Source: Cyanophora paradoxa CCMP329
Taxonomy: Eukaryota; Plantae; Glaucophyta
Direction of reading: 5' to 3'
Assembly (NCBI GenBank): GCA_004431415.1
Contig: QPMI01000062.1
Location: 496,001 to 560,000 of the forward strand
DNA length: 64,000 nucleotides
A program made the position numbers and the translations under genes. Shown piece by piece: positions 1 through 64,000 of the stretch (position 1 is the stretch's first letter; the number at the start of each line of letters is the position of its first letter). The notes under the pieces were generated by a model. The model searched no databases, was not told the origin of the DNA, and was given only the letters and a program-made list of their open reading frames with translations.

Positions 1-3000
1 GGGAGCGATAGCGTGTACGCACATGCAGAAGGCACTTTAGATTGGCACGGCCCCCCGAATTGAGTCGCGTCGCCGACGATGGATCCGCTTCTCTCGTTCC
101 CTGATTGGTCCACGACCTAATTGCAAAGCCGCTCGTCAGCCTCTATTAATATTGCCCGACCCACCTGAACACTGCGTAGCAGGGCGCACCGTCCGATCGC
201 AGCCGTGGAAGACGTAGCGGAGCTCGAGGGTCGCGTTGGCCGCTCCCCCGTAGAAGACATCGAGCGCGTGCTGCGCGGACAAACCTCCGCTGTACACCCG
301 AAAGTCTGCGCGGAGTCAGGGGCCCAGCATGCATATGACGCGAGGCGGGGCAAAACAAAGAGGAGGAACCGGAGATATATCCGTCGGCAAGGCCCGATTC
401 GCCCTGCTGGCCCCTGCCAATGTAGTGCGCTTCTCGCGCTACTCGCGGGAGGGTCCCGCTGGCGCCCGCGGCCCCAGGGCCCGCGGCCGTCTTAGAGTGA
501 GGCCGGAAGGTGCCGTTCCTGGATGGAGCATATCAGAGTTAAGCAGCGTGAAGAGGCAAGGATCCGATTACAAGTAAGTGAGCGTCCCTACAGTGTTGAA
601 TACCAGAATCACGTGAGAGTACGCTCCAATCTGCAGAGCAAGAGACGCTCTGGTCAGAATCGTGCGGTGGTCCGGACCAACATCAAAGTCTCTACCGGGA
701 TGCCGTTGGTGCCTCCGAACGCCTCGAGGTGGATCAGAGGAGTGCCGCCGCTGTACGCGAGCACGACGAGACTCAAAGTCCCGTTCGTCGCCTGCCAGCG
801 CAGCTCTCAGAGAAGAACGCAGCAGGCTGCGAGCGCGCGCGACGCGTTCAAGCCCACCGAGCCGGTGATGTTTCGCGGGCTGGCGGCGCTGGCAGTCAAG
901 TCGGGCACGACAGCCCCCCTCGGGAGGAATCCGACGGCGATGCTGTTCTGGCCGGACCGGCTTCCGAAGTCGAAGACACGCCTGCAACGACTTCGTTTAG
1001 CGCCAGACCGGCAATCAGCAGCAGTGTCGACATCAAACGTGAGCACGCACGCCCATGTGACTTGCGACTTGCGGGGATTGACCCAGAAGGAGACGGAAAA
1101 TGGGGTACCAAGCAGAAACGTCGGGGCGGCGACGTAGCTGTTCCATCCACTACCCCAGAAGAAGAGCGAAGAAGCTGTTGACAATTCAAGAAGTTAGCTT
1201 ATGGATCGAGCGACGATGTCGCGTTCACGAATGTCGAACCGGGCGCTGGACAGCTGAGCGGCAGAGAAGTGTCACCGTAAAGTTTAGCGTGCCTCTTCCA
1301 GCCGCTCGAGTCCAATGCCTGTGGAATATTGGTTGCTTCAGAGTGCGGACACAGCGTTCCTTTTTATACAGCTTGATCGCGCACCACTGGGCCGCAGCCA
1401 TCAAACGCCAGCCGCTGCTCAAGCGGAGCGGCTACTGCCGTCACGTTGCCCGCAAGGACATCGATCACCTGGTCTTGCGCCAGCACCGCGGAGTATATCC
1501 TCCAATCTGCAGCGGAGCTGATCTCAGGGCGCGCGCAATTGTAACGAGCGCCTGCGAACCAAAGAGCGCAGAGGCTGCGGCGCCTGCGTCGCCCCAGTCC
1601 GACCGAGCGATCCAGTGCTTTGCTCGCTGCTTCTTGGGCCACGGGGCGGCTGCAGCAGGAAGGCTCGTGCCGGTTTTTGCGTGGGGCCGCAGCGTCCCGT
1701 TCAGATACGTCAGAATCGCATCCTCCGCAAGTGTTATAGCGACGTGGTGCCAGCTATTGTCGACGGGAATGCCATACGAGCCTTAAGATGGACGCGTGAA
1801 CAGAAGCAATCGAATGTGAACGTAGTATGTGAACCGTACCCTGGAACAATTTAACTGAAGCTGTTGGCAGACCGCTACCTGTGTAGAGGGAAAGCACGAG
1901 CGAAGTCTTGCCCACGTCCACCTGGCGGGCGGGCAAAGATTAAATCATGAAGATGTACGCAGGCGGATGAGCGTCAATCATTACCGAGCAAATTTGACTT
2001 CCTTGAGCATCAATGAAAGTGCCGTTGTCGGGACAGAAGCTAAGAATGAAGTTGTCTGCCAATTGCACACACGGCGCATATTAATGCAATGTTCTGGAGC
2101 ACAAGATGAATCAAACCATTTCTAGTTACCTAGCGGGGCTCCCGAGCCGAAATCTGCAATCCGCGCCCCCATAACTGGATTGACCTGCAGCAGAATCCTG
2201 CGCTGATGCCTGAGCCATCGAACATCAAGAGGTCCTTGCAATCAGGAATCACCAGAAGCTCAGCGTAAACGGCGTGCCAAGCTCGAACGATGTTGTGTCT
2301 ATGTATGCAGCAGGTTGAGTTTTTAACCCGATGAACACGCCTGTAGCAGGCCGTGCAATGTCGGACTCGAGTACTGTTTGACCTGAGTGCGAAAAAGACT
2401 TTTGAGCGTGCACATGCGGAAAATCATGCACGAAGACGATCGCGAGTTCGCTTGTGAGCAAATGAAAAGTTTGAGCAGCACGCACTCGCGCCCGCAATGT
2501 CAGCGGATGGGACACAGTCCGTCAGAACGACGACGTCTCCCACGAGGCTCGCGTGCCGCTCCCGGCCGCTCGTGTCCCTGGCCTGTTCGAGGATGAGCTT
2601 CGCGCAGAAAGAACTTCGTCTAGATCTTTTGTAGAAAGAACCAAATAGCACAAACCGTCTTTCCGCAACCCGCAAAGGGCAGAAACAGCTGAATGGACGG
2701 CAGGGCGCCTACATCCGGAAAATCCCGGTACAGTCGCAGCACTTGCGTTGCAGTCAGAGCCTCGCTCCAGACGCCGAAGTCTGCAAATCATTCGCTTTGT
2801 CAGCAGAAAAAGAGCAACTCACGAGTGCAGCTCGGTGCATGTGAGACAACGGGCGAATCTACGGACCAGAAAGGGACATATCTCGCGTGTCGAGCAGGTT
2901 GAAGGACGATCCGGACCCGAGCCGGTGGAACGGCCGAGTGGTGCTCGGTATGGACGCGGCACGACCGGCGAGGCTCGTTCCCGTCTTGTTGTGTGCCCTC

Positions 3001-6000
3001 GCCTGCCCGTCGAGGTACGTCGTGATATTGGATTCCGTCACCACGAGCGCGACGTGGTGCCACGATCCGTCGACGGGAATGGCGTTCGTTCCCGTGAACA
3101 TCCGCAGCCGCACGACCCAAGAAGAGCCCACCGCAAGCGCCAGGCCCATGGCGGTCTTTCCAGCGGGGGCCTGCCGACAGTTGAATAAAATACACGTCCC
3201 TGCTGTGGGCGTGCGAGCTATCGCTGAGGGAACGCACGTCGCACGGAATATTGGCCAGGTTCCGCGTCTCGTCCGAATCCAGGCCGCCCGGAGGGCAGAA
3301 GTACCTGGATCGGCTCTATGAGCGTCCTTCCTCTCGAAGAGCATTCGCGCTCAGAACAGTCTATAGCTAGCACCAGGCGAGATTGTCAAAGAAGAAGTCC
3401 CCAGTCGTCGGAGAAGTGCCGTGGAATTCAACGAGGCGCTCGGAGATTCTGGGCGCTTGCTCCAACCGAATCCTGTCCACTCTACGTGAGCCCCTTGCAA
3501 GCGTCTGAGCTCCGAGGACGCGCATGCGCACCAAGCAGAGAGAGTAAAGGGGGTCCCGAGCGCGAACGGTGGGATGTCCACGCGGCGACGCAGGTCGAGG
3601 CTGTTCCCGAAAAAGACACCTGCGCCAGTCCACATGCACGCTCAACTGCCTGACGAGCAGCAAACGAGGAGCGCAACGCACCGCTGCGAGGGGTTTCACA
3701 CGTTTCGACAGTGAGGACATCGCCGACGGCTGTGCCATGGCGGCCGCGCCCGGACTCGTCGAGTACCTAGGTATACAGCCTCGTGCTCGGCTTCGGACCG
3801 AAAGACCACGGCTGAAAACGGGCACGTGTGCACCTTTCCGCGGCATCCCTCAAAAGTGTAATACAGCTCGAGCGATGCCGCAGATGAGCTGCCGCCAGAG
3901 TTGAAGTCGGCGACCACCTCCGCCGCTGTCAGTGCGCTCGAAAAGACGCGGAAGTCTGCGCAAGGTCCGAAGTCAGTTGACACAAGGTCAGATAAGCATT
4001 GGGGCGCCGACCAGCAAGGTGAATGTTGGCAGGGTGGAAGTGTGTAGTATCATCCTGCTGGCCATCCCCCAGGCGAAAAGAGCCCACCAGGCTTGAAACT
4101 GAACCCGCCGGGGGCGCAATCGTATTTGCAAGCCGGGTCCCGTTGAAGTAGAATGAAGCTGACGATGCAGTGATGACAATCTGGATCCCCGCGCCAGCTT
4201 TATCAGCTCTGACCATCAGCACGTGTTCATCGAAAACTTTTGGCAGTTACCGCGCAGTGATGAAAGTACCCATCGTTTACCTGTTCAGCAGGCGAAATGA
4301 GATTTGAGGTTCTTGAGAATGCCAATTAATTTATTGTTCTATTGCGGCAAACGTCGAGGTCTATATTCGATCTCTTTGAATATACGGCGTGCGAACCGGA
4401 ATGCCGCCAGTGGTCGGAAAGACGTTGACTGACTGCGCAGTAGTACCAGTTTTGTACGCATGGATTTTGACGTTGACGCGACCAACACCGGCCTGCGCCG
4501 GAATGCATATGTTATCAAAAAAGAGAGCTAAAACAGCGGCGATGAGCTCGGAAGGGTGTACTTACACCGCACGAAGAATCAGAGTCATCGCACAGGTTGA
4601 CGGAGAATCCGCCGCTAGAGCTCGATCCAAAGTCCAAGATGCTGTTTATTAGCGATGCGTGTCAGTGTTATCTTGTGTCCACGAGATAAACATTCTGAAA
4701 TTCGATTTACCGGGTCCATGCCGAGCTCGTGGCTGTTTGAAGCCGAGCTGCTCGAGGCGATATCCAGAACGTGAACGTCTGCGAGCACGATAATTGAGTA
4801 TGTAATCGAGGACCATATGTACGTATGAACTCAGAGAGGGCGGACCATGGGTGCACCCAGCGCGAAGTTCGGCGCCAGGACGTATCGGTCGATGGTTGGG
4901 ATATCTGCAATTGGGCCCCCTTCCGAATTCGTCCCGAAGTATATACCTGTGCAAAGCAATTGCAAGCCCGCTCAAGTCAATTGCCACGTCTGATGTGAAA
5001 AAAGGCAACAATGCCAGCTGCAGCGGACGCACCCTGCTTGGATCCGGGGCAGTCATGCAGAGGGTAAAGGCCGTCTTCCGCCGTCGCGTGCCGCCTGTTG
5101 AGGGACTCGTCGAAGATCTGTCCACCCGCGCAGCTCGCCCGGTGAGGACGGGGAGTTGTATCCACAGAGACGACATCACGCCCGCACCTGGCCGCGGCAG
5201 CCCTTCATCGAGTACGAGAGCTCGAGGGGGGCGGCGGGGACCGCCCCTCTGAACGCTGCGGCCGCCTCCGCCGCGGACAGGTCACGGGAGTAGACGCGGA
5301 AGTCTGAGCTCGAGGGGGCTCACGGTCAGGCAACAATAGCAGTCTAGTGACGTCTTCACCCTGAGCGCACCTGCAAGCCGCACCCCAACGGGGTACGGAT
5401 TCGACCAGTGGCTTTTCCCGATGTAGTGCTTTGCACGAGTAATGGTGGGGATGGCGGTCGCGAGCGGGAGCCCAGTGCGTGCTGTCACCGTGCCGACGCC
5501 GGCCCCGCTGGTCCCGTTCACTGCAGGATCCCGGCGCTCGAAGCGTCCACAGCACAAAATGCGAGGCGGCACGCACGGTACGCGGCAGTCTTCGTCGCTG
5601 AAATTGAGATCACGAGGTGGTGAAAGTAACCGTCGACCTGTGCGCGAGCCAGCTTCAGTCGTGGGCACAGGGCCCTTGCCGCGATCGTTGCCCGGTATTC
5701 TTGGCCAGTCACAATCAGGAAGCCCTCCGGCGGGCGTATGTACACGTACCGGGATGCCCCCGTTGGTGAAGAGGTTGTTCTCGACCCTGCTCGAGCCGCC
5801 GATCCGGAGGTCGATGACCAGATTCATCTTCCCAGCGACCACCTGAGCAACGGGGAGAGACGGCCTCAGCGGAGTGGCCCTCTGCACATATATGGCCACT
5901 CCCGGGATCGCACGTCGCAGCTCGATGATGTGTGCGGACAAAAGAAGATGACCAGGTTGTCATCATCTGCAGCATCCCCGAAGTCGATTACCCTGAAGAA

Positions 6001-6824
6001 TTTGAATTGCCGGTAGACGTCAGCAATGCGAGAAAAATTGTAGTGGAGGGATCGTACCTCGCGAGCGCGCCGATTCCCGCCGGTATACGGATCCAGAACT
6101 CGAAGCTCTGGGGAGCGTCAATAGGCATGCGACTGGGGCTTGCCATGCCTACTGAATGGCGATCGAGGGCGGCCGCGGCCGCGGGCAGCGCACCATGGGG
6201 GTGCCAAGGGGAAAAGAGGGCGCCAGTGCGTAGCCCGCGGGACCGAAAGCCGCACCTGAGCGGTGGGCAGGAGCATCAGTAGAGTGGGGTGCACGTGCAC
6301 GTGACGGCGGGGGAGGGGGGGCGGGGGAAAGAGGGGGGGTGGGGGTGGGGGGGGGGGGGGTGGGGTGACGACGGATCCGATGATCGGAGGCGGAGAATGG
6401 AGAGTCCGGCGACGGACATGCGGATGGGGCAGGAGTGACGGCGCGAGGGGGAAAAGGAGGGGGGAGGCGTGGGGATGGGGGGGGGGGAAGCGGGGGGGGG
6501 GAAGCGGGGGGGGGATATTTGGGGGAGACGGAGGGGGGGGGGGGGGATGGTGGATAGTTGAGGCCCTAGGGACTGTAAGCGGCGGGCTAGCGCTGTGGGT
6601 ACGGAAATTCAAAGCAGTAGGTACGGAGGGGGGGGGAGGGGGGGCACGGAGGTCACAGGATCGACACGATAGGCCTAGGCCTAGGCCTGGGGCGCTGCAC
6701 GGTAGCTCTAGCCCCGCGGCCCAAGCCACAAGCGTGCACCTTGCGACCGTGGCCCCGCGCCCGACGTGGGACGCATGAAGAGAACGATGGCCATGAGGAA
6801 GAGTGCAATTGGAACGGGTCGCAT
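1..6824 (-). CDS. Secreted protein with at least 5 tandem LamG/concanavalin A-like domains (multi-exon, 3' end beyond the left edge)
   Basis: ATG at 6824 gives a signal-peptide-like MRPVPIALFLMAIVLFMRPTSGA. Intron 6256-6739 (GT..AG, phase 1) joins it in frame to GAAFGPAGYALAPSFPLGTPM|SFEFWIR. Recurring LamG motifs: LGTPF(S/T)xSFW (about 6200, 3550, 2270, 1100), DG(Y/S)(F/W)HH(L/V) (about 5620, 3060), RAKHYIGKSHW, and DFR(V/I)(Y/F)SxxL...F.GC (about 3950, 2780, 1500, 300). Confidence 0.75.
6301..6650. repeat. G-tract low-complexity block inside the unusually long first intron of the LamG gene
   Basis: Many runs of 6 to more than 10 G on the + strand. The flanking exons splice in frame around the block. 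Confidence 0.7.
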
Positions 6825-7407
6825 AGACCGCAGGGGGCTGGGGTGGCGAGTCAGTAACGTGAACGCGATATAGAACAGCGCGCTAGCTCCACGCCTAGGC
6901 CGGTGCACTTACGTATGCATATCCGTTCTCCCGCATGCGGAGGCATGTACACATGGATACGAGCGCCGCGCTCGAGCGTCGAAAGATCCAGAATCCGCAT
7001 ATGCATGCATATGCATGATCTCCGCGGCCGCGCCTTCTTCGAGCGAAGTCCGCGGCCGAACGAACAAAGCTTCTAGCTACGAGTTAAAACCTATATAGCT
7101 GCGGCGCTGATCATGAGCTCGGGTCCGCCCAAGTTCCAGATGATCAATCAGCCGGTCGCGGCCGCCCGCGCCGATGATATCATGATCGTGAGACGGTCTG
7201 GCGGCGGGGGCGTGTTCGCCGAAGTGCAATGGCATGCTCAGCGACTGCAGCTGCGAAGCTATAGGTTTCCTTCGCGCGAGCTCGAACGCTGCAGCTCCAG
7301 GTCTGTGCCACGCGTGCCACGCGAGCGGGCCTGCAGCTGGGTTGCGGGCCTGCGGCGCCGGCCGTGGGAGGCTGCGGCCGCGGGCTTGCTAGGCGCCGGC
7401 TGCGAGC

Positions 7408-7912
7408 CAGTGATGTTATCATGATACGGCCGCCCAAAAAGTCATGATATCATTATCATCATCATATCATATCATATCATATCATTATCACCATACAAAG
7501 TTCCCGGCGCTGTGAAACAGTGAAAGTTGCTGCAAAGATGGTCGTTTTGACACGAAAATCGACAGAAGAAGCATAGAGCTGCACTATAATCCTACTCAGA
7601 CACATCCTCTACATCTGGCGCTAGCGCTGTGATGGCGATGGGCCAGAGGGGGGTACCGGTGGAGGCACTGTGATGGCAAGAACATCGCTATTTCGGTGCG
7701 CTTTCTGCTCAAGATCATGTTACTCACTCTCTCGATTACTTATTTAACTCTGCTAAGGTGTTTGGAGCGCGAGAAACTCGCGGTTTGGGGGGTCTGTGGG
7801 GGGGATCTATCATCATCATGATAGCCATGATGACAGGGGGGTCCGTATCATGATGATATCATGCATCATATCATTATCATGATAGAACATCATTATCATG
7901 ATAACATCACTG
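7408..7912. mobile_element. Non-autonomous hAT-type DNA transposon (MITE), 505 bp
   Basis: Perfect 19-bp TIR CAGTGATGTTATCATGATA (7408-7426, reverse complement at 7894-7912). Perfect 8-bp TSD CTGCGAGC (7400-7407 and 7913-7920). Subterminal (ATCAT)n repeats at both ends and no ORF. CAG termini with an 8-bp TSD are typical of hAT elements. Confidence 0.9.
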
Positions 7913-9727
7913 CTGCGAGCTGCATGCGCAGCCGCTGGCACCGCTGCTGAGCTGTCAGCCGTCGACGCGTACGCGGCAACTGTAGCCGGCCGCGCCCGCG
8001 ACTAGCTCAGCGGCTGCAGCTAGGGCCAGCCTAGGGGTATCCCGGGCTATATCCCCTGAAGGAGCCGATCGGCCAAGGATCCGGAGGCTCCGGAGCTTCG
8101 AACTTTCGATCGGCGTTTGAGCTCTCGAGGTACTGCGCTGCCCCGGGTACGCGTGCAGGCGCCGCCCGCTGCCGCTGCAGCTGCCGATCGCTCGCGGCCG
8201 CCGCCTACGCGCTGGCGCCCCAGCAAGCAGCTGCACGCCCGGCCTTTCTCGAGCTCTGAGCAGAGCAGATCCTATAGATGTCGCGATTGATGCCTCGCGC
8301 AAAGCTGTACGCGCAAGCGTGCGAGTCGGCCTCCAGCGAGCTTTCGAAGATCCCGCCGGATTCGCTATCCTGCCCGGCCGCGCCCGCGATCGGAAGCTCG
8401 GCTCGCAGTTCATGATATCGATCGACCACCGTGGCCCCATGGCACGTCTCGGCTACGACCGCCGTTTATGCCAACGTGGAGGGCGCGTCGAAGCTTGCGT
8501 TCCATCAGGGCCTGCCAGGCTGAATCAGCGAGCTGAGCTGCAGGCTGCAGGCTTCGCTGGCGGGTACGCGGGTTGCGCTCGCGGTGGCGCGCGCCGGCGG
8601 CCGCGGCAGCGCCTGCAGCTGCAGCTGGCGCTCCCGCCGCCTGCAAGCCCGCTGCATCACAGTTGCGCTGGCGAGCATGCAGCTCGAGTGGTTATGCAGC
8701 TGTTATGCAGCTCGTCCAGCAGTCGAGTCGCCGCCGCGCCGCGGCCGCACGTGCCCCGGACGCGTTAGCCCTCGAAGATTCCCGGGTGACGGGCTCGGCC
8801 GCTAGCGCTCGCTCCGAGGCTCAGCGGCTCACTGCGCGGTGCGTGTGCACATGCCGTGCCGTCCGGCCGGGGCCCGGCCCGTAGGACCCTGTGCCTCGCG
8901 CACCTGATCATGACCCGATTGCAGGACTCGGACTCTGGGAGGGCGCCAGTGTGCTACTGTCGTGGGCGCCGCGGCACGGCGCGGGAGGGCTCAGCCCGAG
9001 GCCGGGCGGGATGCACGGCTGACCGCCCCTCCGCCTCGTGGAGAGCGGGCGGGGCCGTCGCCCCAGGCCTCTTAAGCTTGTCGCGGGGCTATCGGACCTT
9101 CCCCACGGCTGGGCCGCCGAGGGCGGCATCTGGAGGGTCGGGGGGCGGCCGGAAAAGGCGACGGCGCCGCAGCGGGCAGGTTCCCCGCCCCGCACCGCCC
9201 CGCCCCGCCCCAGATCGAGGAGGCCGCGCGCCGCTGGTCGGGAGGCGACGCGCCCCGCGGGCCGGCGGCGCCGCGGGCGCGAGGGTCGGACCCAGGGGCG
9301 GCGGCGGCGGCGGCGGCGGCGGCGGGCGGGGGTGGGCGCAGGCCGGCAGCGCTGCGGGCGCAAGGCCTAGGGTCGGACCCCGGGGAGGGAGGTGACCCGT
9401 CGGCCTTCTCCGGGAACCCGCCCCGACCTTGGCCTCCGATATCCGGGCCTGCTTCTCCTCGCGTACGCGTGCGTCACGGCGTGGCGAGAAATAGGCGCTT
9501 TGAGATCTAGATGCGTGCGTACGCGTGTGGCATCGATATCTTTGACACGCATCAAGACGTCTCTAAGCGGATTCCGAGGGGCTCCGGGTGTCAGCGGGGA
9601 TCTAGATCTCGCCGAGGCGACGCAGGGAGCCTCGACGGAATCGGGGGGGGCGGCGGGAGAGGGGGGGTGGGGGCGGCAGCCTAAGCGGCGGCTCGTACTC
9701 TAGTCCCTCGGATATCGAACCGGACTT

Positions 9728-12221
9728 TTTCATGTATCATGAAAGCCACGAGCGCCACGTGCTTGACCATGGGCAGCCTTGTGATGAGCGGCCTACATAG
9801 CTAGGGCCCGGGCCCGGGCGGGCCAGCTGCAGGCAGCGAACCGCAGACCTCCGAGGCTGGCGATCGGACGGAGCTGAGGGGGCTCCCGGCCCGGCGGGCC
9901 AGCCCAGGAAGGGGGTGAATTTTCTAGATCGATATCTTGAATGACAGTGACCTGGCAATCCAATTGCAATCAGTGGATCTCGAAGACCTGGCAATCATTG
10001 AATCCAACTGCAATCAGTCAAGCTTCGGCCCCTTCGCCGAGTCGGTTGAACTCGGAAGCTTAAGGTCACAAGCAGGGGGGCTCCGCCCCCCCGCACCCCC
10101 CCAGTGTTATTTAGGAGTCTTTGATTTCTTGTGGTCTATTCTTCTTCTTCTACGTACTACTTCTACTACTACTACTTATTAATTGAACAAAGAATGAGAA
10201 TGAAGTACTAAAGTTGTAAAGACAGAACAGAAGAAGCTGAAGCACTGAACATAAAGAACACAGATGTGAGTGCATGGAAGATGTAGAAATTAAACACTGA
10301 TCATGTAATCTGGAAACAATGCACGAGATGCAATGTAGTCCAAAGCGAGGCTTCATCATTTATGGTTTGTCATGAAACACAGTGCTTTGCAATTGGTGTT
10401 TAATTCTTGGCTGGCAAAGAAATTAAAGGGCGATTTGATATTCTTAGCTATAGCTATAGCTTTAGCCAGGAAGATGAGAAGAAGAGCTAAAGCACTGAAC
10501 AATTGCAAGAAGTTTGAAATTGCACACATGAATCTCTTGTGGTTCATGATCAATCGTATTACAAAGAACGAAAATGAAGCTGAAGCACTGAAGAAGAGAG
10601 CATTTCAGAACAGATCCAGAAACAATGAAGTGATCACAAAACAATACAAAAGAAGCACATGCAATGTATACGTATTTCAAAGTTTTGATCATTTATGTTC
10701 TAGATCTGTCATCGAACATCGAGTTTTGGTGTTAAATACTGGCCATGGCTGGCAAAGCAAGGGCAATCCTTAGCAGGAAAGTGGGCAAGAAGCTTGAACG
10801 TTAACATGTATTGCAGCAGTGATATACTGTCGAAGTCCCTGTAGCTTTGTACCCCTGTACCTCAGTCTGCCTGTACCCCCAATACACCACCTTGCCAGCT
10901 ATCTAGCCTGGCAACACATTGCGGCACTGATCATGAACAATTGCAAGAAGCTTAAGAATTGAACACTTCAATTGGCAACTTGGCAAAAACAACCTGGCAA
11001 GGTTGTAGAAGAATTGATCATGAACAAGTCAATCATTGATCATTTTATTTCATGCATGTAACACGCAACAATATTTTATGCATGCAATGATGCCATGATG
11101 AATAATGCATGCATCATGATCAATGTAAAGATCTAGATGCCACTGATCTAGATGTTAAACAAACAATGCAAGTACAATCTCTTCAATTTCAATTTGGCAA
11201 GTTTCTGTTTTGTTTGTTGTGAATGTGTGAACGTTGTGTTAGTGTTGTGTTTTTTTGTTTTTTGTCTTGTTTTGTTGTTTGTACATTGTGGAACATATGC
11301 TTTTCTTTTTGTTGTACATGCCAAGATGTTTAATGTATTATTTATTGTTTGCCAAGAATCGAACTGGTTCTGAATCGGCACTGAGCAATCAAGTGCACCA
11401 CAGCACTAAAGGGACTTTCCATTGACAGAACTGCCGGATACCCAATTTCAGCCACAAAACTCCACTCTGTGGCAGATCTTCCCACTTCATACTTCCAAGC
11501 TCACTGGCAAGGGCAGCGGCTGCCGCTACTTTTTTTAAGAAGTCACAGAGTCATACATCACTCAGTGACTTTTCCTTCTCATGTGGAGCCTGTCTCAGTG
11601 ACCACAGTGAGTCAAGGCAGCACTGGCAGCCTTCAAGTGCATATCGAATTGAGTATACCAATGAGAGCGACAACTCAACCACTGGCCTGCGATTCACAAG
11701 TTCCCCACTTACCAAACATGCTGGCACGACTGTTGGCAGCCCAGGCTGGACCACCCATGGAGCACAGTCCAGTCAGTGACTTTGACTGTTCGCACCGCTC
11801 TCAATGCTGGCAGTTTGAGTCTGCCGTAGTACTAAACGGAATTTTCTTCCAAGGGGAACATGGGTTAATCTACTATGTAGCATGATCATCGGATCAGAGT
11901 CACAGTCAGTCACTGGCAGAGTCACCCGGTGACCCAGTGTCCAAATCGGGATCCGATGATCACCGGATCATGCCATGATGGATCATGTGCATCATGCCAT
12001 GATGATCATGATCATCATGGCAAGATCACGACCCGAGGGGGCCCCGGGCTCATGATGGCGATCAGTTATCGCTGATTCAGTGACGGCGTCCGCGGTGCTC
12101 CACAGGCTCCGCGCCGGTTGAAGGCCGGGACCCCCTAGCTGTAGCCGCAGCCCGCGGCCGGCAGGGGACCGCCCCGTCGAAGGGCTCCGAGGGCTCGGCG
12201 TAAGCTTCATGATTCATGAAA
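9728..12221. mobile_element. Probable decayed repeat/transposon relic (AT-rich, CpG-poor island)
   Basis: Abrupt AT-rich core at about 10090-12050 with TG/CA excess, degenerate internal direct repeats and weakly inverted ends. No recognisable ORF and no TSD found. Confidence 0.35.
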
Positions 12222-12475
12222 CGCTCACCGCGTGAGCCGGTAAACGTGTTGAAATACAGACACTGGCGAGGCCTAGGCACACTTGTACACTCGCTATATA
12301 GGGTTATCCGGGACTGTTGACTGCTGCTGAATACCGAAACTCTGAGGCTCTGCTGCCCGCCCTGACTGCGATCCCATGACCCCGGACCGACTGCCGAAAG
12401 AAATGCCCGACTCTGTGAAAGATAGGACAAAAAGGACTCCGCCTGAAACCCCGCCCGGGGCCCGCGCCGCGCCCC

Positions 12476-15400
12476 TCAGCGCTCCCCGCCCACCGCGTGC
12501 CGCCAGTCGCGGCCTCCCGCGTCGTACGCGTCGTCGCCCAGCAGGTCGGCCCTCTCTGCGGCGCCCCGCGGCGGCCGGTCAGGCCCGGGGCGCGGCGGGG
12601 CGGGGGGCTGGGGCGGGGGCTGGGGCGGCGGACCGCGGCGCTTGCGGGCGCTGCTCGAGGGGAGGGCGGCCTCCTCGCTGCTGCCGCCGTCGCTCATCGC
12701 CCGCAGCTCCTCCCCCGACGAGTCCCCGGCCTCGAGCGCCGGCGCCCGCGCCGCGCGGGAGGGGCCGCGGGGCCGGCCGGGGCCGCGGCGGCGCGGGGCG
12801 GGTGGCTCGAACGTCGCGTCGGCCCCGTCGTCGTCCTCCTCCCCGTCCCCCAGGTCCTCGATCGCCTCCTCCCCCGACCCGCTGCTCCCCTCGCCCCGGC
12901 CCCGGCCTCCTCCCGCCCGCCCGCCCCGCCCGCGCCCGGCCCCGGGCCGCGGCCGCCCGGCGCCCCGCCCGCCCCGCCTCGGCCGCCCCGGGCCGGCCCG
13001 CGGCCGCGCCCGCTCCGCCGCGGCCTCGCCGCCCCGCGATGCGAACGTGGCGAGCACGTCTGAAGCCCCAAGTAAGGGACCGAGCCGAGCCGCCCGAGCG
13101 CGAGAAGGGGGCGCACCCTTGAGCTTGGGCTTGGGGACCATGCGCTGGAGGACGGCGTTGGAGCCCGTGAGGCGCTGGTTGGGGCGCTGCGAGACGGGGA
13201 TCGCCGCCTCCGCCTCGAGGAACTCGGCCAGCCGCTGCGCCGCCGCGCTGTACGCCACCCGCGCCTCCTCCTTGGTCGCCACGCCGCGCAGCATGCGGAG
13301 CATCTGGGGGTCCCGGTCCCCCACGTCCCACGTCGCCCCGGGCCCGAAGAGCTTCCGGTAGAACGACTCCCCGTGGTACTCCCGCACGCTGCACTGCAGG
13401 ATCGGCTCCGCCGCGCTCGGGCCCAGCGCCGCCAGCGCCATCCGGTCGGCGGCGCGGCGGGCGGCGAGGAGCGAGGGCATCGTGCGGGAGATGACGGCGT
13501 TGTAGTACCAGACGAAGGTCGCGATGTGCTTGTCGTGCGCCGTCACGCGCGTCCCCGAGGCCGGCCGCACGTGCAGCCGCGGCTTGCCCCGCCCCGCCTC
13601 CGACTCGCCGCCGCCGCCGCCGGCGCCGGCGCGGGCCCAGGGGGCGGCGCCGGTGTCGGGGACGGCGCTGAGGTCGCTGTGGGCGACGCGGCGGCGCTTG
13701 GAGGTGGAGCCCGGGCCCTCCTCCCCGCTGTTCGAGCCCGGCACGGGGCTCCCCGCCCCGCTCACGTTCCGCCGCCCCCGCCGCCCGCCCCCGTCCTCCC
13801 ACTCGCTCGACTCCCCGTCCTCGTCCCCCGCCGCCGGGGGGTACGCCTCCTCGACGTGCGCCGCCGCCGCCGCGGCCGGCTCCTCGGGCTCGCCCTCCTC
13901 GGCGGCCTCCTCGACCTCCTCGGCGCCGGCGGCCGCCGCGCCGTTCCCGCGGTTGGGGAAGACGCCGCGGTGGCGGGGGATGGCCCCCGCTCCCCAGAGG
14001 AAGCGCTTGAGCTCCCGCATCGCCTCCTCCGACTCGGCGTCCCCGGGGCGCGCCCCGCGGGCCACCTCCACCAGCAGCTCCCGCCGCCGCCGCCACCGCG
14101 CCGCGTCCCGCTCCGCGAGCTGCTTGAGCCAGCGCGCCCCCGCGAGCTCCTTGAGCTCGTCGGGCCGGTGGAGGAGCGGGGCGGCGGCGTCGGGCCCGTA
14201 GGCGGCGACCATGAGGACGTCGGCGCCGCGCTCGGCGGCCTCGCGGGTGGGGTAGACGGCCTGCGAGCTCGCCTCGAGGGGCTCGAAGACGACGCGGAAC
14301 TTGCGCCCGTTCGTCCCCGACTGCTCCACCCGCGGCCGCGGCAGCCGCCCCGACCCCGTCGCCTGCGACCGCGGCCGCTCCGCCCCGCGCCGGCCCCCGT
14401 TCGCCCCGCCGCCGCCGCCAGCGCCGCCGCCGCCGCCGCCGCCCTCGCTGGAGTCGGGGTCGCGCTCGAGGGAGCCGCCGCCGCCGCCCTCGCCGTCGTG
14501 CCCGCTCCCGTCGCGCTCGTCGTCGCCCCGGTCCACCTCCTCGCCCTCCTCCTCCTCCTCCGTCTCCTCCTCCTCGCCGGGGCCCCGGCGGGGGCCCCGG
14601 GCGGCGCGCGCCGCCGGCACGGAAGGCGGGGAGGGCGCCGCGCTCGACGAGGAAGCGGCGGACGGCGATGGCGGCGTCGCGCACGTCCTGCGCCCGGGGC
14701 CGCACGCCCCGCGCCCCCCGCAGCATCGCCGCCCGCTCCTCCGCCAGCGCCCCCGCCGGCCCCGCCAGCTCGGCGAACCACGCCGAGCCGGTGTGCTCGC
14801 GGAGCTCCTGGGGCCGGTAGAGCAGCGGCGCGGCGAGCTCGGGCCCGTACACGGCGAGCATGAGCACGTCGGCCCCGCGCTGCGCCCCCTCCAGCGACTC
14901 GTGCATCGACTGGAAGCGGTCGTGGAAGACCTGAGCGGGCCGCGCGGTCAGGCCAGGCCCGGGCAGCCTCGGAACGGCGGGAGGCGGGGTGGCTCGCCTC
15001 GAGGCGGGCGCGGAAGCGGCCGCTGGGGCGGCGCTCGAGCTTGGCGCGGGGCAGGGGCGCCGCGGGGCGCCGCTGGGGCGAGGAGCCGCGGCCCGAGGAG
15101 CGCTGGGGCGGCTCGGCCTCGCGGCTCGCCCCCGGGCCGGCGGCGAAGGCGCCGTGGAGGACGAGGTACTCGCGGAGGCGGCGGATCGACTCGCGGACCT
15201 CGGCGGTGCGCAGCTGCTCGCCGCAGGCCGCCCGCCGCAGGATGCCGCACGCGCGCCGCACCTCCGCCTCCTCCTCCAGCGACGTGTGCCACGAGCCCTC
15301 CTCGTACTCTGCGCGGCCCGTCAGATGTAGTACGAGGCGCCGGCGGGGCGAGGGGCGGACGGGGGATGCAGGAGGGGTAGAAGAGGAGCGGGGCGGCGGT

Positions 15401-18400
15401 CTGGCGGCCGTAGATGGCGAGGAGGGCACAGTCGGCGCCCTCGCGCGCGTCCCGCTCCAGCTCGAAGCGGCTCTGCAGCTTCTCCCGCTGGATCTCGATG
15501 CAGACCTGCCACTTGCCCCGCTGCAGCTCCACCCGCGCCCGCGGCAGCTCCTCCGGCCTCCGACCCCCGGCCCCCTCCCGCGCCGGCGCCTCTTCGGCCA
15601 GGCCCTCGGCCCCCGACGTGCCGCCCTCCTCCTCCTCCGAGCCCGAGCCGCGGGGCCGCTTGGGCGGGCGCGGGCCCTCCAGGCCCCCGGTGCGGTTCGA
15701 GGGCCGCGGGGCCGTGGGCGGCTGCTGGCCGACGCGGGGCCGGGGCACGGCGCCCTTGTCGGCGAGGAAGTGGCGGAAGATCTTGGCCTGCGGGGGGGCG
15801 TCAGCGCGGGCCGGGGGACGCCACGAGGAGCGAGGGGCGGGGGCGGGGGCGGACGGCGAGGTTGCGCTGGAGGATGGGGACGAGCTCGCCCTTGGCGTAG
15901 CGCACGAGCGTCTCCCGCTCCTTGCCCATCGCCTGCGGCGGCGCCCCGTGCAGCGCCTGGAACCACGGCGTCGCCCGGTACTCGGGCATCAGCTCCGGGT
16001 GGTAGAGGAGCGGCGTCGCGTCCTCGGGGCCGTAGACGGCGAGCATGAGGACGTCGCCGCCGCGCTGCGCCTCGTCCTCGGTCGCGTACATCGACTGCAT
16101 GCGGTCCTGGAACTCCTCGAGGCGGGCCCACCACTTGCCCTCCCCCCGCTTCTCCACCATCGCCCGCTTCACCCCCGCGCTCGACCCCGCGCTCGGGCGC
16201 GTCGCCCGCTGCCGCCAGGGGGCGCCCCGGTCGGAGCGCGCCCCGCCGGGCCCCCCGCCGAGGCCGCCGAGGCCGTCCAGGTCGCCGGCGAGCTCGGGTC
16301 CGCCTCCGCCTCCTCGATCAGCATCGCCTCCGCCGCCGCCGCCGCCGCCGCCTCGTCGGGGTCGCTGGCGGCGCTGCCGACGGAGGGGAGCGGGGCCGCT
16401 GGGCGCGGGGCCGGCCGGGCCCGCGGGCCGGCCGCGGCCGCCGCGCATGGAGAGGATGGCCCCGCGACCTCGTCCTCGAGGAAGTGGCCGCCGCCGCCCT
16501 CCGCCGCCGCCCCCGGCTCCTCCTTCACGGCGCCCCGCGCGAGCACCCGGGGTGCTCCCGCCGCAGCGTCCGCAGCAGCGCCTCCGCCAGCGCCGCGCTC
16601 TCCTGGCACTCTGCGCCGGCGCGTGAGGCCGCGGCGCGCGTGGCGGGGGCGGGCGGGCGGGCGGGGCGGACTGGAGACGAGGCGGTCGGCGACCTCGTCG
16701 CGCGAGCGCTTGGCGGGGCGGATGTCCACCGCCAGCACGCTCTCGTACAGGTCCTCCACCTGCGCCCGCGTCGGCAGCACGCGCTTGATCCTGCACGCCG
16801 CCGCCCAGGGTCAGCCGGGTGGGGGCGGGCGGGGGCGGGGCCGGCGGACCCCTCGACGAGCTCGCCGCAGGAGACGTCGGTGCCGAGGAAGGGCTCGCCG
16901 CGGGCCTCCGGGGTGAGCCACTCCTTGCCCTTGCCCTTGCGCCGCAGCGCCTCCGGCCCGCCGTCCCGCGTCGAGAGCTTCTTCACGATGCGGCTCTTCA
17001 CGTCGGGCAGCCGCCGCATGTACGTCGTCAGGTACGACTCGTCCACGATCTCGTCGTGCAGGATGGAGCCGTCGGCGTGCGGCTCGTGCTCGGGCGCCGG
17101 CGGCGGGTCCGTCTCGACGGCGCGCAGCCAGGCGAGGTCGGCGCGCGTCCACGCCGGGTCCTGCACCGCCTCCGCCAGCCGCTCGAGCGCCGCCGTGACG
17201 GACCGCAGCCGCTCCAGCGGCACGCGCGCCCGCACGACGACGTAGTGGTTGGGCTGGTGCCGCGGCGGCACGCCCCGGGCGCTCTCGCCGCTGACGAGGG
17301 CCTCGCGGGTGGAGTACCACTCGAAGGCGCGGTGGCACTGGACGCAGAGGTCGATCTGTCCCTCCTCCTCGGCCTCCTCCTCGGGCTCCCGCTCGGGGGC
17401 CTCCTGCGGGGCGGCGGCGGGGGCCGGCCCCTCGCCCCCGAGGGACTCGATGCGGGACTTGGTGGCCCGCAGGCCGGCGAAGGCCCACGCCCGCGAGCGC
17501 GCCGCCGCCGCCGCCGCCCGCCGCGGCCGCCCCGCCCGCGGCGCCTCGCTCTCCCCGCACTCCAGGCAGTGCACGTGCGTGTTGAAGAGCTCCGTCCGGC
17601 ACGCGTTGCACTCCAGCCGGTCCCCGCCGGCGTCGGGGCAGCGCCCCATGCCCATCATCCCCGGCGCCCGCCCGAGGCCGCCGGGGCCGCCGGCCGCGTC
17701 CGCCGCGCTGTTGAAGAGCGCCGAGAGGGCGCTCGCCGCCTCCCGCATCCGCTGCCGCCGGGAGTCAGAGAGGAACGTCAGCGGGCCCGGGGCGCGCGCT
17801 CTCTCACCCGGCTCTCGCAGGGGGAGGCGGCGGCGTCGCCGGGGGTGCCGGGGCGCGTCGGCGTGCCGGCGCCCTCGCGCTTGACGGGCGTTGGGGGCAC
17901 GGAGAGGGCGAGGGGCGGGGGCCCCAGGCCGGCCGCCTCCCAGTCCCGCACGATGACGGGGTTGTACTCCCCTGCGGCGGCCCGGGATCAGCGGCCCGCT
18001 ACCAGGCGGATCGGGGGGCGGGCGGGGGCGCACCCTCCTCGCCGAGGATGACGGCCATCGCGTCGGCGGCGAGGCGGGCCCAGCGGCGCAGCTGCCCGCG
18101 CTTCTCCTCGTCGCACGCGTCGGCGCAGCGCTTCGCGTGCTCGAGGACCGAGAGGGCGAAGTTGTAGCACATCTTCTTGACGGCGATGACGCTCTTCTCG
18201 CCCATCCCGAGGGCCCGGTCGATCTGGAGCTTGGAGAGGGCCTCCGGGATGCGCTCCACGGGGAGGAAGTCGGCGGCGACGGCCACGCTCTCCTCCAGGT
18301 TCAGCACCTGGTGCGGGCACCCGCCGGGGATGATCACTGCGCCCCGCGCGTCAGTGGACGGACGGGCGCTGGGCGGGGGCGGGGGCGGGGCGGGGCGTGC

Positions 18401-19789
18401 GCACGGGTCTCGCCGGGGCGGAGGAGGGCGACGCGGGGCAGAATGCCGCAGCGGGCGAAGACTTCCATGGGGACGAAGGTGGGCGGGAAGCGGTCGTAGA
18501 TCTCGTGCGCGAGCAGCGGCTCCTCGCGCATCGCCGCCGCCTTGTGCGCCGGCCAGATCATGAAGAGCTTCCGGCCCCGGATCGTCGTGTTCCACGCGTA
18601 CGTCCCTGCCCGCCTGCCTCAGCCGCGAGCGGCCGGTGGCGCCGAGGGCAGGGAGCGGGACGGGGAGCGGACCGCAGGCGTCGATGTGGAGGCCGGTGTG
18701 GGTGAGGCGGGGCCCCATGTAGGCGAGGCGGTGCACGGGGACGAAGACCTTGCCGAAGTAGCGGAAGAGGTTCTCCAGGCTCCGGTTGTCCATCACGCCC
18801 GGCACCTTGATCACCTGCTCCCCGATCTCCGGCAGGATGTTGTCCACCTGCCCCGTCCCGCTCGGCGCCGTGTGCGAGGCGCAGGCGGCGCTGCCAGGCG
18901 AGGCGGGCGGGCGCGCGCACGTCAAAGTCGGGCATGTAGAAGAGGTTCGGCTCCGCTTCCTCCCGCGCTTCCGACTTCCCCGCAGCGCTGCGCGTTCGGC
19001 GTTCGGCGGCTGGCCGGCGCGCATCGCACGCGCGGAAACGAGACGAGGCGTACCGCATGCGGCCGAAGAACTCGGCGGGGCTCTGGCGGTGCGTGGCGCG
19101 CGTGACGAGGTTGCGTACGATGAGCTCGCGCACGCCCTTCGCCTCGAGCTGCGACTGCAGCGAGTCGTTGCTCCATTTAGATACGTCGGGAATCTTTATC
19201 GCGTTGCTGAAGATGACGGGCTCGTTCCGCTCGACGCTCTGCCGCGGGTATCGGGATCGGCGAGCCAAAACGGCGCGGAGCTGCGACACGCACGAGTTTC
19301 AAGAACTTCTCGTCTGAATAGTCTCCGACACGCGGGATCCGCTGCAGGACGAACGGCAACCTCCGCCGACTGCGGTGCTCACGGCCCTCAAGCTGAATCT
19401 TCTGCGAGGGCGGACGAGGAGCGGAATCACGCGTCGGATTATAGCTGGGCCGGCATAGTGCATGTATTCAAATGTCCGCTCACCAAAAGTTCCCTCATCC
19501 TTTCGTCGGGCAGCTCCCGAAGTCCCGCGTAGAAGTCGAAGAGCGAATCCTCGGCTGCCCAGTAGTCTCGCATGTCATCGACGGCTTCGTCTTTCACAAC
19601 AGCCGGCGTGGCAAGGTCAAACACGGTCGGCAGCACGCGTCCCCACTGCCGGCCGTCATGCCTCAAACTGCGCAGGGGAAGCGCGGAGCTGCTGCAGCTG
19701 GCTTCCCCGCGGCCCGCCATCGTTTCCGGCATGCCATCGCCATCGCTGTAATCGTCGCGACGCCCAGCTTCGGAGACCTCGCACGCCAT
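12476..19789 (-). CDS. JmjC-domain 2-oxoglutarate/Fe(II) oxygenase (putative histone demethylase) with Zn-finger and five AP2-like repeats
   Basis: YMGPRLTHTGLHIDAC (HxD, about 18680-18725), WNTTIRGRKLFMIWP, and IIPGGCPHQVLNLEESVAVAADF (distal His). Cys cluster ECNACRTELFNTHVHCLEC...DLCVQC (about 17335-17615). Five C-terminal repeats of the form GKW/GRF.ARLE...Y.T.E.A.R.ADVLMLAVYG. The start codon is uncertain and may lie upstream, towards 20050. Confidence 0.8.
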
Positions 19790-20640
19790 TGCGGCAGCCC
19801 GCGGCCGTGTCGGTGTAGGAGAGGACGGCCGGTCTGTACATCGCGAGCAAACGTGCGATTCAGTGCCGTGAAAGACTTTCTGCACAACGTCCGCCCATGG
19901 GCAACGAACCTCGCGCGGCCATCGCCGCCCGGGGCGACGATGTCCCGCCACGTCCGCCGGTACTTTCTTCCATTGCGACGGGTCTACGTCGCCCGTCGCC
20001 AACGCGCGAGGTGTGCTCGAAAATCGATGCGGCAAGCTATGCAAAGCTGCTTCCTGTACCCGGGTGCCGAAGAAGCTTGCGCGAGTGTTTCCTACACCAA
20101 GCCATCTTCCGGTGATGCGGTTACACCAGCGCTACACGAAAACTGCTAGAGAACTCGCACGAACGCCGCGCACCGGCTGAGCGGTCCTCGGCTTCCGAGT
20201 TCCAAGAGTGCGACTGCGACGGCGGGGACGCGCATCGCGATGCCTTCCTCAGACTATAAAAGCACACTTTAGCTCTCCTTGGAGCCCACGCCTCGCGCGC
20301 TATCGAGAACGATCGATCCATCGAGCAGTAGTCAATTTGCAAGATCTAGATCCGGCCCAGCTCGTCTCCAGCCCGAGTCCAAGGTGGGCGGCCAGCCGGT
20401 ATCCAGGGTGGCCGGTCCGGGCCTCGAGCACTCGTGACTGTCTGACTGCACAGAGACTAGTACTGCGAATGCAATGTTGAGCCTAGACCAGCATGCGCAG
20501 CTGCAATTGTCCCGCGCGCCCCGCCCAAGCCCTCGATCTGAAATCAGAGTGCTGTTGAAACTTGAAACCAAATTGACCTACAGCTAAACGGGGCGGACAG
20601 CCCCGGCGCAAAAAAGAAGCCGCAGAGCGCGCGGCTGTGG

Positions 20641-22327
20641 CTAGGAGGCGTGCGGGGCGGGGCGGGGCGGGGCGGCGAGGGCGAGGGCGGCGATGGCCTG
20701 GCCGCGCTCGCGGTCTCGGGCCTCGAGGAAGCGGCGCACGCGGGCCCGGCGCTCCTCCAGGATCGCCTCGCAGCGGCCCTCCAGCTCCGCCTCGGGCACC
20801 CCCGCCCCGGCCCCGGCCTCGGACGAGGCGGAGGAGGATGCCGCCGAGCGCCGCGGCGAGGCGGAGGGCGACGAGGACGAGGAGGGCGTCTCCAGCTCCG
20901 GCACGGGGGCCGGCGTCCCCGCCCGCCTCGCCTCCGCCTCCCCCTCCTCCGACCCGCTCGCCGCCCACCCGTCCCCGTCCTTGCCCCCGCACCCGCCCAC
21001 CAATCGCCTTCGCAGCCCGCCGGACTTCTCCTCCACCACCGCCGCCGCCGCCGCCGCTGCCGCCGCCGCTGCCGCTGTTGCTGCTGCAGCCGCCGTCGAC
21101 GCCGTCGCCGCCGCCCGCCCCTCGGCCTCCGCCGCCGCGAGCGCCATGGCCGAATCGCGCTCGCGCTGACTCCTCGCCCGCAGGTACGCCGCCTGCTCGC
21201 GCTGCGGGAGCGTCAGGCGGGCGGGGCGGCGGGGGCGGGGCGGGGGCGGGCCTTGAGGGCGCCGACGTGGCGCCAGTAGAAGAGGATGGAGTAGAGCATG
21301 TGCCAGGCGGTGAGGTCGGGCCACATGACCTCGAGGAAGAGCAGCAGGGCGAGCGACGTCTGCCACACGAGGAAGTCCGAGAGGCGCGTCTCGCCCGAGG
21401 TCCGCACGAGCAGCTCCGGCCGCGGCAGGTCCTCCGTGTACAGGCACCGCTCCACCAGCTCCTCCGTCACGTCCCTGCGCCGCCCGCTCGGGCCCGACCG
21501 GCGCGCGGCGGTTGCGGCGGCGGCTCGCGCGCACTCGGGCTGCAGGAGGCCCCGCGCGACGCCGTCCACGCAGGTCGCCGCGGCCCGCGACATCTCCTCC
21601 TGCGACGTGTACGCGAACGCGATGTTCAGCACCGCCCTGCGCCGCTCGCCCCCGTCAGCTAGCGGGAGGCCGGCCGCGCGGTCAGAGGCCCTGACCGGGT
21701 GTTGTCGCGGGACATGTGCTGCGCGTGGGCTATCTTCTGCTGCAGATCCGGCCGGAGCATGCTCCAGTCGCCCAGCACGCGGACGCTCACGCCGTACCGG
21801 TGCACGATGCCCCTGCCAACACGTCAGCGGACGCGGCACACGAAGCCCGCGCGGCGCACTCTTCGGAGATGATGCGGGAGAACTTCTCGGCAGCGAGGTC
21901 CATCAGGGCGTTGACTTCTTCCGGCGAGCGCTTGAAGTTCTCGATGCTGAAGGCGTAGACAGTCACGACGCGGACTCCGAGCTCCAGGCACCACTGGAGC
22001 GCCTGCGCGGCGGGCAGCGCATGCGGTTCAGGTGCCGCGGAAGCGATGAAGGCAGGTGCGGGGCGAGGCCAGCCGCGCGCGAAGGCGGAGGGTGACTAGA
22101 TAGTTGGCGCGCACCTCCTCCAGCTTGCGGTAGCCATGGATGTGACCGACGCTTCGGTCTAGGTTGCGCATCCTCGCCCAGCGGCGGTTCCCGTCCATGA
22201 TGAACGCGACATGCTCTGGAACTGGTCCGCGGCGGAGGAGCCCGAACACTGCGCGCCAGAAGATGGGCAGCCGCGGCGCCTGTCTCCTCTCGCTAGGCTC
22301 CCGCTTCGCGAGGGCTTGCTCCTCCAT
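20641..22327 (-). CDS. DHDDS: cis-prenyltransferase / dehydrodolichyl diphosphate synthase catalytic subunit
   Basis: [71 protein letters not shown] and WPDLT. The C-terminal [11 protein letters not shown] helix resembles that of DHDDS. Confidence 0.93.
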
Positions 22328-22358
22328 TCCGGCGGCAGTGTACCCTCGCAGGAAAAAA
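22328..22358. promoter_or_regulatory. 31-bp spacer between the divergent start codons of DHDDS and the GCKR-like gene
   Basis: ATGs at 22327 (-) and 22359 (+). Contains GTACCC at 22340-22345. Confidence 0.5.
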
Positions 22359-24718
22359 ATGGCCGCCGCCTGGCCGCCGCCGCAGCCGATCACCGAGATG
22401 AGCAGCTCGCTCACATCAGACCTCGACCTGGAGACGCCGGCCGGCATGGTTCGGCGCCTCGCGCAGTGCGACGAAGAAGTGTACGCGGGCTGGGAAGGCC
22501 AGCCTGGCTGCTTAGCGCCCGAGACCGTGCACGTCGTCGACCGCATCGCCGCGCACGCCGAATCCGTCCTCCGGCACCCCGGCCCGCACGCGAGTCAGCG
22601 CTGCTGCAGCGCTGCGCGCCTGTCCCCAGCTAAACGCCTTCCGCTGGCTGCGCCCCGCAGTCGTGATGAGCGGCGCCGGGACGAGCGGGCGGCTGGCGCT
22701 CTTCCTCGCGCGCTCCTTCAACCGCGTCCTGCGGGCCGCGGGCCGCCCGCCGGCCTTCCACTTCCTCATGGCCGGCGGCGACAAGGCGTTCTTCAAGGCC
22801 CAGGCGAGCGTGACGCACGCTCCGGCCCACCTGGGCCCTCAGAACTCGTGCAGGAGTCGGCGGAGGACAACCCGACGCAGGCGGTGGAGGACCTGCGCGC
22901 GCGGCTACGGGAGGCCGGCTGCGACGGCGAGGCGGCGCGCGTGCTCTACGTCGGCATCAGCTGCGGCATGTCCGCCACGTACGTCGCCGGCCAGCTCGAC
23001 TACCTCATGCACCGCGTCCGCCCCGCCGCGCCGCGCCCCGCCGCGCCCGCGCCGACGTCGGGGCGGCAGGAGAACTGCGGGAGCGTGCTGCTGGGGTTCA
23101 ACCCGGTGGAGCTGGCGCGGAAGGTGCGCGTGGCGGCGTGGGAGCGCACCTTCCACGACGTCGCCGCCGAGCAGGAGCGCCTCTCCCGCGACCCCGCCCA
23201 CGCCTCCCGCCGGCGCGCCCCTGCCCGCCCCGCGCGCCGCCTTGCGCGCGCTCCCTCTGACGGCGCGCAGGTTCGTGCTGGCGCCGATCGTGGGCCCCGA
23301 GCCAGTGGCCGGCTCGACGCGCATGAAGGGCGGCACGGCGACCCTCGTCATCCTCGCCGCCGCCTGGGCCGCCGCCCTGCGGCCCCTCCTCGGCGGCGCC
23401 GGGCCGCCCTCCTCGGCGCCCCTGCTGCGCTCCTTCGCCGCCGTGAAGCGGGCCGCCTACGCGGACGTCGAGGCGCTGGGGCGGTTGGTGGCGGCGGCGG
23501 GGGCGGCGCTGCGGGCCCCCGGGGGCCGCCTGTGCACGGCGGGGCCCGACGTGCTGGGCCTGCTGGCGCTGGTGGACGCCTCGGAGTGCCCGCCCACGTA
23601 CGGCGCCGCCTTCGAGGACGTCCAGGGCTTCCTCCCCGGCGGCCTCGCCGCCGCCGGCGACCTCGCCTCCGCCCCGCCCCTCACCCCCCGCGACGCCCTC
23701 CTCCTCCTCGCCCCCGCCCCCTCCTTCGTGCGTGCCGCCTGCGCCCACGCCCGCCCTCCGCCGGGGCCGAGCCCCGCGCAGGAGGAGGGCGCGGCGGCGG
23801 AGGAGGCGATGCAGGGCGGGCCCCTAGCGAAGTACGCCGAGCGCAGCGCCGCGTCGGGCGCCCCCGTCTGCGCCGTCGCCATCGACTTCGGAGGTGCGTG
23901 CCCGGCCGCCTTCGGGAGGCGGCTCGCGCCCCCCTGTGACGCCGGCCCCGCAGCGGAGCGGGCGCCGGTGCCGGCGCAGGCCGCCCCGGAGCTGGTGGCG
24001 CGCATCTGCCTGCCCCGGGACGGCGAGGAGGACGAGGGAAGCCCCGCGCCGCTGCGCGCCGAGATGCGGCGCCTGCGGAGCGCCCTCGCCGCCAAGTACG
24101 CGCTCAACGCCGTCAGCACCGGCGCCCACGTGCTCAAGGCGCGGCGCCCATCTGCTCTTCCCCCCGCCGCCTCTGATCCCCCCCTCAGGGCAAGGTGTAC
24201 ATGAACTTCATGGTCGACCTGAAGGCGCGCCCCGCGACGCAGCGCCCCCTCCTGCCGGCGCCCGCCCGTCACCGCCCGCCGGCGCCGCAGGTGTCGAACA
24301 ACAAGCTCTTCCACCGGGCGGCCGGCCTGGTGCGGCGCTTCTTCCCCGGCGTGGGGCCCCGGGAGGCGGTGGCGCACCTCGTGACGGCGATCTACCTCGA
24401 CGAGGGGCGCCCGCCGGCGAGCCCCGAGGCCGACGGCGACCCCGACGCCGCGACCGTCGCCGCCCACATCGCCGTCGCCGTCACCAAGCCCCAGGCGCGC
24501 CCCGCCCGCCCCGTCGCCACCCGCAGCCGCGCCCGCGCGCGAGCGGGGCGGCCTCCCGCAGGTGGTGCCCCTCGCCCTGGTGCTCGCGTCGGGGCCGCCT
24601 CGGGCCCGCCGCCGCCGCCGCCCTCCGCGCCGAGCCCGTCGTGCGCACCCTCCTTCGCAGCCTCTCCGCCCCGGGCCTGGCCCAAGTCAGCCCCGCTCTC
24701 CCGCCCCCGGGCCGCTGA
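22359..24718 (+). CDS. GCKR: Glucokinase regulatory protein-like / duplicated MurQ-like double-SIS protein
   Basis: PITE, VMSGAGTSGRLA, MAGGDKAF..AQ|ESAED, VGISCGMSATYVAGQLD, LLGFNPVELAR, VGPEPVAGSTRMKGGTAT, LVDASECPPTYG, and KYALNAVSTGAHVLK|GKVYMNFMVDLK|VSNNKLFHRA, colinear with GCKR. One apparent frameshift near 24591. Confidence 0.88.
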
Positions 24719-24888
24719 CTTCGCACGCCCTTGAGAGTAGGGCGAGAATAGCACGCGTTCAGTGCATTCGGAAAGGAGAAGCATGGGACACGCATGGGAG
24801 ATAACAGGAAAGAAGCTCGAGCATCGGAAGAATGACAGAAAGAGGGGCGGGGGGGGCGGGGAAGGGGCCCGGCCGAGGAGCGCTAGAG

Positions 24889-25203
24889 CTAGCGGCGGCT
24901 GGGGTCCTGGCCCTGGAGCCGCTGCTGCTGCTGGCTGATGAGGTGCTGGAGGTGCGAGAAGATCTGGTTCGCCGCCTGCGCCGTCGACTGCGCGGGCGGC
25001 GCCGCCGCCGGCGCCCCCAGCGCGGCGTTCCAGGGGGCCGCCCCGAAGGGCCCCGCGGGGGGCGCCAGGCCCGGGCCGCCCTGCTGGACCTGCCCGTAGG
25101 CCGCGGCGTAGAAGCCCTGCTGCTGCTGCTGCTGCACGAAGCCCTGCTGCGGCCCGCCGAAGCCGCTCTGCTGCTGGTAGAACCCCGCCGCCGCTGCCCC
25201 GTA

Positions 25204-25234
<31 letters not shown>

Positions 25235-28200
25235 TAGCCGCCGCCGCCGCCGCCGCCTCCTCTGCGGTCGTCGTACCCGCCTCTCCGGTCATCGTATCCG
25301 CCTCGCCGGTCGTCGTACCCGCCTCGCCGGTCGTCGTACCCGCCTCTCCGATCGCCGTACCCACGATCGTCCCGGCTGCCGCCAGCGCGGATAAGGTGAC
25401 GGGCGCAAAGGCGGTGCACGAGAGGGCCAGACCGGTCACGCGAGTCGTCACGCCTGTCGTACCCCCGATCCCTGTCCCTCCGGTCGTCGTACCCCCGCCT
25501 GTCATCGTAGCCGCCGCCGCCGCCACCTCCGTAGCTGTTGCGGCCACCGCCGCCTCCGCCATAGCCGCCACCGCCGCGGCCGCCGCCTCCGCCGTACCCG
25601 CCGCCGCCTCCGCCATAGCCGCCGCCGCCGCCGCCGTAGCCGCCGCGACCGCCGCCGCCGTAGCCGCCGCCGTTGCCGAAGCTGTTGCGGCCCTGCTCGT
25701 GGGCGCCGAGGCCGGAGACGACCATGCGGCCGACGGCGGACTGGTTCATGCGCAGGCGCGGGCCCATCGCCAGCACGTCCGCCTCGTCCAGCACCTGTCG
25801 CCGCGCGTCAGCGGGGCGGGCGAGCGGTGCGCGGCGGGGCGGGGCGGGGCGGGGGGGGGGGGGGGGGGAGGGGGGAGGGAGGGGGGGGGGCGGGCCTTCT
25901 CGGGCATCTTGACGCCCGGGAGGATGCGGCACTCGTGCGCGTGGAGCTCCGGGAAGAAGTAGAAGGCGGAGGCGATGAGGGTCTTCGGGATGGGCTCGAA
26001 GTCGAACTCGGCCGGCGAGCGCACCATCGCGCCGATCGGCACCGCCTCCGCCATTGCGCTCATGCGCCCCGCGATGTTCCCGCTTAGCGCCGCGTCCACC
26101 TCCACGGGGGTGAAGTCCTTCGGGGGGAACGAGGGGTAGAGGCGGCAGACGGCCGGCCCGAGGGCGTTGTGGACCGAGTGGAGGAAGAGGATGTTCTCGC
26201 CGAACGAGTTGCGGCGGGCCTCCTCGGGCGTCAGGGTCGCCTCGAGGGGCCGCACGGCGGCGAGCAGGCGCTCCTCGTCGATGAAGGGGAGCAGGGCGAC
26301 GGCCTGCCACGCGAAGCGCTTCCCGTTCATGTCCAGCTTGAAGTCCTCCGGGTAGAAGTCGATGATGGGCGACTCGGGCTCGCTCATGAGCTTGCGGTAG
26401 GCGGGCGGGAGGGCGTGGGAGGAGGCGGCGGGGAAGACGCCCATGAGCTGCTCGAAGGGCTTGAAGGGCGTCCCGAGCTCGAAGTTGATCTCGATTTGGT
26501 CGAGGTTGACGAGGTCCGAGGCGAACGGGGCGTAGTGGAAGGGGAAGTACCACGTCCAAGAGGCGCACCCCTGGTAGTAGTACTGCATCACCCAGCACAG
26601 GCCCGTCACGTACGCCTGGTACACCCTGCGGGGAGGTCAGGCGGGCCGGCGGCGCGCGCGCGGGGCGGGGGCGGGGGCCGAACCGCTTGCGCTGCTCGGT
26701 GCCGGCGCCGTAGTCGGGCCCGAGCTTGAGGCGGTAGTAGCGGTCCTTCCAGCCGGGCTCGCCGAGGGCGACCTCGTCGGGGCCCTGCTCCGGCTCGTTC
26801 TTCGCCTTCAGGATCCCCTCCAGCATCTTCGTGAAGTCTTCCGCCGCCGCCTTGTTCTTCGCCGCGTCCGGCGCCCCCGCCGCCCCGCCCGCCGCCCCCG
26901 CCTCCTCCGTGCCCGGCGGCGCCTCCGACGAGGGCGCCGCCACAGCGCTCCCGTCGCTCGCCTTGACGCGCTTCGCCGGCGGCTCGTCCACCGGCGGCGG
27001 TGAGGGCGAGGGCGAGGGCGCGGAGTCGGCGGGGGGCGAGGGCGAGGGGCCGGGGGCGAGGGCGAGGGGCCGGGGCGCCGGGGAGGGGTCGGGGCGGGGG
27101 CGGGGGCGCCGGTCATGGCGGCGCGGAGGGCGCGGGCGGCGGCCTTGTTGGCCTCGGCGTCCTGCGCGGCCTGCGCGGCGCGCTCGCGCTCGATGTCCCG
27201 CGAGGGGCCGAAGCCGTCGCGCTCGCGGCGGCCCTCCCAGCCGCGCTCCCGCTGCACCGCTACGGGCTGGAGCCCCGCCGGCAGGCTGCTCGCGTTCCGG
27301 AACGCCTCCGTGTCCGACACGCGCCTCCGGTCCCCTTCCCGCATCCACTCGTTCCCGTCCCGGCCGCCGCCGCCGTAGCCGCCGCCGCCGTAGCCGCCGC
27401 GCCCGCCGCGGTACCCGCCGCCGCCGCCGCGCCCGCCGGGGTCGGAGATGCGGCCGGGGCGGTCGCCGAAGAACATGCCCTGCTCCCGCTGCTCCTTCTG
27501 GCGCTGCATCTGGTCCTGCCGCCGCTTGCGCGCTTTCTGCCGCTCCTCGCGCTCCTTGCGGCGGAGGAAGATCTCGTCCTCGATGAGCCCCAGCTCGTGG
27601 ATGAAGATCTCCACGCGCGCCAGGTTGATCCGCCCGTTCTCGCTCAGGTACCCTGCGGCGCAATTCAGCGCCCGCCCCCGGAAGGGCGAGGAGAGGAGGG
27701 GCGGGCACCGCCGAGGCGGGGGAGGACGGTCTTGTAGAGCTCCATGAGCTTGTCGATGGCGCCCTCGCGGATCTCGAGGGAGGGCATGTGCGGGAGGAAG
27801 TCGTTGCCCACGAAGCAGCACATGAACACGTAGTCGTCCACCACGCGCTCCAGGTCGTAGCCGAAGGGCACGCCGGCGAGCTCCGTCTTGAACTCCTGGT
27901 CCAGGTACTCGCGCAGCACGGAGACGACGAGGAACTGGAACGGCTTCTTCTCCATCTTGGCGCTCTTCCCCTCGAACGTCTCCTTCGACTTCTCCAGCCC
28001 TGGCACGTTCCTTTAGAGAGGGGAGGAAAGGCGCCGGCGGGGCGGGGGGCACCCTGGCAGTCTGCGGCGAGGTGGCCGGACTGGCCACAGGTGAAGCACT
28101 TCTGCTCGCCGCGGACGAAGACCTGCTCGCGCAGGATCCAGAAATGCGGCTCGTGCGTCGCCATGGAGAGCATGATCAGGTCCGCGTCCTGCCCGCCCGC

Positions 28201-29252
28201 TCAGCGGCGCGGCGGGCGCGGCCGGCCGGGCCTTGGGGGCCGCACCAGGCCGTAGATCACGTGCTTGGTGTTCGGGTCGTGCCCGTCGTGCGTCCGCTGC
28301 CGCCGGATGAAGTCCATGATCTTGTGCTCGCCCTCCCCCGGCACGCTCGCGTCCGAGAGCAGGACCTTGACCTGGCCGGCCGGTCGGCGGCGCGGGGCGG
28401 GGCGGGTGGGGCCGGGGGCGGATGCTCACCCCCTTCCAGCCGGCGTCCGTGTTCATGCGGTCGTGGATGTAGTAGCGGAGGGCCTGGGCGAGGCGGTCCA
28501 TGAAGGCCGTCCCGGGCGTGATCACGTTCGAGTCGAACGAGTGGCCCTTCTTCTTCTCGGGCACGTCGAGCCCCTGCGCGATCCACTCCTGCCGCAGCCT
28601 CTCTTCCTCGTCCTCCTTTTCCTTCATCTCCTTCGCAGCGCGGAAGCGCCGCGACCTCTGCTGATTCATCTTCGCCCTCGGCGCGACGCCATCTGGCCTT
28701 CCAGTGAGGAGAGGGGGTGGAAACGCCGATACGGAGCTCTCACCGATGGCCATAAAGAGCAGCTTCCGCGGGCGGACCATCCCGAACAGGCGGTCGATGT
28801 ACTCGAAGATGTTCTGCATGATCTCCTCCTCCGAGCCAGGGGCAGGCTGGAACGCATCCGCAACGTGAGCCTTAAGCAGACGTACGAAGGCGAGGACTGC
28901 GTACGCACCCGATCCTCTGCAGGGACCGGACGCGGGGAGCACTCGCGTTAGCTCGGCGGGGGGCGGGCGGGGCGCAGCGCACCAGGATGACTGCAAGGGT
29001 GGATAATTCCTGGTAGGGGAGCGAAGAGTAAGGCCGGGCCGCTGCCCGCCTCGCGGAACAGAAGCTACACGCTTGCCGCGGCGCACCGTTCATGTCCAGG
29101 TAGAGGGCGTCGAACTCCCCGTTGGGGTTCGGCAGCGACGTATCCACCGGCACTTCGACATCGCCCACGTTCTGCCCCTCCTCCTCGATGACGTCTACTA
29201 CAATCTTCGGATACTTCTGGCTAAGCCACCTGTAGAAGCTCGGGACTCCCAT
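24889..29252 (-). CDS. XRN2: 5'-3' exoribonuclease 2 (Rat1/XRN2 family) with CCHC knuckle and RGG/YDDRR/poly-Q tail
   Basis: [26 protein letters not shown]|[89 protein letters not shown] and [10 protein letters not shown]. Confidence 0.96.
25261..25362 (-). repeat. About five copies of a 21-bp coding tandem repeat encoding GGYDDRR in the XRN2 C-terminus
   Basis: Units TCTGCGGTCGTCGTACCCGCC / TCTCCGGTCATCGTATCCGCC / TCGCCGGTCGTCGTACCCGCC x2, plus one partial unit. Confidence 0.9.
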
Positions 29253-29357
29253 CCTCGCCGGAAAGCGAGGACCGCGAGAGAGCTTCGAACAAAGCGTACC
29301 CCCCTTCCGACAAGCGACCGCGAATTCGAAGCCTGTGCACACAAGCGTTCGAGAGCG

Positions 29358-32300
29358 ATGTCGGCACCGTCCGATGAGCGCGGCCTGGCGAGCGCAACCG
29401 CCGGAGCCGAGCCGGACGCCGTCGCGCAGTCGGACGCGAGTGCGCTGGACGGCGCGGACGCGCGCGCTGGCGAGCGCGGGGGAGACGATCGCACCGCGAC
29501 CGCATCGCCCGCAGGTGCGGTCGAAGACGGCGCCGCGTCGGCGAGCGCCAGCGCTCAGGCGGCGAGCGGTCCGGACGAGGACGCGCGAGCGGCTGGACCG
29601 GTCCTCATGCTCCCATCCGCTGCCGCATGGCATTCTAGCACCGCGATCGCATGGGCGCGAGACCCCGTCCAGCCGGAGATCAGCTACCTCGCGTACGCTT
29701 CCAAGAACGTCGTGCGGCTCGTCTGTCCAACGACGCGGGCGCCACTCGGCACTCTGATAGGTCACGCCAACCGCGTCTCTTCCATCTGCCTGTTCGCCGG
29801 GCAAGCGGAGGGCTCACGCGTTCTGTACTGTGCCTCGGGGGCCGCGGACCGCTCCGTCCGCCTGTGGAACGTACGCACGCGGTCTCTAGTCTCCTCACAT
29901 GCAGCGCACAAGGTTCGCGCTTCGTGCGATGTGCGCGCGGCCGCACCCGGCCTCATCTTGGTCGATCGCAGGTCGAGGCGACGTGCGTCTCTGCATCGCC
30001 CTGCTCTTCCCGTGGGCTTGTCGTGTCCGGTACGAGGGATGTTTTTTATCGACACCTTGATGTAGGCATAAACTGCGCTCTCTCTCAGGGGACAAGGAGG
30101 GAAAGCTCGTGATATGGAGGTTCACAGATGGTCAACCCAAGGACGGAATGGTCCTAATCGAAGGGGCGGGCATCTCCTGTGTGCTATGCTCCCCTTTCAA
30201 CGAGAACGAAGTCGCAGTCGGGTGCATATCTGCATGGTTCTCGAGTCTCTTATTAGCACTGACCCATGGCCATGCTTAAGTTTCACGAGTGGCGTTGTTG
30301 CGATAGTGGATCTTGTGCAACGTGCCATTGTGAAGAAGATGCAGCACCACGACGAGGTTCTCTCGCTTACATGGGCACCACCCTTCGTCGGCGAGCACGT
30401 GCAAAGTGAAGCGCCAGGTATTCCCTTGATCAAGTTAGAAGTGCCTCTGGCATCCGTGAAATCTTTCTGCCCGCAGCCTCCAATCCGAATCAGCTTTTGG
30501 CATCTTCATCGCGTGACAAAACGATTAGGATATGGGACACGAACATTGGGAAGGTCCGTGAATTGTCCATTGTGTCTTCGTTTATGTAATCCAATGTCAC
30601 CAGCTGGTCACCATGCTTTCGGTCCCCAAACCATCAAGACCCTTGACCGATGCGCAAAAGGCGCGTATATGGATATCCTGTGTTTGGTGCCCATATGACC
30701 GAAACCTGCTTGTTTCAAGCTCACAAGCGTGAGTGCCCGTTGACACTTTTGAACTTCAGAGCCAGCCATTCGTTTTTCTCTCTCTGAGCTGCTGTTGCTG
30801 CAGGGGTGATCTTCTGGCGTGGGATCTGGGGAGTGAGCGCCCTGCGGCTTCGAAGTTCGCGAACGGGCATCCAAGATCTATCTTTGCAATTGCTTTCTCG
30901 CCTTCCAGACCTGTTGGCTGTGTCACAGTATCTCTCGACCGGCAGGTAACGAGCTAATCTTTTTCTGCATTCCTGCTTGTTCTTAGTGGCTCTGCAGATT
31001 GGCATGTGGGATGTGCCCAGCCGCTCGTTGCAGTGGATGCTTCCTGGACTTGGTGGCTACGTGTATTCGCTGGACTTTTCGCCAGCATCAACACCACCGT
31101 GTGTGGCAGTCGGCTCTGGTGAAGGCACTGTGAGGTTGTGGTATCAGAACAACCCCTCAGACCCTTACAAGACTGTTCTCATCTGGAATGGCATCCAAGC
31201 TTCCAAAGTTACTGCGGTAAACACTGGGGCTGCCTGTGCAGTGTTGCTCTCGGAGATGATGACTTTCACATACAGGTGGCATGGCACCCTTCAAAGCGAG
31301 GCTTGCTGGCTCTTGGGACTGATGAGGGCCATGTCGGCTTTGTGGACACGACGTCAGGTGGCCAGAGTGCCAAGTGCACCATGATGAAGACGAGGCATAG
31401 AGGAACTGTGTACGAGCTTGCATGGCAACCATCCTCAAGCACTGGTTCTTTCTCCCTCCAAATTCCTTTGAGCTGCTTAGTGCTTATCCCCGTGCAGAGA
31501 GCAAACTGGCAATCTTCAGCTGTGGGGCAGATGGTCTGCTTTGCATGTGGAACCCGGAGCGTCCTGAAGAAAAGCCTTTGGACATTGGGTCCTTGATAAG
31601 CACTCAGCTTGAAGAAGCAAGCGTATGCACCACGTTTGCAGTTCGAAGTATGCTTTTCATTTTTGTTGAATTCCGCTTTGCAGATCAAGAGCAAGGTCAC
31701 AGAGTTCACGCTGAGTCTATCTGGGCACGAGCTTGGAATTGGCTTTGACGATGGCAGCGTGGTTGCCTTCCTTGTAAATTCATCTAACGACAGCATTCAT
31801 CCTGGCTTTCGCCTACAATGCAAGACCAAGCCGCATTCACAGCTCGTCAACAGGATGCGCTGGGGCCCGAAACCTGAAGGTGTCCATACTCTTTGCATCA
31901 TTCAAGTTACCTTCCAGTGCCTAACAGCTGTGCATTCAGACCATCTCTTGGCTTCTGCCTCAGATGATGGCACTGTCGTTGTGTCCTCCATCACGATGGA
32001 AGGTGCCCACCGCAACCTTGGCAGGTTAATTCTGCCGACCATCTCTAAATGCCCGAGGGCTGCAGAGTTCTGCCAAGTTCTGAAGATCTCGCATCTGATG
32101 CCCGTCTCTGGACTAGCTTGGAGTCCCTGTGGAATATACATTGCATCAGGAAGCTTTGATGGCACCAGCCAAGTGCACAGATTTTCTGGGGTCCACTCAG
32201 ACCCATGCAGAATCAATTCATTCCCTGGCAGGTCTGGAATGTGACTGATAGCTCGCCTGTCTCTTTGCTTCGAGGCCACGAGAGTCGCATCTTTGCCGTA

Positions 32301-33561
32301 TCCTGGCATGCAACAGATAGTAATCTGGTCTTCACGGGCTCTGAAGATCAGACTGTAAGGATGTGGAACATCACTCAACATCCCTACAACAAGAATCTCA
32401 CTGGTATGTGCTTACCTGTCATATTCATTATTCCTTTGAGCTGAGAACGAGCACGTCTAGGGAAGAAGAAAACGAAGCCCAAGCCAGCAGCCGCTTCATC
32501 TCCTGAACCCAAGCCGACAGCATTATCATTGGCGGAAGATGGATCAGTGGAGGTCAAGCACACTGATAAGCAGGCTGCTCCATCACCAATTGAGGACAAA
32601 CCAGAAAGTGCAAAGCAAGGAGGGTCGTCCAGCGGCACAGCGAAACCCAAGAAGGTTTGTCTGTGGCTTCTAAGATACTGCATGCGGTGCTGAGGATTTG
32701 TTCTCTAGCCGCGGAGCCTTCTCCCTCTGAATGCTACTGCTTTGAGCTCTGGTCAAGCTACCAATAAAGAAGAGCCAGAAGAATCGAGTAGCAGCAAGGC
32801 CAGTGTTGCACGGAACATTGCATCTCTTCTTGAAGGTGGAAAGGAACTTGATGCCATGTTCGACGAAGAGAGTGCGTTGTTTGAGATTTGGCAAGCTTGT
32901 TTTACAGTAAACCATCTCGCAGTTCAGAACCACTGTGGGAAAGGCACTTTCGATGCTGCAGCAACACTCGAAATGTGGAGGGAGCACCCTGGTGCAGCTC
33001 TTTCAATCATGGCAGATTCTGGAAACCTCACACCGTCGTGGCTCGCCCTAGCACCGCTTGGTGTGCATTTGTTTTGGTAATTTTCCGGTTTTCACTGATT
33101 CATGTGTTTGTTGCAGCGGGACCTGAAGTTTGGAGAGTGCTCATGCATGCGAGAGCCACTCATCTTGAGGAACAGGGAGACATTCACCAGGCTGCATTGT
33201 ACTACCTTGCTTCTGAAGATTGCATCTCAGCCGTCCAGTGCTATAGGAAAGCGGAAATGTATCGGTTCGTGCTTGCCATCCTATTTGTCGCCATGCATAT
33301 GCAAATGTTTCCAGCATCTGACGCTGTTTCATAGGGAAGCAATTGCACTGGGCAGAACAAGAGGAACAGACCCTCTGATCCTTCGGGATCTTTATGCAGA
33401 GTGGGCTGTGGTGCTGGAGCTGCAAGGCAACAAACTGCTTGCCGAGCGATGGTACGTGCTCGTCAGCCCTGACGACCTTGCTGATGATGAGCATGTGCTG
33501 ACACGCAAGTAGCAAACGTGCCGCAGATGCTTTTGGGGAAGGCTCGCCTCCAACATCCTAA
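29358..33561 (+). CDS. GEMIN5: Gem-associated protein 5 homolog (WD40 propellers + TPR-like region)
   Basis: [47 protein letters not shown]...[11 protein letters not shown]|[36 protein letters not shown]|AGPEVW, and [12 protein letters not shown]...MY|REAIALGR match Gemin5-specific segments. Spliced stop TAA at 33559-33561. Confidence 0.85.
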
Positions 33562-33591
33562 GCATTTTGTATTTGAAAAACAGCACAATTA

Positions 33592-35505
33592 TCATATTGC
33601 TGCTTCGAGGGTTACTCTTTCTACATCCAGAGTCACCAAATTCACAAGAACGATAGAGCCAGTTTGAGCGAAGGTTGGAATGGTCACAAGTCTGCACTTC
33701 TGCCCCTGTGGCCCTAGGAGATACTGCTGTCAGATTGAAATCTTCGAGATTGGCAGACTGTATGCACCTGTAACGAGCTTGGTCCCAAACTCGGATTGAT
33801 TCCCTGCAAAGTAGAGGTCCGGGCACTCCGATATTATGAATGGGTCCTCGTCATGATAGGGGTAGCAGCCTGTGGCAAGGTTCAGGAGCTGCGTTCAGGA
33901 GTTGCCAGCAAAGCAAAAGCTGCCATGCCCACCCAGCGTGTCTGGGGCAGTCGGAGCAATGTGACGCCATTCAAGTGTCCGTTCCAATGCATCGAGAGGC
34001 GAGGTCAGAGTGGTGTATTTCAAGATGTCCTCGATAGTCTGGCCAGAAACCCCTAGCAAGCTGTTTTGAAGATCAGCACACATTCGAAAAGCAATCATGT
34101 CAGTGGTCGAACCGTTTGCCATCTAGCTTGCATTCGTATGGGTTTGTGACAGCATTGAATGTAGAGAACTTTGCTGAAAGAGGAAGCAGGCAGCGATGCA
34201 TGGGTTGCTGTGGGAGGGTGTTGTTTGAAGGATCGGCTCCACCAGGCATGACGTCCACAGGAAGGGATGTGCAGAGTTCTGAGATCATCATATCCAAGTC
34301 CTTTACCATTGCTGCAAGGCTTGCTTGCTGTCGCTTTGCATTGGCCTGCAATTCGAGAAATTCGTCAGACCAAAACAAATTAGAGCTGACAAAACTGTCT
34401 CACGTTTGTTCGCTTCCAGGATGCCTGATCAGACGTTTCGCCTGCATCTTCCGCGGTGAGCAGTGAGTCGCCTGCAACAATGATGCGAACGGTCTGTGAT
34501 GCAAGGCTCTCCTGGCAAGCTTGATTTAGGAATCATGCAACTCATCCGAACTTGCGGGGCGCTCACGCTGCTGGATCCCAGCTGGCCAGTGAAGTAATCC
34601 ACAAGTAGTTGTGAGAGAAGAGGATTCCTGTCTTGCTCGCCCACACGCAGGCCTGACACAAGGGCTGCAAAGGCGCCATCAGAACACGAAACACTCCCTG
34701 CTTCTAGGGTAATACTAACCGACATATTTGGGCTTCGGGGACGCCGGAACCGCCGCAGGGACCTGGGCTGGGATGCCAGCAAAGCAGATGTCTTCCACCT
34801 GGAACTCTCCGCTGGCCAGGGCGCTCCCCATCAAAGCCACGATCACACCTGAACGCTTTCATCACGATCTGCTGGCTGAGACCACACACTCGCACACGCA
34901 CCAGTTACGAGGGAGTCAATCTGCTCCTTCTGCATGACCAGCCGAACGCGGCCATACGCATCTTCGAGAATAGCGACGTCGTCCTTGTCCACAAAGTTCT
35001 TCTCCGATATCTGGAGCTCCGAAGCGAAGCGCTGCGCTGGGCGTCGGAGAGCAGCCGCGCGTCGCGCGGTGGGTTGTCGCGTACATCCTTCTCGAGCTGC
35101 TTCAAGATGGATGGCTTCTGCGGCATTTCCTTGTACATTGTGCCTGTAAGAATGACGCGCTGGCCCTCCTTGATGTCCAGCGTGCGCGTCGCGATCTGCA
35201 GGTCTGGTGCGCAGTTGCACGTTCAGCGGCGGGCTGCGCGAGCTGCAGGCGCGCGGGGCGGACCTTCAGATTGCCACTTCTTCTGCGCGGCATCGCGTAC
35301 GAATCTCTCCAGCTTCTTCAGGCGCACGAAGTACAAGCTAGAGTACTGCTGCTGAAAAGCCTTCCTCTCCAGCACAAAGCGGGACGACACGTCGTGTCTG
35401 TGACGTCATCAGTCAGTCGTCTCTCGCTCAGGGGCCGAGGCCGCAGCGCCGCCCGCGCCGTACGCACGCCGCCGTCGACCGCGCCACCGCCACGTCCTCG
35501 ACCAT
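33592..35505 (-). CDS. POLD2: DNA polymerase delta small subunit
   Basis: QQYSSLYFVRL, GTMYKEMPQKPSIL, ILEDAYGRVRL, LVSGL, QLLVDYFTGQLG, VDVMPGGADPSNNTLPQQPMHRCL, CPDLYFAGNQ and RLVTIPTFAQTGSIVLVNL. Confidence 0.95.
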
Positions 35506-35661
35506 TGCGAGAGCGCGTGTCTAGCGCTCTATGTGCTCTAAACTAGCTCCGGCAGGCGCCGCCGCGCGCTGGAGTCGCTCAGGTGGTTGGCGCGCTGTGG
35601 AAAAAAGTCGATTTGAAAAGGCCGTACAGTGTTTTCGCCGGGGTACTGTCTCACCGAACGG
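35506..35661. promoter_or_regulatory. Bidirectional promoter POLD2 / securin-like gene with candidate cell-cycle motifs
   Basis: 156 bp between ATGs. TTGGCGCG (E2F-like, 35587-35594), TTTGAA (CHR-like, 35612-35617), GGGGTAC (35640-35646) and AACGG (MSA core, 35657-35661). The motifs are short, so function is inferred. Confidence 0.4.
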
Positions 35662-36416
35662 ATGGCTTCGGTGCTTCTGGCGAAGGAGAACGAGCGAGCT
35701 GTGCTGGGCGGGAGCTCCAAGGGCTTGGGGCTTCGCAGCGTCAACCAGCCCACCCCCGCCGAGCCCGGTGCGGAGATTCCACGCGTTCGTCTCGCGTAGG
35801 CAGACGGCTGACGCCCGGCCCTCGCAGCCCAAAAGAAAGTGCTTCAGGATGCATCCAAGCCTCGGAGAGCTCTCGGCGACATCACAAACAACAAGTCGGG
35901 CGGCGACAGCTCGAAATCAGTGAAGGGCCAGAAGCCGGCGGCGAAGCCCAGCAGACAAGTAGAGCCCTTCGTGGATGTGCCGCAGAAGCAGGCCGAAGAG
36001 GACTTTGAGATCCCGGACATGCCTCACCGGCACCCGCCGGGCCCGCCGCCGCTGCCGAACCTCACGCACCTAATCGGGCCGCTGGCTGAGTTCGTGGAGG
36101 CCCTTGAGAAGAAGAGGCCGATGCCGAAGATGCCTTACGAGGTCGTGCCGGATCCACCTGAGTACAAGGAGATCGAGTATGCCGAGCTGGAGCCCGCGCC
36201 CGTCTTCAGCAGCCTGGATGATAACCCATCGCTGGGTGCGCTTTGCGCAGCACAGCGACCGCCGACGCGCTCTGAACCTCTCGCGCAGGTGCGCTTCAGC
36301 AGCGGATAGACGATTCGGCGGAGGACGACGAACTGGATCGGGAACTGTTCCGGAAGACGATCCCCCTGGAGGAGCTGCTCATAGACGACTTCAGAGTCCC
36401 CGAAACTGATAACTAG
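35662..36416 (+). CDS. Small KEN-box/D-box protein, securin (PTTG/Pds1/PATRONUS)-like candidate
   Basis: Three exons splice in frame (introns 35768-35827 and about 36236-36288): MASVLLAKENERAVL...KPRRALGDITNNK...DFEIPDMP...PPEYKEIEYAELEPAP...DDFRVPETDN*. Confidence 0.65.
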
Positions 36417-36584
36417 TAGCACACCTCGTGAAGCTCCACTTCCCGCCCCATCTCCATAGTATCTAGGGGCATGTACGTAGGTTACTTATTCGATTCCGCT
36501 CTTTGCTGTTCTGCCTCCCATTGCGAATTTGCGATGCGCACGCGATCGTGTGGGCGTAGACGTAGTGGTTATTATCACAAGCGT

Positions 36585-39500
36585 CTATGTTCGCTTCTTG
36601 TCGCCGCTGGCAACGCCTGGCGGAGGGTTGGGGGTGAGGGTGAACGCGGAGCGGAGTGGAGCGACCAGGGGGGCCCTCGAGGCGGCCGGAGGCGCCGCGC
36701 CGGCGGGGTTCGAGGGGGCGGTGTTCTTGACGGGGGAGGGCCCCGCGCTGCGGGGCGTGGGGGCGAGCAGCGGGGAGGGCGGCATGGGCGGGGAGGCCCC
36801 CGAGGGGGTCATCGGGGCGGGCCCCGGCGGCTGAGAGGTGACGAGGGAGGCTAGCACGTGCAGCATGCTCTCCTTGCTGGACCTGCCGGCGGGAGCGAGC
36901 GGGGCCGTCAGCGGGCGCCCCGGGGCCGGCGGGCAGGTGGGGCGGCGCGCCAGTAGACGAAGTGGGAGTCGAGGAGGGAGAAGTAGGAGGTGTAGGCGTC
37001 GGGGGCCCCCTGAAGGGCGCCCGTCGGCCGCGCCGCGGGGCGGGCAGCGACGCGGGGAGCGCACCAGGGCGTAGTCGATGCGGAAGCCGCCCCAGGAGGG
37101 CGGGCGGGGCCGCGGGCGGGGGCCCCGCTGGGCCCCGCCCCGCCGGCGGAGGCGGGCGGGAGGGGCGACTCGCGGATGGGCAGGGCGTCCTCGGGCGGGT
37201 CCCACGGCGTCTCGCCCGCGGGTCGTGGGCGGAGGCGTCCGGCGGCGGCGGGGCGCTGCAGCGGCTGCCGGCCGACGCGTCGTCCTCCTCCGCGCCCTCC
37301 GCATCGCTCGAGGCCGACGACACGAGGATCGCGTCCGCGTCGTAGAACGGCGTGCACGCTGCCGCCCCCGTCGGCCGGGCGCGGCGGCCCGGGCAGCGGG
37401 AGCGGCGCGGGCGGCGGTCGCACCCTCGACCCTCCGCTCGCGCCAGGGTCGCTTCCTCAGCGTGCCGCTCGCCGCGGCGGTGGCGGCGGCGGCGGCCGAC
37501 GCGGCGGCAGCGGCGGCGGAGGCGGCGGCGGAGGCGAAGAAAGAGCCGACGCGCTGCGCGATGCGGGAGTAGTCCATCCGGCCCTGCGGGCGGCCTCAGA
37601 GAGCGCGAAGATCCGAGAGGGTTGTCGGAGAAAGAGAGAGGGAGGAGCCCACCACGAGGCTCATGCGGGCCCAGTTCTCCTGCGCGGCGCGTGTGAGCGG
37701 GAGTGGAGTGGAGAAGAGGGGGGTCAGAGCGGACGACGGGGACGGGGGGCTCCTCGGTGAAGGAGGGGTCGACGAGGGGCTCCAGGCGGAACGCCTGCGG
37801 GGCGGGGCGCGGGGCGGGGCGGGCGTGAGGCCGGCGCGCCTCGACGAAGAAGCCGGCGGGCGGACGGGGCGGGGGGGCGGGGCGGACGACGCAGTCGTAG
37901 GGGTGGAAGATGTTGTGGAGGCGGAAGGGGAGGCGCTCGGCGTGGAAGGTCTCGCCCCGCAGCGAGAGGAAGACGCCGAGGGGGCAGCCGAGCAGGAAGA
38001 GGTGGGCGGGGGCGAAGTCCAGCCGGATCGAGTAGTCTGCCAGGTTCACGTACTCCGGGTCCACCTCTGCGGCGGCGGGTTCGAGGAAGCCGGGCGGGGG
38101 CGCGCAGGGGCCGCAGCACCGCCGGGGGCGAGGCCGGCGCCCGAGGGCCGCTGGTTCGTCAGGATGTCGTACCTGCGGCGGTCAGCGGGCGGCGGCGGGG
38201 CGCGGGGCGCGGGGCGGGCGCACGAGACGACGCCGCCGAGGGAGTGGGCGAGGACGGAGACCTTCCCCGAGAAGCGCGGGTTCGCCAGGATGAACTGCTT
38301 GTACCTGCCCGCCGCGTTCAGGCGGGGCGGCGCGAAGGGGCGGCGGGCGGCGCGGTGCGCGGCGGACGCACCGGTGGTTCAGCTGCGCGGCGACCTCCTC
38401 CTGCCCGGGCCGCGGGGCGCTCGGTCAACACTGGATGCGGAGCGTGAAGGGGCGGGGCGGGGGCGGACGAGGATGAACTTGTGGTAGCGGGGGGTGAGGA
38501 AGTAGCAGACGTCGAGGACCTTGTCGTTCAGGAAGGAGCGCAGCTTCGGCAGCGTCCCCGGCGTGATCGCCGCGATCCGCCTGCCCGACCCGCCCCGCTC
38601 AGCGACGGAGCGCGCGGGGCGGGCGCGGGGCGGGGGGGCGGACTCGTCGCAGCCCTGGATGCCGCGGAGGCTGCTGTGCCACTCGATCTCCGCGAACTCC
38701 ACTCGGAAATCCACGTCGGGGAAAGCCTGCGGGCCGCGTCGGGACCTTCTAAGGCCGCTGGGGCGCGCTCGCTCCGGGGCCCCGCCCGCCGCACCCCGGT
38801 CATGACCGCCTCGCTGCTCCTGCGCAGCTCCTCCACTGCGGGAGCAGGTCGGGGGCGGGGCGGGCGGGGCGGGGGGAGGGGCGGGGCGGGGCGGACCGTG
38901 GTGGAGGAGGCGCGCGTGGTCGAGCTGGGAGCCGACGCCGTGCACGACCAGCACCAGGTGCTCCACGAACGCCCGCCCCTGCGCCCGGCCCGCGGCCCCC
39001 GAGCTCGCACCCGGGCTGCCCCGCGCGCCACTCAAGGCGACCCGCACCGGTGCCTGGGCGGGGCCGAGCATCGGGGAGCTCCCGAGGGGCGTGCTGGAGG
39101 GCGCCGGCGGGGCCAGGCTCGGCGCGAGCCCCGCCTCGGAGTCGTAGCGAGCCTCCGGCCTCTGCCCCCGCGCGCCTCGGCCGCGCGTCCAGGGGAGAAG
39201 GGCGCAGGATCCACCGAACCTGGTCGGGGGCCGCCGAGGCGGACAGGGACAGGGGCTTGGGCTGGGCGGGCTGGCCCTTCGGCCTGCGAACGCGGCGCGG
39301 ATCGACGTCACGAGCGCGCGGGGAGCGGCGGGCGGGGTCGGCCGCACGCGAAGTACTTGGACGGGGGCCCATCTCGGACCGACTCGAGGATGAGGTCCCG
39401 GTTCCACTCCCGCCACTCGTCCTCCGACTCGGCCGCGAACGTGAAGGTCTGCTCCGCTGCTGAGAGGCGCCAGCGGGCCCGCAAGAGACGAGGGCCGCCG

Positions 39501-40092
39501 GCTTCTCGAACCTTGCGCTTCTCCCTGTCGGTGACGACAAAGACGTGCGCTCGTTTGTACCTGCGGGCCTGGCGTCAATCATCCGCGCCCGGACTGCTGG
39601 CCGGATGCCCGTCGCGCACACTAGTTCGTCCACCGCCATCACAAAGGGGCACTGCGTAAAGAAACGATATTCAGCGTAGTCTTTTCAGCGAGCCTGCAGC
39701 CAGAAAGCGGCTGAGCGCGCCCCGGCTAGCCCCGAACACGGAACGGCGCGGTCAAGTCAAGCGGCCCTCGGCGGCCCGGCGGCAGCCGTACGCGCGAACC
39801 TCGTCCAAGGCTATGATCTGCTCGGCGAGGCCGCGGAGGTCCTGCGTCCCTGGAAAGACGAACAAGCTTTTGTTCTTCAGGACGACGTGGACGCGTCTCC
39901 ACCCGCGCCTCGAGCGCATCGCCAGAGGGCCTAGTAGCCGTGAGCGCATATCAACAGATTCTGAGAGCGCACGCACCCTCGCGTAGCGGGCTGGCCACGG
40001 CCCTGAGCACATCCGCCTGCAGGATGGCCGGCTGCGGCGCGCGTCGGAATACGGCGTTGCGCGCGGCCTGCCGTGCTCACCAGGGCCGTCAT
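36585..40092 (-). CDS. PH-domain + DDHD-domain intracellular phospholipase A1 (PA-PLA1 family)
   Basis: PH domain: PLREG|PLAMRSRRGWRRVHVVLKNKSLFVF...FTFAAESEDEWREW. Lipase/DDHD: HLVLVVHGVG, IEWHSSL, LRSFLNDKVLDVCYF, KVSVLAHSLGGVV (GxSxG-type), LFLLGCPLGVFL, NIFHPYD..AFRLEPL, RIDYAL and SHFVYW. Confidence 0.87.
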
Positions 40093-40117
40093 CGCGCTTG
40101 CTTCGGCCGCGGGCCCG

Positions 40118-40147
40118 TCTGAGCTCAGAGCTCTGAGCTCAGAGCTC
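40118..40147. repeat. Nested palindrome: four GAGCTC at 7-bp period forming a perfect 26-bp palindrome
   Basis: TCTGAGCTCAGAGCTCTGAGCTCAGA (40118-40143) equals its own reverse complement. It lies between the divergent ATGs at 40092 and 40290. Confidence 0.9.
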
Positions 40148-40289
40148 GCCCGGCCCGGGTACGCGAAAACGAGCTCGCTCAAACGCCAGCCGCCTCGCAG
40201 ACGCTCGAAAGGCAGCCTGAAGCAATCTAGGAGGCTAGGCCAGCCGGTTGCTGTCAGTTCTCCCTCTTGCGGGAGCCCCAGCAGCACAG

Positions 40290-43026
40290 ATGGCGTCCTC
40301 CGTGGCCGGCGTCGGCAACTGGCAGCCGGGCATGCGCGTGCCGGATGGCCAGTACACTAAGGTCATATACTCGCTGATTCGCGACCGAAAGTACCAGGAG
40401 GTTATCGATGTCCTGACCTACGAGATGCAAAACTTCCCCAAGAGCCGGGCGGCACTCTCCCTGCTGGCCTACTGCTACTACATGACGCAAGAGTTCCAGT
40501 CTGCCGCTCAGCTGTGCGCAATTCTCGTCGCTCCGCGGCCCGCCGCGCCTCCAGCTAAAAGCGGCCGCCCCGGCTGCGCAGCTACGAGCAGCTGGTGCGG
40601 GCGTATCCTGAGGTGGAGGAATACAAGATCTACCACGCGCAGTCCCTCTTTAAGGCGTCGCAGTACCCTGAGGCCCTGCGGTCGTGCTTGCAGGTGGACT
40701 CGCAACAGTATCAGCAGCGGGTGCGCCGCGCAGCTGGGCCGGAGCCCGGCCGACCGCCGTTCGCGCCGAGGGCTTCCATCTGACGCGGCATTTGGCGCAG
40801 ATGGTCATGCTGCAGGCCTACATCAAGTACGAGCAGGACGATTTGGCGGGCGCGAAGCAGATGCTGGCGAAGAGCTTCACGGACGACCCCGACGCGCTCA
40901 TCCTCAACGCGTGCACGATGTACAAGGCGCGCCGCTGCGGGGCGCCGCCGCCGCGTGGGCGCGCGGCCGCGGTCTCACGCGGCGGGGCGGGGGCGCAGGA
41001 GGGGCAGCACGATGAGGCGCGCCAGAAGTTCGTGGAGGCGATGAACACGCTGGGGTACCAGCCGGACATGGCGTACAACATCTGCCTCTGCTACTACAGG
41101 CTCAAGGCCTACGGTCCGGCGCTCAAGCACATCGCCGAGATCATCGAGCGGGGAGTCCGGGAGCACCCGGGTAGGCGGAAGCCCCGCGCGGGGCCGGGAC
41201 GGGGCGCTGAAGGCGGGCGCAGAGCTCAGCGTGGGGAGCAACACGGACGGGATCGAGGTGCGGAGCGTGGGGAACAGCGCGGTGCTGAAGGAGACGGCCC
41301 TCGTGGAGGCCTTCAACCTCAAGGCCGCCATCGAGTACGTCATGAAGAACTGTGCGTGGCGCCCTCCCATCCCGCCCCGCCCCGCCCCGCCCTGCACCGC
41401 CGCCCGCTGACGCGGGGCGGCAGACGACGCGGCGAAGGAGGCGCTGAGCGACATGCCGCCGCGAGGGGAGGAGGAGCTCGACCCCGTCACCCTCCACAAC
41501 CAGGCCCTCAGTGCGCCCCGGCCGCCCGCCCCGCCGCTGGCCGCCGCTGACGCGGGCGCAGTGCACATGGACGCGTCGCCGAGCGACGGGTTCAGGAAGC
41601 TGAACTTCCTGCTGAGCAACCCGCCGTTCCCGCCGGAGACCTTCGCGAACATCCTGCTGCTGTACTGCAAGAACCGGCTGTACGACCTGGCGGCGGACAT
41701 CCTGGCGGAGAACTCGCAGTACACGTTCAAGTACCTGGACCAGGACCTCTACGACTACCTGGACGCCACCATCATGCAGCAGACCAGCCCCGAGGAGGCC
41801 TTCCGCAAGGTGCCCCCGCCCCGCCCCGCCCGGAGCCGCTCCGCGCCGTGGCGTTGGCGTGGGCCGACGCGGGGCCGCCCGGCAGTTCGACGACATGGCG
41901 AACAAGCACACGGAGACGCTGCGGAAGCTGACGAAGCAGATCCAGGACGCGCGCCTCGCCCGCAACAACGACGCCATCAAGAAGGCCTTCATGGAGTACG
42001 ACGAGGCCCTCGAGCGGTGCGCCGGGGGTTCGGGCGTGGCCCGCCCGCTCGGGTGGGCGGTGCGCTGAGGGCGGCCCCCCGTCCTCGCAGGTACATCCCG
42101 GTGCTGATGGCGATGGCGCGGATCTACTGGGACCTGGACAACTACGGGATGGTGGAGAAGATCTTCCGGCAGTCGGCCGAGTTCTGCTCGGAGCACGACA
42201 CGTGGAAGCTGAACGTGGCGCACGTCTTCTTCATGCAGGAGACCAAGTTCATCGAGGCGATCCGCTACTACGAGCCGATCGTGAAGAAGCACAGCGAGGC
42301 GCAGCAGCTGCTCGCCGTCCCCGCCATCGTCGTCGCGAACCTCTGCGTCTCCTACATCATGACGAGCCAGAACGAGGAGGCCGAGGACCTCATGCGCAAG
42401 CTCGAGAAGGAGGAGGAGAAGGTCGCCTACCAGGTGCCGCCCGGTCCCGCCCCGCCGCGCCCCGCGCCCCGCGCCCCGCCCCCTCCCCCCAGCCGCCCAG
42501 CTCACGCCCCGCCGGCAGGACCCGGAGAAGCAGGTGTACCACCTGTGCATCGTGAACCTGGTGATCGGGACGCTGTATTGCGCCAAGGGCAACTTCGAGT
42601 TCGGCATCTCGCGCATCATCAAGTCCCTCGAGCCGTACAACAAGAAGCTCAGCACGGACACGTGGTACTACGCCAAGCGCTGCTTCCTCGCCCTCATCGA
42701 GATCCTCGCCAAGCACATGATCATGCTCAAGGCGCGGCCCCCGCCCGCCCCCGCCGCACCCCCGGCCCCTGCTCGGGCGGGGTTCTCACGCGTACCCCCC
42801 GCAGGACGCGACGTTCCACGAGATCCTGGGCTTCTTGGACGCGGCGGACACGCACGGGAAGAACGTGCTCACGACGCTGAACCCGCTTGAGAAGGACATC
42901 GCGACGGGCCGCAACAACGTCTCCTACGAGGCCCGCCTCCTCAAGAAGATGTCCGCCCGCCCTCCCCCCTCGCCGAAGGGCCAGTTGCTCACGCCCCCGC
43001 GCAGGTTCCTTCGGTTACGAGACTAG
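40290..43026 (+). CDS. IFT70: Intraflagellar transport protein 70 (TTC30/fleer/DYF-1)
   Basis: PDGQYTKVIYSLIRD, SRAALSLLAYCYY, LKHIAEIIERGVREHP, ETALVEAFNLKAAIEY, DMPPRGEEELDPVTLHNQAL, PPFPPETFANILLLYCK, WKLNVAHVFFMQ, HLCIVNLVIGTLYCAKGNFEFGISR and DTWYYAKRCFL. Confidence 0.97.
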
Positions 43027-43430
43027 AGCGGCAGCGTAGCATATCTAGCAGTAGTAGGCCTAGGCCTAGAGCTAGTCCTAGTCGTTAGTGTACACTAATG
43101 TAGGAACAGGATCCGGCCGCGGAAGCCAAAGAAACGTCAACGGTCTGACTGCTTCTACATGCCCCCGTGGCCGCGTACTTGGCCATGGCCCAGTGGTACC
43201 AGCACTGAGAGGTAAGCGAAAGCTACGAGCGGGGCGGTGCATCGAGCTCATCGATATCATCCCATCCCAGACAAGCACGCGTGCATGCACGGCAGCTCGA
43301 GACGTGATCTAAACAATGTTACAATTTTTGTTACGACAAAACCAGCCCGCGAGTTCCTCGGAACCGCATTTCAAAAATTACAGGATCGAGCCCGAGGATC
43401 GACGAGGGCGCTCCAAGAAGAAGGGCCGCT

Positions 43431-44697
<1,267 letters not shown>

Positions 44698-45179
44698 GGT
44701 GGCGGTCGGAGAACTAGGTCGTTGGCGATAACCTCGACTGGCGTCGTACCCGGGCAGTTCTGGGGTACGTCGCCCAAAATCAACTCCCCCTGAGGCAGTA
44801 CCTGGCGGTGAGCGCCGCGCACCCGCGTCTCGCGCGCGCACGGCTCGTCCCATCCGTGTGCGGCCGCTGAGCCCCCGATCGCAGGAGCTCGCAAGCTCGT
44901 CACTTGCGTCAACCCCGTCTCAGCGCTCCACCGCGCGCTCCTCCGGATCCACACGCGACTCGGGGATAAGTCGAACTCCTCGCTGGTCGCGCCCTGAAAC
45001 TCGGACCCGCGTGCGCCAGACCCACTTGGGTGCGCCGGTCGGATTGATCGCCTCTCACCGCCGCGCCATTTACCTTCTTCGTTCGAACTACCAGCTCGTA
45101 CGCCGGCTGCGCGTCCCGCCGCAATCCGGTCAAACGCGATCTGGACGATTGGCCGAAGCAGTCTCCGAGAAGGACGACG

Positions 45180-45506
45180 ATGAACTGCTCGGCGCCCGGC
45201 CCAGTGATGTCTTACGCGTACGGCGCGTTCTTTCTGCCGGCCCAAAGCTGGACGTCCGATCAGTTGTGGCAAGACCCCTTCAAAGCGGAGGCCTTCAGCG
45301 TCTCGCAGACGACCACGCCGCTGCAGCTGTCGCGGGCGGAGAGCGCCGCGCGGCGGCAAGCCATTATAGAGGAGGTCGCGGCGCGGCGACAGGAGGTCTC
45401 CCAGTGGCTCGCCGAGCAGGAGGCCGCGTGGATGGACGGCATCGAGCCGCAGGACACCATCAATGCAGACGCAGTTGCAGCACTTTCGACTGATGCGTGT
45501 AGATAG
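45180..45506 (+). CDS. Hypothetical small protein (about 100 aa), divergent from THI4
   Basis: Intronless ORF with a balanced composition that is not Arg/Pro/Gly-rich (MSYAYGAFFLPAQSW...AIIEEVAARRQEVSQWLAEQE), followed by a T-rich 3' tract. No recognised homology. Confidence 0.35.
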   Translation: MNCSAPGPVMSYAYGAFFLPAQSWTSDQLWQDPFKAEAFSVSQTTTPLQLSRAESAARRQAIIEEVAARRQEVSQWLAEQEAAWMDGIEPQDTINADAVAALSTDACR

Positions 45507-46439
45507 ACTCTAAACTGAGATTTTCCTCGGTCACTCTGAGATATTCCTCGGTAGCATACTTGTACACTACAATTTTGTTCGTTTTTTTGTTTCGATTCGA
45601 AACTTTCCATCTCAGTCTCAAGCTCGAGATCTAGACCTGGACCGAGGCGGCGGCGGGGATCCCCATGGGTCTGCGGGCCGGGGGCTGTGACTCAGTGAGC
45701 CTCAGCAACTGCGGGTCCCGGGTTTCAAATTAATGTTCTCCCGGTTAATCGTTGCGACTTCTGAGCTCGAGTGAATCTCATGGACTGCTACGGGCCAAGC
45801 TGCCGGACCCTCCTCAGGGCCTGGCCCAGTCGGAGTCTCACCCCCGTCTCTCCGGCCACTGCAGCTGGCCGCCGCAGCGCGGGCCCGCACCCCGGGCCCC
45901 TCGAGCTCGAGCCTCGGGGCACCCGCGGCCCCCGGCGGCCCGGCGGCCGGGCCGTACCGTAGTACGCCTGCTGCCAGTACTCAGTGACTAGTGTGGAAAA
46001 ATCGATATCTTGATTCTGACCTTCGAATTAAATGCGGCAAGCATTGAAGCTTTCTACTACTACTAGGCTAGGCTAAATTAAAGCTAACCGTCACGGCGTT
46101 GAACATACTAATTATAAGTTACTAAAGCTACTAACTAGTAAGCTTCAAACTTCAAGGCTTGAAAATGCCGCACTGCGGCAGCCGCTGAGCTCGAGCCGCT
46201 GAGCTGCGAAGTGCCACGATGACGAGCCGCCGCCGCACTGCGCGGCAAGCTCGGAGCTCTCATGATCAGGCTCGAGACGGACTCCTGGGCCGCCGGGCAT
46301 CGTGGGCATCATGCATCGTTTAGTTGTTTCCCGAATTTTCCGAACTTTGAAAGTTTGCTATTGAAATTGAGGTTCAAGGTAAATTCAACTGGAAAAGGCC
46401 GAGAGGGGGAAAGGCGCGCGGCTCGCAGTGGCGCCGAAG

Positions 46440-46594
46440 CTAGGGCCTTGGCGCCGGGGCCGCGGGCTTGGGCCGGCGCCAGGCGGAGAAGCGCTCCACG
46501 GTCCCGAGCACGTCGTCCTTCCGCACCGGCCTGCGGGGCGGGGCAGGTCAGAGCGGGCCGCGGGGCGGGGCGGGGCGGCGCGCTTGGCGAGGAG

Positions 46595-46625
<31 letters not shown>

Positions 46626-49600
46626 AGCGACTCCGCCACCACGTTCGCCGTCAGCGCCTGCCCCGCCCCCGGCTCGGCTCGACCTGAGGGAGCGGCGCCG
46701 GCCGCAGCGCCGGCGGGCGCACGACGATGGCGGAGGGCGGGCCCCCGTCTCCCCCGCCGCCTCCTGCCCCGCCCGTCAGCGCGCCTGGCGCGGGGCGGGG
46801 CAGGCGGGGCGGGGCGGGGCGGGGCGGGCCAGGCGGCGGATCTCGCGGGTGGCCCCGTCCCGTCCAGCACCGGCATCTGCCCCCGGCCGGCGGCGTCACG
46901 GGGGCGGGGGTACAGGCGCGCGGGCCTCGGGCGGGGGTACGCGCCTCCATGTCCATGAAGACGACTCTGTACGGGGCGTCGCCCCGCGCCGCCCTGCGCC
47001 CCCGTGAGCCGAAGCGGCGGGGGCCAAAGCTACAGACGAGGTGTACCGGGCGCGGACGCGATCGAGGGCCTCGGCGCCGTGGGCGGCCTCGTCGCACGCG
47101 AGGCCGCCCTTCTTCAGCAGCGACGCGCACACCTTCCGGCTGCCCGCGAGGTGAGGGCCGGCCGGCGGGCGGGAGGCACTGGACCCGAGGGGCGGGGCGG
47201 GGCGGGGCGGGGCGGGGCACTTGAGGTCCACGTCGTCGACGACCCTGCGCCGGCGCGTCGGCTAAGGCGGCGGCGGCGGCGGGGAGCGGGGGGCCGGCGC
47301 ACAGGATCCCCGGCTGCTCGGCCGGCCGCTCCGCCGCCTCCGGGGCCCCCGGCGGGGCCCGCAGGTCGGAGGCCGCCGCCCCCGCGCGCCCCTCCGGGGC
47401 CGGCGCCTTGCGATCAGGAGGGGCCGGCGGGGGCGGCTCCGGCTCGGGCGCAGCCGCCGGCAGCTCGGGCTCCGGCTTCGGCTCCGCCGTGCCGGGAGTG
47501 GAGGGCACGGCGGCCTCCCGCGGGGCCCGGGCGGGGGCGGCGGGCTCGAGGGGGCCGCCGCGGGCGGCCGGGCGTCCGGCCGCACCTCGATCACCGCCGC
47601 CTCCGCCTCCGCCCCCGGGGCGCCCTCGTGCACGGTCCCGAGGCCGCCGCCCGCCCCGTCCGCCGCCGATGGCGTCTCGGCCTCGGCCCCCACCTTCGCC
47701 TCGGTCTCGACTTCTTCCTTCACCTCGAGCTCCGCCTCGGCAGGAGCGGTGGCGGGGGCGGCGGCGAGGGCCTCGAGGGCGCGCTGGAGCGTCTTCACGA
47801 ACTTGTGGTACCGCACCTGCCGCGCGGGAGAGCCGCCGCTCAGCTTGCCGCGGCCGGCGCCGCGCGGGGCGGAGCAGCGCGCACGGGCTTCACGAGGGGC
47901 AGCTTGGAGACGAGGGCGGGGCCGGCCTCGCCCTCTGGCGGCGGCGAGGCGCGCTCCGGCACAGCCTCGCTCGCGCACGCGCAGACCGAGGGCTGCCGCG
48001 AAGACGAGCGCTGCCGGTGCGCGCGCGCGGAGCGCGGGATGGGCGGCTCCAGGCACACCAGCGAGGCGGCGGCCGAGGCGGCGGCGGCGGCCGCGGGGCG
48101 GCACGGGACCGACTCGTCGAGCACGAGGAGGGCGCGGGGCGGGCGCGGGGCCGCCGGGTCGGGCGGCGGCTCGTCGGGCGGCGGGCGCCGGAGGCGGGGC
48201 GGGGCCAGCCGGCGGAGCGCGCGTACTCGAGGACGATGGCGGCGACCTCGGGGTCTGGGTGGACGACCCAGAGCAGGGGGTACTCGGCGAGGCCGGCGGG
48301 AGGGCGAGGCGGGGCGGGTAGAGCGGCGGCGGCTCGTGCAGGTGCCGCCGCGGGGCAGCGTGGCGAGCGACGGCGCGTCCTCCAGCCGCGCCGCCGCCGG
48401 CCCCGGCGCCACCTCCTCGTCCTCCGCCTCAGCCTCGTCCCCGCCGAATCCGCCGGGCTGGGCGGGCGGCCCGCCGCATTCGCCGACCAGCGGGAGCGGC
48501 ACCTGCGGGCCCGGGCGTCAGGGCGCGGGCTGGCGTGCGGGGCGGGCGGGCCGGCGGGCAGGCCTCGACGGTGAAGGTGGAGCCGACGCCGGGGGCCGAC
48601 TCGACGGAGACGGTGCCGCCCATCAGCTCCGCCAGGCGCTTCACGATCGGCAGGCCCATCCCCGTGCCCCCGTACAGCCGCGTCACGCTCTGGTCCGCCT
48701 GCGCCACCGCGTCAGGGGCCGGGGCCGAGGGAAGGGCGTGAGGGTACGCGAGCGCGCCTGGGCGTAGTCCTGGAAGATGCGGTCGATGCCGGCCGGGTCG
48801 ATCCCCAGCCCCGTGTCCTTCACCTGCCAGCGCGCCTCGGGCGAGACGGGGGGCGGGAAGGCAGACAAAAGGGGGCACGTCGATGTGGAGGCGCGTATGG
48901 ACGCGGACGAGAGCGGTGGCGGGCCCCGCGGGGAGCACCTCGCAGGCCACGATCACGTGGCCCTTGCGCGTGAACTGCGCCGCCTGAGGGGTCCAGGCGC
49001 CGGCGGGAGGGGTACAGCGGGAGGCGCGCCTTGATCCCGTTGTACGCGAGGTTCATGATGATCTGGCGGGGGGTCGGTGGGGTGGGGCGGGGCGGGACGG
49101 ACGAGGCAAAACCGGCACCTGCCTGCGGCCGGAGTCAGGCGGGGCGTGAGACAGGGGCGGGGAGGGAACGGCTTACTTGAGGCGGCAGGGGTCGCCGACG
49201 AGGCGCGGGCAGCGCTCGCATTCCCTCGGGGGCGGGATGAACGACGCCAGCTCGATGCCCTGCGCGGGCGGACGCGCGGTGAGGCGGGGGCGGAGCGCCG
49301 GGCGGCTTTGAGGGACGGGCGGGGGGACCTTGGAGAAGGCGGTGGGGGCCACGACCTGCCGGCGCCGGCGTGCACGTGAGGGAGGCGGCGGGAGGTGGGC
49401 GGCGAGCGGCGGGCGTCGGGCGGCGGGCGGCGGGAGGTGGAGGCGGGTTTTGGGGGTACACCGCGCCTCGATGAGCTCCTCGACGACAGGGCGGAGGTCG
49501 AAAGGAACGGCTTCGAGCTCGACCTTGCCTGCCTCGATCTTGTGCAGGTCCAGCAGGTCTGGCGGGCACGCGCGGTGAGGAGGGGAGGGAAGGGAGGAGG

Positions 49601-52600
49601 GGGGCAGAGGCGCGCCGTTGACGATGACGAGCATCTGGGCGGGGCGGGGCGGAGCGGGCGGTCGGAGACCGGCGGGCGGGCGGGGGCGGCCCTGCCCGGA
49701 CGGACCTGCTCAGAGCAGGTGTGGATGGCGTGGCTGAGCTCGCGCTGCTCCTCGTCCAGCGCCGTCTCCCCCAGCAGCTCCCCCAGCCCCAGCACCCCGT
49801 TCTGCCCGCAGCCGCGAGCTCAGACGGGGCGGGACGCGTCGCTTCGATTCAAGGGAGGAGGAAGGGGCACCAGGGGCGTGCGCAGCTCGTGGATGGTGTA
49901 CGCCTGCGCACGAGGGCCCCGGAGCGTCGGCGGGACGAGGGGCGGGGCGGGCGGCGAGGAAGCGGCGATACTAAAGATGCTTCAGCAGCTGAAGGCGCAC
50001 GAGGAACCTGCTCTTGGTCTCGTTGATCGCCTCCGCCTCGATGCGCCGCCGCTTCTCCGTGATGTCCTGGCAGACGAAGTGAGGCGCGGGAGGGAGGGGC
50101 AGGCCGGAGAGGCCGCTGGGGCGCCGGGCGCCTGCCCGATGGCGACGGCGCCGATGACGGCGCCGCGGGCGTCGCGGCGCGGCGTGGCGGAGAGGAGCAG
50201 GCGGAGGTCGTCGCTGGTCGGGGGCACGCGGAGGCAGAGCTCGGCGGGGGCCGCCCCCGCCGCCTCCTCGCCCCCCCGCAGCGCGCGCGAGAAGAGCGCC
50301 TCGGCGGCCGCCCGGTCCTCGGGGGCCACCAGCTCGAGGAGCCCTCGCCCGAGCATCCGCCCTGCGGCCCGCCCCGCATCGGACCAGGGAGGGAGCGCAA
50401 GCGGGAGGGGAGGAGCGCTCGCCCTCGGGGATGCCGGTGAGGCGGGCGGCGGCCCAGTTCCAGCCGGCCACGCGCAACTCCAGGTCCACGATGAAGATCG
50501 GCGCCCCCGCTGTGCCGCCGCCGCCTCAGAGGCGGCGGGGCAGGGGCGGGGGCGGGCGCGCCGGTCTCGAGGATGCGCTTCATGTCCTCGCTGGCGACGC
50601 GCGCCCGCCGCTCGCTCTCCACCAGCGCCCGCTCCATCGTCTGCGCCCCCGCCGCGTCGGACCGGGCGGCCACGAAAGGGGCCGGGCCAGGCTGGGGCCG
50701 CGCGCCTTGCGCTGGGAGATGTCCCGCACGACCAGCACGAGCTGCGCGGCCGGACGGGCTCAGAGCCGGCGGGTGGGGCGGCGCGGCGCAGGGGGCGGAG
50801 CGCGCCAGCGAGCTCGCTTCGCCGTCGTACTGCATGCGCCCGACGGAGATCTCGACGGGGAAGCGCCGAGCCGCGTCGGCCGGGGCCGAGACGGCCGGCG
50901 GCGCGCGCAGCGCCTCCGCCTCGAGCACGGAGAGGCCCCCGCGGCCGGCCGCCGCCAAGAACGACGACATGGCCGTCGTGTACTGCGGGCGCGGTGGGCG
51001 AGCCGGTGACGAGCGCGGGGCGGGGCGGGGCACCTCGGGGGCGAAGTACTCGAGGACGGAGGCGGGGGCGCCGGCGCCGGGCCCCTCCCGCTCGCCGGCG
51101 CCGGGCGCGGGGTTGATCTCGCTTGGCCCAGTGCGGAACATCGCGCGCGCGCTCTCGTTCATGTGCGCCACCGACCCGTCGGGCCGCACGACGAGCAGTG
51201 CGTCCGAGATGCCGCCCATGATCTGAGCAGGGGCCGGCGTGAGCTCGAGGGGCCGGCGGGGCGGGCGGGGCGGGGCGGGCCCGGATGGCGTGCTTCATCT
51301 TGGCGAAGGCCTCGCCCACCTGCGAGGCCGGCCGCCAGCCGCCGTGAGCGCCGCGTCTCGGGCCGCGAGGGGCGCCGGGCGGACGTCACCTGGTCCAGCT
51401 CTCGGATCGAGGACGTCGGCCGCGCGCTGCTCTCTACCTCCGCTTTCGGCGGCGGCGCCGAGGGCGCAGGTGCAGGTGAAATAGCGATCGGCAGGGCGGG
51501 CAGCGAGGGGCGCCGGACGGAGGGCGGCAGGTCGGCGGAGGTGGCGAGCAGGACGGTGGGGGCGTCGGCGCCGGCGGGCTCGGGCGCCCGGGGGTATGTG
51601 GCCGGGGAGGAGGGGGGGGCTTCGGAAAGCGGCCGACCGTGGCGAGCAAGGCCCGACCCGCGGCGGCTGAGCTGCGGTCCCGCGGGGGCGGCGCCTGCGC
51701 CGCGGCTGGGGGTCATGGCCATGGGTGCTCCGCCCCCACCCGAGGGGCCGGGGCGCGATCTGCGGCAAGCCGGTGAGCGACGGCCGCGGCGGCATTCGGA
51801 GGCGCGCGGGAGGGGCGGGTCGCACGGCTTAGGGGGCGGCCGCGGGCCGTGGGAGTCCGAGAGGTCGAAGAAGGAGATGTGGTCGAGCTCGTCCCGGAAC
51901 CGCTGCATGGCCCGCCACACCTGCCGCCGGCCCCGCACCGGAGTAAATGAGCCGCTCCAGCCCCGCGGGGCGCGAGGCACGGAGCGCGGGGCCGGGGCCG
52001 GGGCTGTCGCGGGCACCTCGAATATGACGAAGGCGCTGAGGAGGAGGGCCAACGCGCAGGAGACGCCCGACACGATCGCGTTCGCCACCGTCAGCCGCCG
52101 CACGTTCCCCGTGATGTCTGCCCCGCCCCCGTCAAGCTGGAGATCTCAGCGCCGAAGAGCGAGAAGCCCAAGGGGGCGCGCCGCTCTCGGGGGCGGCGAC
52201 GGCGACGAGGAGGCTCAAGGCGAGGGTGTCGTTGAAGGTGCCCAGGACCTTGAGCCAGCGGCCCACGAAGTCGTCCTTCCCCACCTTGAAGCTCAGCGCC
52301 TGCGCGCCGGGCGGAAAGGAATTAGAACTAGATCGAGCGGGGCTGGGCCAGGCGCACGTGCTCCTCGTCGATCTCGTCGTAGGCGGCGGGGTCGAGGCTG
52401 GCGTTGCCGTGGAGCGCGTGCACGTCCCCGGGCAGCGCGAGGAGGAGCGCGCGGAGCTCAGGGTCCGCCAGCTCCGGCGTCGGCACGAACTCGTTGCTCG
52501 TCCCCTGCTCCAGCACCAGCGGACCCCGCCGCATCAGGATCTCCGGGTTCTGCCGAGAGTGTCGGCTGAACGCGCGGGCGCGCGAGTTCCGCGGGCCGGC

Positions 52601-54208
52601 CCGTCGCGCACACGCCAGCCGATGGCGCGGCGGGCCCCCGTGTTGTCGTCGGCCACGATCGCCGTGAAGCCTGCGAAGGAGGGCGCTAACGAGGCCGGAG
52701 GGGCCCCGGAGCAGGGCGCCGGCGGACCGTTCTCGGCGACCCGCACGGAGGAGAGGTATTCGGAGATGCCGAAGGACTGGAACCCGATCGTAACCTGCGC
52801 CAGCCCGCCCGCCGCCCGCGGTCGCCATCAGGATAGTCTGCCTTCGATCGGGGCGCGGCGCTCGGGCGCGCCACGGCCTTGAGGCCCTCGCTGCCGTTCG
52901 TGACGGCGGGCCGCGGGCGGTCTGGGGGCGAAACCGCGCTCCGGGTGACCGAGGGGGAGGGCCTGCCGCCGTGACTGTAGATCGGCGTGGCGTAGATGAA
53001 GCCGCTGCGGCCAAAGACGAAGGGGATGGCGGGGGTCCAGATGGGCGCCCCGCTGGCGACGGCGCTCTTGTAGAAGGGGCGCGTCCTGAAGTCGTACGAG
53101 TCGTTGCGCACGACGTCGAAGGCGGAAAGCTCGCCCGTCGCCCGGTCCACGTACGACGTGAAACGGTCCACGACCTGCACCCGCCGCCACAGAGCGTCGG
53201 GGAACAAGGTCGCGAGGGCGGCACTGGTGGCGGCTGTAGAGCTGGGCGCGCGTGCCTGGGAGCCGGCGGCGGCGGACGCCGTGGCGTTGATGCGGTACTC
53301 GATGACGCTGTGCGCAACAAAGCGTCATGATCAGCGCCAGCTGCAGGGGCCGGCCGTCGGGCCGGCCGCACCTGGTCGGGAGGAGGGCTTCTGGGTGTTT
53401 CCTCACGAACTCCGGCGCCTCGCGCTTCACCAGCATAGACTCGCGATTCGGGAGCCCCACGCTGTAGTATTCGAAAGTTTCGTAGCCAGGGACAAGTAGT
53501 TCGGATATGTAGATCGCCGCTATCTCGGGAAAGTTTGCTGACGTGATGGTCTCCTCGTCGCCGACTGTGGCGCGAACGGAATTGCTTGCCCTTCGCACCG
53601 GCCGCGGGGTCGTCAGTGAGGGCCGGGCGCGGACCGCGGTGGCGCGGGGCTCAATCGCTGCGCTCACCGCGCGGCAGCGCGTTCCGTTCTGTTGATTAAC
53701 GACCCGACATGCTCCTGCAGACGGTACCCGATCTGGTCGAGAAAGTAGGAGGACAGGCGCTCGGCGCTTCGTTCGGCGTAGTGGTTCGAGACGACCGTAA
53801 TGATCTGCGCGGAAACGATCGGACATCATGCCGGGGTGATGGAACAAGCCAGGATGATGGGACACGGACAAAAGCGCGCAAGATCCCGTGCGCGCGGGAC
53901 TCCGGACGCGGAAAGAAGTGCCTAGGAACACAATATAGAGGCATTGCACAGCTGCGGGCGAGCGAGCGCGCGAGCGCCCAAGCTGCAGGCGCCCAGAGCA
54001 CGCGCACCACAGTCGAAGAGATAAGCAAGAAGAGGAGAGCTGCGCACACAAAGGAAGCTTCAGGCACAAGCACGGCGGTACGCGTACGACCTAGCGCGTA
54101 CACGGACGCGTAAAGCGAAGGGGACATTGACGCACCGGGGAAGATGACGGAGACCAAGCCAACGCGTACTTTCGTGCCCCGCAGACGCTGCAGGAAGGCT
54201 CGCATCAT
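46440..54208 (-). CDS. Hybrid sensor histidine kinase copy 1 (TM-dCache-TM-HAMP-PAS-PAS-HisKA-HATPase-pseudoREC-REC)
   Basis: N-terminal hydrophobic segment, [15 protein letters not shown] (Cache), TM2 [28 protein letters not shown]|VGEAFAKMK (HAMP), two PAS domains, TKSRFL|[11 protein letters not shown]|NG, GDPCRLK|Q|[37 protein letters not shown]|MP and LLAK|P. One apparent 1-nt deletion at 46853-46856. Confidence 0.9.
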
Positions 54209-54709
54209 TCCGAATGCACTCCCGGGCTGCAATGCGTTCCGAAATATTCGTATCCCGGAGTTCGATTGACGTACCCGTACCCCCAGAATTTGATCCAAGC
54301 GCTAGCCAAGCGATGCAAATGTGAGCTCGATGCAATGCATAGCGCTAACAAATGGCACGAAAGCAAAGCATGCGCAAAGCTCGCGCATGCCTGTAAATTG
54401 AATGAGACAGTACAGTGCCGTGGAGGGACGGGCGCGTACGCGTGGCTTGCTGTGTCAGAAGAGCCTAGTTTACGGTGCGGCTAGGCGTGGCCATGCGTGC
54501 TGTGCAGTTCTAGCAGGCTGGCGGCGAGAGCGAGCAGAGCTGGTACTTCCAGGAGCAAGCACAAGTGCCGGGTACAAGTGTGTCACCCGAGGTGTGTGCC
54601 CGGGAGGGGTACATGAAAAGTATTGGGGGTCCAATCGGCGCACTCAATACGAGCGCTGCGGAGACTAGGCCAAGCACTACGAGTAACGCGACTCGGGGTG
54701 CCGGCTCCT

Positions 54710-54959
54710 GACGGCATAAATTTTTTTTTGGTGAATTACCGGCCACAGTCTCTAGACACCAGCACTGCGGGGGCTGCCCAGGGGGCATAAAGACAAAAAA
54801 GCAAAATAACTAAGACAAGAGCACGAAGAAAGATAAGACAAAGAGCCAAAATCGACAATAAAAAAGGAAAGACACAGAGCTCGAAACAGATCGATAGCGA
54901 GAAGAGACGATAAATCGAGCAGATCTAGGGACAGAGGAGAACTGACACGACGGCATAAA
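54710..54959 (-). mobile_element. Short 5'-truncated non-LTR retroposon-like insertion with poly(A) and 11-bp TSD
   Basis: GACGGCATAAA directly repeated at 54710-54720 and 54949-54959. The enclosed 228 bp starts with T9 (A9 tail on the - strand) and is pyrimidine-rich on the - strand, like a 3' UTR. Confidence 0.55.
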
Positions 54960-55047
54960 GCCGTGAGGCAATATGTGTCTTAATTAATATATATATTGCT
55001 TAAGTTGATATCTGGCCTGCGCGCGCATGCAGATAGGCGCCCCGGCA

Positions 55048-58000
55048 CTACGGCGGCCGCGGGGCCCCTGCGCCGGGCTTGGGCCGGCGCCAGGCGGAGA
55101 AGCGCTCGACGGTGCCGAGCACGTCGTCCTTCCGCACCGGCCTGCAGGGCGGGGCGGGTCAGGTCAGAGCGGGCCGCGGGGCGGGGCGGGGCGGCGCGCT
55201 TGGCGAGGAGGGCATCCATGCCGGCGTCGAGGCAGCGCTGCAGCGACTCCGCCACCACGTTCGCCGTCAGCGCCTGACCCGCCCCCGCCTCGACCCGAGT
55301 GAGCGGCGCGGCACGCGGCGGGCGCGGGCGCACGACGATGGCGGAGGGCGGGCCCCCCGTCTCCCCCGCCGCCTCCTGCCCCGCCCGTCAGCGCGCCTGG
55401 TGCGGGGCGGGGCGGGGCGGGGCGGGGCGGGCCAGGCGGCGGATCTCGCGGGTGGCCCCCGTCCCGTCCAGCACCGGCATCTGCCCCCGGCCGGCGGCGT
55501 CACGGGGGCGGGGGTACAGGCGCGCGGGCCTCGGGCGGGGGTACGCGCCTCCATGTCCATGAAGACGACTCTGTACGGGGCGTCGCCCCGCGCCGCCCTG
55601 CGCCCCCGTGAGCCGAAGCGGCGGGGGCCAAAGCTACAGACGAGGTGTACCGGGCGCGGACGCGATCGAGGGCCTCGGCGCCGTGGGCGGCCTCGTCGCA
55701 CGCGAGGCCGCCCTTCTTCAGCAGCGACGCGCACACCTTCCGGCTGCCCGCGAGGTGAGGGCCGGCCGGCGGGCGGGAGGCACTGGACCCGAGGGGCGGG
55801 GCGGGGCGGGGCGGGGCGGGGCACTTGAGGTCCACGTCGTCGACGACCCTGCGCCGGCGCGTCGGCTAAGGCGGCGGCGGCGGCGGGGAGCGGGGGGCCG
55901 GCGCACAGGATCCCCGGCTGCTCGGCCGGCCGCTCCGCCGCCTCCGGGGCCCCGGCGGGGCCCGCAGGTCGGAGGCCGCCGCCCCGCGCGCCCCTCCGGG
56001 CCGGCGCCTTGCGATCGGGAGGGGCCGGCGGGGCGGCGCCGGCTCGGGCGCCGCCGCGGGCAGCTCGGGCCGGGCGGCGGCTCCGGCGCGCGCTCCCCTC
56101 CGGGTACGGCGGCCTCCCGCGGGCCCGGGCGGGGGCGGCGGGCTCGAGGGGGCCGCCGCGGGCGGCCGGGCGTCCGGCCGCACCTCGATCACCGCCGCCT
56201 CCGCCTCCGCCCCCGGGGCGCCCTCTTGCACGGTCCCAAGCCCGTCCTCCGCCCCGGCCGCTGCCGGAGGCGCCTCGGCCTCCGCCCCCACCTTTGCCTC
56301 GGCTTCCGGCCCGGCCTTCGCCTCCGCCTCGGCCTCGGCGTCGGCGTCGGCGGCGGGGGCGACGGATTCGGCGGCAGCGAGGGCCTCGAGGGCGCGCTGG
56401 AGCGTCTTCACGAACTTGTGGTACCGCACCTGCGCACCGCCCGACAGTCAGCTTGGACCGGCCGGCAGCGGGGCGGAGCAGCGCGCACGGGCTTCACGAG
56501 GGGCAGCTCGGAGACGAGGGCGGGGCCGGCCTCGCCCCGGGGCGGCGCCAGGGTGCACTCCGGCGGGGCCTCGCTCGCGCACGCGCGGACCGAGGGCCGC
56601 CGCGAGGTCGAGCGCCGGCGGTGCGCGCGCGCGGAGCGCGGGATGGGCGGCTCCAGGCACACCAGCGAGGCGGCGGCCGAGGCGGCGGCGGCGGCGACGG
56701 GGCGGCACGGGACCGACTCGTCGAGCACGAGGAGGGCGCGGGGCGGGCGCGGGGCCGCCGGGTCGGGCGGCGGCTCGTCGGGGCGGCGGGCGCCGGAGGC
56801 GGGGCGGGGCCAGCCGGCGGAGCGCGCGTACTCGAGGACGATGGCGGCGACCTCGGAGTCCGGATGGACGACCCAGAGCGGGGGGTACTCGGCGAGGCCG
56901 GCGGGGAGGGCGAGGCGGGGCGGGTAGAGCGGCGGCTGCTCGTTCGTGTGGCGGCGCGGGGGCAGCGTGGCGAGCGACGGCGCGTCCTCCAGCCGCGCCG
57001 CCGCCGGCCCCGGCGCCACCTCCTCGTCCTCGGCCTCAGCCTCGTTTCCGCCGGGGCCGCCGGGCTGGCTGGGCGGCCCGCCGCATTCGTCGACCAGCGG
57101 GAGCGGCACCTGCGGGCCCGGGCGTCAGGGCGCGGGCTGGCGTGCGGGGCGGGGCGGGCCGGCGGGCGGGCCTCGACGGTGAAGGTGGAGCCGACGCCGG
57201 GGGCCGACTCGACGGAGACGGTGCCGCCCATCAACTCCGCCATGCGCTTCACGATCGGCAGGCCCATCCCCGTGCCCCCGTACAGCCGCGTCACGCTCTG
57301 GTCCGCCTGCGCCACCGCGTCAGGGGCCGGGGCCGAGGGAAGGGCGTGAGGGTACGCGGAGCGCGCCTGGGCGTAGTCCTGGAAGATGCGGTCGATGCCG
57401 GCGGGGTCGATCCCGAGCCCCGTGTCCTTCACCTGCCAGCGCGCCTCGGGCGAGGCGGGGGAATGGTAGGCGGGCGGGTGGGGCACGTCGATGTGGAGGC
57501 GCGTGTGGACGCGGACGACTGCGGCAGCGGGCCCCGCGGGGAGCACCTCGCAGGCCACGATCACGTGGCCCTTGCGCGTGAACTGCGCCGGCTAAGGGGC
57601 GCGGGCGGCGGTGGGAGGGGTACAACGGGAGGCGCGCCTTGATCCCGTTGTACGCGAGGTTCATGATGATCTGGCGGGGGGTCGGCGGGGCGAGGCGGGG
57701 CGGGACGGACGAGGCAAAACCGGCACCTGCCTGCGGCCGGAGTCAGGCGGGGCGTGAGACAGGGGGCGCGGAGGGGGCGGGCTCACTTGAGGCGGCAGGG
57801 GTCGCCGACGAGGCGCGGGCAGCGCTCGCCCGCGCTCGGAGGCGGGATAAACGACGCCATCTCGATGCCCTGCAGGGGCGGATCCGGACGAGCGGTGAGG
57901 CGGGGGCGAAGCGGCGGGCGGCTTTGAGGGACGGGCGGGGGGACCTTGGAGAAGGCGGTCGGGGCGACGACCTGCCGGCGCCGGCGTGCACGTGAAGAAG

Positions 58001-61000
58001 GCGGCGGGAGGCGGGTTTTGGGGGTACACCGCGCCTCGATGAGCTCCTCGAGGACGGGGCGGAGGTCGAAGGGGATCGCCTCGAGCTCGATCTTGCCCGC
58101 CTCGATCTTGTGCAGGTCCAGCAGGTCTGCCGGGCCGGCGCGGTGAGGCGGGGAGGGAGAGAGGAGGGGGGCAAAGGCGCGCCGTTCACGATGACGAGCA
58201 TCTGGGCGGGGCGGGGCGCGTGAGGGGGATCTGGGGCGGGGGGCGGGCGGGGCGGGGCGGGCCTGCTCAGAGCAGGTGTGGATGGCGTGGCTGAGCTCGC
58301 GCTGCTCCTCGTCCAGCGCCGTCTCCCCCAGCAGCTCCCCCAGCCCCAGCACCCCGTTCTGCCCGCGAGCTCAGACGCGGCGCGGGAGGCTCCAGTGCTG
58401 CCGGGGCACCAGAGGCGTGCGCAGCTCGTGGATGGTGTACGCCTGCGCACGCGGGCCGCGGAGCGTCAGCGGGGCGACGGGCGGGGCGGGCGGCGAGGAA
58501 GCGGCGATACTAAAGATGCTTCAGCAGCTAAAGACGCACGAGGAACCTGCTCTTGGTCTCGTTGATCGCCTCCGCCTCGATGCGCCGCCGCTTCTCCGTG
58601 ATGTCCTGGCAGACGAAGTGAGGCGCGGGAGGGAGGGGCAGGCCGGAGAGGCCGCTGGGGCGCCGGGCGCCTGCCCGATGGCGACGGCGCCGATGACGGC
58701 GCCGCGGGCGTCGCGGCGCGGCGTGGCGGAGAGGAGCAGGCGGAGGTCGTCGCTGGTCGGGGGCACGCGGAGGCAGAGCTCGGCGGGGGGCGCCCGCGCC
58801 GCCTCCTCGCCCCCGCGCAGCGCGCGCGAGAAGAGCGCCTCGGCGGCCGCGCGGTCCTCGGGGGCCACCAGCTCGAGGAGCCCCCGCCCGAGCATCCGCC
58901 CTGCGGTCCGCCCCGCATCGGCCGAGGGGTGATCGCAAGCCCGAGGGGAGGAGCGCTCGCCCTCGGGGATGCCGGTGAGGCGGGCGGCGGCCCAGTTCCA
59001 GCCGGCCACGCGCAACTCCAGGTCCACGATGAAGATCGGCGCCCCCGCTGTGCCGCCGCCGCCTCAGAGGCGGCGGGGCAGGGGCGGGGGCGGGCGCGCC
59101 GGTCTCGAGGATGCGCTTCATGTCCTCGCTGGCAACGCGCGCCCGCCGCTCGCTCTCCACCAGCGCCCGCTCCATCGTCTGTGCACGCGCGCATGCCGCG
59201 TCGGACCAGGCGGCTACGAAAGGGGCCGGGCTGGGGCCGCGCGCCTTGCGCTGGGAGATGTCCCGCACGACCAGCACGAGCTGCGCGGCCGGCGACGGGC
59301 TCAGAGCCGGCGGGTGGGGCGGCACGGCGAAGCGGGCGGGCGCGCCAGCGAGCTCGCTTCGCCGTCGTACTGCATGCGCCCGACGGAGATCTCGACGGGG
59401 AAGCGCTGGGCCGCGTCGGCCGGGGCCGGCGGTGCACGCAGCGCCTCCACCTCGAGCACGGGGGGTCCCCCGCGGCCGGACGCCGCCAAGAACGACGACA
59501 TGGCCGTCGTGTACTGCGGGCGCGGTGGGCGAGCCGGTGACGAGCGCGGGGCGGGGCGGGGCACCTCGGGGGCGAAGTAGTCGAGGACGGAGGCGGGGGC
59601 GCCGGCGCCGGGCCCCTCCCGCTCGCCGGCGCCGGGCGCGGGGTTGATCTCGCTTGGCCCAGTGCGGAACATCGCGCGCGCGCTCTCGTTCATGTGCGCC
59701 ACCGACCCGTCGGGCCGCACGACGAGCAGCGCGTCCGAGATGCCGCCCATGATCTGAGCAGGGGCCGGCGTGAGCTCGAGGGGCCGCCGGCCTCGCCGCC
59801 GGAGCGGCGCGAGCCGGTCGGGGCGGGCCCGGATGGCGTGCTTCATCTTGGCGAAGGCCTCGCCCACCTGCGAGGCCGGCCGCCAGCCGCCGCTGAGCGC
59901 CGCGTCTCGGGCCGCGAGGGGCGCCGGGCGGACGTCACCTGGTCCAGCTCTCTGATTAAGGAGGCCGGCCGCGCGCTGCTCTCTACCTCCGCTTCCGGCG
60001 GCGGCGCCGAGGGCGCAGGTGCAGGTGAAATAGCGATCGGCAAGGCGGGCAGCGAGGGGCGCCGGACGGAGGGCGGCAGGTCGGCGGAGGTGGCGAGCAG
60101 GACGGTGGGGGCGTCGGCGCCGGCGGGCTCCGGCGCCACTGGATATGTGTGCGAGGATGGACCGCGGGCGGCGTCAGAGGGCGGCCAACTGCCGGGCACG
60201 AGGCCCGACCCGCGGCGGCTGAGCTGCGGTCCCGCGGGGGCGGCGCCTGCGCCGCGGCCGGGGGACGCGGGAGCTCCGCCACCAGCCGGAGGGCCAGGGC
60301 GGGATCTGCGGCGGGCCGGTGAGCGGCGGCGGCGGCATGCGGAGACGGGGGCCGGGGCGCGCGGCTTGTGGGCCGCGTTGTGGGAGTCCGAGAGGTCGAA
60401 GAAGGAGATGCGGTCGAGCTCGTCCCGGAACCGCCGCATCGCCCGCCGCACCTGCCGCCGGGCTGCAGTGAGTGGCCCCCGCCCCGCGGGGGGCCAGGCA
60501 CGGCGCGGGCAGAGACGGGAGCCGGACGCGGACACCTCGAAAACGACGAAGGCGCCGAGGAGGAGCGCCAGACCGCAGGAGACGCTCGAGACGATCGCAT
60601 TTGCAACCGTCAGCCGCCGCACGTTCCCCGTGATGTCTGAACCGCCCCTGTCAGACTCGAGATTGCAAAGCCGAAGACCGAAAAGCTCAAAAGGGCGCGC
60701 CGCGCTCGGGGGCGGCGACGGCAACGAGGAGGCTCAGGGTGAGGGTGTCGTTGAAGGTGCCCAGGACCTTGACCCAGCGGCCCACGAAATCCTCCTTCCC
60801 CACCTTGAAGCTCAGCGCCTGCGCGCCGGGCGGAGAGGCGGTCAGGCTCGGGCCCGGGGCGCGCGGGGCGAGCAGATCTAGAACTAGACCTAGAGGGCCG
60901 GGGTGGGGCGCGCGTTCTCCTCGTCGAAATCAACGAAGGCGGCGGGGTCGAGGCTCGCGTTGCCGGGCAGCTCGTGCACGTCTCCGGGGAGGGCACTGAG

Positions 61001-62740
61001 CAGAGCCCGTAGCTCCGGGTCCGCCAGCTCGGCCGTCGGCACGAACTCTCTGCTCGGTCTCTGGCCCGGCACCAGCGGGACAGGGCGCACCAGGATCTCC
61101 GGGTTCTGCCGAGGGTCTCAGTTGCGATCGCGGCGGGGCGAGTTGCGCGGGCGGGCCCGCCGCGCACCCGCCAGCCGATGGCGCGGCGGGCCCCCGTGTC
61201 GTCGTCGGCCACGATCGCCGTGAAGCCTGCACGCACGGCCGCTCACGGGGCGGGGGATGCCTGAGGGCCGGGGGCGGGGCAGGCGGAAGCGGGCCGTTCT
61301 CGGCGACCCGCACGGAGGCGAGGTACTCGGAGACGCCGAAGGACTGGAAACCCATCGCAAACTGCGCCAGCCCGCCCGCCGCCCGCCGCCGCCGTCAAGA
61401 GATGCAGACTTGGATCGGGGTGCGGTGCCGGGGCGGGCCACGGCCTTGAGGCCCTCGCTGCCGTTGGTGCCGGCGGGCCGCGAGCGATCGGGCGGCAGGA
61501 CTGCGCTCGGGGTGCCCGAGGGGGAGGCCCCGCCGCCGTGACTGAAGATCGGCATAGCGTAGAGAAAGCCGACGTGGCCCATTACGAATGGAAAGACGGG
61601 GGTCCAGATGGGCGCCCCGCGTGCTGCGGCGGTCGTGTAGTAGGGAAGCACCCTGACGTCATACGAGATGTTGCGGACGACCTCGAAGGCGGCCAGCGCG
61701 CCCGTCGCACGATCCACGTACGACAGGATGCGGTCCACGACCTGCCCCCCCCGCCGAGTCCACTGTTACGACCGCGAGGGCGCCGGCGGCGCTTCGGCAG
61801 CGCCTCTGAGCGCATGCACCTGGGAGCCGGTGGCGGCGGAGGCCGTGGCGTTGATACGGGACTCAGTCACGCTGATTGGAAGGGCGGTGTAAGCAGCAGA
61901 CAGCAGCGAGCGGGGGCGGGGAGCGGGCCGCGCCTGATGGGGTGGAGGGCCTGCGGGTGCGCCTTGAGGAACTCCGGCCCCTCGCGTCTCACGAGGAGGG
62001 CCTCGTGGTTCGGGAGCGCCAGGCTGTAGTAATCAAAGGCGAAGCCAGGGACGAGCAGCTCGGAAATATAAGTCGCCAATATCTCCTCGAAGTTCGCCGA
62101 AGAGACGGTCTCCTCGTCGCCTACTGAGGCGCGAACGGCATTGCTGGCCCTTCCCACCGGCCCCGGCGTCAGTGAAGGCGCGGGCGATAGGGGCCGGCGC
62201 TCGATTGCTGCGCGTGTTCACCGCGCTGCAGAGCGCTCCGTTCTGTTGAATAAAGACCCGACATGCTCCTGCAGACGGTACCCGGTCTGGTCGAGAAAGT
62301 AGGAGGACAGGCGCTCGGCGCTTCGTTCGGCGTAGCAGTTCGAGACGACCGTAATGATCTGCGTAAAAACGATCGGAGGCCACGAAGGGTGGACATTACA
62401 CGTGCAAGGGCGTCGACAAGAGCGCGCGAGACCCTTAAGCAGAGCCGCCGGGCGCTGAAAGAAGCGCATAGGGGCACCATATAGGCAGTGCTGAGCTGCA
62501 GGCGAGCGAGCGCGAGAGCGCCCTAGGCCTGCATGCGCTTACGCGCACCACGGTCGAAGAGATAAGCAAGCAGAGGAGAGCTACGCGAAGGAAGCTTCAG
62601 GCAAAAGCACGGCGGTACGCGTACGACCTAGCGCGGGACGCGTAAAGCGAAGGGGACATGGACGCACCGGGGAAGATGGCGGAGACCAAGCCGACGCGGG
62701 CTGTCCTTCCGCGCAGGCGCCGCAGGAAGCCTCTCATCAT
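55048..62740 (-). CDS. Hybrid sensor histidine kinase copy 2 (same architecture)
   Basis: Colinear paralog of 46440-54208 with the same intron positions. HELRTPL, GGTGMGL and FMDME|MP are intact. The Cache motif reads YDVRVLPYY. Confidence 0.92.
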
Positions 62741-63287
62741 TCGGATTTTTGCTCGTGCGCTCCCAGCCGCTTTTGTCTTGCAAATTCAAGTATATATATC
62801 CGTACCCCCTGGTGTTGAAGTTTGCGTACCCCCGGATCCAACGTGACTCAGTGAATCTAGTTGTAGCACCTAACGCCCTCGGGTGGCGCTGTTTGGAGGC
62901 AAGGTATAAGGGGACAGGGGTAGCAGCATTGGCCCGGAGTCCGGTGGGGCGCCGATCTTTCCCGGAGTCAGGCATGGGGAGCAGTAATACTATGATAGTG
63001 GTGTGAGATCAAAATACGTAGTACGAGTTTTTTTGGGGGTGTAAAGCGTGACTTGGCGGGGGTCTATGAATGATGATCCGTATTCGGGATCGCTTATCTA
63101 GCCTCGACTAGCAGGCGGAATACAGGAGCCGATCAGCACCAGGAATGCGCTGTGTGGGTGGTGGGGGGGGGGGGGGGGGAAAGGGGGGGGGGGTTCGGGT
63201 CGGGCAGCTTAGCTAGCAATGCCGAAGCTAGCAGTCGCGGCAACGCGCCAGGACAGCGCCAGGACAGATGCGCAGGGCGTCCCATGA

Positions 63288-63445
63288 CTACAGTGGCCGC
63301 GGGGCCCCTGCGCCGGGCTTGGGCCGGCGCCAGGTGGAGAAGCGCTCGACCGTCCCGAGAACGTCGTCCTTGCGCACCGGCCTGCGGGGCGGGGCGGGTC
63401 AGCGCGGGCTGCGGGGCGGGGCGGGGCGGCGCGCTTGGCGAGGAG

Positions 63446-63476
<31 letters not shown>

Positions 63477-64000
63477 AGCGACTCCGCCACCACGTTCGCC
63501 GTCAGCGCCTGCCCCGCCCCGCCTCGACCCGAGGGCGCAGCGCGGCACGCGGCGGGCGCGGGCGCACGACGATGGCGGAGGGCGGGCCCCCGTCTCCCCC
63601 GCCGCCTCCTGCCCCGCCCGTCAGCGCACCTGGCGCGGGGCGGGGCAGGCGGGGCGGGCGGGGCAGGGCGGGCCAGGCGGCGGATCTCGCGGGTGGCCCC
63701 CGTCCCGTCCAGCACCGGCATCTGCCCCCGGCCGGCGGCGTCACGGGGCCGGGGTACAGGGGCGCGGGCCTCGGGCGGGGGTACGCGCCTCCATGTCCAT
63801 GAAGACGACGCGGTACGGGGCCTCGCCCCGCGCCGCCCTGCGCCCCGTGAGGCGGGGCGCCCGGGGCGCGGGCGTGGGCGCGGGCGGGGCAGACCGGGCG
63901 CGGACGCGGTCGAGGGCCTCGGCGCCGTGGACGGCCTCGTCGCACGCGAGGCCGCCCTTCTTCAGCAGCGACGCGCACACCTTCCGGCTGCCGGCGGGTC
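63288..64000 (-). CDS. Hybrid sensor histidine kinase copy 3, C-terminal receiver exons only (truncated by the window edge)
   Basis: [34 protein letters not shown]|[41 protein letters not shown]|PVRKDDVL, stop at 63288-63290. Confidence 0.88.

What the first reader, a model, noticed from the sequence alone, without database searches (positions are those of the whole stretch)
13375..16165. JmjC demethylase-like enzyme fused to five divergent AP2-like DNA-binding repeats
Seen: five repeats downstream of an intact JmjC HxD...H triad and a Cys-rich Zn module, at about 15975-16165, 15375-15545, 14790-15055, 14150-14345 and 13375-13580. An example is AMVEKRGEGKWWARLEEFQDRMQSMYATEDEAQRGGDVLMLAVYGPEDATPLL, and each repeat is followed by a shared W..L helical extension. 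Known: AP2/ERF domains have a three-stranded sheet with GKW.A.I followed by F.T.EEAA.AYD.AA...G. Here the YRGV and WLG motifs are replaced. Inference: a self-targeting chromatin eraser that reads DNA directly, analogous to Zn-finger-targeted plant REF6 but using a new AP2-like subfamily. I do not recognise this architecture from characterised JmjC families.
Basis: partly seen in the sequence, partly recalled or inferred. Interest (0 to 1): 0.78.

Follow-up and report, generated by a model that had tools for sequence, protein, structure and literature searches.

The report
JmjC enzyme with five AP2-like readers
A spliced gene of the alga Cyanophora likely encodes one protein that joins an iron-dependent JmjC enzyme to five repeats descended from the plant AP2 DNA-binding domain, so the enzyme would likely find its own target sites on DNA; the public gene model stops before the repeats, likely because of assembly errors.

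Summary
The window is Cyanophora paradoxa DNA. Spliced-RNA contigs define 15 introns of a minus-strand gene. They carry four single bases that the assembly lacks; a fifth and sixth are inferred from codon usage. One ORF of about 2,140 aa follows: JmjC with an intact H-x-D...H triad, a split ZZ-like zinc finger, then five ~125-aa repeats. The public model (951 aa) ends before the repeats. No single contig spans the junction; two overlap there at equal depth. Pfam misses the repeats, but the family profile's only PDB hit is the AP2 protein WRI1 (E 5e-4), and a confident model ranks AP2 domains first among 48,161 chains (Z 5.8, modest). Eleven other Cyanophora proteins carry 49 related units and no JmjC. 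The self-targeting principle is known (REF6, CbfA); this pairing was not found in my searches or earlier scan notes. New variant, interest 0.5.

The parts
12476..19922 (-). Whole coding span, ~2,140 aa after splicing; 15 RNA-supported introns (14 GT-AG, 1 GC-AG, 52-82 nt), a possible 16th (12556-12633) not covered by RNA
   Evidence: residues 1-884 are identical to EukProt model P0016
18266..19302 (-). JmjC/cupin domain over six exons; H295 (18688), D297, N305, K312, H375 (18313)
   Evidence: Pfam JmjC E 2e-11, Cupin_8 E 7e-12; best PDB hit JMJD6 E 1.4e-13, KDM7 homolog 4e-4
18034..18265 (-). Segment directly after JmjC, likely helical as in several JmjC enzymes (inferred from sequence; not folded)
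   Evidence: the KDM7 alignments extend into it (to residue 432)
17245..17610 (-). Split ZZ-like zinc finger: two CxxC pairs, ~70-aa insert, D-L-CxxC, then H-x3-H
   Evidence: first half Pfam ZZ E 0.0024, 18.1 bits, below the 21.4 cut-off; second half no ZZ hit
16297..16545 (-). Linker with four single bases present in RNA contigs but missing in the window (behind 16384, 16424, 16459, 16545, each lengthening a G/C run) and a fifth inferred near 16297; the public model skips 16545-16373 and then ends at a stop at 16168-16166
   Evidence: (runs X1, X2, X4)
15728..16175 (-). Repeat 1 (intron 15788-15854)
15130..15550 (-). Repeat 2 (intron 15309-15360)
14613..15060 (-). Repeat 3 (GC-AG intron 14931-14997)
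14560..14612 (-). Sixth frame break, inferred from codon usage; RNA alignment was skipped here as a repeat
13955..14347 (-). Repeat 4, intron-free; folded: three strands, one long helix, five further helices
   Evidence: AlphaFold2 pLDDT 83 and 88, pTM 0.80 and 0.84; VIA-align
13175..13588 (-). Repeat 5, intron-free, the most divergent within the gene and the closest to the paralog profile
12476..13059 (-). Low-complexity tail: Arg/Gly-rich tract, two GRP motifs, basic NLS-like motif, acidic patches
   Evidence: no Pfam hit

Best explanation
The gene likely makes one protein of about 2,140 residues in which a JmjC oxygenase with an intact iron-binding triad is joined to five AP2-derived repeats that likely bind DNA and would bring the enzyme to chosen loci, where it likely modifies histone tails or other chromatin proteins. 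Shown: spliced expression, the domain order, the triad, the AP2 ancestry of the repeats. Strongly inferred: one transcript and one frame across the linker. Inferred: each repeat puts its three-stranded sheet into the DNA major groove as WRI1 does, with the helical extension clamping the core helix; the flexible spacers (about 25-120 aa) let the repeats read separate short sites; the ZZ-like finger holds the H3 N-terminus near the active site. Chemistry, my odds: N-methyl demethylation 50%, JMJD6-like lysyl hydroxylation 35%, other or none 15%. Repeats 1-4 likely arose by duplication inside the gene after one unit of a Cyanophora-expanded AP2-like family was captured.
For: One ORF: contig A covers ~20050 to ~16329 and contig B ~16357 to ~14412; they overlap by ~29 nt in a GCG tract at like depth in 3 of 3 RNA-type runs laid on it (19/19.6, 32.7/36.7, 33/38.9). 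The RNA-corrected frame has no stop before the overlap. Over 16295-16166 the frame that runs into repeat 1 has 0 of 43 A/T-ending codons and no Met until 16160, while the annotated tail has 7 of 43 (gene-wide GC3 98%; P 8e-6). AP2 ancestry: 13 hits among 1.84 billion representatives, one with four Pfam AP2 domains (P0010, E 1.7e-6); the 16-sequence profile hits 1 of 177,635 PDB sequences, WRI1 (E 5.4e-4); one paralog unit hits phage HNH-endonuclease family phrog_99 (E 4e-5); WRI1, TEM1 and the GCC-box domain rank 1, 2 and 4 of 48,161 chains in both models (Z 5.8/rmsd 2.8/83 aligned; Z 5.6/3.1/82; Z 4.0/2.1/55 of 63). The strand part of all 5 repeats is net basic (K+R 6-8, D+E 1-5) and NLS-like motifs are present. 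JmjC with DNA-binding domains of its own is known from REF6 (PMC7105484, abstract) and CbfA (PMC2661138, passages). H3-binding ZZ domains use an Asp/Asn plus an invariant Asp (PMC6138639, passages); the finger here has Asn after its first Cys and Asp before the third CxxC (the mapping to those positions is recalled).
Against: No contig spans 16288-16364, and the fifth and sixth missing bases are inferred, not seen. The one DNA-type run laid (X11) did not confirm the four insertions: no cover at two sites, and cover without the base at 16424 and 16545 from contigs that the output does not list. No repeat reaches Pfam AP2 even at E<=3-5; Foldseek gave no match at E<=0.001; Z 5.8 is below the tool's own bar of 8. 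The canonical AP2 motifs are lost in 5 of 5 repeats, and a conserved Glu sits on the first strand of R1-R4. The JmjC core is nearest to JMJD6, for which the review reports RNA binding and no evidence of DNA binding. The ZZ match is sub-threshold and covers half of the finger. Paralog units for profile A2 were picked by me, six of them for AP2-like N-termini, which favours the WRI1 hit; the unpicked 48-unit profile still scores P0010 (2.7e-12 in a single-sequence search).
Confidence: 0.55

Rival explanations
1. The fusion is real, but the protein works like JMJD6 on RNA-processing or other non-histone proteins, and the AP2-derived repeats have become protein- or RNA-binding modules.
For: Best PDB match is JMJD6 by nine orders of magnitude; JMJD6 hydroxylates splicing factors and binds RNA (PMC5352680, section 4 part 1 and passages); the repeats lack canonical AP2 motifs; the tail is Arg/Gly-rich.
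Against: Atlas feature neighbours of the JmjC-to-finger part are KDM2/7-type, fungal JmjC+ZZ+zf-4CXXC and KDM6-type clusters (0.86-0.91); a zinc finger after JmjC is a chromatin-enzyme layout; the strands stay net basic.
Confidence: 0.25
2. It is mainly a transcription factor or scaffold: the repeats bind DNA and act without the enzyme, as the CbfA C-terminal domain does for most CbfA-dependent genes.
For: CbfA-CTD alone regulates the larger gene set (PMC2661138, abstract and passages); 11 of 11 paralogs with these repeats have no JmjC.
Against: The triad and the aligned Asn and Lys are intact, which suggests that catalysis is kept.
Confidence: 0.13
3. Two separate genes, as in the public annotation: a 951-aa JmjC protein and a downstream repeat protein.
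For: EukProt model P0016 ends at 16166; no contig bridges the GCG tract.
Against: The annotated skip of 16545-16373 is read through by RNA contigs; the annotated tail fails the codon test; contigs overlap at equal depth with no intergenic gap.
Confidence: 0.07

Closest known systems
Arabidopsis REF6/JMJ12 (PMC7105484, abstract)
   Same: JmjC enzyme with its own C-terminal sequence-specific DNA-binding array.
   Different: REF6 uses four zinc fingers and is a proven H3K27me3/2 demethylase; here five AP2-derived units, no JmjN hit, JMJD6-like core, activity untested.
Dictyostelium CbfA/CbfB and fungal CbfA-like proteins (PMC2661138, passages)
   Same: N-terminal JmjC, then zinc-finger region, then a lineage-specific C-terminal domain that binds DNA; the paper proposes repeated swapping of that domain.
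   Different: CbfA has two finger regions and an AT-hook CTD; here one split finger and AP2-like repeats. No CbfA sequence was available to compare.
JMJD6 (PDB 3ld8; PMC5352680)
   Same: Closest solved JmjC core (E 1.4e-13 over residues 266-398), same triad.
   Different: JMJD6 is a 403-aa protein with no zinc finger and no DNA-binding array; this protein is five times longer.
AP2/ERF domains: WRI1 (7wq5), TEM1 (7et4), AtERF1 GCC-box domain (2gcc)
   Same: Three-stranded sheet plus Ala-rich helix with Asp and Gly at the AP2 positions; helices follow the core as in the WRI1 linker (PMC9401623, passages).
   Different: Canonical motifs lost, below Pfam detection, extension of five predicted helices (~70 aa) in every unit, five units spaced by disordered linkers, fused to an enzyme.
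Cyanophora multi-repeat proteins P0001-P0009, P0011, P0013 (EukProt, unnamed)
   Same: Same unit over its whole length (hhalign probability 98.2, 100 columns).
   Different: 3-7 units each, none with JmjC; 12 of 49 units keep an AP2-like [FYK]xGV first strand.

Membership tests
JmjC Fe(II)/2OG oxygenase | Pfam JmjC domain above cut-off | tested here: met
   44.7 bits against 24
JmjC Fe(II)/2OG oxygenase | HxD/E...H iron triad | tested here: met
   H295, D297, H375 align with JMJD6 H187, D189, H273
JmjC Fe(II)/2OG oxygenase | Catalytic activity | not testable with these tools
   needs an assay
Histone lysine demethylases (KDM2-7) | JmjC closest to a KDM subfamily | tested here: inconclusive
   PDB sequence search puts JMJD6 first, KDM7/2 at 4e-4 to 0.09; the last strand alone is most like KDM3B (E 0.13); Atlas features favour KDM2/7-type clusters; no JmjC tree could be built for lack of homolog sequences
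REF6 / KDM4-5 type | JmjN domain and C2H2 zinc-finger array | tested here: not met
   no JmjN or C2H2 hit at E<=1 on residues 1-884 or on the later pieces
AP2/ERF domain (PF00847) | Pfam score above cut-off | tested here: not met
   0 hits on the six repeat pieces at E<=3; 0 of 16 rows at E<=5
AP2/ERF domain (PF00847) | Canonical YRG, WLG, RAYD motifs | tested here: not met
   0 of 5 repeats; only the helix Ala, Asp and Gly pattern is kept
AP2-like fold (superfamily) | Three antiparallel strands packed on one helix, AP2 structures as top matches | tested here: met
   E8-12, E18-23, E28-34, H37-52; AP2 chains rank 1, 2, 4; Z only 4-5.8; only repeat 4 was folded
AP2-like fold (superfamily) | Sequence homology to AP2 by profile | tested here: met
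   WRI1 E 5.4e-4; P0010 E 1.7e-6; hhalign of the five repeats to P0010's AP2 units probability 80.8, E 1.3e-5
AP2-like fold (superfamily) | Sequence-specific DNA binding through the sheet | not testable with these tools
   only net basic charge seen
ZZ zinc finger | Pfam ZZ above cut-off, contiguous Cys/His ligand set | tested here: inconclusive
   first half E 0.0024, 18.1 against 21.4 bits; remaining ligands lie ~70 residues downstream
CbfA-like proteins | JmjC plus two zinc-finger regions at ~25% identity to CbfA | tested here: inconclusive
   one finger region seen; no CbfA sequence returned by any tool; a fungal JmjC+ZZ+zf-4CXXC cluster scores 0.89 in the Atlas, a lead only

The most novel reading that the evidence does not exclude
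A JMJD6-class oxygenase has been turned into a sequence-targeted chromatin enzyme: a five-unit AP2-like array, from a glaucophyte family that Pfam does not see, steers lysyl hydroxylation or arginine demethylation of histones to chosen DNA motifs, which would be a locus-specific use of marks known so far only as untargeted or disputed.
Probability: 0.2. Interest if true: 0.78.

Novelty: new variant of a known kind. Interest (0 to 1): 0.5.

Why it matters
How chromatin enzymes find their targets is mostly answered by separate recruiters; REF6 and CbfA are among the few that carry their own DNA reader. A JmjC-AP2 fusion would be an independent solution in the least studied branch of the plant lineage. 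The gene also exposes at least 12 Cyanophora proteins with 54 AP2-derived units that Pfam misses, so profile-based counts of glaucophyte transcription factors are likely too low. It shows too that single-base assembly gaps in GC-rich DNA can hide a domain fusion from every survey built on the public gene models.

Tried and rejected
No whole genome was held, so copy number, a separate JMJD6 ortholog and the full family size were not tested. No run is on record as RNA; X1, X2, X4 are treated as RNA because they skip GT-AG introns exactly, X11 as DNA because it reads through them. Contig-overlap arithmetic at the two GCG/GGC breaks was considered as a frame check and dropped, because short shared pieces may lie between contigs. 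Word-index searches found no relatives of the repeats and only the gene's own model for JmjC. The five-repeat profile alone hit no AP2 in the PDB (3 chance hits, E 0.85-5.6). Foldseek gave nothing at E<=0.001, with WRI1 at rank 11 and 4. Atlas hits for repeat 4 were unnamed, mostly viral, at 0.79: a lead only. Zinc-finger pieces found nothing in the PDB (one search was out of frame). The viral-contig scan could not run on alignment A2. The one metagenome hit L001 shares a short Cys motif in an unrelated frame and was rejected as chance. The first codon test used a wrong frame and was redone. The tree is the quick one; the careful search did not finish; R5 has a long branch and is unplaced. Literature: 'AP2 domain'+JmjC+fused+algae gave 1 Brassica review (listing only); 'AP2 domains'+jumonji+'domain architectures'+stramenopiles 0; Cyanophora+JmjC 1 genome paper (listing only); Cyanophora paradoxa+AP2+transcription factors 18 papers, of which I read passages of one (PMC11712027, nothing on this). 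The library is open-access only and I opened no supplements, where domain tables could list this gene. Earlier scan notes: none by sequence or words.
Full report
Setting. The region is GC-rich eukaryotic DNA with short introns. An exon of the JmjC part matches EukProt model tig00000241_g21043.t1 at 100%, a Cyanophora paradoxa protein. No whole genome was held.

Gene structure. Contigs of three RNA-type runs from two studies skip 15 introns on the minus strand between 19909 and 13060: 14 GT-AG and one GC-AG, 52-82 nt. The tool only guesses that these runs are RNA; exact intron skipping is the reason to treat them so. A fourth run, X11, reads through introns. One contig (3,007 nt in X1, 2,991 in X2, 2,997 in X4) carries the 5' end, JmjC and the zinc finger down to about 16329. 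A second (1,760 nt in all three) starts at about 16357 and carries repeats 1-3. Shorter contigs carry repeats 4 and 5. The breaks fall in GCG/GGC tracts that the tool skipped. The first two contigs overlap by about 29 nt and have like depth in each run.

Frame. The RNA contigs have one base more than the window behind 16384, 16424, 16459 and 16545; each lengthens a G or C run, the usual long-read error. X11 did not confirm them. With N at these places every segment but one lands on the frame that codon usage prefers; in 16385-16424 the three frames score within 0.2. One more base near 16297 and a second adjustment near 14590-14600 give one ORF from the ATG at 19922 to about 12476; both are inferred. 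The first is well supported: between 16295 and 16166 the frame leading into repeat 1 has 0 of 43 A/T-ending codons and no start codon of its own, whereas the frame of the annotated stop has 7 of 43 against a gene-wide GC3 of 98%. The public model matches mine for 884 residues, jumps the error-rich stretch by an intron that RNA does not use, and stops at 951 aa. So the fusion is invisible in the public proteome.

JmjC and finger. Pfam JmjC and Cupin_8 pass their cut-offs. H295, D297 and H375 align with the JMJD6 iron ligands (PMC5352680 section 4, part 1 of 2). N305 and K312 align with JMJD6 N197 and K204, recalled as 2-oxoglutarate contacts. Of 16 PDB sequences hit, four JMJD6 chains come first (E 1.4-1.5e-13), then KDM7, PHF2/8 and KDM2A (4e-4 to 0.09). 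Atlas features of residues 135-725 point instead to KDM2/7-type, fungal JmjC and KDM6-type clusters (0.86-0.91). The substrate class is therefore open. The Cys module has ZZ-like first pairs (E 0.0024, sub-threshold); its third pair and two His follow a ~70-residue insert. Nine of 16 human ZZ domains bind the H3 tail through an Asp/Asn and an Asp (PMC6138639, passages); candidates for both are present, by a recalled mapping.

Repeats. Five units of about 125 aa, statistically real. Pfam does not see them. Their profile finds 13 of 1.84 billion representatives: 11 C. paradoxa proteins, a Chlamydomonas protein with four Pfam AP2 domains and one unnamed environmental protein. The 11 paralogs hold 49 units, 3-7 each; 12 keep an AP2-like first-strand motif; none has JmjC. 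A profile of 5 window pieces and 11 paralog units hits only WRI1 in the PDB (E 5.4e-4), through the core helix into the start of the linker; I chose six of those units for their AP2-like starts. AlphaFold2 folds repeat 4 as three strands, a 16-residue helix and five more helices (pLDDT 83 with 5 rows, 88 with 16). VIA-align ranks WRI1, TEM1 and the GCC-box domain 1, 2 and 4 of 48,161 in both runs; Z is modest (5.8 at best) and Foldseek finds nothing significant. The WRI1 alignment runs over chain residues 66-160, that is the first AP2 domain and its two linker helices, which clamp the core and touch the DNA backbone (PMC9401623, passages). The extension is thus likely an enlarged AP2 linker. 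A quick tree groups R1-R4 (SH-aLRT 95) and leaves R5 unplaced among paralog units, which fits duplication inside the gene.

Mechanism. Most likely the array binds several short DNA sites, the finger holds a histone tail, and JmjC modifies it (0.55). Rivals: a JMJD6-like enzyme for non-histone substrates with repurposed repeats (0.25), a transcription factor whose enzyme is secondary (0.13), two genes (0.07).

Comparison. It works, if the inference holds, like REF6 (PMC7105484, abstract) and follows the JmjC-finger-swappable-tail plan described for CbfA (PMC2661138, passages). It is a JmjC oxygenase by the tests run. It is not a REF6 ortholog and not a PF00847 member, though its repeats belong to the AP2 fold lineage. 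My four literature searches for the pairing or for Cyanophora JmjC and AP2 proteins showed no report of it; they cover open-access main text only.

Verdict. A real, expressed and apparently unreported domain fusion, masked by assembly errors, with a hidden AP2-like family behind it. The principle is known, the function untested, and the fusion so far seen in one species. New variant of a known kind; interest 0.5.

Noticed in passing
P0001-P0009, P0011, P0013 (C. paradoxa EukProt): An expanded family of 514-2,323-aa proteins with 3-7 AP2-derived units each and no Pfam AP2 hit; likely uncounted glaucophyte transcription factors.
   Followed up: partly
P0002: Gene model joins a RecD2-type helicase to six of these units; a second enzyme-plus-array fusion or a merged gene model. 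No RNA check.
   Followed up: no
P0001, P0004, P0006, P0009 C-termini: A shared ~65-residue terminal domain, seen by eye, with no Pfam hit; P0003 and P0013 may have a distant form.
   Followed up: no
window 16384-16545, 16297, 14590-14612, 13603: Cluster of single-base differences between the assembly and RNA contigs in very GC-rich coding DNA; other genes of this assembly may be split in the same way. The one at 13603 comes from a minor contig and was not used.
   Followed up: partly
window 20641-22594, minus strand: Upstream neighbour on the same strand: cis-prenyltransferase (Pfam Prenyltransf, E 2e-26).
   Followed up: partly
window 22516-24204, plus strand: Glucokinase-regulatory-protein-like gene with both SIS domains (E 3e-15 and 2e-11), head to head with the prenyltransferase gene.
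   Followed up: partly
window 10001-12000: AT-richer block (GC 41-44%) with ATGATC-type short repeats just downstream of the gene; possibly a mobile-element remnant.
   Followed up: no
P0012/P0015: Unnamed environmental eukaryote-like protein with three weak AP2-like units and no Pfam AP2 hit.
   Followed up: no
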